This document shows, in pieces, positions 1 to 41,102 of a stretch of 41,102 bases of DNA (positions are counted from its first letter, which is position 1; each line of letters begins with the position of its first letter). Under the pieces are notes generated by a model. It was given only the letters and a program-made list of their open reading frames with translations. It was not told the DNA's origin and did not search any database. Both the position numbers and the translations under genes were made by a program. The DNA is from Promethearchaeota archaeon (lineage in GTDB: Archaea; Asgardarchaeota; Lokiarchaeia; Sigyniarchaeales; SOKP01). The stretch spans positions 1-41,102 of the forward strand of contig JAFGGO010000021.1 of the NCBI GenBank assembly GCA_016930515.1, in the 5' to 3' direction.

Positions 1-215
1 ATTTTTAAATAGTAGTTATTTCCCTCTGTCTTCATTTCAAGTACCTTACCGTCGTTTCCCTGGACATACCTCATTATATTATCGGCGGCCTCGCAAAAAT
101 CGCCAGATATTTCCAAAATGTCTCCTTTATCCATTTCTGTCATTTTCTTTTTTGTTCTTGCTACTGGTAAGGGACACACTAATCCAGAACAGTCTAATTT
201 GTGATTATTCGGCAT
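1..215 (-). CDS. tusA: TusA/SirA-family sulfur carrier protein (3' end runs off the window)
   Basis: Manual translation from ATG at 215: MPNNHKLDCSGLVCPLPVARTKKKMTEMDKGDILEISGD... This carries the TusA signature LD-x-GL-x-CPxP. Not in the ORF track because it is truncated. Confidence 0.85.
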   Translation of the reverse strand, partial: MPNNHKLDCSGLVCPLPVARTKKKMTEMDKGDILEISGDFCEAADNIMRYVQGNDGKVLEMKTEGNNYYLK

Positions 216-229
216 TTATAAACAACTCC

Positions 230-586
230 TTAATTGGATAAAACAGTATCTGCATCCACTACCATTTCTAGCAAGCCGTTCATGGTCGTTTTTTCAATAC
301 CGTCTATCAACTCTTCTTCGCTCATTCCCCTGGCTTTCATGCAAACACCGCAGGCCTTCACGTTTGCACCTTCTTCTATCACGTCTTTCATCCACTTTCC
401 GACGTTGTCGTAGGTGCTGGGATTTTGTCCTTTTTTTCCTACGAAAATTCCATCTTCTACCAAGAAAATGTGTACCTTGTGGCCTTCTAAAAGAGCAGTG
501 TAGGCGAATCTAAGCATGGTGTAGGGTCTTTCCTTGGTGTAAGCGTTGTCGCCAATAATAACTGTAAATGTTTTTTTATCTGTCAT
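230..586 (-). CDS. DsrE/DsrF-like family protein
   Basis: Pattern IFLVEDGI...VKACGVCMKARG...ADTVL is typical of DsrE (CxxC...ARG). It lies 14 bp upstream of tusA on the same strand. Confidence 0.85.
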   Translation of the reverse strand: MTDKKTFTVIIGDNAYTKERPYTMLRFAYTALLEGHKVHIFLVEDGIFVGKKGQNPSTYDNVGKWMKDVIEEGANVKACGVCMKARGMSEEELIDGIEKTTMNGLLEMVVDADTVLSN

Positions 587-727
587 TTTTCGTATTTTTT
601 AAAATAAATCAAGTATATATTAGATAATTAGGGAAATTCTGAATCATATTAATTTTTTTGTGTATATTTATTGATAAAATCGATATATTAATAATCGGTG
701 CAATCTAATTCTTAATTATTACTTAAA

Positions 728-1645
728 TTGGTGAAGAAAATTAGAACTCGTTTTATCCGAAATTTTATCAAGCTCACGCAATATAAAAGAGCTAATTTTT
801 CAAAACTAGCAAGCGACCTCTCGATTTCTCAAAGCACGCTTTCAAATCAAATTTTCCAACTTGAAAAGGAGCTTGGCGTCATGCTCATTGATAGAACCAC
901 TCGATCGTTCAATTTAACACGAGCGGGCGAGATATTCCTAAGATACGCAGAAAAAATCGTGGAAATAGAGGACGAGGCAATTAAAGAACTATCCGAGCTG
1001 AAACAAGAACATTCCGAAACGATTCTGATTTCTGCATCCACGCTTCCTGGAACTCAAATAATTCCAAAATTCCTAGCAAATTTTAAACTAAAAAATACCC
1101 TCGTGAATTTCAAGGTCGTCATTAACAACTCCCAAAGATCTATTAACCTTTTACAAAAAGACAACGTAGATTTCGCAGGTATAGGAAGTTACATGAACCA
1201 ACAAAATGAGGAATTCGATCATCTATTGCTTGGTACCGACGAGCTTGTTTTCATATGCTCCCCGCACCACGAATTAGTAAGAAACGGAGCCGATAACGTC
1301 CTTTTTTCTGAATTGGTCAAATTTCCCTATGTTAGCAGGGAAAGAGGATCTGGTACTCGAAACATTATCGAAAACCAATTTAAAGGATATACACGCCTAC
1401 AGATGGGTTTAGAAATCAACGATAACGATTCGATCGTTTCAACTGTTACTGATAGTTCTTATATCGCGATCGTGAGTAAAAAAATAGCGAAAAAGGCAGA
1501 AAAAGCGGGTTTAATTAAAATCATTACGGTCAAAGAGTACCCAACTGTCGCTCGAAGGAACATATATCTTTTAAAATTGAAAAACAAGGAATTAACGAAA
1601 ATAAAACAAGATTTTTGGGATTACATCATGTCTCAGAACGCATGA
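728..1645 (+). CDS. LysR-family transcriptional regulator (CysL / selenium-metabolism-associated type)
   Basis: N-terminal HTH NFSKLASDLSISQSTLSNQIFQLEKELGVMLIDRTTR...LTRAG. The effector domain has ASTLPG and RERGSGTR. Divergent from dsrE-tusA. Confidence 0.9.
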   Translation: MVKKIRTRFIRNFIKLTQYKRANFSKLASDLSISQSTLSNQIFQLEKELGVMLIDRTTRSFNLTRAGEIFLRYAEKIVEIEDEAIKELSELKQEHSETILISASTLPGTQIIPKFLANFKLKNTLVNFKVVINNSQRSINLLQKDNVDFAGIGSYMNQQNEEFDHLLLGTDELVFICSPHHELVRNGADNVLFSELVKFPYVSRERGSGTRNIIENQFKGYTRLQMGLEINDNDSIVSTVTDSSYIAIVSKKIAKKAEKAGLIKIITVKEYPTVARRNIYLLKLKNKELTKIKQDFWDYIMSQNA

Positions 1646-1688
1646 CGGTTGAAAAAAGGAAAAAAAAAAATCGAAGAAAGATAAATAT

Positions 1689-3155
1689 TTACTTCTCGAA
1701 TCCCGAACCTTTGTCAAAATTCAACAATCCGGAAAATTGCTGCTTTATTGGATAAATACCTTTTACTAAGGTATACATGTATATAACGACAAATAGTATA
1801 GATCCAATTTGGGGAACAAGACCCGTGAGGTAATCAACGCCAGTCATAGAGGTGGGATCTAGGGTAAAGATTGAATATGTCAAAAGTAATACTGACACGA
1901 CTATGGATGCAATGGAAATAACAATTGCGGTACCCTTGTTTAGGTTCACCGATAATGGCCCTAATTTTAACTTGAAATGCTTCGGTTGAACAATGATGCT
2001 CAAGATCGTGTGGGAAAGCAATTCGCCCTCGAAATGGATGTACACGTTCAAAAAACGCCGTTCGCTTTCTTTCATCTTTTTGAGTCTTTCGGATTTGGTT
2101 GGCATGACGGAAAAGATCATGACGGGGGGGTTTACGGCGTCCTTTTTTACTTCCACGCGTCCGGCAAGCGGGTGAACCTCGAAATCTTCTCCTTCGATTT
2201 TCAAGTCGAGAATGGGGGGCTCCTTTTTCTTGGTAACGATCTTTATCGTCGTGGTGTAAACCGTTTTTCCTTCTTCGTCCATTATTTTTAGCTCTTGGTG
2301 CGAGAAATACACGTAAAACAAGTAACTTCGCCTTTCCATCATTACAGAATAGTATTGCAAGCCCATGTTAATGTTGTATTCGGTTTGAGATGGAGCAGGT
2401 TGTTCTTCGAGCCTTCTCATGGTTGTTGAATCCGCAATTGTGGGACTTAGGGGTGCACCAGGTGGTCCACCAGGTGCGCTTGGTGGAGGTGGTGGTGCGG
2501 GAGAGTAGGATGCTTTAGGTGTGCCTCCACCACTAGGAGGAGGTGGTGCCTTGGGTGCTCGATCCCTTTCTATTTCGGCGCTGCTTTCTTCCAACAACTC
2601 TTCCTCCACGCTTTCTTTTGCAAAATAAGATTCGCCCTTTTTCGTGCCAGTATCTTCTTTTTTCTTCATGTCGAATAATCCATCGTCTTCCGTGTCAAAA
2701 GATCTAAAATCCTCCCTGGAACTTCTCGTGGGGCGTGGTGCGGTCATTGCTTTTTTAGCCTTTTCTTTCGCTACCTTCTTTAATTGCGGTTTCGCTTTTT
2801 TTGATTCTTCTTTTTTTTCTGCTGGAGGTCCCAAATCGCTCGTGGTAGGCATTTTGGGAGATTCAACCTTCATTTTCAACAAGGTCTTTAATTTCGTGTT
2901 TCCGTGTAATTTTTGTTGGTTCGAACCGTCGAAAAAATACACGTCCTCCCTATCGATCTTTGCGCCTTTTTCCTCCAGCACCTTGTTAATGTCGTTTAAA
3001 ACGGTGCTAATTCTCGTGGTTTTGGCATAGTTTCCGATAAAGGTAAACCCTGGCAGTTCGATGGCAAGCACTTTAGATTTTTTATTGTAAGTTATCTTGT
3101 TGATCTCAATCCTGAGCTCTGAAATTGATTGTAAAGTATCCATTTTTATGTTCAC
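1689..3155 (-). CDS. Hypothetical membrane-anchored protein with a charged disordered region, polyproline tract, beta-rich domain and two C-terminal TM helices
   Basis: 488-aa ORF. Contains APPPPSGGG and PAPPPPPSAPGGPPGAP, with hydrophobic segments TAIVISIASIVVSVLLLTYSIF and LVPQIGSILFVVIYMYTLV. Confidence 0.8.
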   Translation of the reverse strand: MNIKMDTLQSISELRIEINKITYNKKSKVLAIELPGFTFIGNYAKTTRISTVLNDINKVLEEKGAKIDREDVYFFDGSNQQKLHGNTKLKTLLKMKVESPKMPTTSDLGPPAEKKEESKKAKPQLKKVAKEKAKKAMTAPRPTRSSREDFRSFDTEDDGLFDMKKKEDTGTKKGESYFAKESVEEELLEESSAEIERDRAPKAPPPPSGGGTPKASYSPAPPPPPSAPGGPPGAPLSPTIADSTTMRRLEEQPAPSQTEYNINMGLQYYSVMMERRSYLFYVYFSHQELKIMDEEGKTVYTTTIKIVTKKKEPPILDLKIEGEDFEVHPLAGRVEVKKDAVNPPVMIFSVMPTKSERLKKMKESERRFLNVYIHFEGELLSHTILSIIVQPKHFKLKLGPLSVNLNKGTAIVISIASIVVSVLLLTYSIFTLDPTSMTGVDYLTGLVPQIGSILFVVIYMYTLVKGIYPIKQQFSGLLNFDKGSGFEK

Positions 3156-3421
3156 TTAAATGCATGATGTTTTAAAACAAGTAAGATAAAGTACTTAAAT
3201 TTGTTTATGGTTTTTGCAAGGAAACTGGTGTTATAAATTTAATTTTTCTAAATAATATATTTTTAGTCTGGATTCATCGATTTTAAGGATCTGACGGCTT
3301 TTCCTCGATACCTAAAACAATAAAGTTTAATTATTTTCATATATTTAATTAGATTAGATCGTTTCGAATTATCAAATGATCAAGATACTTAACGGAAAAA
3401 AGAAATAGGTTGTTGTAAGAA

Positions 3422-3685
3422 ATGCCTACAGGCCAAGTAAAATGGTTTTCAAATAAGAAAGGCTTCGGGTTTATAAACTCTGAAGAGGGCGAAGACATCT
3501 TCGTTCATTTTTCTGCCATTCAGGTAGACGAAGGAGTTTTTAAAACCTTGTACCAAGACGATAAAGTTGAATTTGAGGTCGTCGAAGGAAAGGACGGCAG
3601 GCCTCAAGCGAATAACGTCGTCGTAACGGAAAAAGCTCCACGCAAGAAATTCTCGAGAAAGAAACCTCAAAAATCCGAGAATTAA
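3422..3685 (+). CDS. Cold-shock domain protein (CspA family) with basic C-terminal tail
   Basis: [15 protein letters not shown] (RNP1), DIFVHFSAI (RNP2), GRPQANNV. Confidence 0.95.
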
Positions 3686-3911
3686 AAACATGAGCTTGGA
3701 GCGAGAAGTATCAAATAGCAAGTAAACGATATAAAATCGTATTCTTAAGTTTTTTTTCGTATATTATTTTTCTCATTCTCTTATTTATTCAATATATTTC
3801 AATTATCAACTTTATATAGGAATAAAAAAACAAATTAAATGAAATGATGAAAAGAACATGAATAAATTATCTTTAGGATTCTTTTTTTTAAAAATTATTT
3901 TACCCAAATAT

Positions 3912-4154
3912 TTATTTATTATCGTAAATCACTTCAAAAACGGAAAAAGACTTTTCTATTTCTTTCACTTCGAAAATTCTTTTAAAAGCTGTAAATTTAT
4001 CTCCTTGGCCGCCTCCAAACCTTACGATGGTTCCCTCTTGATTGACAGAAAATTTAACATGACCCGGTTCTTCAATTTCTAATATTTTAATTTCCAAATC
4101 TCCAACTTTTTGCGATTGCCCTTTTTCAATTTTTAATTCAGTCATTATAATCAC
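3912..4154 (-). CDS. Small hypothetical protein
   Basis: 80-aa ORF with protein-like composition and alternating beta-strand pattern; no recognised motif. Confidence 0.55.
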   Translation of the reverse strand: MIIMTELKIEKGQSQKVGDLEIKILEIEEPGHVKFSVNQEGTIVRFGGGQGDKFTAFKRIFEVKEIEKSFSVFEVIYDNK

Positions 4155-4346
4155 TACTATTAAATAATTCCTTGGCGGATGTTAAAGTTTACCCTATTTT
4201 AATTCTTTTATAAAAAAACCTGAAAAATAATTTCTTAAATTTGTGATAGACTTCTTAATCTTCACATATTACCCAATCATTTCAAAGAAAACCAATTGTT
4301 GCCTCCTACCATGGCATGTTGATATTCTCAAAATAATTGTATCGGT

Positions 4347-4757
4347 TTAATAAATTGATGATTTTGTATAATTTGAAAATAATTCAAAATATTTCTTTTT
4401 TTCAAATTTAAAATCAGTTGTATGTTCATATAAGCAAAATTCTTCGGGAGTTTCCCAACCAAAAGATTTCCAGATTATCAAATTTTCTTTCTCTTCAATA
4501 TCAACTGTTATGGAACCACACCATATATCACCGCAGTAAGAACATACATACAGCCTACATCTTCCTGATTCTAATTCAGGTTTCTTCTTAAGCGTTAATT
4601 CTTTAATGGCTTCTTTCCTATCATAATAATTGCCAGAACTTAAAACACAGACCTCACCTTCAACTTTCAAAATCTCAGACAAGTTTTTCCCTGAAACAAA
4701 AAAATCAATAAATTTTTTTTTTCCTTTTTGTATATGCCCTATTTTTAATGTCTGCAT
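4347..4757 (-). CDS. Hypothetical protein with CxxCGDxxCG motif
   Basis: 136-aa ORF containing LYVCSYCGDIWCGSITVDI...IIWKSFGWE, a probable metal-binding cluster. Confidence 0.7.
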   Translation of the reverse strand: MQTLKIGHIQKGKKKFIDFFVSGKNLSEILKVEGEVCVLSSGNYYDRKEAIKELTLKKKPELESGRCRLYVCSYCGDIWCGSITVDIEEKENLIIWKSFGWETPEEFCLYEHTTDFKFEKKKYFELFSNYTKSSIY

Positions 4758-5116
4758 GCATTTAAGCTCTCAAATTTTTAACTAATTACCAGTAACACAA
4801 TAAATATTGGATTTCTATTATATGTTTAGAAGAATGGGTTTGCATGACATGTCTTTCTCATTCATTTTATGATAGTAATAATTCTTCACTAATTGTAATA
4901 AAATTATTATAGTAAAAAAAACAAGAGTATAAGACCTCTCATCATAATATCTAAAAGTTCTATAGTTTTCTCAAGTATTTTATCGTCATTTCATTATTCT
5001 ACGATTAAAATAATACAATATTTATTGTGTATATAAGCAACAAGAATGTCTTTATTTAAAAATTACAATATCTTATTGGGTTTCAAATTTTTAAATGGTT
5101 TCGTTCATTATAGATA

Positions 5117-7453
5117 TTGATTACGGTGATAAAAGATTTTGAAGAGTTCATCCAATATTTACAATCAGAAGAATATTATCAAGAACAAATTTCATACGTA
5201 CAACACATCCCTGCTAGAAAAGCGATTTACGGGGAGGTTGACAAGCCTTTAAGGAAGAGATTGACCCGCTGGATGGAAGCACATGGATTGGAATTATGGA
5301 AACATCAGGCCAAAGCCATCAATTCGATAAGAAAAGGCCAAAACACGGTTATCGTTACGTCTACGGCTTCAGGAAAGTCTTTATGCTACAATTTGTCCGT
5401 TTTAGACGCGATTTTAAACGAACCAAGTACCACGGCTTTATATGTTTTTCCAACAAAGGCTCTAGCGCGAGACCAGCACGCCACGCTTCAAAAAATGATG
5501 AAGGAAACAAACATTAAAACAACGCGAGTGGGAATTTACGACGGTTCGATTGAACCCAATGAGAAACGCTTCGTTCTAGATAATGCAAATGTAATCATCA
5601 CCAATCCCTTCGGGCTCCACCTTTACTTGCCGTGGTTTAAGAAAAAATGGCGCCGAATTTGCCAAAATTTGAAGTTTATTGTTCTTGACGAGGTGCACAC
5701 TTACAAGGGGATATTTGGCTCCAATTTTGCGATGCTCATGCGGCGCTTATTGCGGATTTTATCTTATTATGGCGTGAAACCGCAATGGATCTTATCCAGC
5801 GCAACGATTAACCACCCAAAAAAGTTTGCTGAAAAGCTCGTTGGGGAAGTTTTTAGCGTGATCGATAAAGACGACTCGCCAATGGGACCCAAGAAAGTGA
5901 TTTTGTGGGATCTACCATACGACGAAATTTCCGAAAAATATCGTTCTTCGCACCAAGAAACGAAGAATTTATTCGTGAGTCACTTAAAAAAGGGAATCCA
6001 AACACTGATGTTCACTCAATCTCGTAAAATGGCGGAATTGCAAGCAATTTGGGCCAAGCAGAGCTTGCCAGAAATGGGTGAATTCGTGGCGAGTTATCGG
6101 GCGGGCATTAGCAAGAAAAAAAGGAAGGAAATCGAACATGCGCTAAAGACTAACAGGATAATGGGGGTCAGTTCTACCAACGCACTCGAATTAGGGATCG
6201 ATATAGGTTCTTTGGACGCCACGATTTGTTCTGGCTTTCCCGGAACGATTTCCAGCTTCTGGCAACAAGTTGGGAGGGCAGGTCGTGGTGAAAATTTGTC
6301 GATATCGACCTTAATACCAATGCAAGATCCGTTAGACTTGTTTTATGTGCACAATCCCGACTTGCTTTTCGGTCCCAACCAAGAAGAAGTCCTCATAACT
6401 CTAAAAAATAGATACATCATTAAAAATCACCTATGTTGCGCCGCAAAAGAGATTCCCCTGAATTCAGCCGAATATTCCGCATTGGGAATGGATTCAGAAG
6501 AAGAAATGCGTTCGTACTTGGATGAATTGGTTAAGGATTCCTTGCTCTTAACGAGGGCTGGTAAGTATTACTGGCGGGGTGATTTCTTTCCAAACGAGAG
6601 ATACACCTTGAGTAACTTATCGGACAAAAACTATAATATCTTTTTAAGAGGATTTTCTAGCGAGGAATATCTAACAACAGAAGACGAAAGTTACGTGTTT
6701 AGGGACTTACATCCCGGTGCCGTCTATCTATACGAGGCAGAGACATATGTAGTTGACGACCTGGATTTGCTCAATAGAAGGGTTTACATAAAGCGAGCAA
6801 ATGTGGATTATTACACTCAATCTCTCAAGCACACGGATATAAAACCTCTTGAACTGCTAAGAGAAAAGAACGAGGCTGGAAAGGAACCTTTAAAGGTATT
6901 CTTCGGTACCGTGAAAGTTTCTCACGAGTATCATTCTTATAAGATCGTCGACACATTGACCCAAGAAACTCGCTCCAGAATTCCTTTGAATGATATGCCT
7001 ATCGTCGAATTCGAAACACAATCGGTTTGGTTTCTCGTCCCCTTTGAGTTCCAAAAAGCCTTAGAACTTGAAGGTTACGATCTTGGAGGGACCGTTCACG
7101 CAGTTGAGCACGCGATGATCGCCATGGCTCCCGCATTGGCTCAAATATCGAGGTGGGATTTGGGAGGCGTGTCGATCGATTTCGATCCCATCAATCAACA
7201 ACCTATCATCTTTATATACGACGCTTTTCGGGGTGGTATTGGGATTTCAGAACTGTTATTCGAACACATCGTTGAATTAATGAAGTTAGCGAGAAACTTG
7301 ATCAAAACCTGCAGTTGTACGAGCTCGAATGGTTGTGCGTGCTGTGTGATGTCGCCAAAGTGCGGAAATATGAACGACCCCCTTGATAAAAAAGGTGCTC
7401 TATTCATGTTGAATCTGATACTCCGACAATCAATAAATAAAAAAAAGGATTGA
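5117..7453 (+). CDS. DEAD/DEAH-box helicase with C-terminal DUF1998 (MrfA/Hrq1/SftH-like)
   Basis: TSTASGKSLCYNL, FPTKALARDQ, DEVH, SSAT, TNALELGIDIG, QQVGRAGR, HAVEHA, IYDAFRGGIG, and C-terminal CSC..GCACCVMSPKC. Confidence 0.92.
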   Translation: MITVIKDFEEFIQYLQSEEYYQEQISYVQHIPARKAIYGEVDKPLRKRLTRWMEAHGLELWKHQAKAINSIRKGQNTVIVTSTASGKSLCYNLSVLDAILNEPSTTALYVFPTKALARDQHATLQKMMKETNIKTTRVGIYDGSIEPNEKRFVLDNANVIITNPFGLHLYLPWFKKKWRRICQNLKFIVLDEVHTYKGIFGSNFAMLMRRLLRILSYYGVKPQWILSSATINHPKKFAEKLVGEVFSVIDKDDSPMGPKKVILWDLPYDEISEKYRSSHQETKNLFVSHLKKGIQTLMFTQSRKMAELQAIWAKQSLPEMGEFVASYRAGISKKKRKEIEHALKTNRIMGVSSTNALELGIDIGSLDATICSGFPGTISSFWQQVGRAGRGENLSISTLIPMQDPLDLFYVHNPDLLFGPNQEEVLITLKNRYIIKNHLCCAAKEIPLNSAEYSALGMDSEEEMRSYLDELVKDSLLLTRAGKYYWRGDFFPNERYTLSNLSDKNYNIFLRGFSSEEYLTTEDESYVFRDLHPGAVYLYEAETYVVDDLDLLNRRVYIKRANVDYYTQSLKHTDIKPLELLREKNEAGKEPLKVFFGTVKVSHEYHSYKIVDTLTQETRSRIPLNDMPIVEFETQSVWFLVPFEFQKALELEGYDLGGTVHAVEHAMIAMAPALAQISRWDLGGVSIDFDPINQQPIIFIYDAFRGGIGISELLFEHIVELMKLARNLIKTCSCTSSNGCACCVMSPKCGNMNDPLDKKGALFMLNLILRQSINKKKD

Positions 7454-7603
7454 ATTGTTAAAATAATATCATTTTTATTATTCTAGATCGACGATCAAGT
7501 TCGTGCTTTTAATACGGGTTTTATTTTTTAAGTTTAACATTTTTATATATAGGGGTTGTATATTATCTTAAAAATAACAGGGAAGTTAATTTTATTACCT
7601 GCA

Positions 7604-8137
7604 ATGATGTACGAAAAAACGTTTAAGATTATAGTCTTTGGAGACGCGGGCACGGGTAAAACGACATTAACCCATAGGTTTTTGACGAACCTGTACATAC
7701 CGGACGCTGCTTCGACGATTGGCGTGGAGTTCCAAATTAAAGCCGTTGAGGTTGCTGATCAAAGGGTCAAGCTTCAAATTTGGGATTTTGCTGGCGAAGA
7801 ACGGTTTCGCTTTCTTTTACCATCTTATGTGAAAGGCGCTAGTGGCGGGATATTCATGTACGACATCACGAATTACGCATCGCTCGCTCATATCGACGAA
7901 TGGTTCGAGATCATTAATAAAAACAAGTCCGTGGAAAAGTTTCCCATAATTGTTGTTGGTGGCAAGTCAGACCTTACTCATTTTAAAGAGGTTTCTACCA
8001 AGAAAGCAATGAAATTAGCAAAAGAAAAGCAAGCCAACGGTTTTGTCGAATGTAGTAGCAAGACCGGTGAAAATGTGCAAAAAATCTTTAACATGCTTAA
8101 CAAGCTCATAATTGAAAACGCTCTTTGGGCCAAGTAA
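7604..8137 (+). CDS. Rab-like small GTPase
   Basis: GDAGTGKT, TIGVEF, LQIWDFAGEERFR, GGKSDL, ECSSKTG. Start moved to the in-frame ATG at 7604. Confidence 0.92.
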   Translation: MMYEKTFKIIVFGDAGTGKTTLTHRFLTNLYIPDAASTIGVEFQIKAVEVADQRVKLQIWDFAGEERFRFLLPSYVKGASGGIFMYDITNYASLAHIDEWFEIINKNKSVEKFPIIVVGGKSDLTHFKEVSTKKAMKLAKEKQANGFVECSSKTGENVQKIFNMLNKLIIENALWAK

Positions 8138-8301
8138 CCTCTTTTCTATTTTACATGCAAGTTTTAACGACTGCTATATTTATTCGCATGAATTTAAAAC
8201 CGTTAAAAATAGTTAACATGTTGTGTTATTCGTTAAAGAATAATATCGTATTAAAGATTTATTAATTAAAAATGAAAAAAACTCAGTCATTAAAGTTAAT
8301 T

Positions 8302-8982
8302 TTATAATTGATAATGACCCATGAGAATGCCAACTAGATAATCCAACATGTCCACGAAAATCGTATCTGGTTTCGATTTTTTTCCGAATTTGATGAAAAA
8401 ACACGAAAAACGAATGCGTGATCCATTTTCTTGTTGAATTATTAAGAGAGGCGCGGGAATTATATAAGTATGAATAGTACTCGTGTTTCCACTCTGGGTT
8501 GTATCGTTAAAAGCAAATGGTGCTTTGTTTATTACTTTCATGAAATCTTCTTTATTATTTAATATCTCACTAACCGCATCGTATTTTCCATTCAAGTGAG
8601 ATGTATCAATCAAATCCGCAACGCGCTCGTCTGAGTATACTTCTGGTTTTTCGTAAGGAGCAAAACGCCATCTTTTGATTAACTTTTTTCCTACTTTTGC
8701 CCTCCCCAGTCCTATTTCAGTATGGTATTTATAAGGCAAGATTACATCAACATGAATGATTGCCATAGGCTTTTCTATTTCAAAATATAATCTAAAACCT
8801 GGAAGATGAAGGCCCTTGCAAGTACACATGAATGTGTAATCGTCGATTTCCTCAAATTTTTCGACATTGTTCGTCCAAAAATTAGACTTTTCTAACCAAT
8901 TATATATTTTTTGAGTATTTTTTTCTTTTTCTTTTTGTTTTTTCTGGATTTTTTTTTCTGCTTTTGTACTCATTGCTTTCAC
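8302..8982 (-). CDS. Hypothetical protein
   Basis: 226-aa ORF with a Lys-rich N-terminus; no recognised family. Confidence 0.7.
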   Translation of the reverse strand: MKAMSTKAEKKIQKKQKEKEKNTQKIYNWLEKSNFWTNNVEKFEEIDDYTFMCTCKGLHLPGFRLYFEIEKPMAIIHVDVILPYKYHTEIGLGRAKVGKKLIKRWRFAPYEKPEVYSDERVADLIDTSHLNGKYDAVSEILNNKEDFMKVINKAPFAFNDTTQSGNTSTIHTYIIPAPLLIIQQENGSRIRFSCFFIKFGKKSKPDTIFVDMLDYLVGILMGHYQL

Positions 8983-9226
8983 ATTATTTTAAACTTTAAT
9001 TAAAATCTCACATTAAAATTATTTATTAAATCCATTTGGCATAAAACTGAACTTTTCTTCAATCATTTTTAAAACTACAATCTAATAAACAACAATAAAA
9101 GAACGGATATTTTTTGGCGATTTTTGAATTTACACTCCCACTATTCTTATTTTTTTGTATAAGATATATATGCGTGCGTTTTTTCTATGTTTTTATTACA
9201 AATTAAAAAAAGAATGATGAATATTC

Positions 9227-11284
9227 ATGTCGAAATTGAAAGTAAATAGAGTGATAATGTTCAAGCACGGTGTTTCGTATTTCATATTAGATGGAAAGAT
9301 GAAAGGTTCGGGGACTTTCGAGTTGGAATTCAAGATAAAGGAGATGAACGATATATTAAAGTCCTTGTTCGTATTAGACACCAGTGAAAAAGGTTATATT
9401 TCCTCTATATCGTACGACGCGGCGTTAGAAACATCGCAATTATTAGAATCAGTAATGTTAGACATACCCGATACGGATTCTTTTTCGTCGCTCGTGACTC
9501 AAATAAAAGGCGCTCAAGTGAATCTTGTCGTAGGCGGAAGCGAAAAAGTTACAGGAACCATAATGGGCTTGGAAAGCAGGGAACGCCTTAACAAGGAAGG
9601 AAAAATCTCCGAGAAGATGTTGATCCTGATGAAAGACGACGGAATCCTAACGAAAATTCCTTTTGTTGAAATTGGAACATTTGAAATCGTCAACGAGGAC
9701 TTGAAAAAGGACCTCAAATTTTTCCTAGACACGATTATTGCTGGAAAAAAGAAAGACGCCAAAAAGATCGTCATAAATTGCGAATCTGGTGGGGACAACG
9801 CGACTGAACGAGCCATCATTGTCAGTTATATAAGAGAAAGTCCGATTTGGAAAACATCCTATCGCTTGATCATGAGCAAGCAACAAGCGCTCGAAAATAA
9901 ATGCCTCTTGTCGGGATGGTGCATGGTTGAAAACACCACAAATAACGACTGGGAAGATATAGAGCTTTCTCTCGTGGCTGGAATGCCCGTTTCCTTTGTA
10001 TACGATTTTTTTCGACCCATCTTTATTGACAGGCCCGTAATTAACCCACCGCGAGTGCTTAGCGCCAAACCTGCCGAAATAGAGGAAGGTTTTGGCGTGG
10101 ACGATTTTATTGATTACGATGAAGCAGAAAAAATGGCTTTTGAAAGATCTAGCTTGAAAAAAGCGAAAATGATGGCACCTGCAAAGCCCATGGCTGCACC
10201 TCCCCCCGCCCCATCTTCGGTCCTTCGTGGGGCGATTGCGGGTGGATTGAATTCTGGAGATCTTTCGACAAAACTCAAGCAGCAAACACAAACCACGGCA
10301 AAAGACCTCGGAGAATTGTTTGAATATAATATCTCTAATCTGGTAACTATTAAACGAAAAAATAGCGCCTTGGTTCCAATTCTAACGGAAGAAATAAAAG
10401 CCAAAAAAATTTTAATGTATAACATCAACGAAAACGAAAAAAATCCTAACGCGTGCCTTGAGATAACCAATAACACAAATCTTACCTTAGAGAGAGGTCC
10501 TTGTACAATAATCTATGACAATAATCTCGCAGGTGAAGCCATCGTTCCGTTTTTGAATAAAGGGGATACGAGGCTTTTAAATTACGCCGTTGAACAAGCC
10601 GTTATCGTTGAACACGAGGAAAAGAGCAAGAGTCAAAATGTTCATCGAATACAAATTTCCTCATCATATTGTTATGAGTATTATTACACGGATTTGCACA
10701 CTACTTACAAGATCAAGAACAAGAAATCAGAAGATAAGGAGCTGTATCTCGACCATCCTAAGAAATCGGGATATATAATCGAAGAAAGCGCTACAAAACC
10801 AGAAGAAACTCCGAATTATTGGAGGTTTACACTCAAGTTAAAGCCCAACGCCGCCATTTCTTTTAAAATACACGAAAGAAAGGAAAATTACACGTCCTAT
10901 TATATCTATAACTATTCGAAAGACGATTTACTGGAAAAAGTGGCATTTTACATCAAAAAACAGTTTATCGACGAATCAGTTGAACAACAACTCAAGGCGA
11001 TTGGTGAATTAATCGGTACTAAACAAGATTTAGAATCGAAGAAATCAAAATTAGAGAACGAAAAATACGAAATGACAGAAGAACAGAGCAGGCTTCGAGA
11101 AAATATATCTGTATTAAAGGATTCTACTCAAGAAGCGAAGTTAAGAGAAAAATATGTCGCTAAATTCAGCGCACAGGAAACTCGTTTCGAAAGCATATCA
11201 AAAGAAATCAAAAAATTAGAAGATGAGTTAAAAAAAATCGACTTAAAGATCAACGAACAAATTACACACTTGAAGGTTAAATAA
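9227..11284 (+). CDS. DUF4139-like protein with C-terminal coiled coil
   Basis: VIMFKHGVSYF, MNDILKSL, PIWKTSYRL, GWCMVENTTNNDWEDIELSLVAGMPVSF, GELFEY, and EQSRLRENI in the coiled coil. Confidence 0.8.
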   Translation: MSKLKVNRVIMFKHGVSYFILDGKMKGSGTFELEFKIKEMNDILKSLFVLDTSEKGYISSISYDAALETSQLLESVMLDIPDTDSFSSLVTQIKGAQVNLVVGGSEKVTGTIMGLESRERLNKEGKISEKMLILMKDDGILTKIPFVEIGTFEIVNEDLKKDLKFFLDTIIAGKKKDAKKIVINCESGGDNATERAIIVSYIRESPIWKTSYRLIMSKQQALENKCLLSGWCMVENTTNNDWEDIELSLVAGMPVSFVYDFFRPIFIDRPVINPPRVLSAKPAEIEEGFGVDDFIDYDEAEKMAFERSSLKKAKMMAPAKPMAAPPPAPSSVLRGAIAGGLNSGDLSTKLKQQTQTTAKDLGELFEYNISNLVTIKRKNSALVPILTEEIKAKKILMYNINENEKNPNACLEITNNTNLTLERGPCTIIYDNNLAGEAIVPFLNKGDTRLLNYAVEQAVIVEHEEKSKSQNVHRIQISSSYCYEYYYTDLHTTYKIKNKKSEDKELYLDHPKKSGYIIEESATKPEETPNYWRFTLKLKPNAAISFKIHERKENYTSYYIYNYSKDDLLEKVAFYIKKQFIDESVEQQLKAIGELIGTKQDLESKKSKLENEKYEMTEEQSRLRENISVLKDSTQEAKLREKYVAKFSAQETRFESISKEIKKLEDELKKIDLKINEQITHLKVK

Positions 11285-11433
11285 CTCCTTTTTTTTCTTT
11301 TTTATATTAAGAAATTTCATTCTTTGGTGAAAATTACCCTTTAAAGGGTCGTGTTGTTGTTAAAGCGCTCTAGCAAAAGTAATAAATAATGAGGCGTTAT
11401 ATTGCAAATAACAAAATAGGTGAAATTTATAAA

Positions 11434-11655
11434 ATGAGTATCGAGAAGTTACAAGAACAAATTGATAAGCTTCAAGACGAAAGAGAAGAACTCGAAGAAA
11501 AATGCGACACATTAGACTTGTGCAAGGAAGACGATGGTTGTAGCAAGTGCGATGTGTATAAAAAAATCGAAGCGATCGACGATAAAATAGAAAAGCTTGA
11601 AGAAAAAATCGAAGATTTAGTAGGAGAAGACGAAGATTTCGACGACGAAGATTAA
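11434..11655 (+). CDS. Small acidic coiled-coil protein with central four-Cys cluster
   Basis: In-frame ATG at 11434 preceded by SD-like AGGTGA. Sequence MSIEKLQEQIDKLQ...CDTLDLCKEDDGCSKC...IEKLEEKIEDL. Confidence 0.75.
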   Translation: MSIEKLQEQIDKLQDEREELEEKCDTLDLCKEDDGCSKCDVYKKIEAIDDKIEKLEEKIEDLVGEDEDFDDED

Positions 11656-11760
11656 ACGTCTCATTTTTACTTAATTTCAATATTTTTATTTTTCCTAGAT
11701 TTCTTAAATACCCATAATAATACTTATTCTATCTAGATTTTAGGATTTCAATAAATAAAT

Positions 11761-11807
11761 AAAAAAAGGAAAAGATGAAATTAACGCTTGTTAATTGCTT
11801 GCGTTAA
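11761..11807 (-). terminator. Putative terminator after acyl-CoA dehydrogenase
   Basis: TTAACGC (11781-87) and GCGTTAA (11801-07) form an inverted repeat just past the stop codon, followed on the minus strand by T-rich tracts. Confidence 0.35.
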
Positions 11808-11814
11808 ATTCAAA

Positions 11815-13107
11815 TTATATCATCTTGAACATTTTTCTAAAAGCCATTTGCAAGACATATTGTTGGATTTGTCGAGAACCGCCAACAATTTCTTGAATTC
11901 GAGAGACGCCTAATAAATCATGGCTCATGAGATTGTCGCCAAGTCCAGCACCGCCCATCAAGTTAGCGGCTTCGTAGCAGACTTCAGTTGTAAGCGAAGT
12001 GGCTTGGTACTTGAACTGACTTGCCGAAGCAACCATTGCTTGCTCGATCATTGGTGGAATCTTGCCTCCGAATTTTTCATATTTTTCGTCGTAAGATTCG
12101 CAGAACTTCAACATTCCTAAAGTTATGTTGCTAGTCTTCGCCCACAAGTCCATGAGGGTGAAACCAACGCCTTGGAAGTTCAAGATAACTTGATCGAATT
12201 GTTTTCTCATGTTGGAGTAAATTCCAGCGTGAATAACGGCCCCCCAACATTGGGAAACTGCTCCGTAAGCAATACCGATTCTCTCAGGTACTAAACCTTC
12301 GAAGAGGTGTTCTCTTCCTTTTCCAACAGGACCTAACACGTATTCCTTAGGAACCCTGAGATTGGTCAAGACTTCCTTGCCTAACCAAAGCTTTGGTACC
12401 CAAGGAATGTATGCTCTTTCGCAATTCCATCCATCCCAAGAGGTGTTAATCAAGAATTGAGCCATTTTATTTCCATTGTTCTTTTCTGCAGTAGCATAAG
12501 CAACAGCCCACTTTGATTTAGGAGCGTTCGTGTTGAAAATTTTATCTCCGTTCAGGAGGAAGCTGCCATCGTCTTGTTCGGTACAAGTGGTTAATTGATG
12601 TACTGCGTCAGAACCGCGTTCTGGTTCGGTAATCAAGATACAACCAATACCAGAACCGTCAACCAAATCTCTTAAAGCGTCTTGCCTCACGGGGACATTA
12701 TCGTGGTGTTCGAAAATAGGATTAATTGCCAATACGGTTGCACCAGCACCCATGGCGTATTGCGTGTCGAATTGATCTATGGCAAGATATCTCATGAAAT
12801 CGAGAGACATGCCCCATTCATCGCCGTAATCAATACCACAGGATTCTTTAAAGTTGTGAGCTCTGGTGATATATCCTTCCTTTCCGAAATCAGCACACCA
12901 TTCGTACATGTCTTCGTCCATTGAATGGGTGATGTTTTTTTCTTTTTCGTATTTCATGCAAAACTTTTCAACTTTTTGGAGAAAAGCCATCTCTTTCTTA
13001 TTTAAGACGGTTCCTAAATTCATGTTGAGCATGGCGTACCTGTTTTTCAGGCTCATTTTCTCCATGATCTCGTCGTTAACTGCTTTTGCATATTTTGTTT
13101 TTGCCAT
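11815..13107 (-). CDS. Acyl-CoA dehydrogenase family protein
   Basis: ITEPERGSDA, LNGDKIFNTNA, ERIGIA, RKQFDQVILNFQGV, LMGGAG, IQEIVGGSRQIQ. Confidence 0.92.
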   Translation of the reverse strand: MAKTKYAKAVNDEIMEKMSLKNRYAMLNMNLGTVLNKKEMAFLQKVEKFCMKYEKEKNITHSMDEDMYEWCADFGKEGYITRAHNFKESCGIDYGDEWGMSLDFMRYLAIDQFDTQYAMGAGATVLAINPIFEHHDNVPVRQDALRDLVDGSGIGCILITEPERGSDAVHQLTTCTEQDDGSFLLNGDKIFNTNAPKSKWAVAYATAEKNNGNKMAQFLINTSWDGWNCERAYIPWVPKLWLGKEVLTNLRVPKEYVLGPVGKGREHLFEGLVPERIGIAYGAVSQCWGAVIHAGIYSNMRKQFDQVILNFQGVGFTLMDLWAKTSNITLGMLKFCESYDEKYEKFGGKIPPMIEQAMVASASQFKYQATSLTTEVCYEAANLMGGAGLGDNLMSHDLLGVSRIQEIVGGSRQIQQYVLQMAFRKMFKMI

Positions 13108-13404
13108 TTTATACTCTTCTCTTTTAAAGTATTGTTATAGTAGATAATTTGCAAAAGATGATCTAACTCAAAAAGCTTGCGAAAAATGTAATTTTATAGT
13201 TCGAATTATTACACTCAATTAATGTAATGCGTCATTCAATCGTGTTAAATTAACATTTAAAATAATTATTATTCATTTTCTCGAAAGAATGAATTAATTT
13301 GATGTTGTATTTTGCTGACGCGATTAGCTTTATTAACAGATTAGTTGCATTCTTCAAAATTTTGATATCAACCCTAATAAATAGTCATTCGGAAATTACT
13401 TCGT

Positions 13405-14154
13405 TTAGCAAATTAATTTCCTTAATCTTTGCGAAAATTTTTTTCCTATTATCAAACCCGTTTCAAATGGACAATTGCTTTTAAATTGTACTACGGATAT
13501 GAAATTTTCGTCAATTCCAACCAAATTAAGAATTCCAAAATCTTCTAAAGAAATTAATTCGTTAATCTGATAATTCCCAGTAAGAAACCTTCCTTCAAGG
13601 AGCCTGATGATTTCCGAAAGCACGCTTGGTTTAAGGTATGACACTATTACTCTTCCAGTTTGAGTTAAAAGTGCCGATGAAACGACAAAAGAGGAAAAGG
13701 TGTGCAATTCCTTAAATATCATTATCAGATCCTTTTGTATCTCTTCGGATACAAGTTGTTTGCTCTTTTCCAAAATGTATTCTACATTTTTCTCAAAATC
13801 GTGAAACTTTGAGATCTCGCCATCGAAATTTTCTATGAGGGAAGAGTCGTATTTTTCTAAAAATTGATCCTTAATTTCCATGAGTTGATTTCTTAGTTCT
13901 ACTAAATTATCGGTTCTATCGGTGAATAACGCAAACAACAACTCGTCAGTTTTTATTCTTTCGATTTCGAATATAAATCGAAAAACACCCACCTCTATTT
14001 CAGAAATCTCTGAAGTTTTTAGAGTTTGCTTGACAAAGGAAAAAATAGCGCTTAAAAAACTACTCGTCATTTGAACATTAAAAATATCTTCGTATGCCTT
14101 GTAATAAATCAATTCTCCCGTGTTTGCTTTCATGATAAAGATATTTTTAATCAT
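13405..14154 (-). CDS. Longin-like domain fused to roadblock/LC7-like domain
   Basis: N-terminal IKNIFIMKANTGELIY...SSFLSAIFSF...EIEVGVFRFIFE fits the longin pattern. C-terminal VVSSALLTQTGRVIVS fits the roadblock pattern. Confidence 0.7.
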   Translation of the reverse strand: MIKNIFIMKANTGELIYYKAYEDIFNVQMTSSFLSAIFSFVKQTLKTSEISEIEVGVFRFIFEIERIKTDELLFALFTDRTDNLVELRNQLMEIKDQFLEKYDSSLIENFDGEISKFHDFEKNVEYILEKSKQLVSEEIQKDLIMIFKELHTFSSFVVSSALLTQTGRVIVSYLKPSVLSEIIRLLEGRFLTGNYQINELISLEDFGILNLVGIDENFISVVQFKSNCPFETGLIIGKKFSQRLRKLIC

Positions 14155-14322
14155 GGGAAATCAATCAAGTGAATATATTCTTTTTTTTAGAACTGTTATA
14201 AACTTTATAATCGTTTTTGTTTAAAAATACTCTTATATAGTCATGAAAATTATCTTAAAAAAATCTTTGTGGAGAATGATTTTTTGGTATTATTTTACAA
14301 ATAATTTATGAAGAAATAAGGA

Positions 14323-15048
14323 TTAAAATCCGTCGAACTTGCTCCATTCGTCTTCATCTTCAAATTCATCATATTCTTCGTAATCTTCTTCGGTGTCTTC
14401 CTTTTTATCTTCTTCAAGAAGTTCTTCTTCTTCAGATTCCAATTCGTCATCGAATGTAATTGCTTGTTCGAGATCCGTTATGGAGGCTTCGGTAGCTTTT
14501 ACTTCAGGTATGGGTTCTTCGATTTCTTCCCTCTTCTTTTCAACAAGCTTCAAATAGTCTCCATGTATTTTTATTGTAATGGGAGTTTCTTCTTGCAATA
14601 ATCGCACAACAACTTCCTCGCTACTTGAAGTGTCATGCGGCATTCTCATGACCATTGCTCTCGAACCTTCAAATACTCCGCTTATGATCTCGACTGTGTC
14701 GCCTATTGAGATAAATTCAGTGACGCTTCTTGGAAGGAGCACGTGTTTTAATTCGGTTAACTTGATATTTTGAACAATCCTACCTTTAATATGAGGTATT
14801 CCTTGAACGGCAATCTGAACATCACGCTTTTGAGGGGCTTCAAAGAAGACATATCCTGGTAATAATGAACTAACTAAAATAGCCTTTATGTCCGGTATTG
14901 TGTCCAATATGCTAAATCGGTAAAATATTTGCCTTAGAATGTTTGTTTCTTGGTTAATCGTGGTCCTCACGGCGAAAAGCGTGGTGAGATCTTCCTTGTC
15001 CATATCATCTATCTCGATTCCAAATTCATTATTGGTGTCTTCTTCCAA
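14323..15048 (-). CDS. spt5: Transcription elongation factor Spt5/NusG with acidic N- and C-terminal extensions
   Basis: NGN domain LFAVRTTINQE...LPGYVFFEA...IPHIKG. KOW motif IGDTVEIISGVFEGSRAMV. TTG start. Confidence 0.88.
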   Translation of the reverse strand: MEEDTNNEFGIEIDDMDKEDLTTLFAVRTTINQETNILRQIFYRFSILDTIPDIKAILVSSLLPGYVFFEAPQKRDVQIAVQGIPHIKGRIVQNIKLTELKHVLLPRSVTEFISIGDTVEIISGVFEGSRAMVMRMPHDTSSSEEVVVRLLQEETPITIKIHGDYLKLVEKKREEIEEPIPEVKATEASITDLEQAITFDDELESEEEELLEEDKKEDTEEDYEEYDEFEDEDEWSKFDGF

Positions 15049-15248
15049 TTCTTATTCAACCTTCCTCATTTAATCTGAGAGTTTTTTATTTTTTTTAAAA
15101 GAAATTGATGTAAAAAAAGTATATATTAATTGAAGGAATTCCTAAATTTTAAAATTTTGCTTTTTAGCACAAACCTGGGGAACCAATTTAAAATAATGAT
15201 CTCCTCAAGTTATTCACGAATATGATGTAAAAACTCAAATAAGAAAGA

Positions 15249-15638
15249 TCAAAGGGGAATATTATTTATGTCCAAAATTTCAGGTATTTTTTTATTACGG
15301 TCGAGCCACGCAATCTCGTGTCTCATGTAACGCCAGGTAATTTCGCACTTGTCAAGTTTTCCTTCAATGTCCTGCGTTTCCCACTCCCATGGATTTACAA
15401 TAACGAGGTCTCCCTTTCGCACCCACACTCTCTTTTTAATTTTTCCTCGAATTCTTCCGATCCTGTGCTTGCCGTCTTCGCAAAAGACCTGCATGCGCTC
15501 GTTTCCGTATATGTCTACTACCCGAGCGAACATCTCTCCCATTTTTTTATTTGGATATTTAACCCTAGTAATCTCTGGTTCAACGGGACCTTGGTTGCGA
15601 CCCTTCCCTCTTTTTGCTTGTGTTTTTTTCTTTGCCAT
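15249..15638 (-). CDS. eif1a: Translation initiation factor aIF-1A
   Basis: GEMFARVVDIYGNERMQVFCEDGKHRIGRIRGKIKKRVWVRKGDLVIVNPW...ITWRY. Confidence 0.95.
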   Translation of the reverse strand: MAKKKTQAKRGKGRNQGPVEPEITRVKYPNKKMGEMFARVVDIYGNERMQVFCEDGKHRIGRIRGKIKKRVWVRKGDLVIVNPWEWETQDIEGKLDKCEITWRYMRHEIAWLDRNKKIPEILDINNIPL

Positions 15639-15680
15639 AGTTATAATTCCATATCATTAATTTGATTAATATTTTATTGT

Positions 15681-16019
15681 TTAGATTTTATCGTCGGGAT
15701 TGTAGGAACTCTTTATAAATACGATTTTTACGGGTTTTTCAGAGTCGTTCTTGATGTTATGCATTTCCCGAGGTTCTAATAAAAACACACTCCCTTGAGG
15801 TGCCTCGTACTCCTTCCCGTTAACGATCATCACGCCGTTTCCTTCAACAAAATAAAATGTTTCATCTAAAAACTCGTGTCCATGAGCCTCCTGTGCCATG
15901 TATTCTCCTGAATTAAGGAGTATCAAGCCCCAATCAATAGAGGGTCCTCGCATGAGGTATTTCACTCCAGATTCCCCGTTTCTATACTTTAAATCGGTTT
16001 CGTGAACCTGTTTAATCAC
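15681..16019 (-). CDS. Cupin domain protein
   Basis: HGHEFLDETFYFVEGNG...LEPREMHNIKN are cupin metal-binding motifs. Confidence 0.88.
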   Translation of the reverse strand: MIKQVHETDLKYRNGESGVKYLMRGPSIDWGLILLNSGEYMAQEAHGHEFLDETFYFVEGNGVMIVNGKEYEAPQGSVFLLEPREMHNIKNDSEKPVKIVFIKSSYNPDDKI

Positions 16020-16107
16020 AATTCACCTGTCTTATATTTTCACAATAAATTGAATGTTAAAATAAATAAGCATTCTATAGTTTTAAATCCTTAGAGGAGA
16101 TAATATA

Positions 16108-17319
16108 TCATAACGCTCTAAGAAGGATATCTTTCAACGATTGAGAGTCCGTATCTCGTGGATTATTGGCAAGAGAGCTACCCTTTGTGTCGTTCACAAT
16201 GTCGTCTAAGTGTTCTTCATTAATCCCGAAGGTTGATAACTTTTCAGGAATACCCACGCTGAGGAAGATGTCCCTAATTCGCTTTGTTGACCAATCTGAT
16301 CGATCCCTCGTGCCTGATGGAAAGGGGATAACTTTTTCAGCTTCCTTGTTTTTATACATTATCTTATGAAATTTTTTTCCAATCCACGCGTAATAATCAG
16401 CAATTTCAATCAATTCGGCATTGTATCTCATCACGTGAGGCAATAAAATCCCACAGATCAATCCGTGTGGTAAATTATGCTTTATTCCAATTGGATGGGC
16501 AAATCCGTGAACAGCACCTAACTTTCCGTTAGCAAAGGAAATTGCTCCTAAGAGGCTTCCAAGCATCATTTTCTCTCTAAGTTCGATATTTAATGGTTCA
16601 TCGTATACTTTTGGTAGGTTTTCTCCTAACAATTTTATCGCTTTTCGGGCAAAAAAATCCGAAATAAAATTCCTGCTTTTAGAAACGAGCGCCTCGATCG
16701 CCTGCACGAGGGCATCCGCACCTGAATATGCCGTGAATTTCTTTGGCAAGCTTAAAGTAAGAGTGGGATCTAGCAAGGCCAAATTTGCCCATAATCCCCT
16801 GATACTCTTTTTTTCTCCCGTTGCGTGATTTTTTATTACTGAATTATTAGTAACTTCGGAACCGGTCCCTGATGTGGTAGGGATTAGGATAAATGGTAAT
16901 GGTTCTTCTTTAAACTCTTTACCTTCGAGGTAATCTTCAACCTTACCTCCGTTAGTGACCAAACCAGCTATTGCTTTTGCCGTATCCATGACGCTCCCTC
17001 CTCCTATCCCAATAACCAGCTGACTCTTACATTCTATAGCGAGATCTTTTCCTTTATTAACTATTTCGGTAGTTGGTTCCCCTTCTATTTTATTATACGT
17101 ATCTACCGTAAGGCTCTGTTTTTTCAATATGGATTCTATGCGCTCTAAAGCCCCGGACTTTTGAAGTGAAGACATTCCAAAAACCAAAAGAATAGAATTA
17201 TCGCTTGTTTTCCTCGTTTTAAGGTAACTACGTGCCTCTTCACCGAGCGTTTCTATTTTATTCCTTCCAAAAATTACTTTGGGACACCTAAAATCAAATT
17301 TTATATTTAGAGATTCCAT
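16108..17319 (-). CDS. Iron-containing alcohol dehydrogenase
   Basis: GIGGGSVMDTAKA, IPTTSGTGSEVT, LDPTLT, LGAVHGFAHPIG..HNLPHG, NNPR. Confidence 0.93.
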   Translation of the reverse strand: MESLNIKFDFRCPKVIFGRNKIETLGEEARSYLKTRKTSDNSILLVFGMSSLQKSGALERIESILKKQSLTVDTYNKIEGEPTTEIVNKGKDLAIECKSQLVIGIGGGSVMDTAKAIAGLVTNGGKVEDYLEGKEFKEEPLPFILIPTTSGTGSEVTNNSVIKNHATGEKKSIRGLWANLALLDPTLTLSLPKKFTAYSGADALVQAIEALVSKSRNFISDFFARKAIKLLGENLPKVYDEPLNIELREKMMLGSLLGAISFANGKLGAVHGFAHPIGIKHNLPHGLICGILLPHVMRYNAELIEIADYYAWIGKKFHKIMYKNKEAEKVIPFPSGTRDRSDWSTKRIRDIFLSVGIPEKLSTFGINEEHLDDIVNDTKGSSLANNPRDTDSQSLKDILLRAL

Positions 17320-17339
17320 TTATTATCACTTCGAACTGC

Positions 17340-17795
17340 TTAAAATCGTTCAATTGATAAGTATTTTTTTTGTCTTAAAAATATTACACCGATGGAACGA
17401 TCTCTTGCCTTTCTTCTTAGGAGCTGGTCGTTAGTTGCTAAAAAAACGCGAATATTTTTTTCTTTCAATTCAACAACTTTTCGAACGAGAAAATCATCCG
17501 TTAGTTCGTCATTATCTTTTATGCTGTCGTCAATAATCACATCGTAATCTTGAGATCTTTTTTCTAAATAAGACATTCCCGCTTGAAATTGTGCTTGAAA
17601 CTTAGTTGATCGCGGTTCCCTCGCTTTTTTAGCTTCTAATTCGCAAAAAATTTGTTTAAAAATAATGAATTGTACTTTCCCTTCCATTTTATTGCAAATT
17701 TCGTTAAAATAATCTATTTTAAACTGAAATGGTAGTAGGATGAAGTTGGAGTCTATAATTACGAGGTTGTTTGAGCGTGATATTTCAGAGTTCAA
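17340..17795 (-). CDS. PIN-domain protein (Fcf1/Utp23-like)
   Basis: VIIDSNFILLP...ELE...TDDFLV...LATNDQLLRRKAR...VIFLRQKKYL. TTG start overlaps the upstream TGA. Confidence 0.85.
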   Translation of the reverse strand: MNSEISRSNNLVIIDSNFILLPFQFKIDYFNEICNKMEGKVQFIIFKQIFCELEAKKAREPRSTKFQAQFQAGMSYLEKRSQDYDVIIDDSIKDNDELTDDFLVRKVVELKEKNIRVFLATNDQLLRRKARDRSIGVIFLRQKKYLSIERF

Positions 17796-18313
17796 AAAAC
17801 TTGCCGCTCTAATATTTTTCTCGTCAACTTATCAAACGCTTCTTGAACATTATTGCCTGATTTACTGGATATCTTTATATAATCGAACAGATTAAAAGCT
17901 TCCTTGAAGGATTGGGCGTAATCGTCATCTACCATGATTTCGTCAACCAAATCTAGCTTTGTACCCACGAATAAAACGGGAAGATCCGGGTCACCCTTTC
18001 GAACGATCTCAATCCATTGTTCGAGGTTGTCAAGCGTGATCGGGCGAGTGAGATCAAACATCAATAGGGCTCCTTTAGCGCCTAGTACGTAACTTTCTAA
18101 TAGAAAACGAAACCGTTCTTGCCCTCCAAAATCCCAAAGCTGAAGGGTCGCAGCGTTTCCATCGACCTCCGTTTCTTTTAAAAAAAACTCGACTCCGATC
18201 GTCATTTTCGTTTCCGCGCTGAACTTGCCTTCGACGTATCTATGAAGAAGGGTTGTTTTTCCAACGCCACCCTCCCCTGCCGTCAGTATCTTCAGAATGA
18301 ACTTTTTTGGCAT
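17792..18313 (-). CDS. Rab-like small GTPase
   Basis: GEGGVGKT, TIGVEF, LQLWDFGGQERFR, GTKLDL, ISSKSG. Confidence 0.93.
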   Translation of the reverse strand: MPKKFILKILTAGEGGVGKTTLLHRYVEGKFSAETKMTIGVEFFLKETEVDGNAATLQLWDFGGQERFRFLLESYVLGAKGALLMFDLTRPITLDNLEQWIEIVRKGDPDLPVLFVGTKLDLVDEIMVDDDYAQSFKEAFNLFDYIKISSKSGNNVQEAFDKLTRKILERQVF

Positions 18314-18860
18314 CGTCGTGCTCGTAATTTGTTGTTGATCTTTATTTTAAATGTAAGATAATAGATTATTATTGTAAATATTGCTTAAAAAATTTTTATA
18401 TCCTTTTCATAAAGATATTAATTCTGTTATTTTAATTTATTTCATTAAAATATATTATTTGTTTTATATTCTTTTTTTATATCCATTTCTGTTCTCGATA
18501 CACTATAAATCAAAATTTTTCGTTATAAATATTTCCTTAACCAAAATTGTACTCCTCAGTAGAACATTTAATAATTTTGGAAGTCTTATTCTTGGACATT
18601 TAAATTAAACATACTCTATCAGGTTTTTATTTCTCCTAAAGCTCTTATAACATTGTTAAATAGCAATCGATTCTGAAGGTTGTAAGGTCTCATAAGGGAT
18701 AAAATACAGAACCGTGTGGGTTGTTCTATTTTAGGTTATTTTTAAAATATCGTTATAAAGTAAAAATACCTACAATAATTATCATTAATTATATAATTAC
18801 ATTAACTCTTATATGCGTGTTTGCCTTAATATTATTTAAAAACAAACGATTTGCTTATAA

Positions 18861-19151
18861 TTGGTTATAAACATGAAGAAGAAAAAACCCACAGAAGAAG
18901 AATTAAATAAATTAGAAGTAAAAAAATGGGGAATCTGGACGAAGGAAGAGAGCGTTTTTCCATGGTCATACGACGAAACCGAAACCTGTTATATCTTGGA
19001 AGGAGAAGTAGAGGTCCTTGATTCGAAAACTGGTGAAAGATTATCGTTTCAAAAAGGAGACCTCGTTCAATTTCCCAAGGGATTGGAATGCAAATGGACG
19101 GTAAAAAAACCCGTTAGGAAGCATTATCACTTTGGAGATTTAGACATCTAA
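18861..19151 (+). CDS. Cupin_3 (DUF861/EutQ-like) protein
   Basis: WGIWTKEESVFPWSYDETETCYILEGEV...GDLVQFPKGLECKWTVKKPVRKHY. Confidence 0.88.
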   Translation: MVINMKKKKPTEEELNKLEVKKWGIWTKEESVFPWSYDETETCYILEGEVEVLDSKTGERLSFQKGDLVQFPKGLECKWTVKKPVRKHYHFGDLDI

Positions 19152-19156
19152 ACATT

Positions 19157-19684
19157 CTATTTTTTTTCTTCTATTTTTTGCTTTTCGGGCTGTCTTGCAC
19201 GGGAAAGCCTTATCAAGGTGTCTTTCATTGCTTTCACTTCTGCTCTGGTTGATATTTTTGATCCCTGCATGTTTTCCAATAATTCTTTTTCTGATAAACC
19301 CTTCTCAAGGAGTTGGTTAAATTTTTCTACGATATCGTCTCTATAAAAAATGTATTGCTTGTTTAAAAAAACGACTAACCAGGGTTTATTGTCTTGCTTT
19401 TCCGAAAGTTTGAACATTCTTTCTTGTACTTTTTGCATGGGTTTATTTAAATATCGAGCGATTTGTTTATCTTCGATTCGTTCTTGCATTTGTACGAATT
19501 TCATTAAACGGGATTTATAAACCAAGGGAGGAACGAAAGTAATGATATATATAATTATGGTAATAATTGTCAGCCAAATCGCCACCGTGGCGTTATAAAA
19601 AGCAATAATAATTATTACAAGTATTAATATAAGAACCCATTGGCGACCAATAGATTTAAAAAACACGACATATTTTTTTGGCAT
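19157..19684 (-). CDS. Hypothetical membrane protein (two N-terminal TM helices plus a basic, possibly winged-helix-like soluble domain)
   Basis: Hydrophobic WVLILILVIIIIAFY and VAIWLTIITIIIYIITFV, followed by a charged domain. Confidence 0.7.
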   Translation of the reverse strand: MPKKYVVFFKSIGRQWVLILILVIIIIAFYNATVAIWLTIITIIIYIITFVPPLVYKSRLMKFVQMQERIEDKQIARYLNKPMQKVQERMFKLSEKQDNKPWLVVFLNKQYIFYRDDIVEKFNQLLEKGLSEKELLENMQGSKISTRAEVKAMKDTLIRLSRARQPEKQKIEEKK

Positions 19685-19877
19685 TTATTTTCACTCGAAA
19701 AATTTTATGTATGGTTTAAAGATATTATTGATGACATAAAAAAATTATTAGGCTTTTGAAAGTTGGGGCGCAACAAAAACCTTTCTAAAACCATATGACC
19801 TTACCAAGAGAAAAAAGATAAAATTTAATTATTAGTAAATATTTGATTTATCAATTAATACTCGATATTAATTAGAA

Positions 19878-20057
19878 TAGATAAATACGATTCATAGCGT
19901 TTCGCTATAACACTGGAAACATTCCGAACCTGGAAGTTAAACTTATTTGCGTCGTCAATAGTACTGCAATTGCGATTTGTGGGAAATGTCGAACTGTAGA
20001 TTTGTCTACGGTCATAGTAAATAAGGTAAATACCCAGAATTGTTTTGTATTTATCTA
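19878..20057 (+). other. Pre-5S processing stem with bulge-helix-bulge-type motif
   Basis: TAGATAAATACGA (19878-90) pairs with TTGTATTTATCTA (20045-57). AACA (19909-12) pairs with TGTT (20041-44). There is a 3-nt bulge AAT (20038-40), a 4-bp helix CTGG (19913-16) / CCAG (20034-37), and AAA (19917-19). Confidence 0.75.
19919..20039 (+). rRNA. rrf: 5S rRNA, circularly permuted gene (canonical 3' part 19919-20000, TTTG linker 20001-20004, canonical 5' part 20005-20039)
   Basis: 5S hallmarks CATTCCGAAC, GGAAGTTAA and AGTACTG..GCGA..TGGGAAA precede CGGTCATAG..TAAATACCCAG. Helix I is ACTGTAGA (19993-20000) / TCTACGGT (20005-12). Helix II is CTTATTTGC (19942-50) / GTAAATAAG (20017-25). Helix III is CTGG-AA-GT (19930-37) / ACCCAG (20032-37). 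Confidence 0.88.
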
Positions 20058-20061
20058 CGAC

Positions 20062-20091
20062 TGCTTTTGAAAAAGCAAATATTTTTGCTTT
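20062..20091 (+). terminator. Overlapping hairpins downstream of the 5S precursor, putative terminator
   Basis: TGCTTTT-GA-AAAAGCA (20062-77) overlaps AAAGCAAA-TATT-TTTGCTTT (20072-91), with T runs. Confidence 0.4.
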
Positions 20092-20291
20092 AAAATTTTA
20101 AAATGTAAAATCGTACCTTTAATGATTAAAAAAATTTCCCTAACACATTATAAATGATTACTAATTAATGAGGAATTAGCAAAATCTTATTATGATTGAT
20201 TAATTTAATTAATCAAAGATTCTTAAATAAAATTGAAACTTAGAATAGTTTTAAGTCTTTTTCAATCATAAAATAGTATATATTTCTAAAA

Positions 20292-21890
20292 ATGGCTTTT
20301 AAATTAGAAGATGTTAGTGGTATTGGGAAAACAACGGCAGATCGCTTACGATCCGCAGGAATTGACGATGTCAAAAAGTTAGCAGCTATTAGCGTCGACG
20401 ATCTAATCGCAATTAAAGGATTTAGTGAAGCTAAGGCTAATTCTCTCATAGAAAACGCGAAAAAATTAATTGAAAGTTCAGCAACGCAAACTACATCCAA
20501 AGATTTAAAAATCCAGAAAGAAACACCATCTAAACTGCCGATAAAAAAAATAGAAGAAAAACAGGAGAATTCGGTAAAATCCTCAAAATCTGGCGGCGCT
20601 AAACCTCGTACTAAGATTTCATTCAAGGACGCAATTAAAAAACAAGCAGAGTGCAATATTGGTCTTGTAGGCCATGTTGATCACGGGAAGACTACATTAG
20701 TAAAAGCTCTTACTGGAGATTGGACTGACAGACATTCAGAGGAACAGGAAAGAGGAATTTCAATCAAACTAGGATATTCTGACGCTACGATCTTGTATTG
20801 TCCTTCCTGTAATCTATATTTAACAGCATATATGGCTGAAGTTGAAAGACAAAAAGGGCAATCTCGTTCTGCTTGCCCTAAGTGTGGAACAGAACTAGAA
20901 TTTAAACGCAATATTTCTTTCGTTGACGCCCCCGGTCACGAGATCTTGATGGCAACCATGCTTAGTGGTGCATCGCTAATGGATGGAGCTTGCTTATTGA
21001 TTGCCGCCGATGAAGATTGTCCTCAACCACAAACGAGGGAACACTTGGCAGCATTGAATATTGCTGGAATAAAAAGAATTATCATCATACAAAATAAGAT
21101 AGACGCCGTCACCAGGGAAAAAGCGCTTGAGAATCATAAGCAGATTAAAAATTTCGTAAAAGGAACCGTAGCTGAAGGCGCCCCTATCATACCTATCTCT
21201 GCGGTATTTGGAGCAAACCTTAACCTCATCGTAGAAGCTTTCGAAGAGATCATTCCTACACCAATACTTAAAGAAAACGAAGATTTTGAATTTTTAGTTG
21301 CTCGCTCTTTTGACATTAATCGTCCTGGTAAAGCTATAGAAGACCTCCGAGGTGGTGTTATAGGTGGATCCGTTTTAAAAGGAAAAGTCAAGATTGGAGA
21401 TAGGATAGAGATAAAGCCTGGATTACATGTAAATAACGATTATGTTCCGATAAAAACAACTGTAGTAAGTATCAGTCAAGGAAAAAACCAGTTTGAAGAA
21501 GCAAAACCTGGTGGTCTCGTTGGACTTGGAACATTGCTCGATCCCGTCCTTACAAAAGGAGATTCTCTCATTGGACAACTCGTCGGAAAGGAGAATTCGC
21601 TCCCTGATGTCATTTCTGAGATCGAGCTCGATATTCACTTGCTTGATCGCGTATTAGGAACGGAAAATCAAATTAAAATTTATGAATTGAAACATAACGA
21701 AAAGTTATTATTGGTCGTTGGGACGGAAAAAACAGCAGGTACGGTTTCAAAAATCATGAAAAATACTTATGTGCTCTCATTAAACCCTCCAATATGCCCT
21801 GCGGAGAATTTTATTTTTGCCATTTCTCGTATCATAAATAGACGTTATCGCCTCATCGGCTATGGTATTCGTGTTAATGGTCAAAAATAA
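20292..21890 (+). CDS. eif2g: Translation initiation factor aIF-2 gamma with N-terminal helix-hairpin-helix fusion
   Basis: NIGLVGHVDHGKTTL, ERGISIKLGY, CPSC/CPKC zinc knuckle, DAPGHEILMATMLSGA, QNKID, RSFDINRPG, RYRLIGYG. An extra ~115 aa precede the G domain. Confidence 0.95.
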   Translation: MAFKLEDVSGIGKTTADRLRSAGIDDVKKLAAISVDDLIAIKGFSEAKANSLIENAKKLIESSATQTTSKDLKIQKETPSKLPIKKIEEKQENSVKSSKSGGAKPRTKISFKDAIKKQAECNIGLVGHVDHGKTTLVKALTGDWTDRHSEEQERGISIKLGYSDATILYCPSCNLYLTAYMAEVERQKGQSRSACPKCGTELEFKRNISFVDAPGHEILMATMLSGASLMDGACLLIAADEDCPQPQTREHLAALNIAGIKRIIIIQNKIDAVTREKALENHKQIKNFVKGTVAEGAPIIPISAVFGANLNLIVEAFEEIIPTPILKENEDFEFLVARSFDINRPGKAIEDLRGGVIGGSVLKGKVKIGDRIEIKPGLHVNNDYVPIKTTVVSISQGKNQFEEAKPGGLVGLGTLLDPVLTKGDSLIGQLVGKENSLPDVISEIELDIHLLDRVLGTENQIKIYELKHNEKLLLVVGTEKTAGTVSKIMKNTYVLSLNPPICPAENFIFAISRIINRRYRLIGYGIRVNGQK

Positions 21891-21910
21891 ATTTACTTAA
21901 AAAATTTAAA

Positions 21911-22237
21911 TTATGAAGAATAGGACAAGAATATTTCCCTAATCTTGCCTTTGACTAAATTAATTCCTTGAGTTTGAAAGATTTTTTGTAGTTCAGAAAT
22001 AACTTTCTCTTCTGTAGTGCTCTCTCTTGATTGAGAAATTTTAATCTTTGTTTCAAATAAAACCAAAAATTCTTCTACTTTTGAAAGAAAATGAAGGATG
22101 ATTTCAACTTCCTTTGCGTTTGAAATTTCTGTTGATTGCTTGATCTCTTTGAATTCGTAAAAGAGTTCATCCATTATTCTCTTTTTTTCCAGAAATTCTA
22201 TGAAATTCTCGATATTATCAATGAAAATAACGATCAA
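21911..22237 (-). CDS. Hypothetical protein
   Basis: 108-aa ORF directly downstream of 22239-23942 on the same strand. Confidence 0.6.
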   Translation of the reverse strand: MIVIFIDNIENFIEFLEKKRIMDELFYEFKEIKQSTEISNAKEVEIILHFLSKVEEFLVLFETKIKISQSRESTTEEKVISELQKIFQTQGINLVKGKIREIFLSYSS

Positions 22238-22238
22238 T

Positions 22239-23942
22239 TTAATTTAGGGCCATTTTTTTATTTTTCTTGTATAAAACATATCCCGCACCCAATAAGGCAG
22301 TGCTAAAAACTCCGAGAACGATCAACCAAGTTGGAAAATGAAAAATAGGCGTTGAAACCAAGTTTATACTTTTATAAGAACTGACCGTATATGAACCTTG
22401 ATGCGTTCCAAGCCAATAAACATCAATTGTAAAGTCACCATTTGGAACATTTCCTATAAATATCTCAGATCGGATGTCCGTTGTTTGGGTTGAAAGCGAT
22501 TGTGATGTGTTCTGGGACATGTAAGATCCATAAGGTTGTCCACAATAATAGACGACGATCTGCAATCCAGATATGGGCATGCCAATGTTATCTGTAACTT
22601 TCACGTGTAAATCTTGAGACGGAACGTATTCTATTGTAATGGGACAAGTCTCCCCTAATATCATATATGGCAAGGTTATATTCAAACCCCATTTTTCTAA
22701 CTTATTCGAAGATATATAATGAGGATTTTCCACCCAGTCCTCAACACTTGCGTTTTGTATGATTACTTCTCTACCGAATTGAGACGATGCTGTCACGTTT
22801 TGGTTGTAGGATATCGATCTTTCAAAAATTTTCACGCTTCCAACATAAATATCAGACGGTCCTGAGGTAATTTTAGGAAAATATATTCTTTGTCTTACAT
22901 CTCTTCCTTTTGCGAGTCTATCGATGGTCCAAAAACCGTCTACAGGTTCGAGAAACGATATATTAAAATCCGCAGTAAAATCCAAGGAAAACGAGCTTTC
23001 GTTTAATGAAATGAATCCGGTGTTGAACGAATCGTCTGGGTTCAAGTATTTTGACAGTTCTTTAGAGTCTCCGCTTATTTCAAGGGCATAGTCCCTTAGT
23101 AGCTCCTTATTAGGGAGGCTGATGGTTAAATTTATCAGAGTTTTTGAAGATATAATGGTACTTCCGAGAGAATCGTTGTGTTGGTATCCCTTTATTTGAA
23201 AGTAATAATTATACTTTGCTTCAATGGTTTGTTCTTGTTGGGTTACTATAATATCATCTGAATTACTTTGTTCTAATACCCAGGGGTTTATCGTTAGGTC
23301 GTATTCTAATATGATGTACATCGTGAAGTTGAGTTCGTCTATATCGTTATAATGTTGTCCGTAATTAAAGACGAGAAAGTCGTTATCGTCAATTTCGAAA
23401 TTAATATCTTCGATTTCTTCGAAACCTTCTGTCGAATTTACTTGCAAGTTAATAATGCGAATGGGTGTCAAAAGCGACCGATATATCAAATAACCTTCTG
23501 GAAGCATTGTCTTATTAAATTCCACATTCACGCTTTCGTTCAAAAGCACGGTCAGTTTGATGTTCTCAACTACATCATTGGAGACTCTTTTTCTACAAGC
23601 GGGATTGGTGGTATTTACGAACTCAGTGCTAACATACGACAGGTTAAGAGCACCGCTAGAATAATCGTCTACAAGTTCAGAATATTCGCTATCTGCATAA
23701 AATCCCATCCCCAATTCTTGAAATTCCATATCGCTTGCGCTTATCACTCCTCGCACCTGATCGGTGTAATCAATTAAAGATTCGTAATCCTGTGCTGAAA
23801 AATCTTGTATATTCAACAAAGATTCGTCTAGAGATTGTGCTCTTGCTCGAACGGGAAATATCATGTCGAAAGCCAATATCGTTCCAATAAAAAAAGTTAC
23901 CGTTAAAAATAAGGCGATTTTAGCGTGTTTTGTCTTGTTCAT
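22239..23942 (-). CDS. Cell-surface (glyco)protein with signal peptide and C-terminal TM anchor
   Basis: N-terminal basic-plus-hydrophobic segment, acidic beta-rich body, about 14 N-x-S/T sequons, C-terminal WLIVLGVFSTALLGAGYVLY followed by KKNKK. Confidence 0.8.
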   Translation of the reverse strand: MNKTKHAKIALFLTVTFFIGTILAFDMIFPVRARAQSLDESLLNIQDFSAQDYESLIDYTDQVRGVISASDMEFQELGMGFYADSEYSELVDDYSSGALNLSYVSTEFVNTTNPACRKRVSNDVVENIKLTVLLNESVNVEFNKTMLPEGYLIYRSLLTPIRIINLQVNSTEGFEEIEDINFEIDDNDFLVFNYGQHYNDIDELNFTMYIILEYDLTINPWVLEQSNSDDIIVTQQEQTIEAKYNYYFQIKGYQHNDSLGSTIISSKTLINLTISLPNKELLRDYALEISGDSKELSKYLNPDDSFNTGFISLNESSFSLDFTADFNISFLEPVDGFWTIDRLAKGRDVRQRIYFPKITSGPSDIYVGSVKIFERSISYNQNVTASSQFGREVIIQNASVEDWVENPHYISSNKLEKWGLNITLPYMILGETCPITIEYVPSQDLHVKVTDNIGMPISGLQIVVYYCGQPYGSYMSQNTSQSLSTQTTDIRSEIFIGNVPNGDFTIDVYWLGTHQGSYTVSSYKSINLVSTPIFHFPTWLIVLGVFSTALLGAGYVLYKKNKKMALN

Positions 23943-24199
23943 CGTTTTTCTAACTTTTATGATGTTAATGGCATATATTTAAAAATTGTATGATATGATA
24001 ATTTTGTGTTCATTATATTTTTTATCAATTGTTTTTTAGTCTGTTTTTTATAAAAATAATGATGCGAGAAAGAGAAAAAAAAAATTCTGGAATTTGTAGA
24101 TGTCCCCTCTTATCATTGAAGGGGGCAAATCTTTTTTTAGAATGTAAATACTGTAATTAATATAAAAATAATTTTTACCTCCTTTCTTGATTGATATAA

Positions 24200-25576
24200 A
24201 TGAACCAAAACCCAGATAAAACATCTTTTCTCGGAGATCTTGACAACGCCGTAGATTCATTCGTGGATGGAAAGTTCGATAAAGTAATAGCAATATCTCA
24301 CAACGATGCTGATGGAATTAGTAGCTTGCAGTTAATATTACACCTTTTTGTAAAGATGGGAATAGAATACGATTATTTCATATACAATCGTTCCGTTTCT
24401 TGGGCAAACTACTTGAGTGGTATTCTATCTAAAAGGCAATCTGAAAATGTTGCTCTTGTTTTTACCGATGTAGGCTCAAACCTCCACGAACTAATTCCCA
24501 TCATAAAAAGTAGGAAAGAAAAATTCTTCATTCTTGACCACCACGAGGTGGATGCGAATTATAGATTTGCACTAATGCCAGAGAATCTGTATTTCGTCAA
24601 CCCTACCATATATGGTTTTGATGGTCTTGAGCACATTGCGGGTGCGACGGTGGCTTATATGTTTGCGAAACGAATTAAACCGTCCTTAATAAAATTAGCC
24701 TGGTTAGCGATTATTGGAATTGCGGGCGATTCCCTAATGTCGACAGACAACCTCCAGTCGTTTAATAAGGAAGTATATCAAGAGGTATTAGACGAGGAAA
24801 TCATCCAAGAAAAACGGGGATTGATATTATTTGGGGCAATGTTCGATTCTATCAAAAACAGCCTTAAATATAGTATATTACCTTTCTTAAAAGACTTAGG
24901 AGGAGAAAGCGATCAAACCGTAAAATCTTTTTTATCAAATCACAAAATTAATCCCAAGAAAAAAGTCATTGATTTAGGCGAAGATGAAATCAACATCTTG
25001 GCGGAAAAAACGGGTGCAAAAATAGGAAACTTTGCTTTCCTTCACCAGAAACAGGGAATGCTTCAGTTTACATTTGAACATGCGCTTTTATTAAATATTT
25101 TATGTTTTAAAAATATTAGCGCCGCGCTTTCGATTATCCAGCTTAATAAAGTAACTCGCTATGCAAAAGACTTGTATTTTGAGTATATAGATAACCTTAC
25201 AAAAAATATGAAAATCCTTTCCACCGAACTCCCACGACTCGAAACGAATAAAGCAATTTTTATTGATGTTTTGGGAAAGATACCTCCGAGTAGCTGGTCC
25301 GATACCGCAAGTTTTAGTTCCGTGAACGATCTCTTGGATCCAACTAAAGTACTTGTTTTGGGTGGAGAAGAACAAAAATCAAGAACAATTAAGCTTAGCA
25401 TACGGTGTTCTAGACAATTTTTGGAAAAGAACCACGGAGAAGGCGTTAACAAGCTAATAGAACGAATAAAAGCCGATTTTGGGGGAATGGGTGGGGGTCA
25501 CAAGTTAGCTGGTGGAATTCGGCTATCAAAACCATCTTATAACCTTTTAAAATCAAAAATCGACGATTATATATAA
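24200..25576 (+). CDS. DHH-family phosphoesterase (archaeal RecJ/GAN/Cdc45-like)
   Basis: SHNDADG, FTDVGS, ILDHH, VNPTIYGFDG, AIIGIAGD, and DHHA1 motifs LSIR...GGGHKLAGG. Confidence 0.88.
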   Translation: MNQNPDKTSFLGDLDNAVDSFVDGKFDKVIAISHNDADGISSLQLILHLFVKMGIEYDYFIYNRSVSWANYLSGILSKRQSENVALVFTDVGSNLHELIPIIKSRKEKFFILDHHEVDANYRFALMPENLYFVNPTIYGFDGLEHIAGATVAYMFAKRIKPSLIKLAWLAIIGIAGDSLMSTDNLQSFNKEVYQEVLDEEIIQEKRGLILFGAMFDSIKNSLKYSILPFLKDLGGESDQTVKSFLSNHKINPKKKVIDLGEDEINILAEKTGAKIGNFAFLHQKQGMLQFTFEHALLLNILCFKNISAALSIIQLNKVTRYAKDLYFEYIDNLTKNMKILSTELPRLETNKAIFIDVLGKIPPSSWSDTASFSSVNDLLDPTKVLVLGGEEQKSRTIKLSIRCSRQFLEKNHGEGVNKLIERIKADFGGMGGGHKLAGGIRLSKPSYNLLKSKIDDYI

Positions 25577-25582
25577 ATACTT

Positions 25583-25885
25583 TTATTTTTTAAATAATTT
25601 CTGAATGAATTCATTCTCGGTTATATCTTCTGAAAAGATTATCTTTAGAGTCTTATGAACGGATTTTATTCCAGAAAGAATTTGAATGTGATTTATGGGA
25701 ATGTTTAGTTTTTTCTTTAGAAATTTTAACAATTCGTAGTTGGCTTTATTTTGTTCTGCTTTTGATCGAACGGAAATCTTCACAATTTCATCGTTTATTG
25801 CAATACCTTCTTTTTTTGAGTTTGGTTTTACCTTTACATGTAAGATAAATGTATTATTAGATGCTTTTTCAAGGAAATCAGGCAC
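25583..25885 (-). CDS. DUF167 (YggU/UPF0235) protein
   Basis: VKVKPNSKK...AEQNKANYELLKFL...IQILSGIKSVHK. Confidence 0.88.
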   Translation of the reverse strand: MPDFLEKASNNTFILHVKVKPNSKKEGIAINDEIVKISVRSKAEQNKANYELLKFLKKKLNIPINHIQILSGIKSVHKTLKIIFSEDITENEFIQKLFKK

Positions 25886-25904
25886 GAAAGAAAAATCTCC
25901 TCCT

Positions 25905-26270
25905 TTAAGATCCGATCTTGATCATCTTGCCACATTTCAAGCAAATTATGAAGTGCGTCATTCCCTCGTCCGCTCTTCTGGTCTGTCTGGTTTCGAGCTG
26001 GGCCTTATCGTAACCACAACGACGGCATCTGAAGTTTTTTATAGTAGATTTCAAGTTTTTTTCCTTCCAATCCATTATTTCGATAGTACTAGTAACTTCT
26101 TCGTTTAATGAATGCTCGATCGTGGTTTTCAATTTGTAGGACTCGTTTTCATCGTCATCAATGGACTTTATTGCCCCACACTTGCATTTCAATACTCTTC
26201 TTGCTCCAATTCCCTGTCCCGTGGTGGAAGGAAGCATCAATCCGCCACATTCGTCGCAAAATTCCACCAT
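25905..26270 (-). CDS. tfs: Transcription factor S (TFS / RpoM family)
   Basis: EFCDECGGLMLP...CKCG in the N-terminal ribbon; CRRCG...QTRRADEGMTHFIICLKCG in the C-terminal ribbon with the catalytic DE. Confidence 0.92.
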   Translation of the reverse strand: MVEFCDECGGLMLPSTTGQGIGARRVLKCKCGAIKSIDDDENESYKLKTTIEHSLNEEVTSTIEIMDWKEKNLKSTIKNFRCRRCGYDKAQLETRQTRRADEGMTHFIICLKCGKMIKIGS

Positions 26271-26338
26271 GTTAAGTTATTAATCAGGCTATTCTAAAAT
26301 AATATAAACCGTCTTTCAACAAAAATCTATCCTTGTGA

Positions 26339-27328
26339 TTAAAATTTAAGTCCAAAAATTAGTGCACAAAATAGGACGCCTGCTATTAAATCCGCAGTTG
26401 TTCCTGGATTTAGTTTTCCTTTGCATTCTTGAAGCTCGAGATCAAGTTTTTTTGTGAGCTTCAGCCCTTCTTTTGAAAGAATCCCTCCTTTTTCTAGAAT
26501 TTCAGACGCTTTCTCCGAAAGATTTTGCGCTGCTTCAATCCCTGTTTTTCTTATAACGAGCGAATCGTTATGTTTTGATAATATTTTCAAGTATGTGTGG
26601 ACGGTGGTAATGTTTACATCATTTGTTCTATTAAATTCTGCAACATAATACGGAAAACCTTCCTTTAGAATGATTTCGAATCCCGATGAATATTCGCTTG
26701 CAATTAAATCGCGCTCTCTGGAATACATGAAAATCTCCTTTAAAGTAACATTGTTTTCCTCAAGTTCTTTAATGGAATTCTGATTGTTTAGGTCGTAATG
26801 CTCGCTTGTGCCAAGCCCGCCGGGCTCGCAAGTATTTATTGCTTCGTACAATAGGATTGTATCTTCCAATGTTGCGCATTCAATAATCTGAGACACAATT
26901 TTTGAAAATTCCTCGATTGATGTGCTATTGGTTTTTATACAGGCGATACAGGCAGCAACAAGAGGTCCCAATATTAGCACGTGACCAAGTAAAACATTTC
27001 CTCCCTTTTGCCATTTCATCATGTGAGTGGTTGCATCCTTAAAGAATGCTCCTAAATGAATTTGACTAAAATCTGTTTTTTCTCCCGATTCCATTATCTT
27101 TTCCACATTCTTACACAGGGTGAAATAAGACGGTACTATTGCCGCAATTCCAGCTAAAAAATGCTCAAAACGAGTCTTAGGAAAGTCTCTCGTGCGATGC
27201 ACGTTTCCAGGTTTAGGGTGTCCTGAGAGCTCAAGTAGACTAGCTAAATTAGCGCACCTGACAACGTCTTCGAAAGAATCGATTGTAATGAAATGCGGTA
27301 TTGACATGATTAAATGTAAGGGCCGCAA
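26339..27328 (-). CDS. citG: Triphosphoribosyl-dephospho-CoA synthase family (archaeal CitG-like)
   Basis: LELSGHPKPGNVHR, NVLLG, PGGLG, DSLVIRKTG, LNPGTTADL. Confidence 0.88.
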   Translation of the reverse strand: MRPLHLIMSIPHFITIDSFEDVVRCANLASLLELSGHPKPGNVHRTRDFPKTRFEHFLAGIAAIVPSYFTLCKNVEKIMESGEKTDFSQIHLGAFFKDATTHMMKWQKGGNVLLGHVLILGPLVAACIACIKTNSTSIEEFSKIVSQIIECATLEDTILLYEAINTCEPGGLGTSEHYDLNNQNSIKELEENNVTLKEIFMYSRERDLIASEYSSGFEIILKEGFPYYVAEFNRTNDVNITTVHTYLKILSKHNDSLVIRKTGIEAAQNLSEKASEILEKGGILSKEGLKLTKKLDLELQECKGKLNPGTTADLIAGVLFCALIFGLKF

Positions 27329-27355
27329 ATATATAAGTAGTAGGCTCGTGGTGAG

Positions 27356-27667
27356 CTAATAATAGGATAATTCGATGTTCTTTTTTTCCTTGACGATATA
27401 TCCATCTTTATCTGGATTCGTAATGGATATGGCTCGAAAATCGTTATTAATGCCTTTTTTATGCAAGAATTTTTTAATTCTTAATTTAACAGCTCTTTTT
27501 GATAAACTTCCTGGCATCGAAATATCTATATTATTCCCATTGAGCGTAATTTTCAGCTGTGGTAAATTTTCAGCTAAAAATCTCGATAAATCCTCTATTA
27601 ATTGAGCACTTTTGAAACCCAACTCCTTGGCGTCGATTAAAATTGGTTTAGTTGCTTTACTCATCAT
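27356..27667 (-). CDS. rpl22e: Ribosomal protein eL22 (L22e)
   Basis: SKRAVKLRIKKFLHKKGINNDFRAIS...GY matches the eL22 core (SKRYLKYLTKKYLKK..LRDWLRVVA..Y). Size is about 100 aa. Confidence 0.8.
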   Translation of the reverse strand: MMSKATKPILIDAKELGFKSAQLIEDLSRFLAENLPQLKITLNGNNIDISMPGSLSKRAVKLRIKKFLHKKGINNDFRAISITNPDKDGYIVKEKKNIELSYY

Positions 27668-27832
27668 TAATCACAAAGTAAAAAATAGTTGTTGTTATAA
27701 ATTTTTTATGGTTTTCATAACAATGAATTTACACATAGAATCCTCAATAAATCAGAATTAATTCCAATGCTTCGAGATAGATTTTTTTGTAATGTCTAAT
27801 ACTTTGATAATGTATATCAAGGTGATCAAAAA

Positions 27833-29110
27833 ATGGTTGATTATGTGAATCTAGGCTATAGTCCAACTAAAAAGGACCTTGTGGCAATGTACTATGTTGA
27901 AAAAGCGCCAGAATGTAGGAATCTAGAACATGCTTGCGAGGAAATCGCAAAAGAAAGCTCGATTGGAACGTGGACGGACATTTCAACAATGTCGGCAGAT
28001 ATTGCAGAAAAATTAAAACCATCGGCTTACGAAATCGATTCCAATAACAATATCATAAAAATTGCTTATCCACAAGAGCTTTTTGAAGCGGATAACATGT
28101 CACAAATATTAAGTGCCGTTGCAGGGAACATTTTTGGAATGAAAATAATAAATAAATTACGCTTATTAGATATTTCCTTTCCTAAAGATATCGTAGAATC
28201 CTACGAAGGACCTTCGTTTGGAATTGAAGGAATTCGCAAGCTTACTAAAATTAAGGATCGCCCTCTTTTAGGTACCATCGTCAAACCTAAAGTAGGGTTG
28301 AACGAAACGGAACACGCAAGAGTATGTGGGGAAGCTTGGAGTGGGGGTTTAGACATCGTCAAGGACGATGAAAACCTAACGAGCATGAGTTTTAACAAGT
28401 TCCAAAAAAGAATCGAGGAGACCCTTAGAGTAAGGGATAGAGTTGAAAACGAGATGGGGGAAAAAAAGATTTATATGCCCAACATTACCGCTAAAGTGAG
28501 CGTTATGAAAAAAAGGGCTGACATCGTAATTGAAAACGGAGGAGAATATGTGATGGTCGATATTGTCACTGTCGGTTTTTCTGCACTCCAAGAAATGCGT
28601 GATTACTTAGGATCAAAAAAAGTGGTAATTCACGCTCATCGAGCTATGCATGCTGCGTTTACAAGGGATAAAACCCATGGAATGACGATGTTAACCTTGG
28701 CAAAAACAATGAGATTAATTGGAATGGATCAATTACACACGGGAACTGTTGTGGGAAAGATGGAGGGTGATCAAAAGGAAGTTGTGGAGATGAACGATGT
28801 CATCACAAAACAAAAGATTAAAGGAAACGGTTTAACAACACTCGATCAAGATTGGGGATCGCTCAAGCCCGTCTTACCTGTAGCTTCTGGTGGACTTAGC
28901 CCACTTCACATCCCTGATCTGATTAAAATTCTTGGAAAAAACATGGTGTACCAATTTGGTGGTGGTTGTCACGGGCATCCCGATGGAACGAAAGCAGGAG
29001 CAAGCGCAATCCGGCAGGCAATAGAATCTGTCTTAGACGGACTTGAATTGAGCGAGGGAGCCAAAACAAAGGTTGAACTCCGCAAGGCAATCGAAAAATG
29101 GGGGAATTAA
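27833..29110 (+). CDS. rbcL: RuBisCO large subunit, form III
   Basis: ESSIGTWT, AGNIFGMK, GTIVKPKVGL, GLDIVKDDE (catalytic KDDE), HAHRAMHAA, DQLHTGTVVGKMEG, ASGG, GGGCHGHPDG. Confidence 0.95.
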   Translation: MVDYVNLGYSPTKKDLVAMYYVEKAPECRNLEHACEEIAKESSIGTWTDISTMSADIAEKLKPSAYEIDSNNNIIKIAYPQELFEADNMSQILSAVAGNIFGMKIINKLRLLDISFPKDIVESYEGPSFGIEGIRKLTKIKDRPLLGTIVKPKVGLNETEHARVCGEAWSGGLDIVKDDENLTSMSFNKFQKRIEETLRVRDRVENEMGEKKIYMPNITAKVSVMKKRADIVIENGGEYVMVDIVTVGFSALQEMRDYLGSKKVVIHAHRAMHAAFTRDKTHGMTMLTLAKTMRLIGMDQLHTGTVVGKMEGDQKEVVEMNDVITKQKIKGNGLTTLDQDWGSLKPVLPVASGGLSPLHIPDLIKILGKNMVYQFGGGCHGHPDGTKAGASAIRQAIESVLDGLELSEGAKTKVELRKAIEKWGN

Positions 29111-29120
29111 TTCCCTGATT

Positions 29121-30080
29121 TTACCTTTCTATCAGTTCTGGATAAAATTTTTCGAAATAATTTTGGACGTGACTCGAGGCAAATATCCCTGCTTCCGTGA
29201 TCAATCCATCTATGTATCTCCTACTCACGGTTTCGAAGGCAGGATTTAAAATGGTCAATTTATCGTGTTTATCTTCCCAAACTTCGTTAGGATCTCGCAT
29301 TTCTATTTGTTCTAGAATGCCAAACGATGTTTTGGGATTATATTTTAAAAGCGGTGATGCCACGTAAAACGGCACGTGCTCTTCGTGAGCAACAAGAGCT
29401 AATAATCTTGAGCCAATTTTATTTAATACTGTTCCTTCAGATGTGATACTATCTGCTCCAATTATGATCATGTTCACATTATAGGTACTCACCGCCCATC
29501 TCATGGCACTATCGACCACATGTATCACTTCAATACCTGCGTTCAACAATTCTTGCGCAGTTCTTCTTCCTTGTAATTTTGGTTGTGTCTCTGTGTTTAT
29601 CACTTTAAAATTATCTTTACCCTGTCTTTTTGCTTCGAGTAGTATTGCCGTGACCAAGGACGAATGACAGTGAGTCATGACCACAAATTCGGCGTTTCCA
29701 CTTATCCAAGGAATCCTTCGGGCCCCAATTTCGGCTATTTTCTTTCGAGAATTAATGAGCATATTATGGTATTGTGACTTGAAAGTATCAATATTAGTAA
29801 AAACATCATCAACGCATATATTATCCATGCATTGTCTAAATTTGTTCATGACGAAGTTCAATCCATTTCTCATGGCGGGCTCAGTGGCTCTAGAATCTGC
29901 CAAAATGTTCTTTGCGTAATTTAACTTGTCGTAACAATCTTTAATATCGCTGCATTTCAATCGCTTTGCGTAATTGTTTAAAAACTCAATTGCACTAAGG
30001 GCTACATTTGTTGCTCCTTGAATTTCAAGAGAAATTATTTTTTTGATATCTTTTTTTAATTGATCCATGTTTATGACCAT
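29121..30080 (-). CDS. Ribose-1,5-bisphosphate isomerase (eIF2B-like family)
   Basis: IQGA, SRATEPAMRN, VMTHCHSS, TETQPKLQG, VVDSA, GADSIT, NKIGS, NPAFE. Convergent with rbcL. Confidence 0.88.
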   Translation of the reverse strand: MVINMDQLKKDIKKIISLEIQGATNVALSAIEFLNNYAKRLKCSDIKDCYDKLNYAKNILADSRATEPAMRNGLNFVMNKFRQCMDNICVDDVFTNIDTFKSQYHNMLINSRKKIAEIGARRIPWISGNAEFVVMTHCHSSLVTAILLEAKRQGKDNFKVINTETQPKLQGRRTAQELLNAGIEVIHVVDSAMRWAVSTYNVNMIIIGADSITSEGTVLNKIGSRLLALVAHEEHVPFYVASPLLKYNPKTSFGILEQIEMRDPNEVWEDKHDKLTILNPAFETVSRRYIDGLITEAGIFASSHVQNYFEKFYPELIER

Positions 30081-30126
30081 TCATGCATATATTAATGTAA
30101 TTAATGAAACTACGAAAATATAAAAT

Positions 30127-30333
30127 TTAACCTTCTTGATGTGAATTCTTTATATCATTCGATTTTTTCTTCATTTCTTCTTCGTAATCTTTTGAATCAA
30201 CGATAACATGGAACTTTCCAATATATTTGCATTCTCGGCATTCGTACATGTCTGGAGCAAGCCAACCACTAACATTAGTAGCGGCTTTTAAGGTAGGTTT
30301 CATGCATTTTGGACAAAGTCTAATTTTTACCAC
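30127..30333 (-). CDS. Small zinc-ribbon protein
   Basis: CPKC...SGWLAPDMYECRECKYIG (two CxxC motifs). Confidence 0.75.
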   Translation of the reverse strand: MVKIRLCPKCMKPTLKAATNVSGWLAPDMYECRECKYIGKFHVIVDSKDYEEEMKKKSNDIKNSHQEG

Positions 30334-30698
30334 TCATGCTCACGTGAAAATTGTGTATTATACTTAAGTGAAATAATGAGATTTATTATTTTTTTCGAGT
30401 TGATCAAAATAATCATGAGCAATTTAAATGAAATATAAGGTATTAAGGGTTATAATATATCGAATCTGTATGGGAAATGGATTGATTCATTATAAAGCGA
30501 AGGATAAGTCTTTTTTAACCGATTAAGATTTTTTTTTAAAACTCTGCAAATAAAACTTTCATTAAAAGTGGTATTTGGACAATTTTGAGCTATGTAGAGT
30601 TAACAAAAATTTATATAGAATCAACAATTATTATGTTGTAACAACAATCAATTTTATTTAAACCTATTCTTGTTGTTTTTAAAAAAAAACTGATCATC

Positions 30699-32285
30699 AT
30701 GAAAATATTATATGTCAACCCCTCCCGTATCGCATCCGGTCTCGATGCATTTATAAAGGGCCCTCCTTTAAGCTTAATATCAATAGCAGCAATGGTCCCT
30801 GAACATGACGCCCGTTTATTCGATTTTAAAGTCGAAAAATTTCACGAAAATCGTTTTAGGAATATTTTAAGACGAACAGATGTTGTAGCGATTACTTCCA
30901 TGACGCCTCAAATTCATTCGGCAATAGATGTTGCTCGAATGGCAAAAGAAGAGGGTTGTAAAACCATCATGGGAGGATATCACCCGACATTAGCTCCAGA
31001 TTATGTAATTAAAAATCCCGATGTTGATTTTGTAATACGAAACGAGGGAGAACAAACATTCAAGGAGTTAATCAATTTTCTTGATACATCCCAAAATAAC
31101 CAAAAACTAAAAACAATAGACGGAATTTCTTACAAAAATTCTAATAATAATATAATTCACAACAAAGATCGATTCTTAGAAAAGGATCTAGATAAATATC
31201 CCTTGCCTTTGCGCGAACTCTTAAAAAGCAAGAAATATACCAATTGGGGCTTAGTTTGGGACTTGATCGAGACTTCTAGAGGGTGCCCACATAATTGTAC
31301 TTTTTGCTGTATTACTAAGATGTGGGACGATCCTTCTCAAGTGAGGAGATATAGGGCTAAAAGCACCAAAAGAATAATGCAGGAAGTATATAGTGTTAGC
31401 TCGAAAAATAAACTGATTTTTTTTTGCGACGATAATTTCACAATAAATGTAAAGCGTACTAAAAAAATATTAGAAACCTTGATAAGGTCGGGCATGCCAA
31501 ATAAAAGGGGATTTTTTTGCCAATCCCGAGTAGATACCTTATATCACAATCAAGATTTAATACCTTTAATGGCAAAAGCGGGATTTAGGCAGGTTTTTCT
31601 CGGCATAGAATCCATCCACCAACAAAGTTTAGATGCCATGAATAAGAAAAACACCACCCCCGATATGGTGAGATTTGTGGTTCAAAAATTACACGATCAT
31701 GGGATCTCGATTTTTGCTGGAATCGTGCTCGGTTTTCCAGGAGAGACCAAGAGAATGGTCAGACAGACCATTCAATATGCAAAAGAGCTCAAGCCTACGA
31801 TTGCTCAATTTACGCCGATCACGGCGTTTCCAGGAACAAATTTCTACAACGAGATGAGGAATGAGGGAAAAATAACAAGTAATAACTTCAAAAATTACGA
31901 TTTGTTCCATCCGATGATGATGACTGACCAATTATCTACCATGGACTTATATAAATTGGTCCTCGAGGCCTATGCCGCTTATTTTTTAGATGGAGATTGG
32001 TTAAAAACTCAAGCAAAGAACTTTTTAAACCCGTTTTCAAAATTTAATTGGGGTCCATCGTTGATTCAAATGATAAAAACGGTAAAAGACGCTTATGGGA
32101 TGTTTCAAACTCAAGGAATCGCAAGAAAACACATTTCAGACGAGTTAAAACAAATAACCCGCGAATTTAAAACTAAAACCAAAAATGAAAGTTCCAATAC
32201 AATCATCATGGAAACCTCTAAGCAAATCGAGTTGGATCTTAACGCTTTAATTCCTGTTCAAAAAGAAGCGATTGTAAAGGATTAA
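30699..32285 (+). CDS. B12-binding radical SAM protein
   Basis: GGYHPT, NEGEQT, ETSRGCPHNCTFC (CxxxCxxC), DDNFT, LGIES, GFPGET, TAFPGT. Confidence 0.92.
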   Translation: MKILYVNPSRIASGLDAFIKGPPLSLISIAAMVPEHDARLFDFKVEKFHENRFRNILRRTDVVAITSMTPQIHSAIDVARMAKEEGCKTIMGGYHPTLAPDYVIKNPDVDFVIRNEGEQTFKELINFLDTSQNNQKLKTIDGISYKNSNNNIIHNKDRFLEKDLDKYPLPLRELLKSKKYTNWGLVWDLIETSRGCPHNCTFCCITKMWDDPSQVRRYRAKSTKRIMQEVYSVSSKNKLIFFCDDNFTINVKRTKKILETLIRSGMPNKRGFFCQSRVDTLYHNQDLIPLMAKAGFRQVFLGIESIHQQSLDAMNKKNTTPDMVRFVVQKLHDHGISIFAGIVLGFPGETKRMVRQTIQYAKELKPTIAQFTPITAFPGTNFYNEMRNEGKITSNNFKNYDLFHPMMMTDQLSTMDLYKLVLEAYAAYFLDGDWLKTQAKNFLNPFSKFNWGPSLIQMIKTVKDAYGMFQTQGIARKHISDELKQITREFKTKTKNESSNTIIMETSKQIELDLNALIPVQKEAIVKD

Positions 32286-32633
32286 TAATTCCTGAAGTGG
32301 CAGATTTTTATTTTCTTTTTTTATTTATATATAATATCATTTTAAGATTAAGGAATTCGAGAGATACTTTAAACAATTAATTCATTTTTTAATGTTGTTT
32401 TTCTTTCTTTTCAAAGTTTGATGCACTTGAAAATTATCAGAAAAAATTGAGTCTTTATTAACAAGGGCTACTAACCTCCAGAAATACTTCCTGAATTAAA
32501 ATATGAAAAATTTCATACTTTTAGTTATACTGCTTCTTAATTAAAAAATTACTACTCTATAATCATTAATTATTAATCTTAACTCTAATATCACTTATAC
32601 AGAGAAGAGCCATTTTAAAATAAACATAAAGAA

Positions 32634-34460
32634 ATGAACGATTTAGATTTACAACGAAAAAGCTTACCCGAAGAACCAGGAGTTTATTTTTTTAAAGATG
32701 TAAACCATAAGATCATATATGTGGGTAAAGCGATAAATCTAAAAAAGCGTGTATCGTCGTATTTTTTAAAGACGACTTATAACGATCCTTATTATGAGGA
32801 AAAAATCCAGATGCTTGTAGAAAAGATTTATGAAATAGAATATATAGTCACACAAAACGAAAAAGAAGCTAGCATCCTGGAAAACATTCAAATTAAGAAG
32901 AATCTTCCGTTCTTTAATGTTCAAATGCGAGATTCTAAAACTTATCCTTGGATATGTATTTTCTACTCGGAAGAATTCCCAAGAATTCAAATTATCAGGG
33001 GCCCCGAAAAATATTCTCAGAAAAACGCTTTTCTGGGCCCTTATACCGATAAAAAGGAGATCATGAGGGTACTTCGCGATCTAAGGAAGATCTTTCCCTA
33101 TTGTTCTTGTAAAAAAAAGGTAAAAACAAAGCAAAGACCTTGTCTTTATTACCAGTTAAAATTATGCTCTGGACCGTGTATAGGGGAAATAAGTAGGGAA
33201 AAATATTTGGAAAACGTAACTCAAATTGAGTTGTTTCTAAAGGGGGAAACGGATCTCCTTAAGAAAGAAATCCAGGCGAAAATGAATCTTTCGGCTGAAC
33301 AACAGAACTTCGAAGCGGCTGCTTTTTGGAGAGATAAACTAGAGGCAATCGAACATTCTACTTCAAAGCAAAGCGTTTTATTAAGTGATATTGCCGATAA
33401 GGATATCTTGGGATTTTACACTGATAAACTTCAGAAATATGTCGTGCTTATTGTCATTCACATTCGCGAGGGAAAAATTGTTAGCAAGACTCCCATTACT
33501 CTCGATCTACGGGAAAAAATTGTATTCAAAGACGAGTTATTCTCTTCCTTGCTAGAACAATATTATTTGGATTTAAAATTCTCCTTACCAGATGTGATAG
33601 TCATTCCAAAAATCTATAAAGGTATTGATCTATTACGAGCAGTATTAAAAGATACTAAACAAAACATAGTAGTTAGAACCCCATCAGAAGAAGAAAAGGG
33701 ACTCATGAGGATTGCTGCCAAGAACGCAAGAGTAATGATCGAACAAGAACTTCAAATGGAGGAAATCAGAAAAAAAGAAGGGGAACAAACTGCTAAGGCT
33801 TTAGAATCGGCAAAAGAATTGTTAAACTTGCCAAAAATACCTAGAATTATTGAAGGATTTGACATTTCTAACATAGAAGGAGGCGACGCTACGGGCTCAA
33901 TGGTCTATTTTCTTGAAGGAAAGCCCTATAATAAATATTACCGTCATTTCAAAATTAAATCGAAGTCCACACCTGATGATGTAGCAATGATGAAAGAAGT
34001 TCTTAGAAGGAGATATATCATGCTAATGGAAAACGATTGGGAATTACCCGACTTGATATTAGTAGACGGAGGAAAAGGGCAATTAAACGCTGGTGTTTCG
34101 GTATTAAAAGAACTAGGTCTTGAAATTCCCATTATAGGCCTGGCAAAAAAATTCGAAGAAATATTCTTACCAGGTGAAAAGGACCCAATAATATTACCCA
34201 AAAATTCTTCATTATTAAGAATATTTCAAATGGTACGGGACGAGGCTCATAGATTCGCAGTTCGCTTACATAAAAAACAAAGAATAAAAAGAATCACGAG
34301 ATCTACCTTGGATGATATAAATGGCGTGGGTCCAGTTACAAGAAATAAGCTCTTGAAAAGGTTTGGGAGCGTTGAGGGTGTGAAACAAGCAACAATAGAA
34401 GAATTAACTGAAGTTGTTGGACAAAAATTAGCTCGCCTAATTAAAGAAAATGTAAAATAA
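32634..34460 (+). CDS. uvrC: Excinuclease ABC subunit C
   Basis: GIY-YIG PGVYFF..IYVGKAINLKKRVSSYF, Cys cluster, UVR motif, IEGFDISN, PDLILVDGGKGQL, RDEAHRFA, C-terminal HhH. Confidence 0.96.
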   Translation: MNDLDLQRKSLPEEPGVYFFKDVNHKIIYVGKAINLKKRVSSYFLKTTYNDPYYEEKIQMLVEKIYEIEYIVTQNEKEASILENIQIKKNLPFFNVQMRDSKTYPWICIFYSEEFPRIQIIRGPEKYSQKNAFLGPYTDKKEIMRVLRDLRKIFPYCSCKKKVKTKQRPCLYYQLKLCSGPCIGEISREKYLENVTQIELFLKGETDLLKKEIQAKMNLSAEQQNFEAAAFWRDKLEAIEHSTSKQSVLLSDIADKDILGFYTDKLQKYVVLIVIHIREGKIVSKTPITLDLREKIVFKDELFSSLLEQYYLDLKFSLPDVIVIPKIYKGIDLLRAVLKDTKQNIVVRTPSEEEKGLMRIAAKNARVMIEQELQMEEIRKKEGEQTAKALESAKELLNLPKIPRIIEGFDISNIEGGDATGSMVYFLEGKPYNKYYRHFKIKSKSTPDDVAMMKEVLRRRYIMLMENDWELPDLILVDGGKGQLNAGVSVLKELGLEIPIIGLAKKFEEIFLPGEKDPIILPKNSSLLRIFQMVRDEAHRFAVRLHKKQRIKRITRSTLDDINGVGPVTRNKLLKRFGSVEGVKQATIEELTEVVGQKLARLIKENVK

Positions 34461-34578
34461 AATAAACGAAGAAAATTTACTATTTTAAAGAAAAATTTCG
34501 TTTCGATTCAAGGAAAGCGATTATGGGAATTATAACTTTTTAATACTATTTAGAGAAATAAATCGCGGAGGAATTAAT

Positions 34579-34755
34579 TTATTCGCCCCAATCTTCCTCT
34601 GACATTTCAGCAACTTGTGCTGTCGCAACATCGCCCTCAATTTTAACGATTTCCAAGTCAACCACGCAATCGGGACAGGGAATCACTTCTCCTTCGATCG
34701 TACCGTCGTCCAGTTCAAATTCGAAAAAACAGGAGGGACATTCACATTTGACCAT
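34579..34755 (-). CDS. lysW: LysW/ArgW amino-group carrier protein
   Basis: From the in-frame ATG at 34755: CPSC...GEVIPCPDC..LEIV...EEDWGE, ending in the C-terminal EDWGE signature. Confidence 0.92.
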   Translation of the reverse strand: MVKCECPSCFFEFELDDGTIEGEVIPCPDCVVDLEIVKIEGDVATAQVAEMSEEDWGE

Positions 34756-34854
34756 TTTATTCGTAACCTTCTTTTTACAATTATAAGAATAAGTGAATGA
34801 AGGGTTCATTAAAAATAAAATTTTCGGTATTTAAGAGGTTTGATGTGATAAATC

Positions 34855-36108
34855 CTAGCTAAGATAATCGTTTTTGACTCTCGATAATATCGCAAGTAAT
34901 AGCATGACAATTCCTATTACGACGAACGTGGTACTAAGGCTTGCCATTACCAAGTAACCCGTTATAGGGAAAATCACTGTTTTGATGCCTGTTCCAATCA
35001 TGTTGATGGTGCTCAATACGGTTGCCCTGTTTTCGCTTTCTATTTGCGTGTTAATGCCTCTCACATGAATGATACTTCTTGATATGCCAACTCCAACAAC
35101 GAAACCGAAAAGAACGATTATGAGAAGAATAGACCTCAAAATCCCTAATAAAATGAACAAAATACCCGTGATTACCGTGAATGTAAAAAGGAAACTCTTC
35201 TTTCGAACGATCCTGTCGTTTAATTTTGGTACCAGGTTCATAAATATTACTTGACAAATGGTCATTAATGCAGCAACGAAACCAAAGTACACTAAAGGTA
35301 CCCCAAAGCCCTCCAAGTAAGGTTGATACATCCAAAACACGAGAAATATTAGACCTTCGCCGATCATTTGATCAAGTCCAAGGGCAAGAAGCTTTTTGTT
35401 TCGTTTTAATTCTTTTATCCCCGATTTAATGATTGAAAGATAGGATTGATGTGAACTTGATTTTTCTAAGTCGTGGTTTGGTTCTTTTAGCATTAAACTA
35501 ACAATCGCTGCTAGAGAGAACGGAACAAACATGAGTGTTTCTACGAATTGGATGGGAATCAATAAGGTGAGCAAGGAGCCTATTGGTGCTGATATTCCGA
35601 TGCCTGCAACTAAAAAGCTTACATTTCTTGCCACAATTTTATCGATTTCTTTTTCTCTCCCTATTAATTTAAGCGTGTCAAAAACTATTGCGGAATTTGT
35701 CCCCGATATTGATGCTTCTCCAAGTGCCCATAGAGTTTCTCCGATTAAAAAAATTGCTATGTGTGGAATTAATGTGTATATAAAAGCTGCCATTGCTAAC
35801 GAAAATCCTCCCAAAAATAACGAATATTTCCTTCCAATATAATCCGATATTGCTCCGCAAGGTATTTCAAAAAACAATATTGCAAGCCAAAAGTACGCTT
35901 GCAGGAACATTATTTCTATAAACGAGAGCTTTCCCCACGTCATAAAGAACACCGTTATAACGCCCGAAATTAGGTGCCCACCTATTAAGAAATGATATAA
36001 ATACGACTTCCAAATATTTGACTTATATTTCATCGGATTTACTGTGGATTTTTTGTTGATAACTAATTTTTCTTCTTTCTCTTTTAGATCTAACATTTTC
36101 GTTTCCAA
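34855..36108 (-). CDS. MFS transporter
   Basis: FEIPCGAISDYIGRKYS (motif A), GEASISGT, ENRATVLS, and about 12 hydrophobic segments. Confidence 0.92.
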   Translation of the reverse strand: METKMLDLKEKEEKLVINKKSTVNPMKYKSNIWKSYLYHFLIGGHLISGVITVFFMTWGKLSFIEIMFLQAYFWLAILFFEIPCGAISDYIGRKYSLFLGGFSLAMAAFIYTLIPHIAIFLIGETLWALGEASISGTNSAIVFDTLKLIGREKEIDKIVARNVSFLVAGIGISAPIGSLLTLLIPIQFVETLMFVPFSLAAIVSLMLKEPNHDLEKSSSHQSYLSIIKSGIKELKRNKKLLALGLDQMIGEGLIFLVFWMYQPYLEGFGVPLVYFGFVAALMTICQVIFMNLVPKLNDRIVRKKSFLFTFTVITGILFILLGILRSILLIIVLFGFVVGVGISRSIIHVRGINTQIESENRATVLSTINMIGTGIKTVIFPITGYLVMASLSTTFVVIGIVMLLLAILSRVKNDYLS

Positions 36109-36533
36109 TATTAAGTTTTTTTGTTTTATAATTAAAAAAATGTATTGTTTTCCAAGCTCTAATTTGATATCATATGAATTTCCAGAAAGAAAGCGAGTAA
36201 TAGATATGAATAATGAATTATACGAGAATAAGAGCAGGATGAAGTGTTACATTATGTAGGAAGGTTTAGGATAAAAGGAATACTAGAGACTTGTGCTGGT
36301 ATTATGTGGATTAAACTATTTAAAGCGAATATTAGGGTGTATGGTTCTTTCAAGCTTTAATAAATTGTACATGATTACCATCATAAACATCCAAATTTTA
36401 TTACAATAATATCGTGAATCATTTTTTATAAATCTATCGCTCAAAATCGAAATGTGGGCGCTTAATGGGAAAATAATGGGAAAAATGACGATAGATTTTA
36501 TCTTTAAATCTTAAGAAGTCAAATAAGGTTAAA

Positions 36534-37337
36534 TCAATACCGGTCTATTTTAATCGAATTATCGTTTACTTTTTCTCTGATTTTTTTCACTATTTCGTCT
36601 TTTCTTTCGTCGTCAATGGCAAAAACGTAATATTGTGCGGGTATTCTTGCAATGGAATATATCTGTACGATATCGGGTTTTATTTTTTTTATAGCCTCAG
36701 AGAGCGCTTCGATGTTTTGATCGTTATTGTTAGATATTATATTCTTCTTATAAGAATTGTAAACAAGGCACTGGATGGCAAGCTTGTTAGTTTTAGGCAT
36801 CGCCCTTTTCAATAAAACGAGCGAATCTATAATTTCATCTATGGAAGGCGTTTCACGATGTGGTCTATTAGTCTTGATGAAATCTTCTTGAGTAGCTGCG
36901 TCTAACTTTGCTAGCACGAGCTCGAATTCACATATCCTATCTCTTATTTCCTTAAAGTAAAGCGTGCTAGAATTTGTGAATAACGTTAATCTTGGTTTTT
37001 CGTTAGTCCACGCAATTCTCTCTCTTACTTGACGGGCAATTGTTAAAAAATCCAAGATATTTTCGTTAAGCGTGGGTTCTCCGTTATAACCAAAGGTAAT
37101 TGAGTTTAAATGGGGGACGTATTTCAAGATATCTGTCAATTCTTTTCTAAAATGGTGAGATGGTGGGGCGTGTATTCGAAAATCTGGAGAAACTAACTCA
37201 TTTTTTCCCGTGGCACCAATCTCGCAATAAATGCAATCGTAAGTACATTTCTTACACTTGGGTAGGATATCAATCCCGAGAGAAAGTTTTAGCCTTCTGG
37301 ATTGAAATGGGCCATAGGTGTATTCACGGGGCATCAT
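36534..37337 (-). CDS. Radical SAM protein (COG0731-like)
   Basis: YGPFQSRRLKLSLGID, CTYDCIYCE (CxxxCxxC), ITFGYNGEPTL, TNSS, KLDA. Confidence 0.88.
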   Translation of the reverse strand: MMPREYTYGPFQSRRLKLSLGIDILPKCKKCTYDCIYCEIGATGKNELVSPDFRIHAPPSHHFRKELTDILKYVPHLNSITFGYNGEPTLNENILDFLTIARQVRERIAWTNEKPRLTLFTNSSTLYFKEIRDRICEFELVLAKLDAATQEDFIKTNRPHRETPSIDEIIDSLVLLKRAMPKTNKLAIQCLVYNSYKKNIISNNNDQNIEALSEAIKKIKPDIVQIYSIARIPAQYYVFAIDDERKDEIVKKIREKVNDNSIKIDRY

Positions 37338-37611
37338 TTCATAGAATTTAATATATAATATAAATCTATGGAAGGTTTAGGGGCAATATTTAAAAAATTG
37401 CTTAATTAAAATTACACTTTTTTTGACATCTCAAAATATAATAATTTCAAACAAAAAAAATTCCATATGTCAATTGATTATACTTTAAATATTTATGACA
37501 CATGCGAAATATGGCAAAATTGAGATCATTCTTGATCAAATTTTATGTTTGCAAGAAAGAATTGCACAAAAAAATATACTTTTATAAACATGTGATTATT
37601 ATTCATTAACT

Positions 37612-38364
37612 GTGGATATTATAAGATCAAAATGTATTGAAATTAATAATTTTTTATCGATATCTACTGAGAATACCGAATTAATGGACATTCTCAATAA
37701 GTATAATTATTCGGAAGCGGATAAACTTGTCATTCTTGAAAGAATTATCAAGTTTATTTGTTATTTTTCGATGTTCAAGGACATCGTACCGTTTATGAAG
37801 TCGTTGCACTCCTGTATTAAGAAAACGCTTGAAGTTAAGCTCGATTCCATCGACGACCTCAAGAAATTATTGATTAGCAACGCTCTATTGCGCTTTATTT
37901 CTGAATATATTAACTATTCCAAGATGAACCAAAAGGATGCGGTGTTAACCTATTTAGCAGAATCCTTAGAAAAATTGAAATTGCAACCTCTCATCGTAAA
38001 TTTAGGGTTATTGATCAAACCCATGTATAAGGATCAACATTATCTCGATAAATTGACTTCTATCGACGATTCAGAAGTCGTTTATGTTTTTAATAGCGAC
38101 AACGAAATAAAAATCAAGAAAAGAATTGATGCTTGGTTTGATACTCAAGCAATTTGCCTTGAAAACCAAGAGGAAATCAGGGTAAAACTAATCCAAGAAT
38201 TTGATAGGATTAATATGACTGATGCAAGGAAAATCTCTAGGGCATCGGAAAGTTATCAAAAATTACTATCCGAGATCTTGGAAATGTTTTCCTTAAAACT
38301 CACGGTGGTTAGCTTGATGGATTCTATTTCAGAGGAATCCCTAGAACCCTTACCTATAAAATGA
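37612..38364 (+). CDS. Hypothetical all-alpha protein
   Basis: 250-aa ORF with amphipathic helical pattern. The true start may be the ATG near 37684. Confidence 0.7.
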   Translation: MDIIRSKCIEINNFLSISTENTELMDILNKYNYSEADKLVILERIIKFICYFSMFKDIVPFMKSLHSCIKKTLEVKLDSIDDLKKLLISNALLRFISEYINYSKMNQKDAVLTYLAESLEKLKLQPLIVNLGLLIKPMYKDQHYLDKLTSIDDSEVVYVFNSDNEIKIKKRIDAWFDTQAICLENQEEIRVKLIQEFDRINMTDARKISRASESYQKLLSEILEMFSLKLTVVSLMDSISEESLEPLPIK

Positions 38365-38464
38365 TTGTACAATGGTTTAATTGCTACTTTCATTAAAAGT
38401 TTCACATAAATTAATATATGTAAAATTGATATTTATATTTAGAAAAGGATTCAATTTTAGGTAT

Positions 38465-39100
38465 GTGAAGAATTTGGACGAAAATAACAATATCAGTTCC
38501 GAAGAGATTGAAAACCAGAAGAAGCTCGTTGACGAGCTCTACAAGAAGAAAAAGGAAGAAACTGGCGAATACTTTAAGAATATCGAAGGAGACTTGAAGA
38601 AAAGCATTGAAGAAAGCAAGGAAAATATATCGAGCTCTATTAATGAGAAAGCGTTCATAATCGATAGAAAAAAGGAACAAGACGCTCGCATGAAGGAAAT
38701 ACATCCCGACATCATCACTCCTGGTCGAATGATACGCGATTCAGTCGAAGAAAAAGCATTTTTAATCGAGAGAAAGCGAGATTTCGACGAGCAGCGGACG
38801 CAGATCAAGCCCGACGTGGAAGGGGCGGTAAAAGCCATCGAGAAAACCGTTGCTGAAAAGGCGTTCGCAGCCGATAAGCAAAGGGAGCGCGACGAGCAGC
38901 GGGCGCAGATCAAGCCCGACGTGGAAGGTGCGGCAAAAGCCATCGAGAAAATCGTTGCTGAAAAGGCGTTCGCAGCCGATCGACAGCGGGAACGCGACGA
39001 ACAAAGAGCGCAAACGCACGCTGATATCAAGGGCATTGGCGAAAAAATCGAACCAAAAATATCTTCCATTGAGGAAACTAAAAAGGAGAGAAATCTCTAA
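38465..39100 (+). CDS. Charged helical protein with ~4 tandem 35-aa repeats
   Basis: EKAF recurs every 35 aa. Start tentatively set at the in-frame GTG at 38465. Confidence 0.75.
   Translation: MKNLDENNNISSEEIENQKKLVDELYKKKKEETGEYFKNIEGDLKKSIEESKENISSSINEKAFIIDRKKEQDARMKEIHPDIITPGRMIRDSVEEKAFLIERKRDFDEQRTQIKPDVEGAVKAIEKTVAEKAFAADKQRERDEQRAQIKPDVEGAAKAIEKIVAEKAFAADRQRERDEQRAQTHADIKGIGEKIEPKISSIEETKKERNL
38786..39005 (+). repeat. 105-bp tandem coding repeat (two near-identical units plus degenerate flanking units)
   Basis: GACGAGCAGCGG...GATCAAGCCCGACGTGGAAGG... begins at 38786 and 38891; a third GACGA begins at 38996. Confidence 0.9.
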
Positions 39101-39112
39101 TTTTTTTTAAAA

Positions 39113-39625
39113 TTATTCCCATAATAAACTATTCGTACTATTATAAGCCCTGGCTTGACTTAAGTTGAAGCTTTTTAACCGATGTTTGTAATTAACCATT
39201 GCAGGATCAACTACTCCGTTAAATCTGCTTATTTTTGGACCAAATCTGAAGTAAAAATCGTTTACGATTTCGTGGACATATTGTTTTTCCACATTAAGAT
39301 TCGTCTTTTTTGAAATTGCTATGACTAAGAGCCGATCTTTTCTTTCGTACAAGATCCTCATGTTTTTGAAATTAATTTCTTGAATTTCTTCTTCATCATT
39401 TAACTCGTTAATAAACATGTTCATGGCGTTCAAAAAACTACTAATGAGATCTTCGGAAGCATCCGAAAAGTGATATTGATTAGAAAACTTAGTGCTTGCA
39501 AATAAAGCCCCTGTGTGATTATCAAGTATGTAGATGGCATGAAAGATGTTTTCCTCGGGATTTAACTTGTTCAGCTTAAATCCCCCAGAGCTGTTTCTCG
39601 GGCCGTTATTCCATTTTACTACCAT
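39113..39625 (-). CDS. Longin-like domain protein
   Basis: HAIYILDNHTGALF...DLISSFLNAMNMFINEL...IQEINFKNMRILYE...LVIAIS. Same pattern as the N-terminus of 13405-14154. Confidence 0.7.
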   Translation of the reverse strand: MVVKWNNGPRNSSGGFKLNKLNPEENIFHAIYILDNHTGALFASTKFSNQYHFSDASEDLISSFLNAMNMFINELNDEEEIQEINFKNMRILYERKDRLLVIAISKKTNLNVEKQYVHEIVNDFYFRFGPKISRFNGVVDPAMVNYKHRLKSFNLSQARAYNSTNSLLWE

Positions 39626-39912
39626 GTATTCTTTTCTTAAATTCTCTTTTTGTGTTAAAAAAACTATGGAATGGTTTCGTTAAAAAGAAGAATATCATCC
39701 ATATAATATGCATCTATTGTTTGATAGGTTTTAACAATTTTTCAAAAAGAACCATAAAGAGCACATGTCAGTAAACCTTTATTACTTTGATTCATATGTG
39801 TACATTATACAGAAATCCTCTTAATTGGATTTTTTAAGGAAAATTAGGAAAAACTATATTAAAGAAATTAATTTATTTATTTTACATAAAAAAACAAAAT
39901 ACTCAAAATATC

Positions 39913-40374
39913 GTGACCAATATCATGGAAACTGACGAACTGAAAAATAAAATTTCATCGGGTTTGATCATAACGAAAGAACAGATGGATAACAATCCCA
40001 TTTTTCCAGCAGAAATCAAATCAGAAATTACTGAAACGCCGTTTTACCTCTTGATTTACATTCCAAGGGAAGATGTGATTAAAATTAATTGCTTTCCCTT
40101 AAAAACGGATGCGATAAAAAAGATTCTCATAAAATTGACGGAATTCTCTCCCGATCTAGTAAAGGGGATCTCTAATGTCCTCAAGGAACTTAATCTCAGC
40201 AACGACATCATTCACACGACCGGATTGTGTTACGAGATGGAAAAGTGTTTTTACGAGACCTACATATCGGGCGAAGCGTTCAAGTCTGATGATCTATCCG
40301 AAAAGATCAAGCAAAAATTTTCTGCAATAGCAAAAGTCATAGAAGTAATTGTAGAAGATATTCCCAAATCTTGA
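39913..40374 (+). CDS. Hypothetical protein with C-terminal ACT-like domain
   Basis: ILIKL..FSPDLVKGISNVLKELNL..IIHTTG...FYETYI...IAKVIEVIVE gives a beta-alpha-beta-beta-alpha-beta pattern. Confidence 0.6.
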   Translation: MTNIMETDELKNKISSGLIITKEQMDNNPIFPAEIKSEITETPFYLLIYIPREDVIKINCFPLKTDAIKKILIKLTEFSPDLVKGISNVLKELNLSNDIIHTTGLCYEMEKCFYETYISGEAFKSDDLSEKIKQKFSAIAKVIEVIVEDIPKS

Positions 40375-40474
40375 AATGCGATTATAAGCTATTCCTTATT
40401 GCATGATGTATGTTTGTAGGAACTTCCTCGTTATTTTACTCTCTTATTAATAATTTGTATTCTCTTATAGTTGC

Positions 40475-40882
40475 TCATTCAGTCTTAATACCACTCAACG
40501 AGCGCCAGACTTTCCAAAATACGAGCCACATGATGACAAATAGGAAAAACGATGTGGCAAGGGTATATCCTCCAATGAAAGTGTTTACTACTATCATAAA
40601 GGGAAGCCCCGCTACAGAAAAGCCAACCATGTAACCGTATCCCCAGAATCTATTTTTAAGCGATATAAGAACGCCTGGTATCGTTGTCGTGAATATGACC
40701 GAGAAATACGATGGAATCGCCGCGGGGGAGTAATTACTACCCATAACTATTGAATGAATCACGAGCATGTTAATCCAGGAAGTTATAAAACCAATTGCGA
40801 AAAAAAATCCTGTTACTATATCTATTTTGAATTCTGGTTCCTCCCTGCCTATGGTCTGTTCTTTCTTTTTTCTTCCCTTCAT
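40475..40882 (-). CDS. Hypothetical membrane protein (about 4 TM helices)
   Basis: Four hydrophobic segments in 135 aa. Confidence 0.75.
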   Translation of the reverse strand: MKGRKKKEQTIGREEPEFKIDIVTGFFFAIGFITSWINMLVIHSIVMGSNYSPAAIPSYFSVIFTTTIPGVLISLKNRFWGYGYMVGFSVAGLPFMIVVNTFIGGYTLATSFFLFVIMWLVFWKVWRSLSGIKTE

Positions 40883-40915
40883 TCGAACTCAATTTTTCAT
40901 AAATTTGTTATTGTA

Positions 40916-41101
40916 TTACATGAAGTATCGCTTAATATAGTTTTTACCAAATATACTCCAAATATAATTTAAATAATAGGATTGAGATTGGGTTAGAGTT
41001 GCATTTACAATTTTATTATTTTCTTTTGCTCCACTTTCGCATATGCAAAGTTCTTTTGGAAAACTACAATGAGGGCAAATATCTTGTTCTTTCAATGTCT
41101 C
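40916..41101 (-). CDS. Partial ORF with CxxC-x5-LCxC zinc knuckle (window edge)
   Basis: Manual translation: ETLKEQDICPHCSFPKELCICESGAKENNKIVN...RYFM*. Confidence 0.45.
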   Translation of the reverse strand, partial: ETLKEQDICPHCSFPKELCICESGAKENNKIVNATLTQSQSYYLNYIWSIFGKNYIKRYFM

Positions 41102-41102
41102 C

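What the first reader, a model, noticed from the sequence alone, without database searches (positions are those of the whole stretch)
19919..20039. Circularly permuted 5S rRNA gene
Seen: this ORF-free gap holds all the 5S rRNA landmarks, but in swapped order. First comes ACATTCCGAAC-CTGGAAGTTAAA-CTTATTTGC-GTCGTCAAT-AGTACTG..GCGA..TGGGAAA-TGTCGA-ACTGTAGA, the canonical loop C to 3' end. Then comes TTTG. Then comes TCTACGGTCATA-GTAAATAAG-GTAAAT-ACCCAGAA, the canonical 5' end. The downstream segment supplies the partner strands: helix I (8 bp), helix II (9 bp, GTAAATAAG/CTTATTTGC) and helix III (ACCCAG/CTGG-AA-GT, with the conserved AA bulge). Joining 20039 to 19919 gives ACCCAG-AAACATTCCGAAC-CTGG, a 13-nt loop C, and a 121-nt molecule of 5S size. 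Known: permuted tRNA genes and a permuted SRP RNA gene occur in Thermoproteales archaea. I do not know of a genomically permuted 5S rRNA gene, but cannot check the literature. Inference: this is a functional 5S gene that standard annotators would miss or call partial.
Basis: partly seen in the sequence, partly recalled or inferred. Interest (0 to 1): 0.96.

Follow-up and report, generated by a model that had tools for sequence, protein, structure and literature searches.

The report
Back-to-front 5S rRNA gene, Asgard archaea
This Asgard archaeon's only detectable 5S ribosomal RNA gene is written back part first, between cut signals of the tRNA-splicing type, so a normal 5S most likely arises by cutting and re-joining the transcript into a 121-base ring; the layout is shared by most of its family and explains why gene finders miss these 5S genes.

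Summary
Confirmed. 19919-20000 is the back of a 5S rRNA, 20005-20039 the front, joined by a 4-nt loop. Helices I, II and III pair fully (8/8, 9/9, 6/6). Rfam scores the native order 30.8 bits (cut-off 38); a permuted model built without this genus scores it 105. It is the genome's only 5S-like locus, and 120 of 135 family genomes share the order, with covariation. The window's junction (start of loop C) is the minority form (31 of 116 genes); most relatives join 16-17 nt away. The shift arose more than once. 43 of 116 relatives also carry ~30-nt inserts, mostly BHB-shaped introns. Many Asgard families are permuted; seven sampled are canonical. No RNA evidence was obtained, so cutting, ligation and a lasting ring are inferred. 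I found no paper on an archaeal permuted 5S gene. The scan has noted this layout before, in at least 74 genomes.

The parts
19847..19860 (+). Possible archaeal TATA box (inference)
   Evidence: TATA-like hexamers cluster 66-70 nt upstream of the 5' cut across the family (79 hits in that bin over 116 genes). The window has AT-rich TTTATC/TTAATA here; weak in AT-rich DNA.
19878..19889 (+). Leader arm of the outer leader-trailer stem
   Evidence: Pairs 12/12 with 20046-20057; relatives have an equivalent stem of different sequence.
19894..19908 (+). Leader hairpin (6 bp, 3-nt loop)
   Evidence: Seen in the sequence and in the fold; 94 of 116 family leaders fold into a hairpin at this place. Role unknown.
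19909..19919 (+). 5' half of the BHB: outer helix AACA (19909-12), central helix CTGG (19913-16), 3-nt bulge AAA (19917-19); predicted cut between 19918 and 19919
   Evidence: Top of 11,000 cut pairs in a blind BHB scan, score 20 against 16 for the next; pairing 4/4 and 4/4.
19919..20000 (+). Back part of 5S rRNA: rest of loop C, 3' strands of helices III and II, helices V and IV with loops E and D, 3' strand of helix I
   Evidence: RF00001 alignment; HMM positions 36-114; permuted model R2.
20001..20004 (+). 4-nt linker (TTTG) capping helix I and joining the native 3' and 5' ends
   Evidence: Y-N-N-G tetraloop in 111 of 116 family genes, UNCG in 72. The window's own loop is not UNCG.
20005..20039 (+). 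Front part of 5S rRNA: 5' strands of helices I, II and III and the first 2 nt of loop C
   Evidence: Full pairing with the back part; covariation across relatives.
20034..20044 (+). 3' half of the BHB: central helix CCAG (20034-37), bulge AAT (20038-40), outer helix TGTT (20041-44); predicted cut between 20039 and 20040
   Evidence: same geometry in 112 of 116 family genes.
20046..20057 (+). Trailer arm of the outer stem
   Evidence: Pairs 12/12 with 19878-19889.
20065..20087 (+). T-rich tracts, possible terminator (inference)
   Evidence: Sequence; not tested.

Best explanation
This is the organism's working 5S rRNA gene, encoded in circularly permuted order. A stand-alone transcript (leader of about 40 nt, back part, 4-nt loop, front part, trailer) folds so that leader CTGG displaces the 3' strand of helix III and pairs with CCAG at the gene's end, making a BHB. 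The tRNA splicing endonuclease EndA cuts both bulges after their second base, and a ligase (presumably RtcB) joins 20039 to 19919. Helix III then re-pairs and loop C is whole. The product is a 121-nt covalently closed 5S whose native ends are capped by the tetraloop; it most likely enters the ribosome as a ring. Shown here: gene order, folds, BHB geometry, conservation, covariation, EndA genes. Inferred: transcription, cleavage, ligation (about 0.9) and the ring persisting (about 0.7 given ligation).
For: Only 5S-like locus in a 94%-complete genome that encodes uL5 and probably uL18. BHB cuts match the 5S-restoring junction exactly. Across the family that cut pair ranks first of up to 10,000 in 99 of 116 genes and in the top three in 112. 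Leader-trailer BHB pairs covary: 93.8% of cells paired, 5 of 8 pairs with double changes, slid registers at most 40%. 5S helices covary in permuted order: 20 of 29 pairs with double changes. The BHB moves with the junction (after the helix III bulge, at the start of loop C, or in loop B), always restoring normal 5S. 43 of 116 genes carry 29-31 nt inserts; 33 of the 40 single inserts have a 4/4 central helix at a boundary placed by 5S likeness, with pairing used only to break ties. The loop C insert leaves a 7-nt terminal piece that only ligation would keep. Two EndA genes and 18 intron-bearing calls among 29 tRNA predictions are in the genome; RtcB is in 34 of 36 family genomes. Precedents: circular SRP RNA (PMC4731332), circular 23S in archaeal ribosomes (PMC12918454), and working E. 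coli 5S with native ends joined by a 4-nt connector (PMC7283268).
Against: RtcB was not found in this assembly. The window's linker is TTTG on an A-T pair, not a UNCG loop. The BHB conformer is 2.5 kcal/mol above the predicted minimum-energy fold of the precursor. Permuted tRNAs and most pre-rRNA circles are re-opened (PMC10085705, PMC10515664).
Confidence: 0.62

Rival explanations
1. Same cutting and joining, but the circle is an intermediate: a second nuclease opens the 4-nt linker and gives an ordinary linear 5S with normal ends, as in permuted tRNAs.
For: Permuted tRNA circles and archaeal pre-16S/23S circles are re-linearised (PMC10085705; PMC10515664). tRNase Z matures the 5S 5' end in Haloferax (cited in PMC7714728). 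The window's linker is not UNCG.
Against: The linker is a Y-N-N-G tetraloop in 111 of 116 genes and UNCG in 72, the signature of a stable cap rather than a cut site. I saw no BHB or other conserved signal there. Capped 5S works in E. coli (PMC7283268).
Confidence: 0.26
2. No ligation: the mature RNA is linear and permuted, as in brown-algal mitochondria. Either it is cut at the BHB and left nicked, or the leader's CTGG itself closes loop C.
For: Leader CTGG can pair 4/4 (two G-U) with 19930-33 and enclose the same 13-nt loop without joining. Most relatives have all helices complete with only a nick at the AA bulge. E. coli 5S opened in loop C supports growth when tethered to 23S (PMC7283268). 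RtcB was not found in this assembly.
Against: Internal BHB-type inserts in 37% of family genes need ligation on this same RNA. Loop C-junction genes keep the helix III 5' strand plus two loop C bases (TC in 28 of 31) at their 3' end. The outer BHB helix covaries.
Confidence: 0.1
3. Misassembly, or a dead remnant of a tandem duplication with the real 5S elsewhere.
For: The leader loosely resembles a 5S 5' end, enough for RF00001 to align it. The genome is 94% complete and rRNA genes often fail to assemble.
Against: 120 of 135 independent assemblies share the order, nearly all single copy. Only 2 of 135 hold a canonical-scoring 5S, and both fit the family's 5S poorly and look bacterial. Strong covariation. 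The locus lies near eIF2-gamma in many relatives.
Confidence: 0.02

Closest known systems
Permuted, circular SRP RNA of Thermoproteus tenax (Plagens et al. 2015, PMC4731332)
   Same: Universal RNA gene thought missing; ends moved into a conserved loop; leader and trailer form a BHB cut by EndA; ligation restores the loop; RNA stays circular.
   Different: There it is SRP RNA in two species and was shown by RNA-seq and in vitro cleavage. Here it is a ribosomal RNA, spread over many Asgard families, with several junction positions and internal introns, and not yet shown at RNA level.
Permuted mitochondrial 5S rRNA of brown algae and other stramenopiles (Valach et al. 2014, PMC4267664)
   Same: 5S rRNA with helix I closed as a hairpin and the ends moved; missed by RF00001.
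   Different: Organellar; ends sit at the junction of domains alpha and gamma; the final product stays linear and permuted, with no cut-and-join step described. Here the break is in loop C or helix III and is framed by a BHB.
Circularly permuted tRNA genes (Cyanidioschyzon merolae; Soma et al. 2007, cited in PMC4267664 and PMC10085705)
   Same: 3' part before 5' part; matured through a circular intermediate made at the swapped ends.
   Different: tRNA circles must be re-opened to give an acceptor end; 5S has no such need.
BHB processing and circular forms of archaeal 16S/23S rRNA (PMC10515664, PMC12918454, PMC7758197); minor 5S circles in Sulfolobus (PMC3326292)
   Same: EndA/RtcB act on rRNA precursors; 23S can stay circular in ribosomes.
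   Different: Those genes are in normal order and the BHB flanks the native ends. PMC12918454 states that 5S is not processed this way in the cultures studied. The Sulfolobus 5S circles were minor and could not be validated by RT-PCR.

Membership tests
5S rRNA (RF00001) | Five helices in a three-armed fold, about 120 nt | tested here: met
   After re-joining: helices I 8/8, II 9/9, III 6/6, IV 6/6, V 5/6; 117-121 nt.
5S rRNA (RF00001) | Conserved loop A, C, B and E motifs | tested here: met
   Alignment with 12 canonical Asgard 5S and with RF00001.
5S rRNA (RF00001) | Score at or above 38 bits in genomic order | tested here: not met
   30.8 bits, as expected for a permuted gene. RF00001 could not be run on the re-ordered sequence.
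5S rRNA (RF00001) | Compensatory base changes in the helices | tested here: met
   20 of 29 pairs with changes on both sides; 88.9% paired against 36-46% for slid registers.
5S rRNA (RF00001) | Expressed and bound in the 50S subunit | not testable with these tools
BHB-matured permuted RNA genes (Thermoproteus SRP type) | Leader and trailer form a 4-bp helix flanked by two 3-nt bulges, with cuts that restore the canonical RNA | tested here: met
BHB-matured permuted RNA genes (Thermoproteus SRP type) | Splicing endonuclease encoded | tested here: met
   Two PF01974 genes, 105.8 and 72.4 bits.
BHB-matured permuted RNA genes (Thermoproteus SRP type) | RtcB ligase encoded | tested here: inconclusive
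   Not found in this 94%-complete assembly; present in 34 of 36 family genomes and 4 of 5 congeners.
BHB-matured permuted RNA genes (Thermoproteus SRP type) | Junction reads and a circular mature RNA | not testable with these tools
Stramenopile mitochondrial permuted 5S (mtPerm-5S) | Ends at the alpha/gamma junction, linear product | tested here: not met
   Ends lie in loop C; no such Rfam family was reported.

The most novel reading that the evidence does not exclude
Ribosomes of many Asgard lineages contain a covalently closed 5S rRNA made from a permuted gene by the tRNA splicing machinery. The splice junction has moved repeatedly within the gene, short spliced introns have invaded 5S rRNA at several sites, and some Asgard families have kept or regained a canonical gene.
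Probability: 0.55. Interest if true: 0.93.

Novelty: new variant of a known kind. Interest (0 to 1): 0.87.

Why it matters
5S rRNA is a universal ribosome part that is assumed to be encoded in order and easy to find in archaea. A permuted gene needing splicing-type maturation in the closest prokaryotic relatives of eukaryotes changes the picture of archaeal ribosome biogenesis. It also answers a stated gap: Wu et al. 2022 could not predict 5S in two circular Heimdallarchaeum genomes (PMC8813620), and two single-contig genomes of matching size carry a permuted 5S (identity inferred from size). It gives a direct fix for annotation, and testable questions on circular rRNA, 5S introns and which state the Asgard ancestor of eukaryotes had.

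Tried and rejected
Pattern scans for the joined form found nothing for a closed circle in metagenome contigs, and only ordinary canonical 5S genes for the junction alone; these are DNA assemblies and say nothing about RNA. A sequence-only HMM did not pick the exact junction: variants a few bases shorter scored higher, so the junction rests on BHB geometry and loop C length. The idea that the leader is the true 5' third was rejected: its best registers give 6/8 and 7/9 pairs at positions that do not fit together. Whether the leader is a relic of a tandem duplicate is unresolved. The sigma-70 promoter scan is not suited to archaea and gave chance-level hits. A single origin of the loop C junction was rejected on the eIF2-gamma tree (p-AU 0.007; one gene, 27 rows). 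My first automatic junction parser mis-anchored some loci and was replaced; two family loci stayed unparsed. No BHB was resolved for family f4 (L050). Ten literature searches found no archaeal permuted 5S gene and no 5S intron; subscription journals are mostly not covered.

Full report
Setting. The window is contig C70 of a 4.0-Mb, 94%-complete assembly. A near-identical relative of a window protein is labelled Promethearchaeota, so this is an Asgard archaeon. Assignment to Lokiarchaeia is my inference: the same order holds single-contig genomes of 4.32 and 6.04 Mb, sizes I recall for the two cultured Lokiarchaeia. The feature lies in a 607-nt gap between a 175-aa protein with no Pfam match (19157-19684, minus) and eIF2-gamma (20292-21890, plus).

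Observation. The re-ordered sequence folds into the 5S shape without constraints. RF00001 gives only 30.8 bits on the native order, using the leader as a poor 5' third. This is the only RF00001 match in the genome, and BLAST and HMM searches find no second copy of either half. RF00001 could not be applied to a re-ordered sequence. An HMM from canonical relatives extends from model positions 36-114 to 4-113 on re-ordering, and the best rotation of the circle starts at 20003-20005. A permuted covariance model built without this genus scores the window 105.1 bits and canonical genes at most 32.

Conservation. A permuted model finds 120 of 135 family genomes, almost always once. RF00001 passes its cut-off in only 2 of the 135, and those two genes fit the family's 5S poorly and look bacterial (contamination is my inference). 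In the permuted alignment 88.9% of cells pair and 20 of 29 pairs show changes on both sides, far above shuffled and slid controls (kin are not independent). In many relatives the gene lies within a few kb of eIF2-gamma. Misassembly and pseudogene readings are therefore very unlikely.

The processing signal. Leader AACA-CTGG-AAA (19909-19919) pairs with CCAG-AAT-TGTT (20034-20044): a 4-bp helix between two 3-nt bulges, inside a 12-bp outer stem. EndA cuts such bulges after the second base (established knowledge; PMC4731332 describes the motif), which gives 19919 and 20039. A scan blind to 5S sequence ranks this pair first of 11,000. In 116 parsed family genes the central helix is 4/4 in 112 and the outer three pairs are complete in 112. 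The 5S-restoring cut ranks first in 99 genes and in the top three in 112. Leader and trailer covary. The genome has two EndA genes and 18 of 29 tRNA calls carry introns. RtcB was not found here but is in 34 of 36 family genomes.

What is particular to this window. 85 family genes join just after the AA bulge of helix III; 31, including this one, join at the start of loop C. The leader and trailer are the same cassette in both; only a 16-17 nt segment has moved from the 3' end to the 5' end. On an eIF2-gamma tree the window sits with two congeners of the majority type, and a single clade of loop C-type genomes is rejected (p-AU 0.007; one gene only). The window is also the only one of 116 with helix III reading CCAG/CTGG and loop C starting AA. 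That is what results if loop C was inserted after a duplicated leader CTGGAA and deleted before the terminal CCAGAA (inference). Other families use registers shifted by one base, or a junction in loop B. Each carries its own BHB.

Introns in relatives. 43 of 116 genes are 29-31 or about 60 nt longer. For 40 single inserts, the deletion that best restores 5S (pairing used only to break ties) has a 4/4 central helix in 33; sites include loop C, loop B, helix IV, loop D and helix I. These look like BHB introns and imply ligation on this RNA. The window has none.

Does the ring persist? The linker is a Y-N-N-G tetraloop in 111 of 116 genes and UNCG in 72, and I saw no cut signal there. E. coli ribosomes work with 5S ends joined by a 4-nt connector (PMC7283268). 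SRP RNA in Thermoproteus and 23S in several archaea stay circular. Against this, tRNA and pre-rRNA circles are usually re-opened. I put ligation at about 0.9 and a lasting ring at about 0.6 overall.

Wider distribution. In 150 phylum genomes the permuted model hits 63 and RF00001 passes its cut-off in 51, in largely different families. Permuted order with a terminal BHB was seen in f1, f3, f5-f9, f11, f13, f14, f18-f20, f22, f23, f25, f26 and f30; permuted order also in f4 and f10. Canonical genes were seen in f2, f12, f15, f17, f21, f28 and f29. So the trait is widespread but not universal. Single-contig genomes of 3,081,793 and 3,326,783 bp carry a permuted 5S. These sizes fit the 3.08 and 3.32 Mbp Heimdallarchaeum genomes for which 5S could not be predicted (PMC8813620).

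Comparison and verdict. It works like the permuted SRP RNA gene of Thermoproteus (PMC4731332). It shares a capped helix I with brown-algal mitochondrial 5S (PMC4267664) but not its break point or its linear product. Ten searches found no report of a permuted archaeal 5S gene or a 5S intron. The mechanism is known, its use on a ribosomal RNA gene is not, so I rate it a new variant of a known kind, interest 0.87. My BHB reading was noted before I opened the scan's earlier notes. Those report the same layout in at least 74 genomes; some claim joined RNA in public data, which I could not check and do not count as support.

Noticed in passing
L010, L012-L014, L109, L112 and others (loop C); L015, L022, L160 (loop D); L161, L170, L171 (helix IV); L011, L166, L167 (helix I); L224 (loop B): 29-31 nt BHB-type inserts inside the 5S gene in 43 of 116 family genomes, at five or more sites; three genes carry two.
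   Followed up: partly
L111 (G243), loop C insert: The 31-nt insert contains a 17-nt copy of the gene's own loop B-helix III sequence, suggesting an intron born from a local duplication.
   Followed up: no
L044 (G038, family f3): A third junction position, in loop B, with its own 4/4 BHB central helix.
   Followed up: partly
L250-L253 (family f10): Permuted 5S with an extra hairpin element of about 30 nt just after the leader; possibly an intron next to the junction. Boundaries not resolved.
   Followed up: partly
L032-L043 (family f2, same order as the window): Canonical 5S genes, often two or three copies, some in tandem; a sister family without the permutation, so either a reversal or a retained ancestral state.
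   Followed up: partly
window 20292-21890: eIF2-gamma carries an N-terminal helix-hairpin-helix domain (residues 5-58) and a lysine-rich linker before the GTPase domain.
   Followed up: no
window 19919-21890: 5S lies directly upstream of eIF2-gamma on the same strand here, whereas in relatives on the same contig it is a few kb away on the opposite strand: a local rearrangement.
   Followed up: no
G000 whole genome: RtcB not found in this assembly or in congener G004, though present in most relatives; probably incompleteness.
   Followed up: partly
G000 whole genome: 18 of 29 ARAGORN tRNA calls carry introns, several apparently at non-standard positions, alongside two EndA paralogues.
   Followed up: no
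L236 (G196) and L237 (G249): Canonical-order 5S genes in two family bins that look bacterial; likely contamination.
   Followed up: partly
window 17792-18313 and 17340-17795: Rab-like small GTPase overlapping a PIN-domain gene, an Asgard-type neighbourhood.
   Followed up: no

What the first reader, a model, noticed from the sequence alone, without database searches (positions are those of the whole stretch)
19878..20057. Bulge-helix-bulge motif whose cut sites exactly rebuild 5S loop C (splicing/circularisation signal)
Seen: the leader and trailer pair. There is a 13-bp outer stem (19878-90/20045-57), a side hairpin ATAGCG-TTT-CGCTAT (19894-908), AACA/TGTT, a 3-nt bulge AAT (20038-40), a 4-bp helix CTGG/CCAG, and AAA (19917-19). 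The inner flanking helix is absent, so this is a relaxed BHB/BHL form. Known: the archaeal tRNA-splicing endonuclease (EndA) cuts after the second nucleotide of each 3-nt bulge, RtcB ligates the ends, and this route circularises pre-16S/23S and permuted RNAs. Applying the rule gives cuts at 19918|19919 and 20039|20040. These match the junction needed to restore the 13-nt loop C, which was deduced independently from the 5S structure. The leader CTGG also copies the helix III strand CTGG (19930-33). CCAG must therefore switch partners after splicing, a built-in conformational switch.
Basis: partly seen in the sequence, partly recalled or inferred. Interest (0 to 1): 0.9.

Follow-up and report, generated by a model that had tools for sequence, protein, structure and literature searches.

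The report
Splice motif around back-to-front 5S gene
The only 5S ribosomal RNA gene of this Asgard (Lokiarchaeia-type) archaeon is written back part first, and its flanks pair into the cut signal of the archaeal tRNA-splicing enzyme, placed so that cutting and rejoining would rebuild a normal 5S, probably as a closed ring.

Summary
Every element sits at the stated coordinates: a 13-bp outer stem, a side hairpin, AACA/TGTT, the 4-bp helix CTGG/CCAG and two 3-nt bulges.

The motif brackets a circularly permuted 5S rRNA gene (19919-20039), the only 5S candidate in this 4.0-Mb genome. Applying the EndA cutting rule gives a 121-nt product. Rotated, it aligns without indels to the ordinary linear 5S genes of the sister family.

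The main support is comparative. Of 94 distinct related loci, 87 have the same motif at exactly the register a complete 5S requires (chance about 0.002 per register). The pairs covary.

The break position differs between relatives. Most break at GGAA|GUUAAAC. The window and 26 others break in loop C. One family breaks in loop B.

Across 151 Asgard genomes, 63 carry the permuted gene and 49 a canonical one, with only one carrying both.

The genome encodes two EndA paralogues. RtcB was not found in this assembly but is present in 23 of 24 family relatives.

Cleavage, ligation and a circular mature RNA remain inferred, and my scan for the spliced junction found nothing. This scan has reported permuted Asgard 5S genes before on other genomes. 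The loop C breakpoint here is probably of independent origin.

The parts
19820..19835 (+). Probable archaeal promoter box (AAAATTTAATTATTAG, BRE/TATA-like), about 45 nt upstream of the outer stem
   Evidence: Inference. Similar AAAGTTTAAT(A/T) boxes lie upstream of the permuted genes in relatives and of canonical 5S genes in the sister family (sequences printed). Not tested.
19878..19890 (+). Outer processing stem, 5' strand
   Evidence: Pairs with 20045-20057: 13 bp, 1 G-U. Relatives have an outer stem of median 13 bp with other sequences, 64 distinct 5' strands.
19894..19908 (+). Leader side hairpin ATAGCG-TTT-CGCTAT, inserted in the 5' strand between the outer stem and h
   Evidence: A (U)AGC-loop-GCUA hairpin occupies the same place in relatives, 81% of cells paired in 20 loop-C-break loci. 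It is the part Rfam's linear 5S match misreads as helix II.
19909..19912 (+). Outer BHB helix h, 5' strand (AACA)
   Evidence: Pairs with TGTT 20041-44. Relatives mostly have GCG/CGC here, and 3 of 4 pairs show changes on both sides.
19913..19916 (+). Central 4-bp BHB helix H, 5' strand (CTGG)
   Evidence: Pairs with CCAG 20034-37. Paired in 100% of cells in 20 loop-C-break loci, with covariation at pair 2 across 87 loci.
19917..19919 (+). Leader 3-nt bulge AAA; predicted EndA cut 19918|19919
   Evidence: Geometry read from the sequence. The cut position comes from the known rule and is required for a 13-nt loop C. Cleavage itself is inferred.
19919..20039 (+). Circularly permuted 5S rRNA body (121 nt). 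Order: rest of loop C, helix III 3' strand, helix II 3' strand, helices V/IV, helix I 3' strand, UUUG cap, helix I 5' strand, loop A, helix II 5' strand, helix III 5' strand
   Evidence: The permuted-5S covariance model R1 scores 109 bits at 19936-20037 and gives the only hit in the genome. Rfam's linear reading scores 30.8 bits, below the 38-bit cut-off. Covariation supports helices I, II and IV/V. The rotated sequence aligns colinearly with canonical 5S.
19993..20012 (+). Helix I closed by a UUUG tetraloop (loop at 20001-20004), joining the native 3' and 5' ends
   Evidence: 8 bp, seen. In relatives the loop is 4 nt in 68 of 87 loci: UUCG 27, UUAG 17, UUUG 13, UACG 5. Closing pairs covary.
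20034..20037 (+). CCAG: the 3' strand of BHB helix H in the precursor and the 5' strand of helix III in the mature RNA
   Evidence: Competing partners are CTGG 19913-16 (H) and CTGG 19930-33 (helix III). Predicted pair probabilities are about 0.05 and 0.94.
20038..20040 (+). Trailer 3-nt bulge AAT; predicted EndA cut 20039|20040
   Evidence: Trailer bulges in relatives are AAA, AAT or AAG (helix-III break) and UCA or UCU (loop C break). Cleavage is inferred.
20041..20044 (+). Outer BHB helix h, 3' strand (TGTT), continuous with the outer stem 3' strand
20045..20057 (+). Outer processing stem, 3' strand
20060..20100 (+). T-rich stretch with small hairpins; possible archaeal transcription stop
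   Evidence: Read from the sequence only. Inference, not tested.

Best explanation
Window 19878-20057 is the processing stem of a stand-alone, circularly permuted 5S rRNA gene of a Lokiarchaeia-type Asgard archaeon.

Proposed mechanism:
1. Leader and trailer pair into a 13-bp stem, a 4-bp helix h, a 4-bp helix H and two 3-nt bulges on opposite strands. This is a relaxed bulge-helix-bulge motif with no inner helix.
2. The tRNA-splicing endonuclease, here apparently a two-subunit EndA, cuts after the second nucleotide of each bulge, at 19918|19919 and 20039|20040.
3. An RtcB-type ligase joins the 2',3'-cyclic phosphate and 5'-OH ends of the excised 121-nt piece. This completes the 13-nt loop C and frees CCAG to form helix III with CTGG 19930-33.
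4. Helix I is closed by a UUUG tetraloop, so the product is a covalently closed circle. I think it more likely than not (about 0.55) that this ring is the form in the ribosome, rather than a molecule later reopened at the cap.

Shown here: the anatomy, its conservation and covariation, the exact rebuilding of a 5S sequence, the lack of any other 5S gene found, and the presence of EndA genes.

Inferred: cleavage, ligation and circularity.
For: Anatomy is at the stated coordinates.

This is the only 5S candidate in the 4.0-Mb, 94%-complete genome.

The permuted order is conserved: 28 of 36 same-family genomes match by DNA and 24 of 25 by model R1. None of 36 family genomes has a canonical 5S over Rfam's cut-off, while 12 of 14 sister-family genomes do.

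At the register fixed by 5S completeness, 87 of 94 distinct loci have H of 4 bp plus h of at least 2 bp. The background rate is 0.0017 per register.

H pair 2 covaries (C-G 34, U-A 21, U.G 5) and h pairs change on both sides. The leader strand is therefore a complement, not a duplicated copy.

The same rule rebuilds an intact 5S at four different break positions:
- GGAA|GU in most family loci.
- GGA|AGU in other Asgard families (L178, L181, L182).
- Loop C in the window and 26 others.
- The 5' side of loop B in L044.

Spliced and rotated sequences align to linear 5S genes with no indel at the joints.

In loop-C-break loci the 'leader' segment holding loop C and the helix III 3' strand is conserved as mature sequence.

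The genome has two EndA paralogues with both Pfam domains. One has the Tyr/His/Lys residues and the other lacks the His. RtcB is present in 23 of 24 family relatives.

Precedent: the permuted SRP RNA of Thermoproteus is cut by EndA and circularised (PMC4731332). A 4-nt cap on helix I is tolerated by E. coli ribosomes (PMC7283268).

Caps in relatives are mostly UUCG, UACG or U-N-N-G tetraloops with covarying closing pairs. That fits a retained structural cap.
Against: - There is no RNA evidence. My one metagenome scan for the spliced junction returned only canonical 5S genes of other archaea.
- RtcB was not found in this genome's own assembly.
- The thermodynamic model prefers the mature helix III pairing. 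The motif conformer is 4.1 kcal/mol less stable, with pair probability about 0.05.
- In the mature-like conformer, CTGG 19930-33 / CCAG flanked by AAG and AAT resembles a second cut motif without an outer helix. If used, it would delete loop C.
- The inner helix of a canonical motif is absent.
- A published survey states that archaeal 5S rRNA, unlike 16S and 23S, is not processed through circles (PMC12918454), though it did not examine such genes.
- An earlier check within this scan priced 'the closed ring is the ribosome's 5S' at only 35/100.
Confidence: 0.8

Rival explanations
1. The transcript is cut and ligated as above, but the ring is only an intermediate. A second nuclease opens the UUUG cap or the linker, so the ribosome receives an ordinary linear 5S with ends at helix I. 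This is how permuted tRNAs of Cyanidioschyzon mature.
For: It is the route known for permuted tRNA genes (summarised in PMC4267664). Some relatives carry about 30-nt insertions at the cap (L011, L023), which could be removable spacers.
Against: The usual linker is only 4 nt and is a stable UUCG, UACG or U-N-N-G tetraloop with covarying closing pairs. No recognisable processing element is present. A capped helix I works in ribosomes (PMC7283268).
Confidence: 0.25
2. The stem only guides endonucleolytic trimming and no ligation follows. The ribosome uses a linear but permuted 5S whose ends lie in loop C, as brown-algal mitochondria use a permuted 5S.
For: Permuted, unligated 5S molecules exist in organelles (PMC4267664). 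RtcB was not found in this assembly.
Against: - A nick two nucleotides into the most conserved loop is unlikely to be tolerated.
- The cut rule gives neither loss nor gain of a nucleotide at four different break positions in 87 loci. Trimming alone would not need that precision.
- EndA products are the natural substrates of RtcB, which 23 of 24 family relatives encode.
Confidence: 0.1
3. The gene is an ordinary linear 5S at 19883-20002, as Rfam's weak match suggests. The downstream 5'-half copy and the flanking pairing would then be leftovers of a partial tandem duplication with no function.
For: RF00001 aligns end to end at 30.8 bits, E 3e-4. The leader does look like a decayed 5' half (CAUAGC..AACAC..CUGG).
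Against: - The score is below the 38-bit cut-off.
- In the linear reading helix I has 3 mismatches in 9 pairs, helix II is broken and helix III needs two wobbles.
- The downstream 5' half gives perfect helices I (8 bp), II (9 bp) and III, and covaries with its partners across 35 sequences.
- Relatives that break at helix III have no linear reading at all.
Confidence: 0.02

Closest known systems
Permuted, circular SRP RNA of Thermoproteus tenax / T. uzoniensis (Plagens et al. 2015, PMC4731332)
   Same: An essential structured RNA gene is permuted at the DNA level. The new termini lie next to a functionally important loop. They sit in a motif cut by the tRNA-splicing endonuclease, and ligation gives a functional circle.
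   Different: The RNA is different (5S rRNA, a ribosome component) and so is the phylum (Asgard). The break position varies between close relatives, with at least four positions. Nothing here has been shown experimentally.
Circularly permuted tRNA genes (Cyanidioschyzon merolae; Soma et al. 2007, as cited in PMC4267664)
   Same: The 3' part is encoded before the 5' part. Leader and trailer form a BHB, and the gene is expressed through a circular RNA.
   Different: There the circle is reopened by the tRNA end-processing enzymes. Here the native ends are sealed by a 4-nt tetraloop with no visible processing signal.
BHB-dependent circularisation of archaeal pre-16S/23S rRNA, permuted 23S of Pyrococcus (PMC7758197) and circular 23S in ribosomes (PMC12918454)
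   Same: A processing stem with a BHB, the EndA plus RtcB route, and circular rRNA species, some retained in ribosomes.
   Different: Those genes are colinear with the RNA, so circularisation is not needed to restore the sequence order. The literature explicitly leaves 5S out of this pathway.
Permuted mitochondrial 5S rRNA of brown algae (Valach et al. 2014, PMC4267664)
   Same: A 5S in which helix I is a closed hairpin and the ends lie elsewhere.
   Different: It is organellar, has no BHB and is not ligated. The product itself stays permuted.
Engineered cp5S in E. coli (Huang et al. 2020, PMC7283268)
   Same: Native 5S ends are joined by a 4-nt connector and the molecule is opened at loop C or D. 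The resulting ribosomes work.
   Different: It is artificial and fused into 23S rRNA.

Membership tests
5S rRNA (Rfam RF00001) | Score at or above the curated cut-off as a linear gene | tested here: not met
   30.8 bits against a 38-bit cut-off at 19883-20002, and no hit at gathering threshold. This is expected for a permuted gene.
5S rRNA (Rfam RF00001) | Helices I, II, III and IV/V plus loops A, C and E in the right order after rotation, supported by covariation | tested here: met
   Rotated sequences are colinear with canonical 5S of the sister family, without indels at the joint. 19 of 26 predicted pairs show compensatory changes. Loop A CAUAG, loop C CAUUCCGAAC and AGUA..GGGAA are present.
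Archaeal bulge-helix-bulge splicing motif | Two 3-nt bulges on opposite strands separated by a 4-bp helix | tested here: met
   AAA 19917-19 and AAT 20038-40 flank CTGG/CCAG. The same geometry is at the required register in 87 of 94 loci.
Archaeal bulge-helix-bulge splicing motif | Outer flanking helix | tested here: met
   AACA/TGTT, stacked on the 13-bp stem through the 3' strand. Relatives have GCG/CGC and variants, with changes on both sides.
Archaeal bulge-helix-bulge splicing motif | Inner flanking helix (strict hBHBh' form) | tested here: not met
   No contiguous pairing exists between 19920 onward and the bases before 20034. This is the relaxed form.
Archaeal bulge-helix-bulge splicing motif | Cleavage by EndA after bulge nucleotide 2 and ligation by RtcB | not testable with these tools
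   Only indirect evidence is available. EndA genes are present. RtcB is absent from this assembly but present in 23 of 24 family relatives.
BHB-processed circularly permuted RNA genes (permuted tRNA, Thermoproteus SRP RNA) | 3' part encoded upstream of 5' part, with native ends joined by a short linker | tested here: met
BHB-processed circularly permuted RNA genes (permuted tRNA, Thermoproteus SRP RNA) | Leader and trailer form the BHB exactly at the new termini | tested here: met
BHB-processed circularly permuted RNA genes (permuted tRNA, Thermoproteus SRP RNA) | Circular RNA or junction detected | tested here: inconclusive
   The one metagenome scan for the family's spliced junction gave only canonical 5S genes of other archaea. 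No reads were available.
Two-subunit (alpha2-beta2-like) EndA with broad substrate range | Two paralogous subunits, one catalytic and one lacking a catalytic residue | tested here: met
   ORFs of 197 aa and 201 aa both carry PF02778 and PF01974. The first has Tyr, His and Lys at the expected motifs and the second has no His there, judged by eye. Quaternary structure and specificity are inferred.

The most novel reading that the evidence does not exclude
The ribosomes of this Lokiarchaeon, and of roughly 40% of sampled Asgard genomes, carry a covalently closed circular 5S rRNA made by the tRNA-splicing machinery. Because any site that can form the cut motif will serve, the gene's break point moves between helix III, loop C and loop B among close relatives. 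The loop C break in this window would have arisen independently of the main loop C group.
Probability: 0.45. Interest if true: 0.85.

Novelty: new variant of a known kind. Interest (0 to 1): 0.75.

Why it matters
5S rRNA is regarded as a universally linear, easily recognised gene. Reviews of archaeal rRNA maturation exclude it from the circularisation pathway.

A 5S that can only be assembled by tRNA-splicing enzymes, and that may stay circular in the ribosome, would add an essential substrate for EndA and RtcB. It would also explain why standard annotation reports no 5S gene for many genomes of the archaea closest to eukaryotes.

It further offers a natural experiment on how much topological change the ribosome tolerates. 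This window adds a break placed inside loop C, the most conserved loop, which makes rejoining hard to avoid. Its closest relatives break elsewhere, so the rearrangement is recurrent and recent.

Tried and rejected
- Rfam at gathering thresholds found nothing in the window and ARAGORN found no tRNA.
- I considered Rfam's sub-threshold linear 5S reading and rejected it on helix quality and covariation.
- Unconstrained folding does not give the motif. It had to be imposed and costs 4.1 kcal/mol.
- My first automatic choice of the 'best' motif per locus, by longest outer helix, often picked chance A+T-rich pairings. I replaced it with a test at the register fixed by 5S completeness.
- A longest-helix search for the outer stem only modestly beats shuffled trailers, median 13 against 9 bp.
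- In alignment A2 the outer stems of relatives are not in register with the window's, so the tool's counts for that helix (41% paired) are uninformative.
- The metagenome scan for the spliced junction returned six canonical 5S genes of unrelated archaea and no RNA-derived contig.
- RtcB (PF01139) was not found in the window's own assembly.
- Four literature searches found no archaeal permuted or circular 5S.
- Earlier notes of this scan say environmental RNA of other Asgard lineages contains the joint. I could not check that.

Full report
**What is at the coordinates.**
- The 13-bp outer stem is 19878-90 with 20045-57 and has one G-U.
- The side hairpin ATAGCG-TTT-CGCTAT is at 19894-908.
- AACA (19909-12) pairs with TGTT (20041-44).
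- CTGG (19913-16) pairs with CCAG (20034-37).
- The two 3-nt bulges are AAA (19917-19) and AAT (20038-40).

On the 3' strand the 4-bp helix h runs straight into the outer stem. On the 5' strand the side hairpin is inserted between them (constrained fold).

No ORF of 50 aa or more overlaps the region. It lies between a minus-strand ORF ending at 19684 and a plus-strand ORF starting at 20292.

**What the motif brackets.**
Rfam finds nothing at curated thresholds. With relaxed thresholds it gives one linear 5S match at 19883-20002 scoring 30.8 bits, below the 38-bit cut-off, with broken helices I, II and III.

Read as a permuted gene, the helices are intact.
- 19919-20000 holds most of loop C, the helix III 3' strand, the helix II 3' strand, helices V/IV and the helix I 3' strand.
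- UUUG (20001-04) caps helix I.
- 20005-20039 holds the helix I 5' strand, loop A, the helix II 5' strand and the helix III 5' strand.
- Helix I has 8 bp and helix II has 9 bp, both perfect, and these pairs appear in the minimum-energy fold.

This is the only 5S candidate in the 4.0-Mb, 94%-complete assembly, both by RF00001 and by the permuted model R1 built here, which scores 109 bits.

**Does the cut rule rebuild a 5S?**
Cutting after the second bulge nucleotide gives 19919-20039, 121 nt. Joined, it reads CCAG-AA|ACAUUCCGAAC-CUGG.

When rotated to start at helix I, it aligns with the linear 5S genes of twelve sister-family genomes with no gap at the joint. Loop C has the same length as theirs. 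Folded as a circle, it gives the three-armed 5S shape.

**Relatives.**
A DNA search finds the locus in 28 of 36 genomes of the same family, mostly over the stretch that spans the cap. The permuted order is therefore conserved.
- None of the 36 has a canonical 5S over Rfam's cut-off.
- 12 of 14 genomes of the sister family do, several with tandem copies. That family includes one-contig genomes of 4.4 and 6.0 Mb.

A pattern scan of 185,579 species genomes returned 86 stretches. Nearly all are from MAGs named Promethearchaeota or Promethearchaeia, which places the window in Lokiarchaeia-type Asgard archaea. A few bacterial hits are consistent with chance.

An alignment of 35 cores gives a consensus with helix II, helices IV/V and a tetraloop-capped helix I. 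19 of 26 pairs have compensatory changes.

**The motif in relatives.**
I fixed the expected cut sites from 5S completeness alone, then asked whether H (4 bp) and h (at least 2 bp) are present at that register.
- Of 94 distinct archaeal loci, 87 pass: 60 break at CNGGAA|GUUAAAC and 27 break in loop C.
- Six fail narrowly and one is truncated.
- The background frequency of such a motif is 0.0017 per register.

H pair 2 is C-G in 34 helix-III-break loci, U-A in 21 and U.G in 5. A relic of tandem duplication would make the leader strand identical to the trailer strand, which would give a C/A mismatch where the trailer has CCAG. Instead the leader strand is complementary. The window shows the same logic: the leader has CTGG where a decayed 5' half would have CCAG.

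In 20 loop-C-break loci, H is paired in 100% of cells and h in 89%, with changes on both sides in 3 of 4 h pairs.

**Break positions differ.**
- Most family members, including the two congeners with a locus (L007, L008), break between helix III and loop B.
- The window and 26 others break two nucleotides into loop C. There the rule rebuilds UCCCAUCCGAAC, which is exactly the loop of the helix-III-break relatives.
- L044, from another family of the same order, breaks on the 5' side of loop B.
- Other Asgard families have textbook motifs with 10-14 bp outer helices and break at GGA|AGU.

On a tree of 71 cores (only 102 columns, so weakly resolved) the break type needs about 8 changes, and at least 2 are forced by well-supported branches. 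The window sits among helix-III-break sequences.

The window is also the only loop-C-break locus with U-A in H, with AACA/TGTT as h, and with a 13-nt loop. I infer an independent origin of its loop C break.

A simple DNA route would be tandem duplication followed by deletion between the short CNGGAA repeats. This yields a continuous dimer from which a new break, or a linear gene, can be carved. This route is speculation.

**Phylum-wide picture.**
In an even sample of 151 genomes of the phylum, R1 finds full-length permuted genes in 63 and RF00001 finds canonical genes in 49. The two sets separate by family, and only one genome has both.

**Enzymes.**
The genome has two EndA paralogues of 197 and 201 aa, each with the N-terminal and catalytic Pfam domains. 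By eye, the first keeps the Tyr, His and Lys residues and the second lacks the His. This is the pattern of catalytic plus structural subunits. From established knowledge, two-subunit EndA enzymes accept relaxed motifs, which would suit a motif without an inner helix. That remains an inference.

RtcB was not found in this assembly but is present in 23 of 24 family relatives, including 4 of 5 congeners. The gap is probably an assembly gap.

**Weak points.**
There is no RNA evidence. My single metagenome scan for the family's spliced junction found only canonical 5S genes of other archaea.

The energy model prefers CCAG paired with the mature helix III strand (probability 0.94) over the motif (0.05). 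The motif conformer is 4.1 kcal/mol higher.

In the mature-like conformer, helix III flanked by AAG and AAT mimics the helix-III-break motif. They follow from the layout, and whether they order the reaction is unknown.

**Ring or not.**
Several observations favour a retained cap and hence a circle.
- The cap is 4 nt in 68 of 87 loci and mostly UUCG, UACG or U-N-N-G.
- Its closing pairs covary.
- No processing signal is visible.
- E. coli ribosomes work with a 4-nt connector on helix I (PMC7283268).
- The Thermoproteus SRP RNA stays circular (PMC4731332).

Against this, permuted tRNAs are reopened, and a few relatives have about 30-nt insertions at the cap. I put cut-and-rejoin at about 0.8 and the ring as the final form at about 0.55.

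**Novelty.**
Four full-text searches found no archaeal permuted or circular 5S. A 2026 paper states that 5S, unlike 16S and 23S, is not processed through circles.

Within this scan the permuted Asgard 5S with its motif has been reported many times on other genomes, as has the 30-nt loop C intron. Some of those reports cite environmental RNA with the joint, which I could not verify.

What this window adds is the loop C break, its probable independent origin, and the family-wide test of the cut rule at several break positions.

Noticed in passing
L010, L012-L014, L021, L023, L063, L066, L074, L080, L092, L096, L104, L110, L126, L128, L133, L136, L139, L141, L144-L146 (relatives' 5S loci): A roughly 30-nt insert interrupts loop C of many helix-III-break permuted 5S genes. 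Its form is ..UCCG-AA|G-hairpin-CGGG-AA|C-CCGG, which is itself BHB-shaped, so it looks like a mini-intron inside 5S. Close relatives pair an intron-bearing helix-III-break gene with an intron-free loop-C-break gene (for example L144/L082 and L133/L111).
   Followed up: partly
L011 and L023 (cap of helix I); L015 and L022 (helix IV/V region): About 30-nt insertions at the helix I cap and inside the helix IV/V arm of some permuted 5S genes. They could be expansion hairpins or further introns.
   Followed up: no
L044 (another family of the same order): A third break position on the 5' side of loop B: leader ..CGC-CCGA-AA|A-CACCCGAAC, trailer ..UCGG-AA|A-GCG. The same rule rebuilds the 5S sequence.
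   Followed up: partly
G044, G055, G053, G051 (sister family): Canonical linear 5S genes occur as tandem copies a few hundred bases apart. This is the kind of array from which permuted genes could arise, or revert.
   Followed up: no
G160: The only sampled genome with both a permuted-model hit (four copies, most at contig ends) and an RF00001 hit just over the cut-off. It may be a tight tandem array.
   Followed up: no
L116, and L063, L067, L073, L076, L122, L134, L137: Lokiarchaeia-type permuted 5S loci sit on contigs of MAGs labelled Nanopelagicaceae bacterium, or Hod-, Hermod-, Thor- or Odinarchaeota. This suggests mis-binned contigs or loose submitter labels.
   Followed up: no
G000 whole assembly: No RtcB (PF01139) match in the window's own genome, although nearly all relatives have one. 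This is probably an assembly gap.
   Followed up: partly
window 20292-21890 (+): A 532-aa ORF lies directly downstream of the 5S unit. Another first-stage note calls it aIF2-gamma with an N-terminal extension. I did not examine it.
   Followed up: no

What the first reader, a model, noticed from the sequence alone, without database searches (positions are those of the whole stretch)
19993..20012. 5S helix I is capped by a UUUG tetraloop: mature 5S may be a covalently closed circle
Seen: the normal 3' and 5' ends of 5S are joined by only four nucleotides (ACTGTAGA-TTTG-TCTACGGT), with no spacer or visible processing signal. Inference: after loop C ligation the RNA would have no free ends unless the tetraloop is cut. 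The ribosome may therefore carry a circular 5S rRNA. Alternatively it may carry an unspliced 5S that is open in loop C, the uL5-contact region.
Basis: inference. Interest (0 to 1): 0.7.

Follow-up and report, generated by a model that had tools for sequence, protein, structure and literature searches.

The report
Tetraloop-sealed, probably ring-shaped 5S rRNA
This Asgard archaeon encodes its only 5S ribosomal RNA back half first, with the normal ends sealed by a four-base loop and the new ends inside a tRNA-intron-type cut signal, so its ribosome most likely carries a closed 121-base RNA ring; no RNA data could be checked here.

Summary
19993-20012 is 5S helix I (8 bp) closed by UUUG, and it joins the natural 3' and 5' ends of the genome's only 5S-like gene. 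The gene is circularly permuted. Its ends sit in a relaxed bulge-helix-bulge (BHB) motif whose predicted cuts (19918|19919 and 20039|20040) give a 121-nt ring with a 13-nt loop C.

The layout holds in 120 of 135 genomes of the family and in representatives of 20 Asgard families. The 3-nt bulge register pairs in 100 of 103 loci, against at most 11 in other registers. The cap is Y-N-N-G in 102 of 103 loci, is 3-5 nt in other families, and fills the place of the last two helix I base pairs. This favours a kept structural cap over a spacer.

Splicing into a ring is well supported (~0.9) but is inferred from DNA only. That the ring stays closed in the ribosome is also inferred (~0.68), and permuted archaeal tRNA genes with 1-7 nt linkers must still be opened. 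The scan found this system before on other genomes. I found no paper describing it.

The parts
19993..20000 (+). helix I strand carrying the natural 3' end of 5S
20001..20004 (+). UUUG tetraloop sealing helix I (Y-N-N-G class; second commonest cap in the family after UUCG)
20005..20012 (+). helix I strand carrying the natural 5' end of 5S
19919..20039 (+). predicted excised and ligated 121-nt 5S ring (3' half 19919-20000, cap, 5' half 20005-20039)
19909..19919 (+). leader side of the relaxed BHB: h' AACA 19909-12, central helix CUGG 19913-16, bulge AAA 19917-19 (cut 19918|19919)
20034..20044 (+). trailer side of the BHB: central helix CCAG 20034-37 (also the helix III 5' strand), bulge AAU 20038-40 (cut 20039|20040), h' UGUU 20041-44
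19878..19890 (+). leader arm of the outer processing stem (pairs with 20045-20057)
20045..20057 (+). trailer arm of the outer processing stem
19894..19908 (+). small leader hairpin next to h', present in many relatives; role unknown

Best explanation
The gene is transcribed as leader, 5S 3' half, UUUG, 5S 5' half, trailer. Leader and trailer pair into a long stem topped by a relaxed (helix-bulge-h') BHB. The two-subunit tRNA splicing endonuclease cuts after the second base of each bulge, and RtcB joins the 5S ends in loop C to give a 121-nt ring with a normal 5S fold. The tetraloop is a structural cap that replaces the last two base pairs of helix I and is not reopened, so the 50S subunit carries a covalently closed 5S rRNA. 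Shown: gene order, single copy, BHB geometry and covariation, restored consensus, cap statistics, EndA genes. Inferred: cleavage and ligation in vivo (~0.9), and that the ring is the main ribosomal form (~0.75 given ligation).
For: It is the only 5S-like locus in a 94%-complete genome that has uL18 and uL5. The single-contig chromosome of a relative also has only the permuted copy. The layout is in 120 of 135 family genomes, nearly always one copy. The central helix is 4/4 paired in 100 of 103 loci. The h' helix pairs in 100 of 103 at a 3-nt bulge and in 0-11 at other bulge lengths. Rings are 119-123 nt, or +30/+60 with introns. This genome's own H/h' letters differ from the consensus on both sides and still pair. 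The cap is Y-N-N-G in 102 of 103 loci and YNMG in 84, and 3-5 nt in 18 loci from 15 other Asgard families, unlike the 1-74 nt linkers of permuted tRNAs (PMC3978253). The cap aligns with the two terminal pairs of the 10-bp helix I of ordinary sister-family 5S. In three loci (L024 and L185 by script, L197 by eye) a BHB intron sits next to the cap and its removal rebuilds helix plus tetraloop exactly. Two EndA-family genes are present. Precedents: the permuted SRP RNA stays circular (PMC4731332) and archaeal ribosomes accept circular 23S (PMC12918454).
Against: No RNA evidence was obtained. Permuted tRNA genes of Thermofilum have 1- and 7-nt linkers (PMC3218864) that must be opened for the tRNA to work, so a short linker is no proof of a closed end. 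UUUG closed by A-U is not the extra-stable C(UUCG)G, and most family caps close with G-C or A-U. RtcB was not found in this assembly, although it is in 58 of 60 family genomes. The BHB conformer is 2.5 kcal/mol above the predicted minimum, because the central helix competes with helix III. This genome's tip matches a very degenerate 10-nt A/U-rich cleavage motif from Methanococcus (PMC10515664), but only 14 of 103 tips do.
Confidence: 0.68

Rival explanations
1. The ring is an intermediate. After ligation an endonuclease opens the helix I tip and gives an ordinary linear 5S, as happens with permuted tRNAs and with many circular pre-16S/23S rRNAs.
For: Permuted tRNAs are re-linearised (PMC3978253), even where the linker is 1-7 nt (PMC3218864). 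Circular pre-rRNAs are reopened in Methanococcus (PMC10515664). Six Asgard families, including the sister family, use an ordinary linear 5S, so the ribosome does not need a ring.
Against: tRNAs must be opened to be charged and are recognised by RNase P and Z through their shape, whereas 5S ends have no such known need (own knowledge). The linker never exceeds 5 nt apart from introns and is confined to a stable-tetraloop class. There is no spare sequence to trim and no conserved cut motif at the tip.
Confidence: 0.2
2. The transcript is cut at the BHB (or trimmed) but not ligated, so the ribosome carries a linear permuted 5S that is open in loop C, comparable to the permuted mitochondrial 5S of brown algae.
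For: Linear permuted 5S exists (PMC4267664). RtcB is missing from this assembly. EndA cuts alone would release a 121-nt linear RNA that can fold normally.
Against: The break sits at three different places across relatives (loop C, and both sides of loop B) and always restores the consensus to the base. 38 loci carry 29-31 nt BHB introns that require ligation of this same RNA. RtcB is in 58 of 60 family genomes. In algae the open ends lie at the three-way junction, not in the conserved loops.
Confidence: 0.08
3. The locus is a scrambled relic or an assembly artefact, and the working 5S gene is unassembled.
For: The genome is a 190-contig MAG, the Rfam score is below threshold, and rRNA genes are often unassembled.
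Against: The same layout occurs in 120 of 135 genomes with compensatory changes throughout, and it is the sole copy in a single-contig chromosome.
Confidence: 0.02

Closest known systems
Permuted, circular SRP RNA of Thermoproteus tenax / T. uzoniensis (Plagens et al. 2015, PMC4731332)
   Same: A universal RNA that looks 'missing' from the genome, a gene with swapped halves, new termini in a functional loop, cut by the tRNA splicing endonuclease and ligated, and a mature circle.
   Different: Here the RNA is ribosomal, the layout spans much of a phylum rather than two species, the junction has moved between sites, extra introns occur, and circularity is not yet shown.
Circularly permuted tRNA genes (Cyanidioschyzon, green algae, Thermofilum pendens; PMC3978253, PMC3218864)
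   Same: 3' half before 5' half, BHB at the termini, a circular intermediate, and coexistence with ordinary introns.
   Different: tRNA linkers vary from 1 to 74 nt and are removed. The 5S linker is a fixed stable-type tetraloop with nothing to remove.
Circular 23S rRNA in archaeal ribosomes (PMC12918454) and permuted 23S of Thermococcales (PMC7758197)
   Same: BHB processing gives a ring, and a tetraloop-capped terminal helix is tolerated in the 50S.
   Different: Those genes are in normal order and the ligation is outside the mature ends. Here the gene itself is permuted and ligation is inside a conserved loop, so it is obligatory.
Permuted mitochondrial 5S rRNA of brown algae (Valach et al. 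2014, PMC4267664)
   Same: Helix I is replaced by a closed hairpin in a 5S rRNA.
   Different: The algal RNA stays linear with ends at the three-way junction and has no splice motif.
Low-level circular 5S reads in Sulfolobus and Halobacterium (Danan et al., PMC3326292)
   Same: A circular 5S-sized RNA in archaea.
   Different: Those come from normal genes, are minor, were not validated by RT-PCR and may be decay products.

Membership tests
5S rRNA (RF00001) | Reaches the Rfam gathering score in genomic order | tested here: not met
   30.8 bits against 38; expected for a permuted gene
5S rRNA (RF00001) | About 120 nt, three-way fold, conserved loop A/B/C/E words after re-ordering | tested here: met
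   121 nt; one continuous nhmmer hit (40.5 bits) to a profile of ordinary sister-family 5S; gap-free at the junction; circular fold; covariation
5S rRNA (RF00001) | Expressed and bound in the 50S subunit | not testable with these tools
BHB-processed permuted RNA genes | 3' half encoded upstream of the 5' half, no ordinary copy | tested here: met
BHB-processed permuted RNA genes | 4-bp helix with two 3-nt bulges and h' at the termini; cuts restore the consensus | tested here: met
   relaxed form, the exon-side h helix is not formed
BHB-processed permuted RNA genes | Splicing endonuclease and ligase encoded | tested here: inconclusive
   two EndA-family genes; RtcB absent from this MAG but in 58 of 60 relatives
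Mature circular RNAs (Thermoproteus SRP type) | Dominant mature form is covalently closed | not testable with these tools
   only comparative evidence
YNMG/UNCG extra-stable tetraloops | Y-N-M-G loop, ideally with a C-G closing pair | tested here: not met
   the own cap is a(UUUG)u, Y-N-N-G only; 84 of 103 relatives are YNMG

The most novel reading that the evidence does not exclude
In most Asgard families sampled, including Heimdall-type lineages near eukaryotes, the ribosome carries an obligatorily spliced, covalently closed 5S rRNA whose natural ends have been replaced by a tetraloop. 5S biogenesis would then depend on the tRNA splicing machinery, and the junction moves and gains introns over evolution.
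Probability: 0.62. Interest if true: 0.85.

Novelty: new variant of a known kind. Interest (0 to 1): 0.72.

Why it matters
It explains why 5S genes could not be predicted in closed Asgard genomes (stated in PMC8813620). It would be the first rRNA whose gene must be cut and rejoined inside a conserved loop to become functional, and the first ribosomal 5S ring. Papers on archaeal rRNA processing say circularisation concerns 16S and 23S but not 5S (PMC12918454). It ties ribosome supply to EndA and RtcB in the closest prokaryotic relatives of eukaryotes, and it gives exact, cheap tests (one junction, one tip).

Tried and rejected

A scan of metagenome contigs for the spliced ring found 0. The positive control with the genomic form also found 0, so that result is uninformative.

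The genome contigs pattern was too loose, and bacterial chance hits were filtered out by script.

I first considered that the leader (19883-19918), which Rfam aligns as a 5' half, is a decayed tandem duplicate. I rejected this as the main explanation: it forms the outer stem, a leader hairpin and the BHB, and it breaks the helix I and II pairs.

A BHB register at 19890-19896 / 20037-20045 was rejected because it needs a 5-nt bulge and leaves an insert in loop C.

No promoter was established: the sigma-70 scan is at chance level and a TATA-like word was found in only about 20 of 103 upstream regions, at inconsistent distances.

The junction search in other families takes the best of many registers without a null model and is supporting only. 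No family tree was built, so a single versus repeated origin of the permutation is open. One paper look-up, one pattern, one structure string and one strand were mistyped; the first three were corrected.

Full report
Observation. The window reads ACTGTAGA-TTTG-TCTACGGT at 19993-20012, an 8-bp hairpin with one G.U. Alone it is only slightly better than shuffles (z -2.1). Rfam finds nothing at gathering level in the window. A weak RF00001 hit of 30.8 bits at 19883-20002 is the only one in the 4.0-Mb, 94%-complete genome, and word searches found no second copy. The segment 19919-20000 is the 3' half of a 5S and 20005-20039 is the 5' half. Together they fold into the 5S three-way shape. The locus lies between an unnamed 175-aa gene and an aIF2-gamma gene. 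Relatives that carry a name are mostly Promethearchaeota/Lokiarchaeia records.

The junction. Leader and trailer pair in a 13-bp outer stem (19878-19890 with 20045-20057). On top sits a relaxed BHB: h' AACA/UGUU, central helix CUGG/CCAG, bulges AAA and AAU. Cutting after the second base of each bulge (the established EndA rule) gives cuts at 19918|19919 and 20039|20040 and a 121-nt product whose loop C is 13 nt. Re-opened at the tip, it aligns without a gap at the junction to ordinary 5S genes of the sister family and gives one continuous profile hit. The BHB conformer is predicted 2.5 kcal/mol above the minimum because the central helix competes with helix III.

Comparative test. A covariance model of the permuted core finds 120 of 135 genomes of the family, almost always one copy. 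A single-contig chromosome has only this copy. Among 103 distinct loci the central helix is fully paired in 100. The three h' pairs hold in 100 of 103 with a 3-nt trailer bulge and in 0-11 with bulges of any other length from 0 to 7. Most loci break in loop B (type A). 29 break in loop C like this one (type B), and their predicted ligation gives the loop C that type A genes encode intact. These loci are kin and not independent, but H and h' vary in compensatory ways. This gene has a letter set found in no other locus, paired on both sides. 38 loci carry a further 29-31 nt insert with BHB geometry (23 in loop C, 13 in helix IV/loop D, 2 in helix I) whose removal restores the consensus. Ligation therefore has to act on this RNA. 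The genome encodes two EndA-family proteins of 197 and 201 aa. By eye one looks catalytic and one structural, which fits the heteromeric type that accepts relaxed motifs (own knowledge). RtcB is missing from this assembly but present in 58 of 60 relatives.

Breadth. Permuted genes were also seen in three other Lokiarchaeia families (L011, L013, L199, L200) and in representatives of 16 further Asgard families, mostly with clear BHB junctions (best-of search). Six families, including the sister family, have ordinary genes. One closed 3.08-Mb genome with two permuted copies matches by size a Heimdallarchaeum genome (inference from size only), and that paper states 5S could not be predicted (PMC8813620).

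Is the tip opened? This is the finding's real question, and only indirect evidence was available. For a kept cap: (i) it is 4 nt with a pyrimidine first and G last in 102 of 103 loci (UUCG 59, UUUG 17, UUAG 16; YNMG 84); (ii) it is 3-5 nt in all 18 loci resolved from other families, with UUCG the commonest; (iii) helix I covaries right up to the closing pair; (iv) 8 bp plus 4 nt occupy the same 20 positions as the 10-bp helix I of some ordinary sister genes, so there is nothing to trim; (v) introns next to the cap rebuild helix and loop exactly; (vi) no cut motif is conserved at the tip (14 of 103 match a degenerate methanogen motif, at 2.8 matches per ring overall). Against: permuted tRNA genes in Thermofilum have 1- and 7-nt linkers that must be opened, this genome's a(UUUG)u is not the extra-stable form, and ordinary linear 5S works in relatives. 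Notes from earlier agents say environmental RNA holds the rejoined form for other genomes. I could not check this, and junction presence would show ligation, not that the ring dominates in ribosomes.

Known systems. It works like the permuted, circular SRP RNA of Thermoproteus. It shares the first step with permuted tRNAs. It differs from algal mitochondrial permuted 5S, which stays linear, and from circular 23S, whose gene is in normal order. Minor circular 5S reads from normal genes were reported but not validated. Searches for a permuted or circular archaeal 5S found no paper, but the library lacks most subscription journals.

Verdict. The feature is real and is part of a conserved, permuted, BHB-flanked 5S gene (about 0.95). 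Splicing into a ring is about 0.9. A ring retained in the ribosome is about 0.68, reopening at the tip 0.2, and an unligated form 0.08. It is a new variant of a known kind, with interest 0.72.

Noticed in passing
window 19913-19933 and 20034-20040, against L027 and L029: Same-genus relatives are type A with helix III CUGG/CCAG. This gene is type B with helix III reversed (CCAG/CUGG), the only such case among the rings scored. It looks as if the junction moved from loop B to loop C by reusing the old leader copy as exon. Type B occurs in four genera, three of which also have type A, which suggests repeated moves.
   Followed up: partly
L056, L078, L101, L131, L149 (loop C); L023, L181-L184, L188-L196 (helix IV/loop D); L024, L185, L197 (helix I): 29-31 nt BHB introns inside permuted 5S genes at several sites; two loci (L187, L197) are about 60 nt longer and probably carry two.
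   Followed up: yes
L013:1380-1530, L296, L302, L311: A hairpin insert sits at the permutation junction itself, which suggests a nested two-step splice at the same site (read by eye).
   Followed up: partly
L011:1400-1530 (minus strand): Family f3 has the break on the 5' side of loop B, a third junction site, also with BHB geometry (read by eye).
   Followed up: partly
L158: The 31-nt loop C intron contains a copy of the neighbouring 5S sequence, a possible young intron made by local duplication.
   Followed up: no
L198 (G054:C109:5267-5382): A second, degenerate partial 5S copy about 700 nt from the intact permuted gene.
   Followed up: no
window 20292-21890: aIF2-gamma with an N-terminal helix-hairpin-helix domain (Pfam HHH_5 at residues 5-58). 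The usual downstream neighbour of the 5S gene in relatives is a different gene.
   Followed up: no
G000 whole genome: No RtcB found by HMM or tblastn; probably an assembly gap (58 of 60 relatives have it).
   Followed up: partly
L061, L076, L088, L063: Loki-type permuted 5S genes lie on contigs whose record titles say Hermod-, Thor- or Odinarchaeota or Bdellovibrionales; probably mislabelled or contaminated bins.
   Followed up: no
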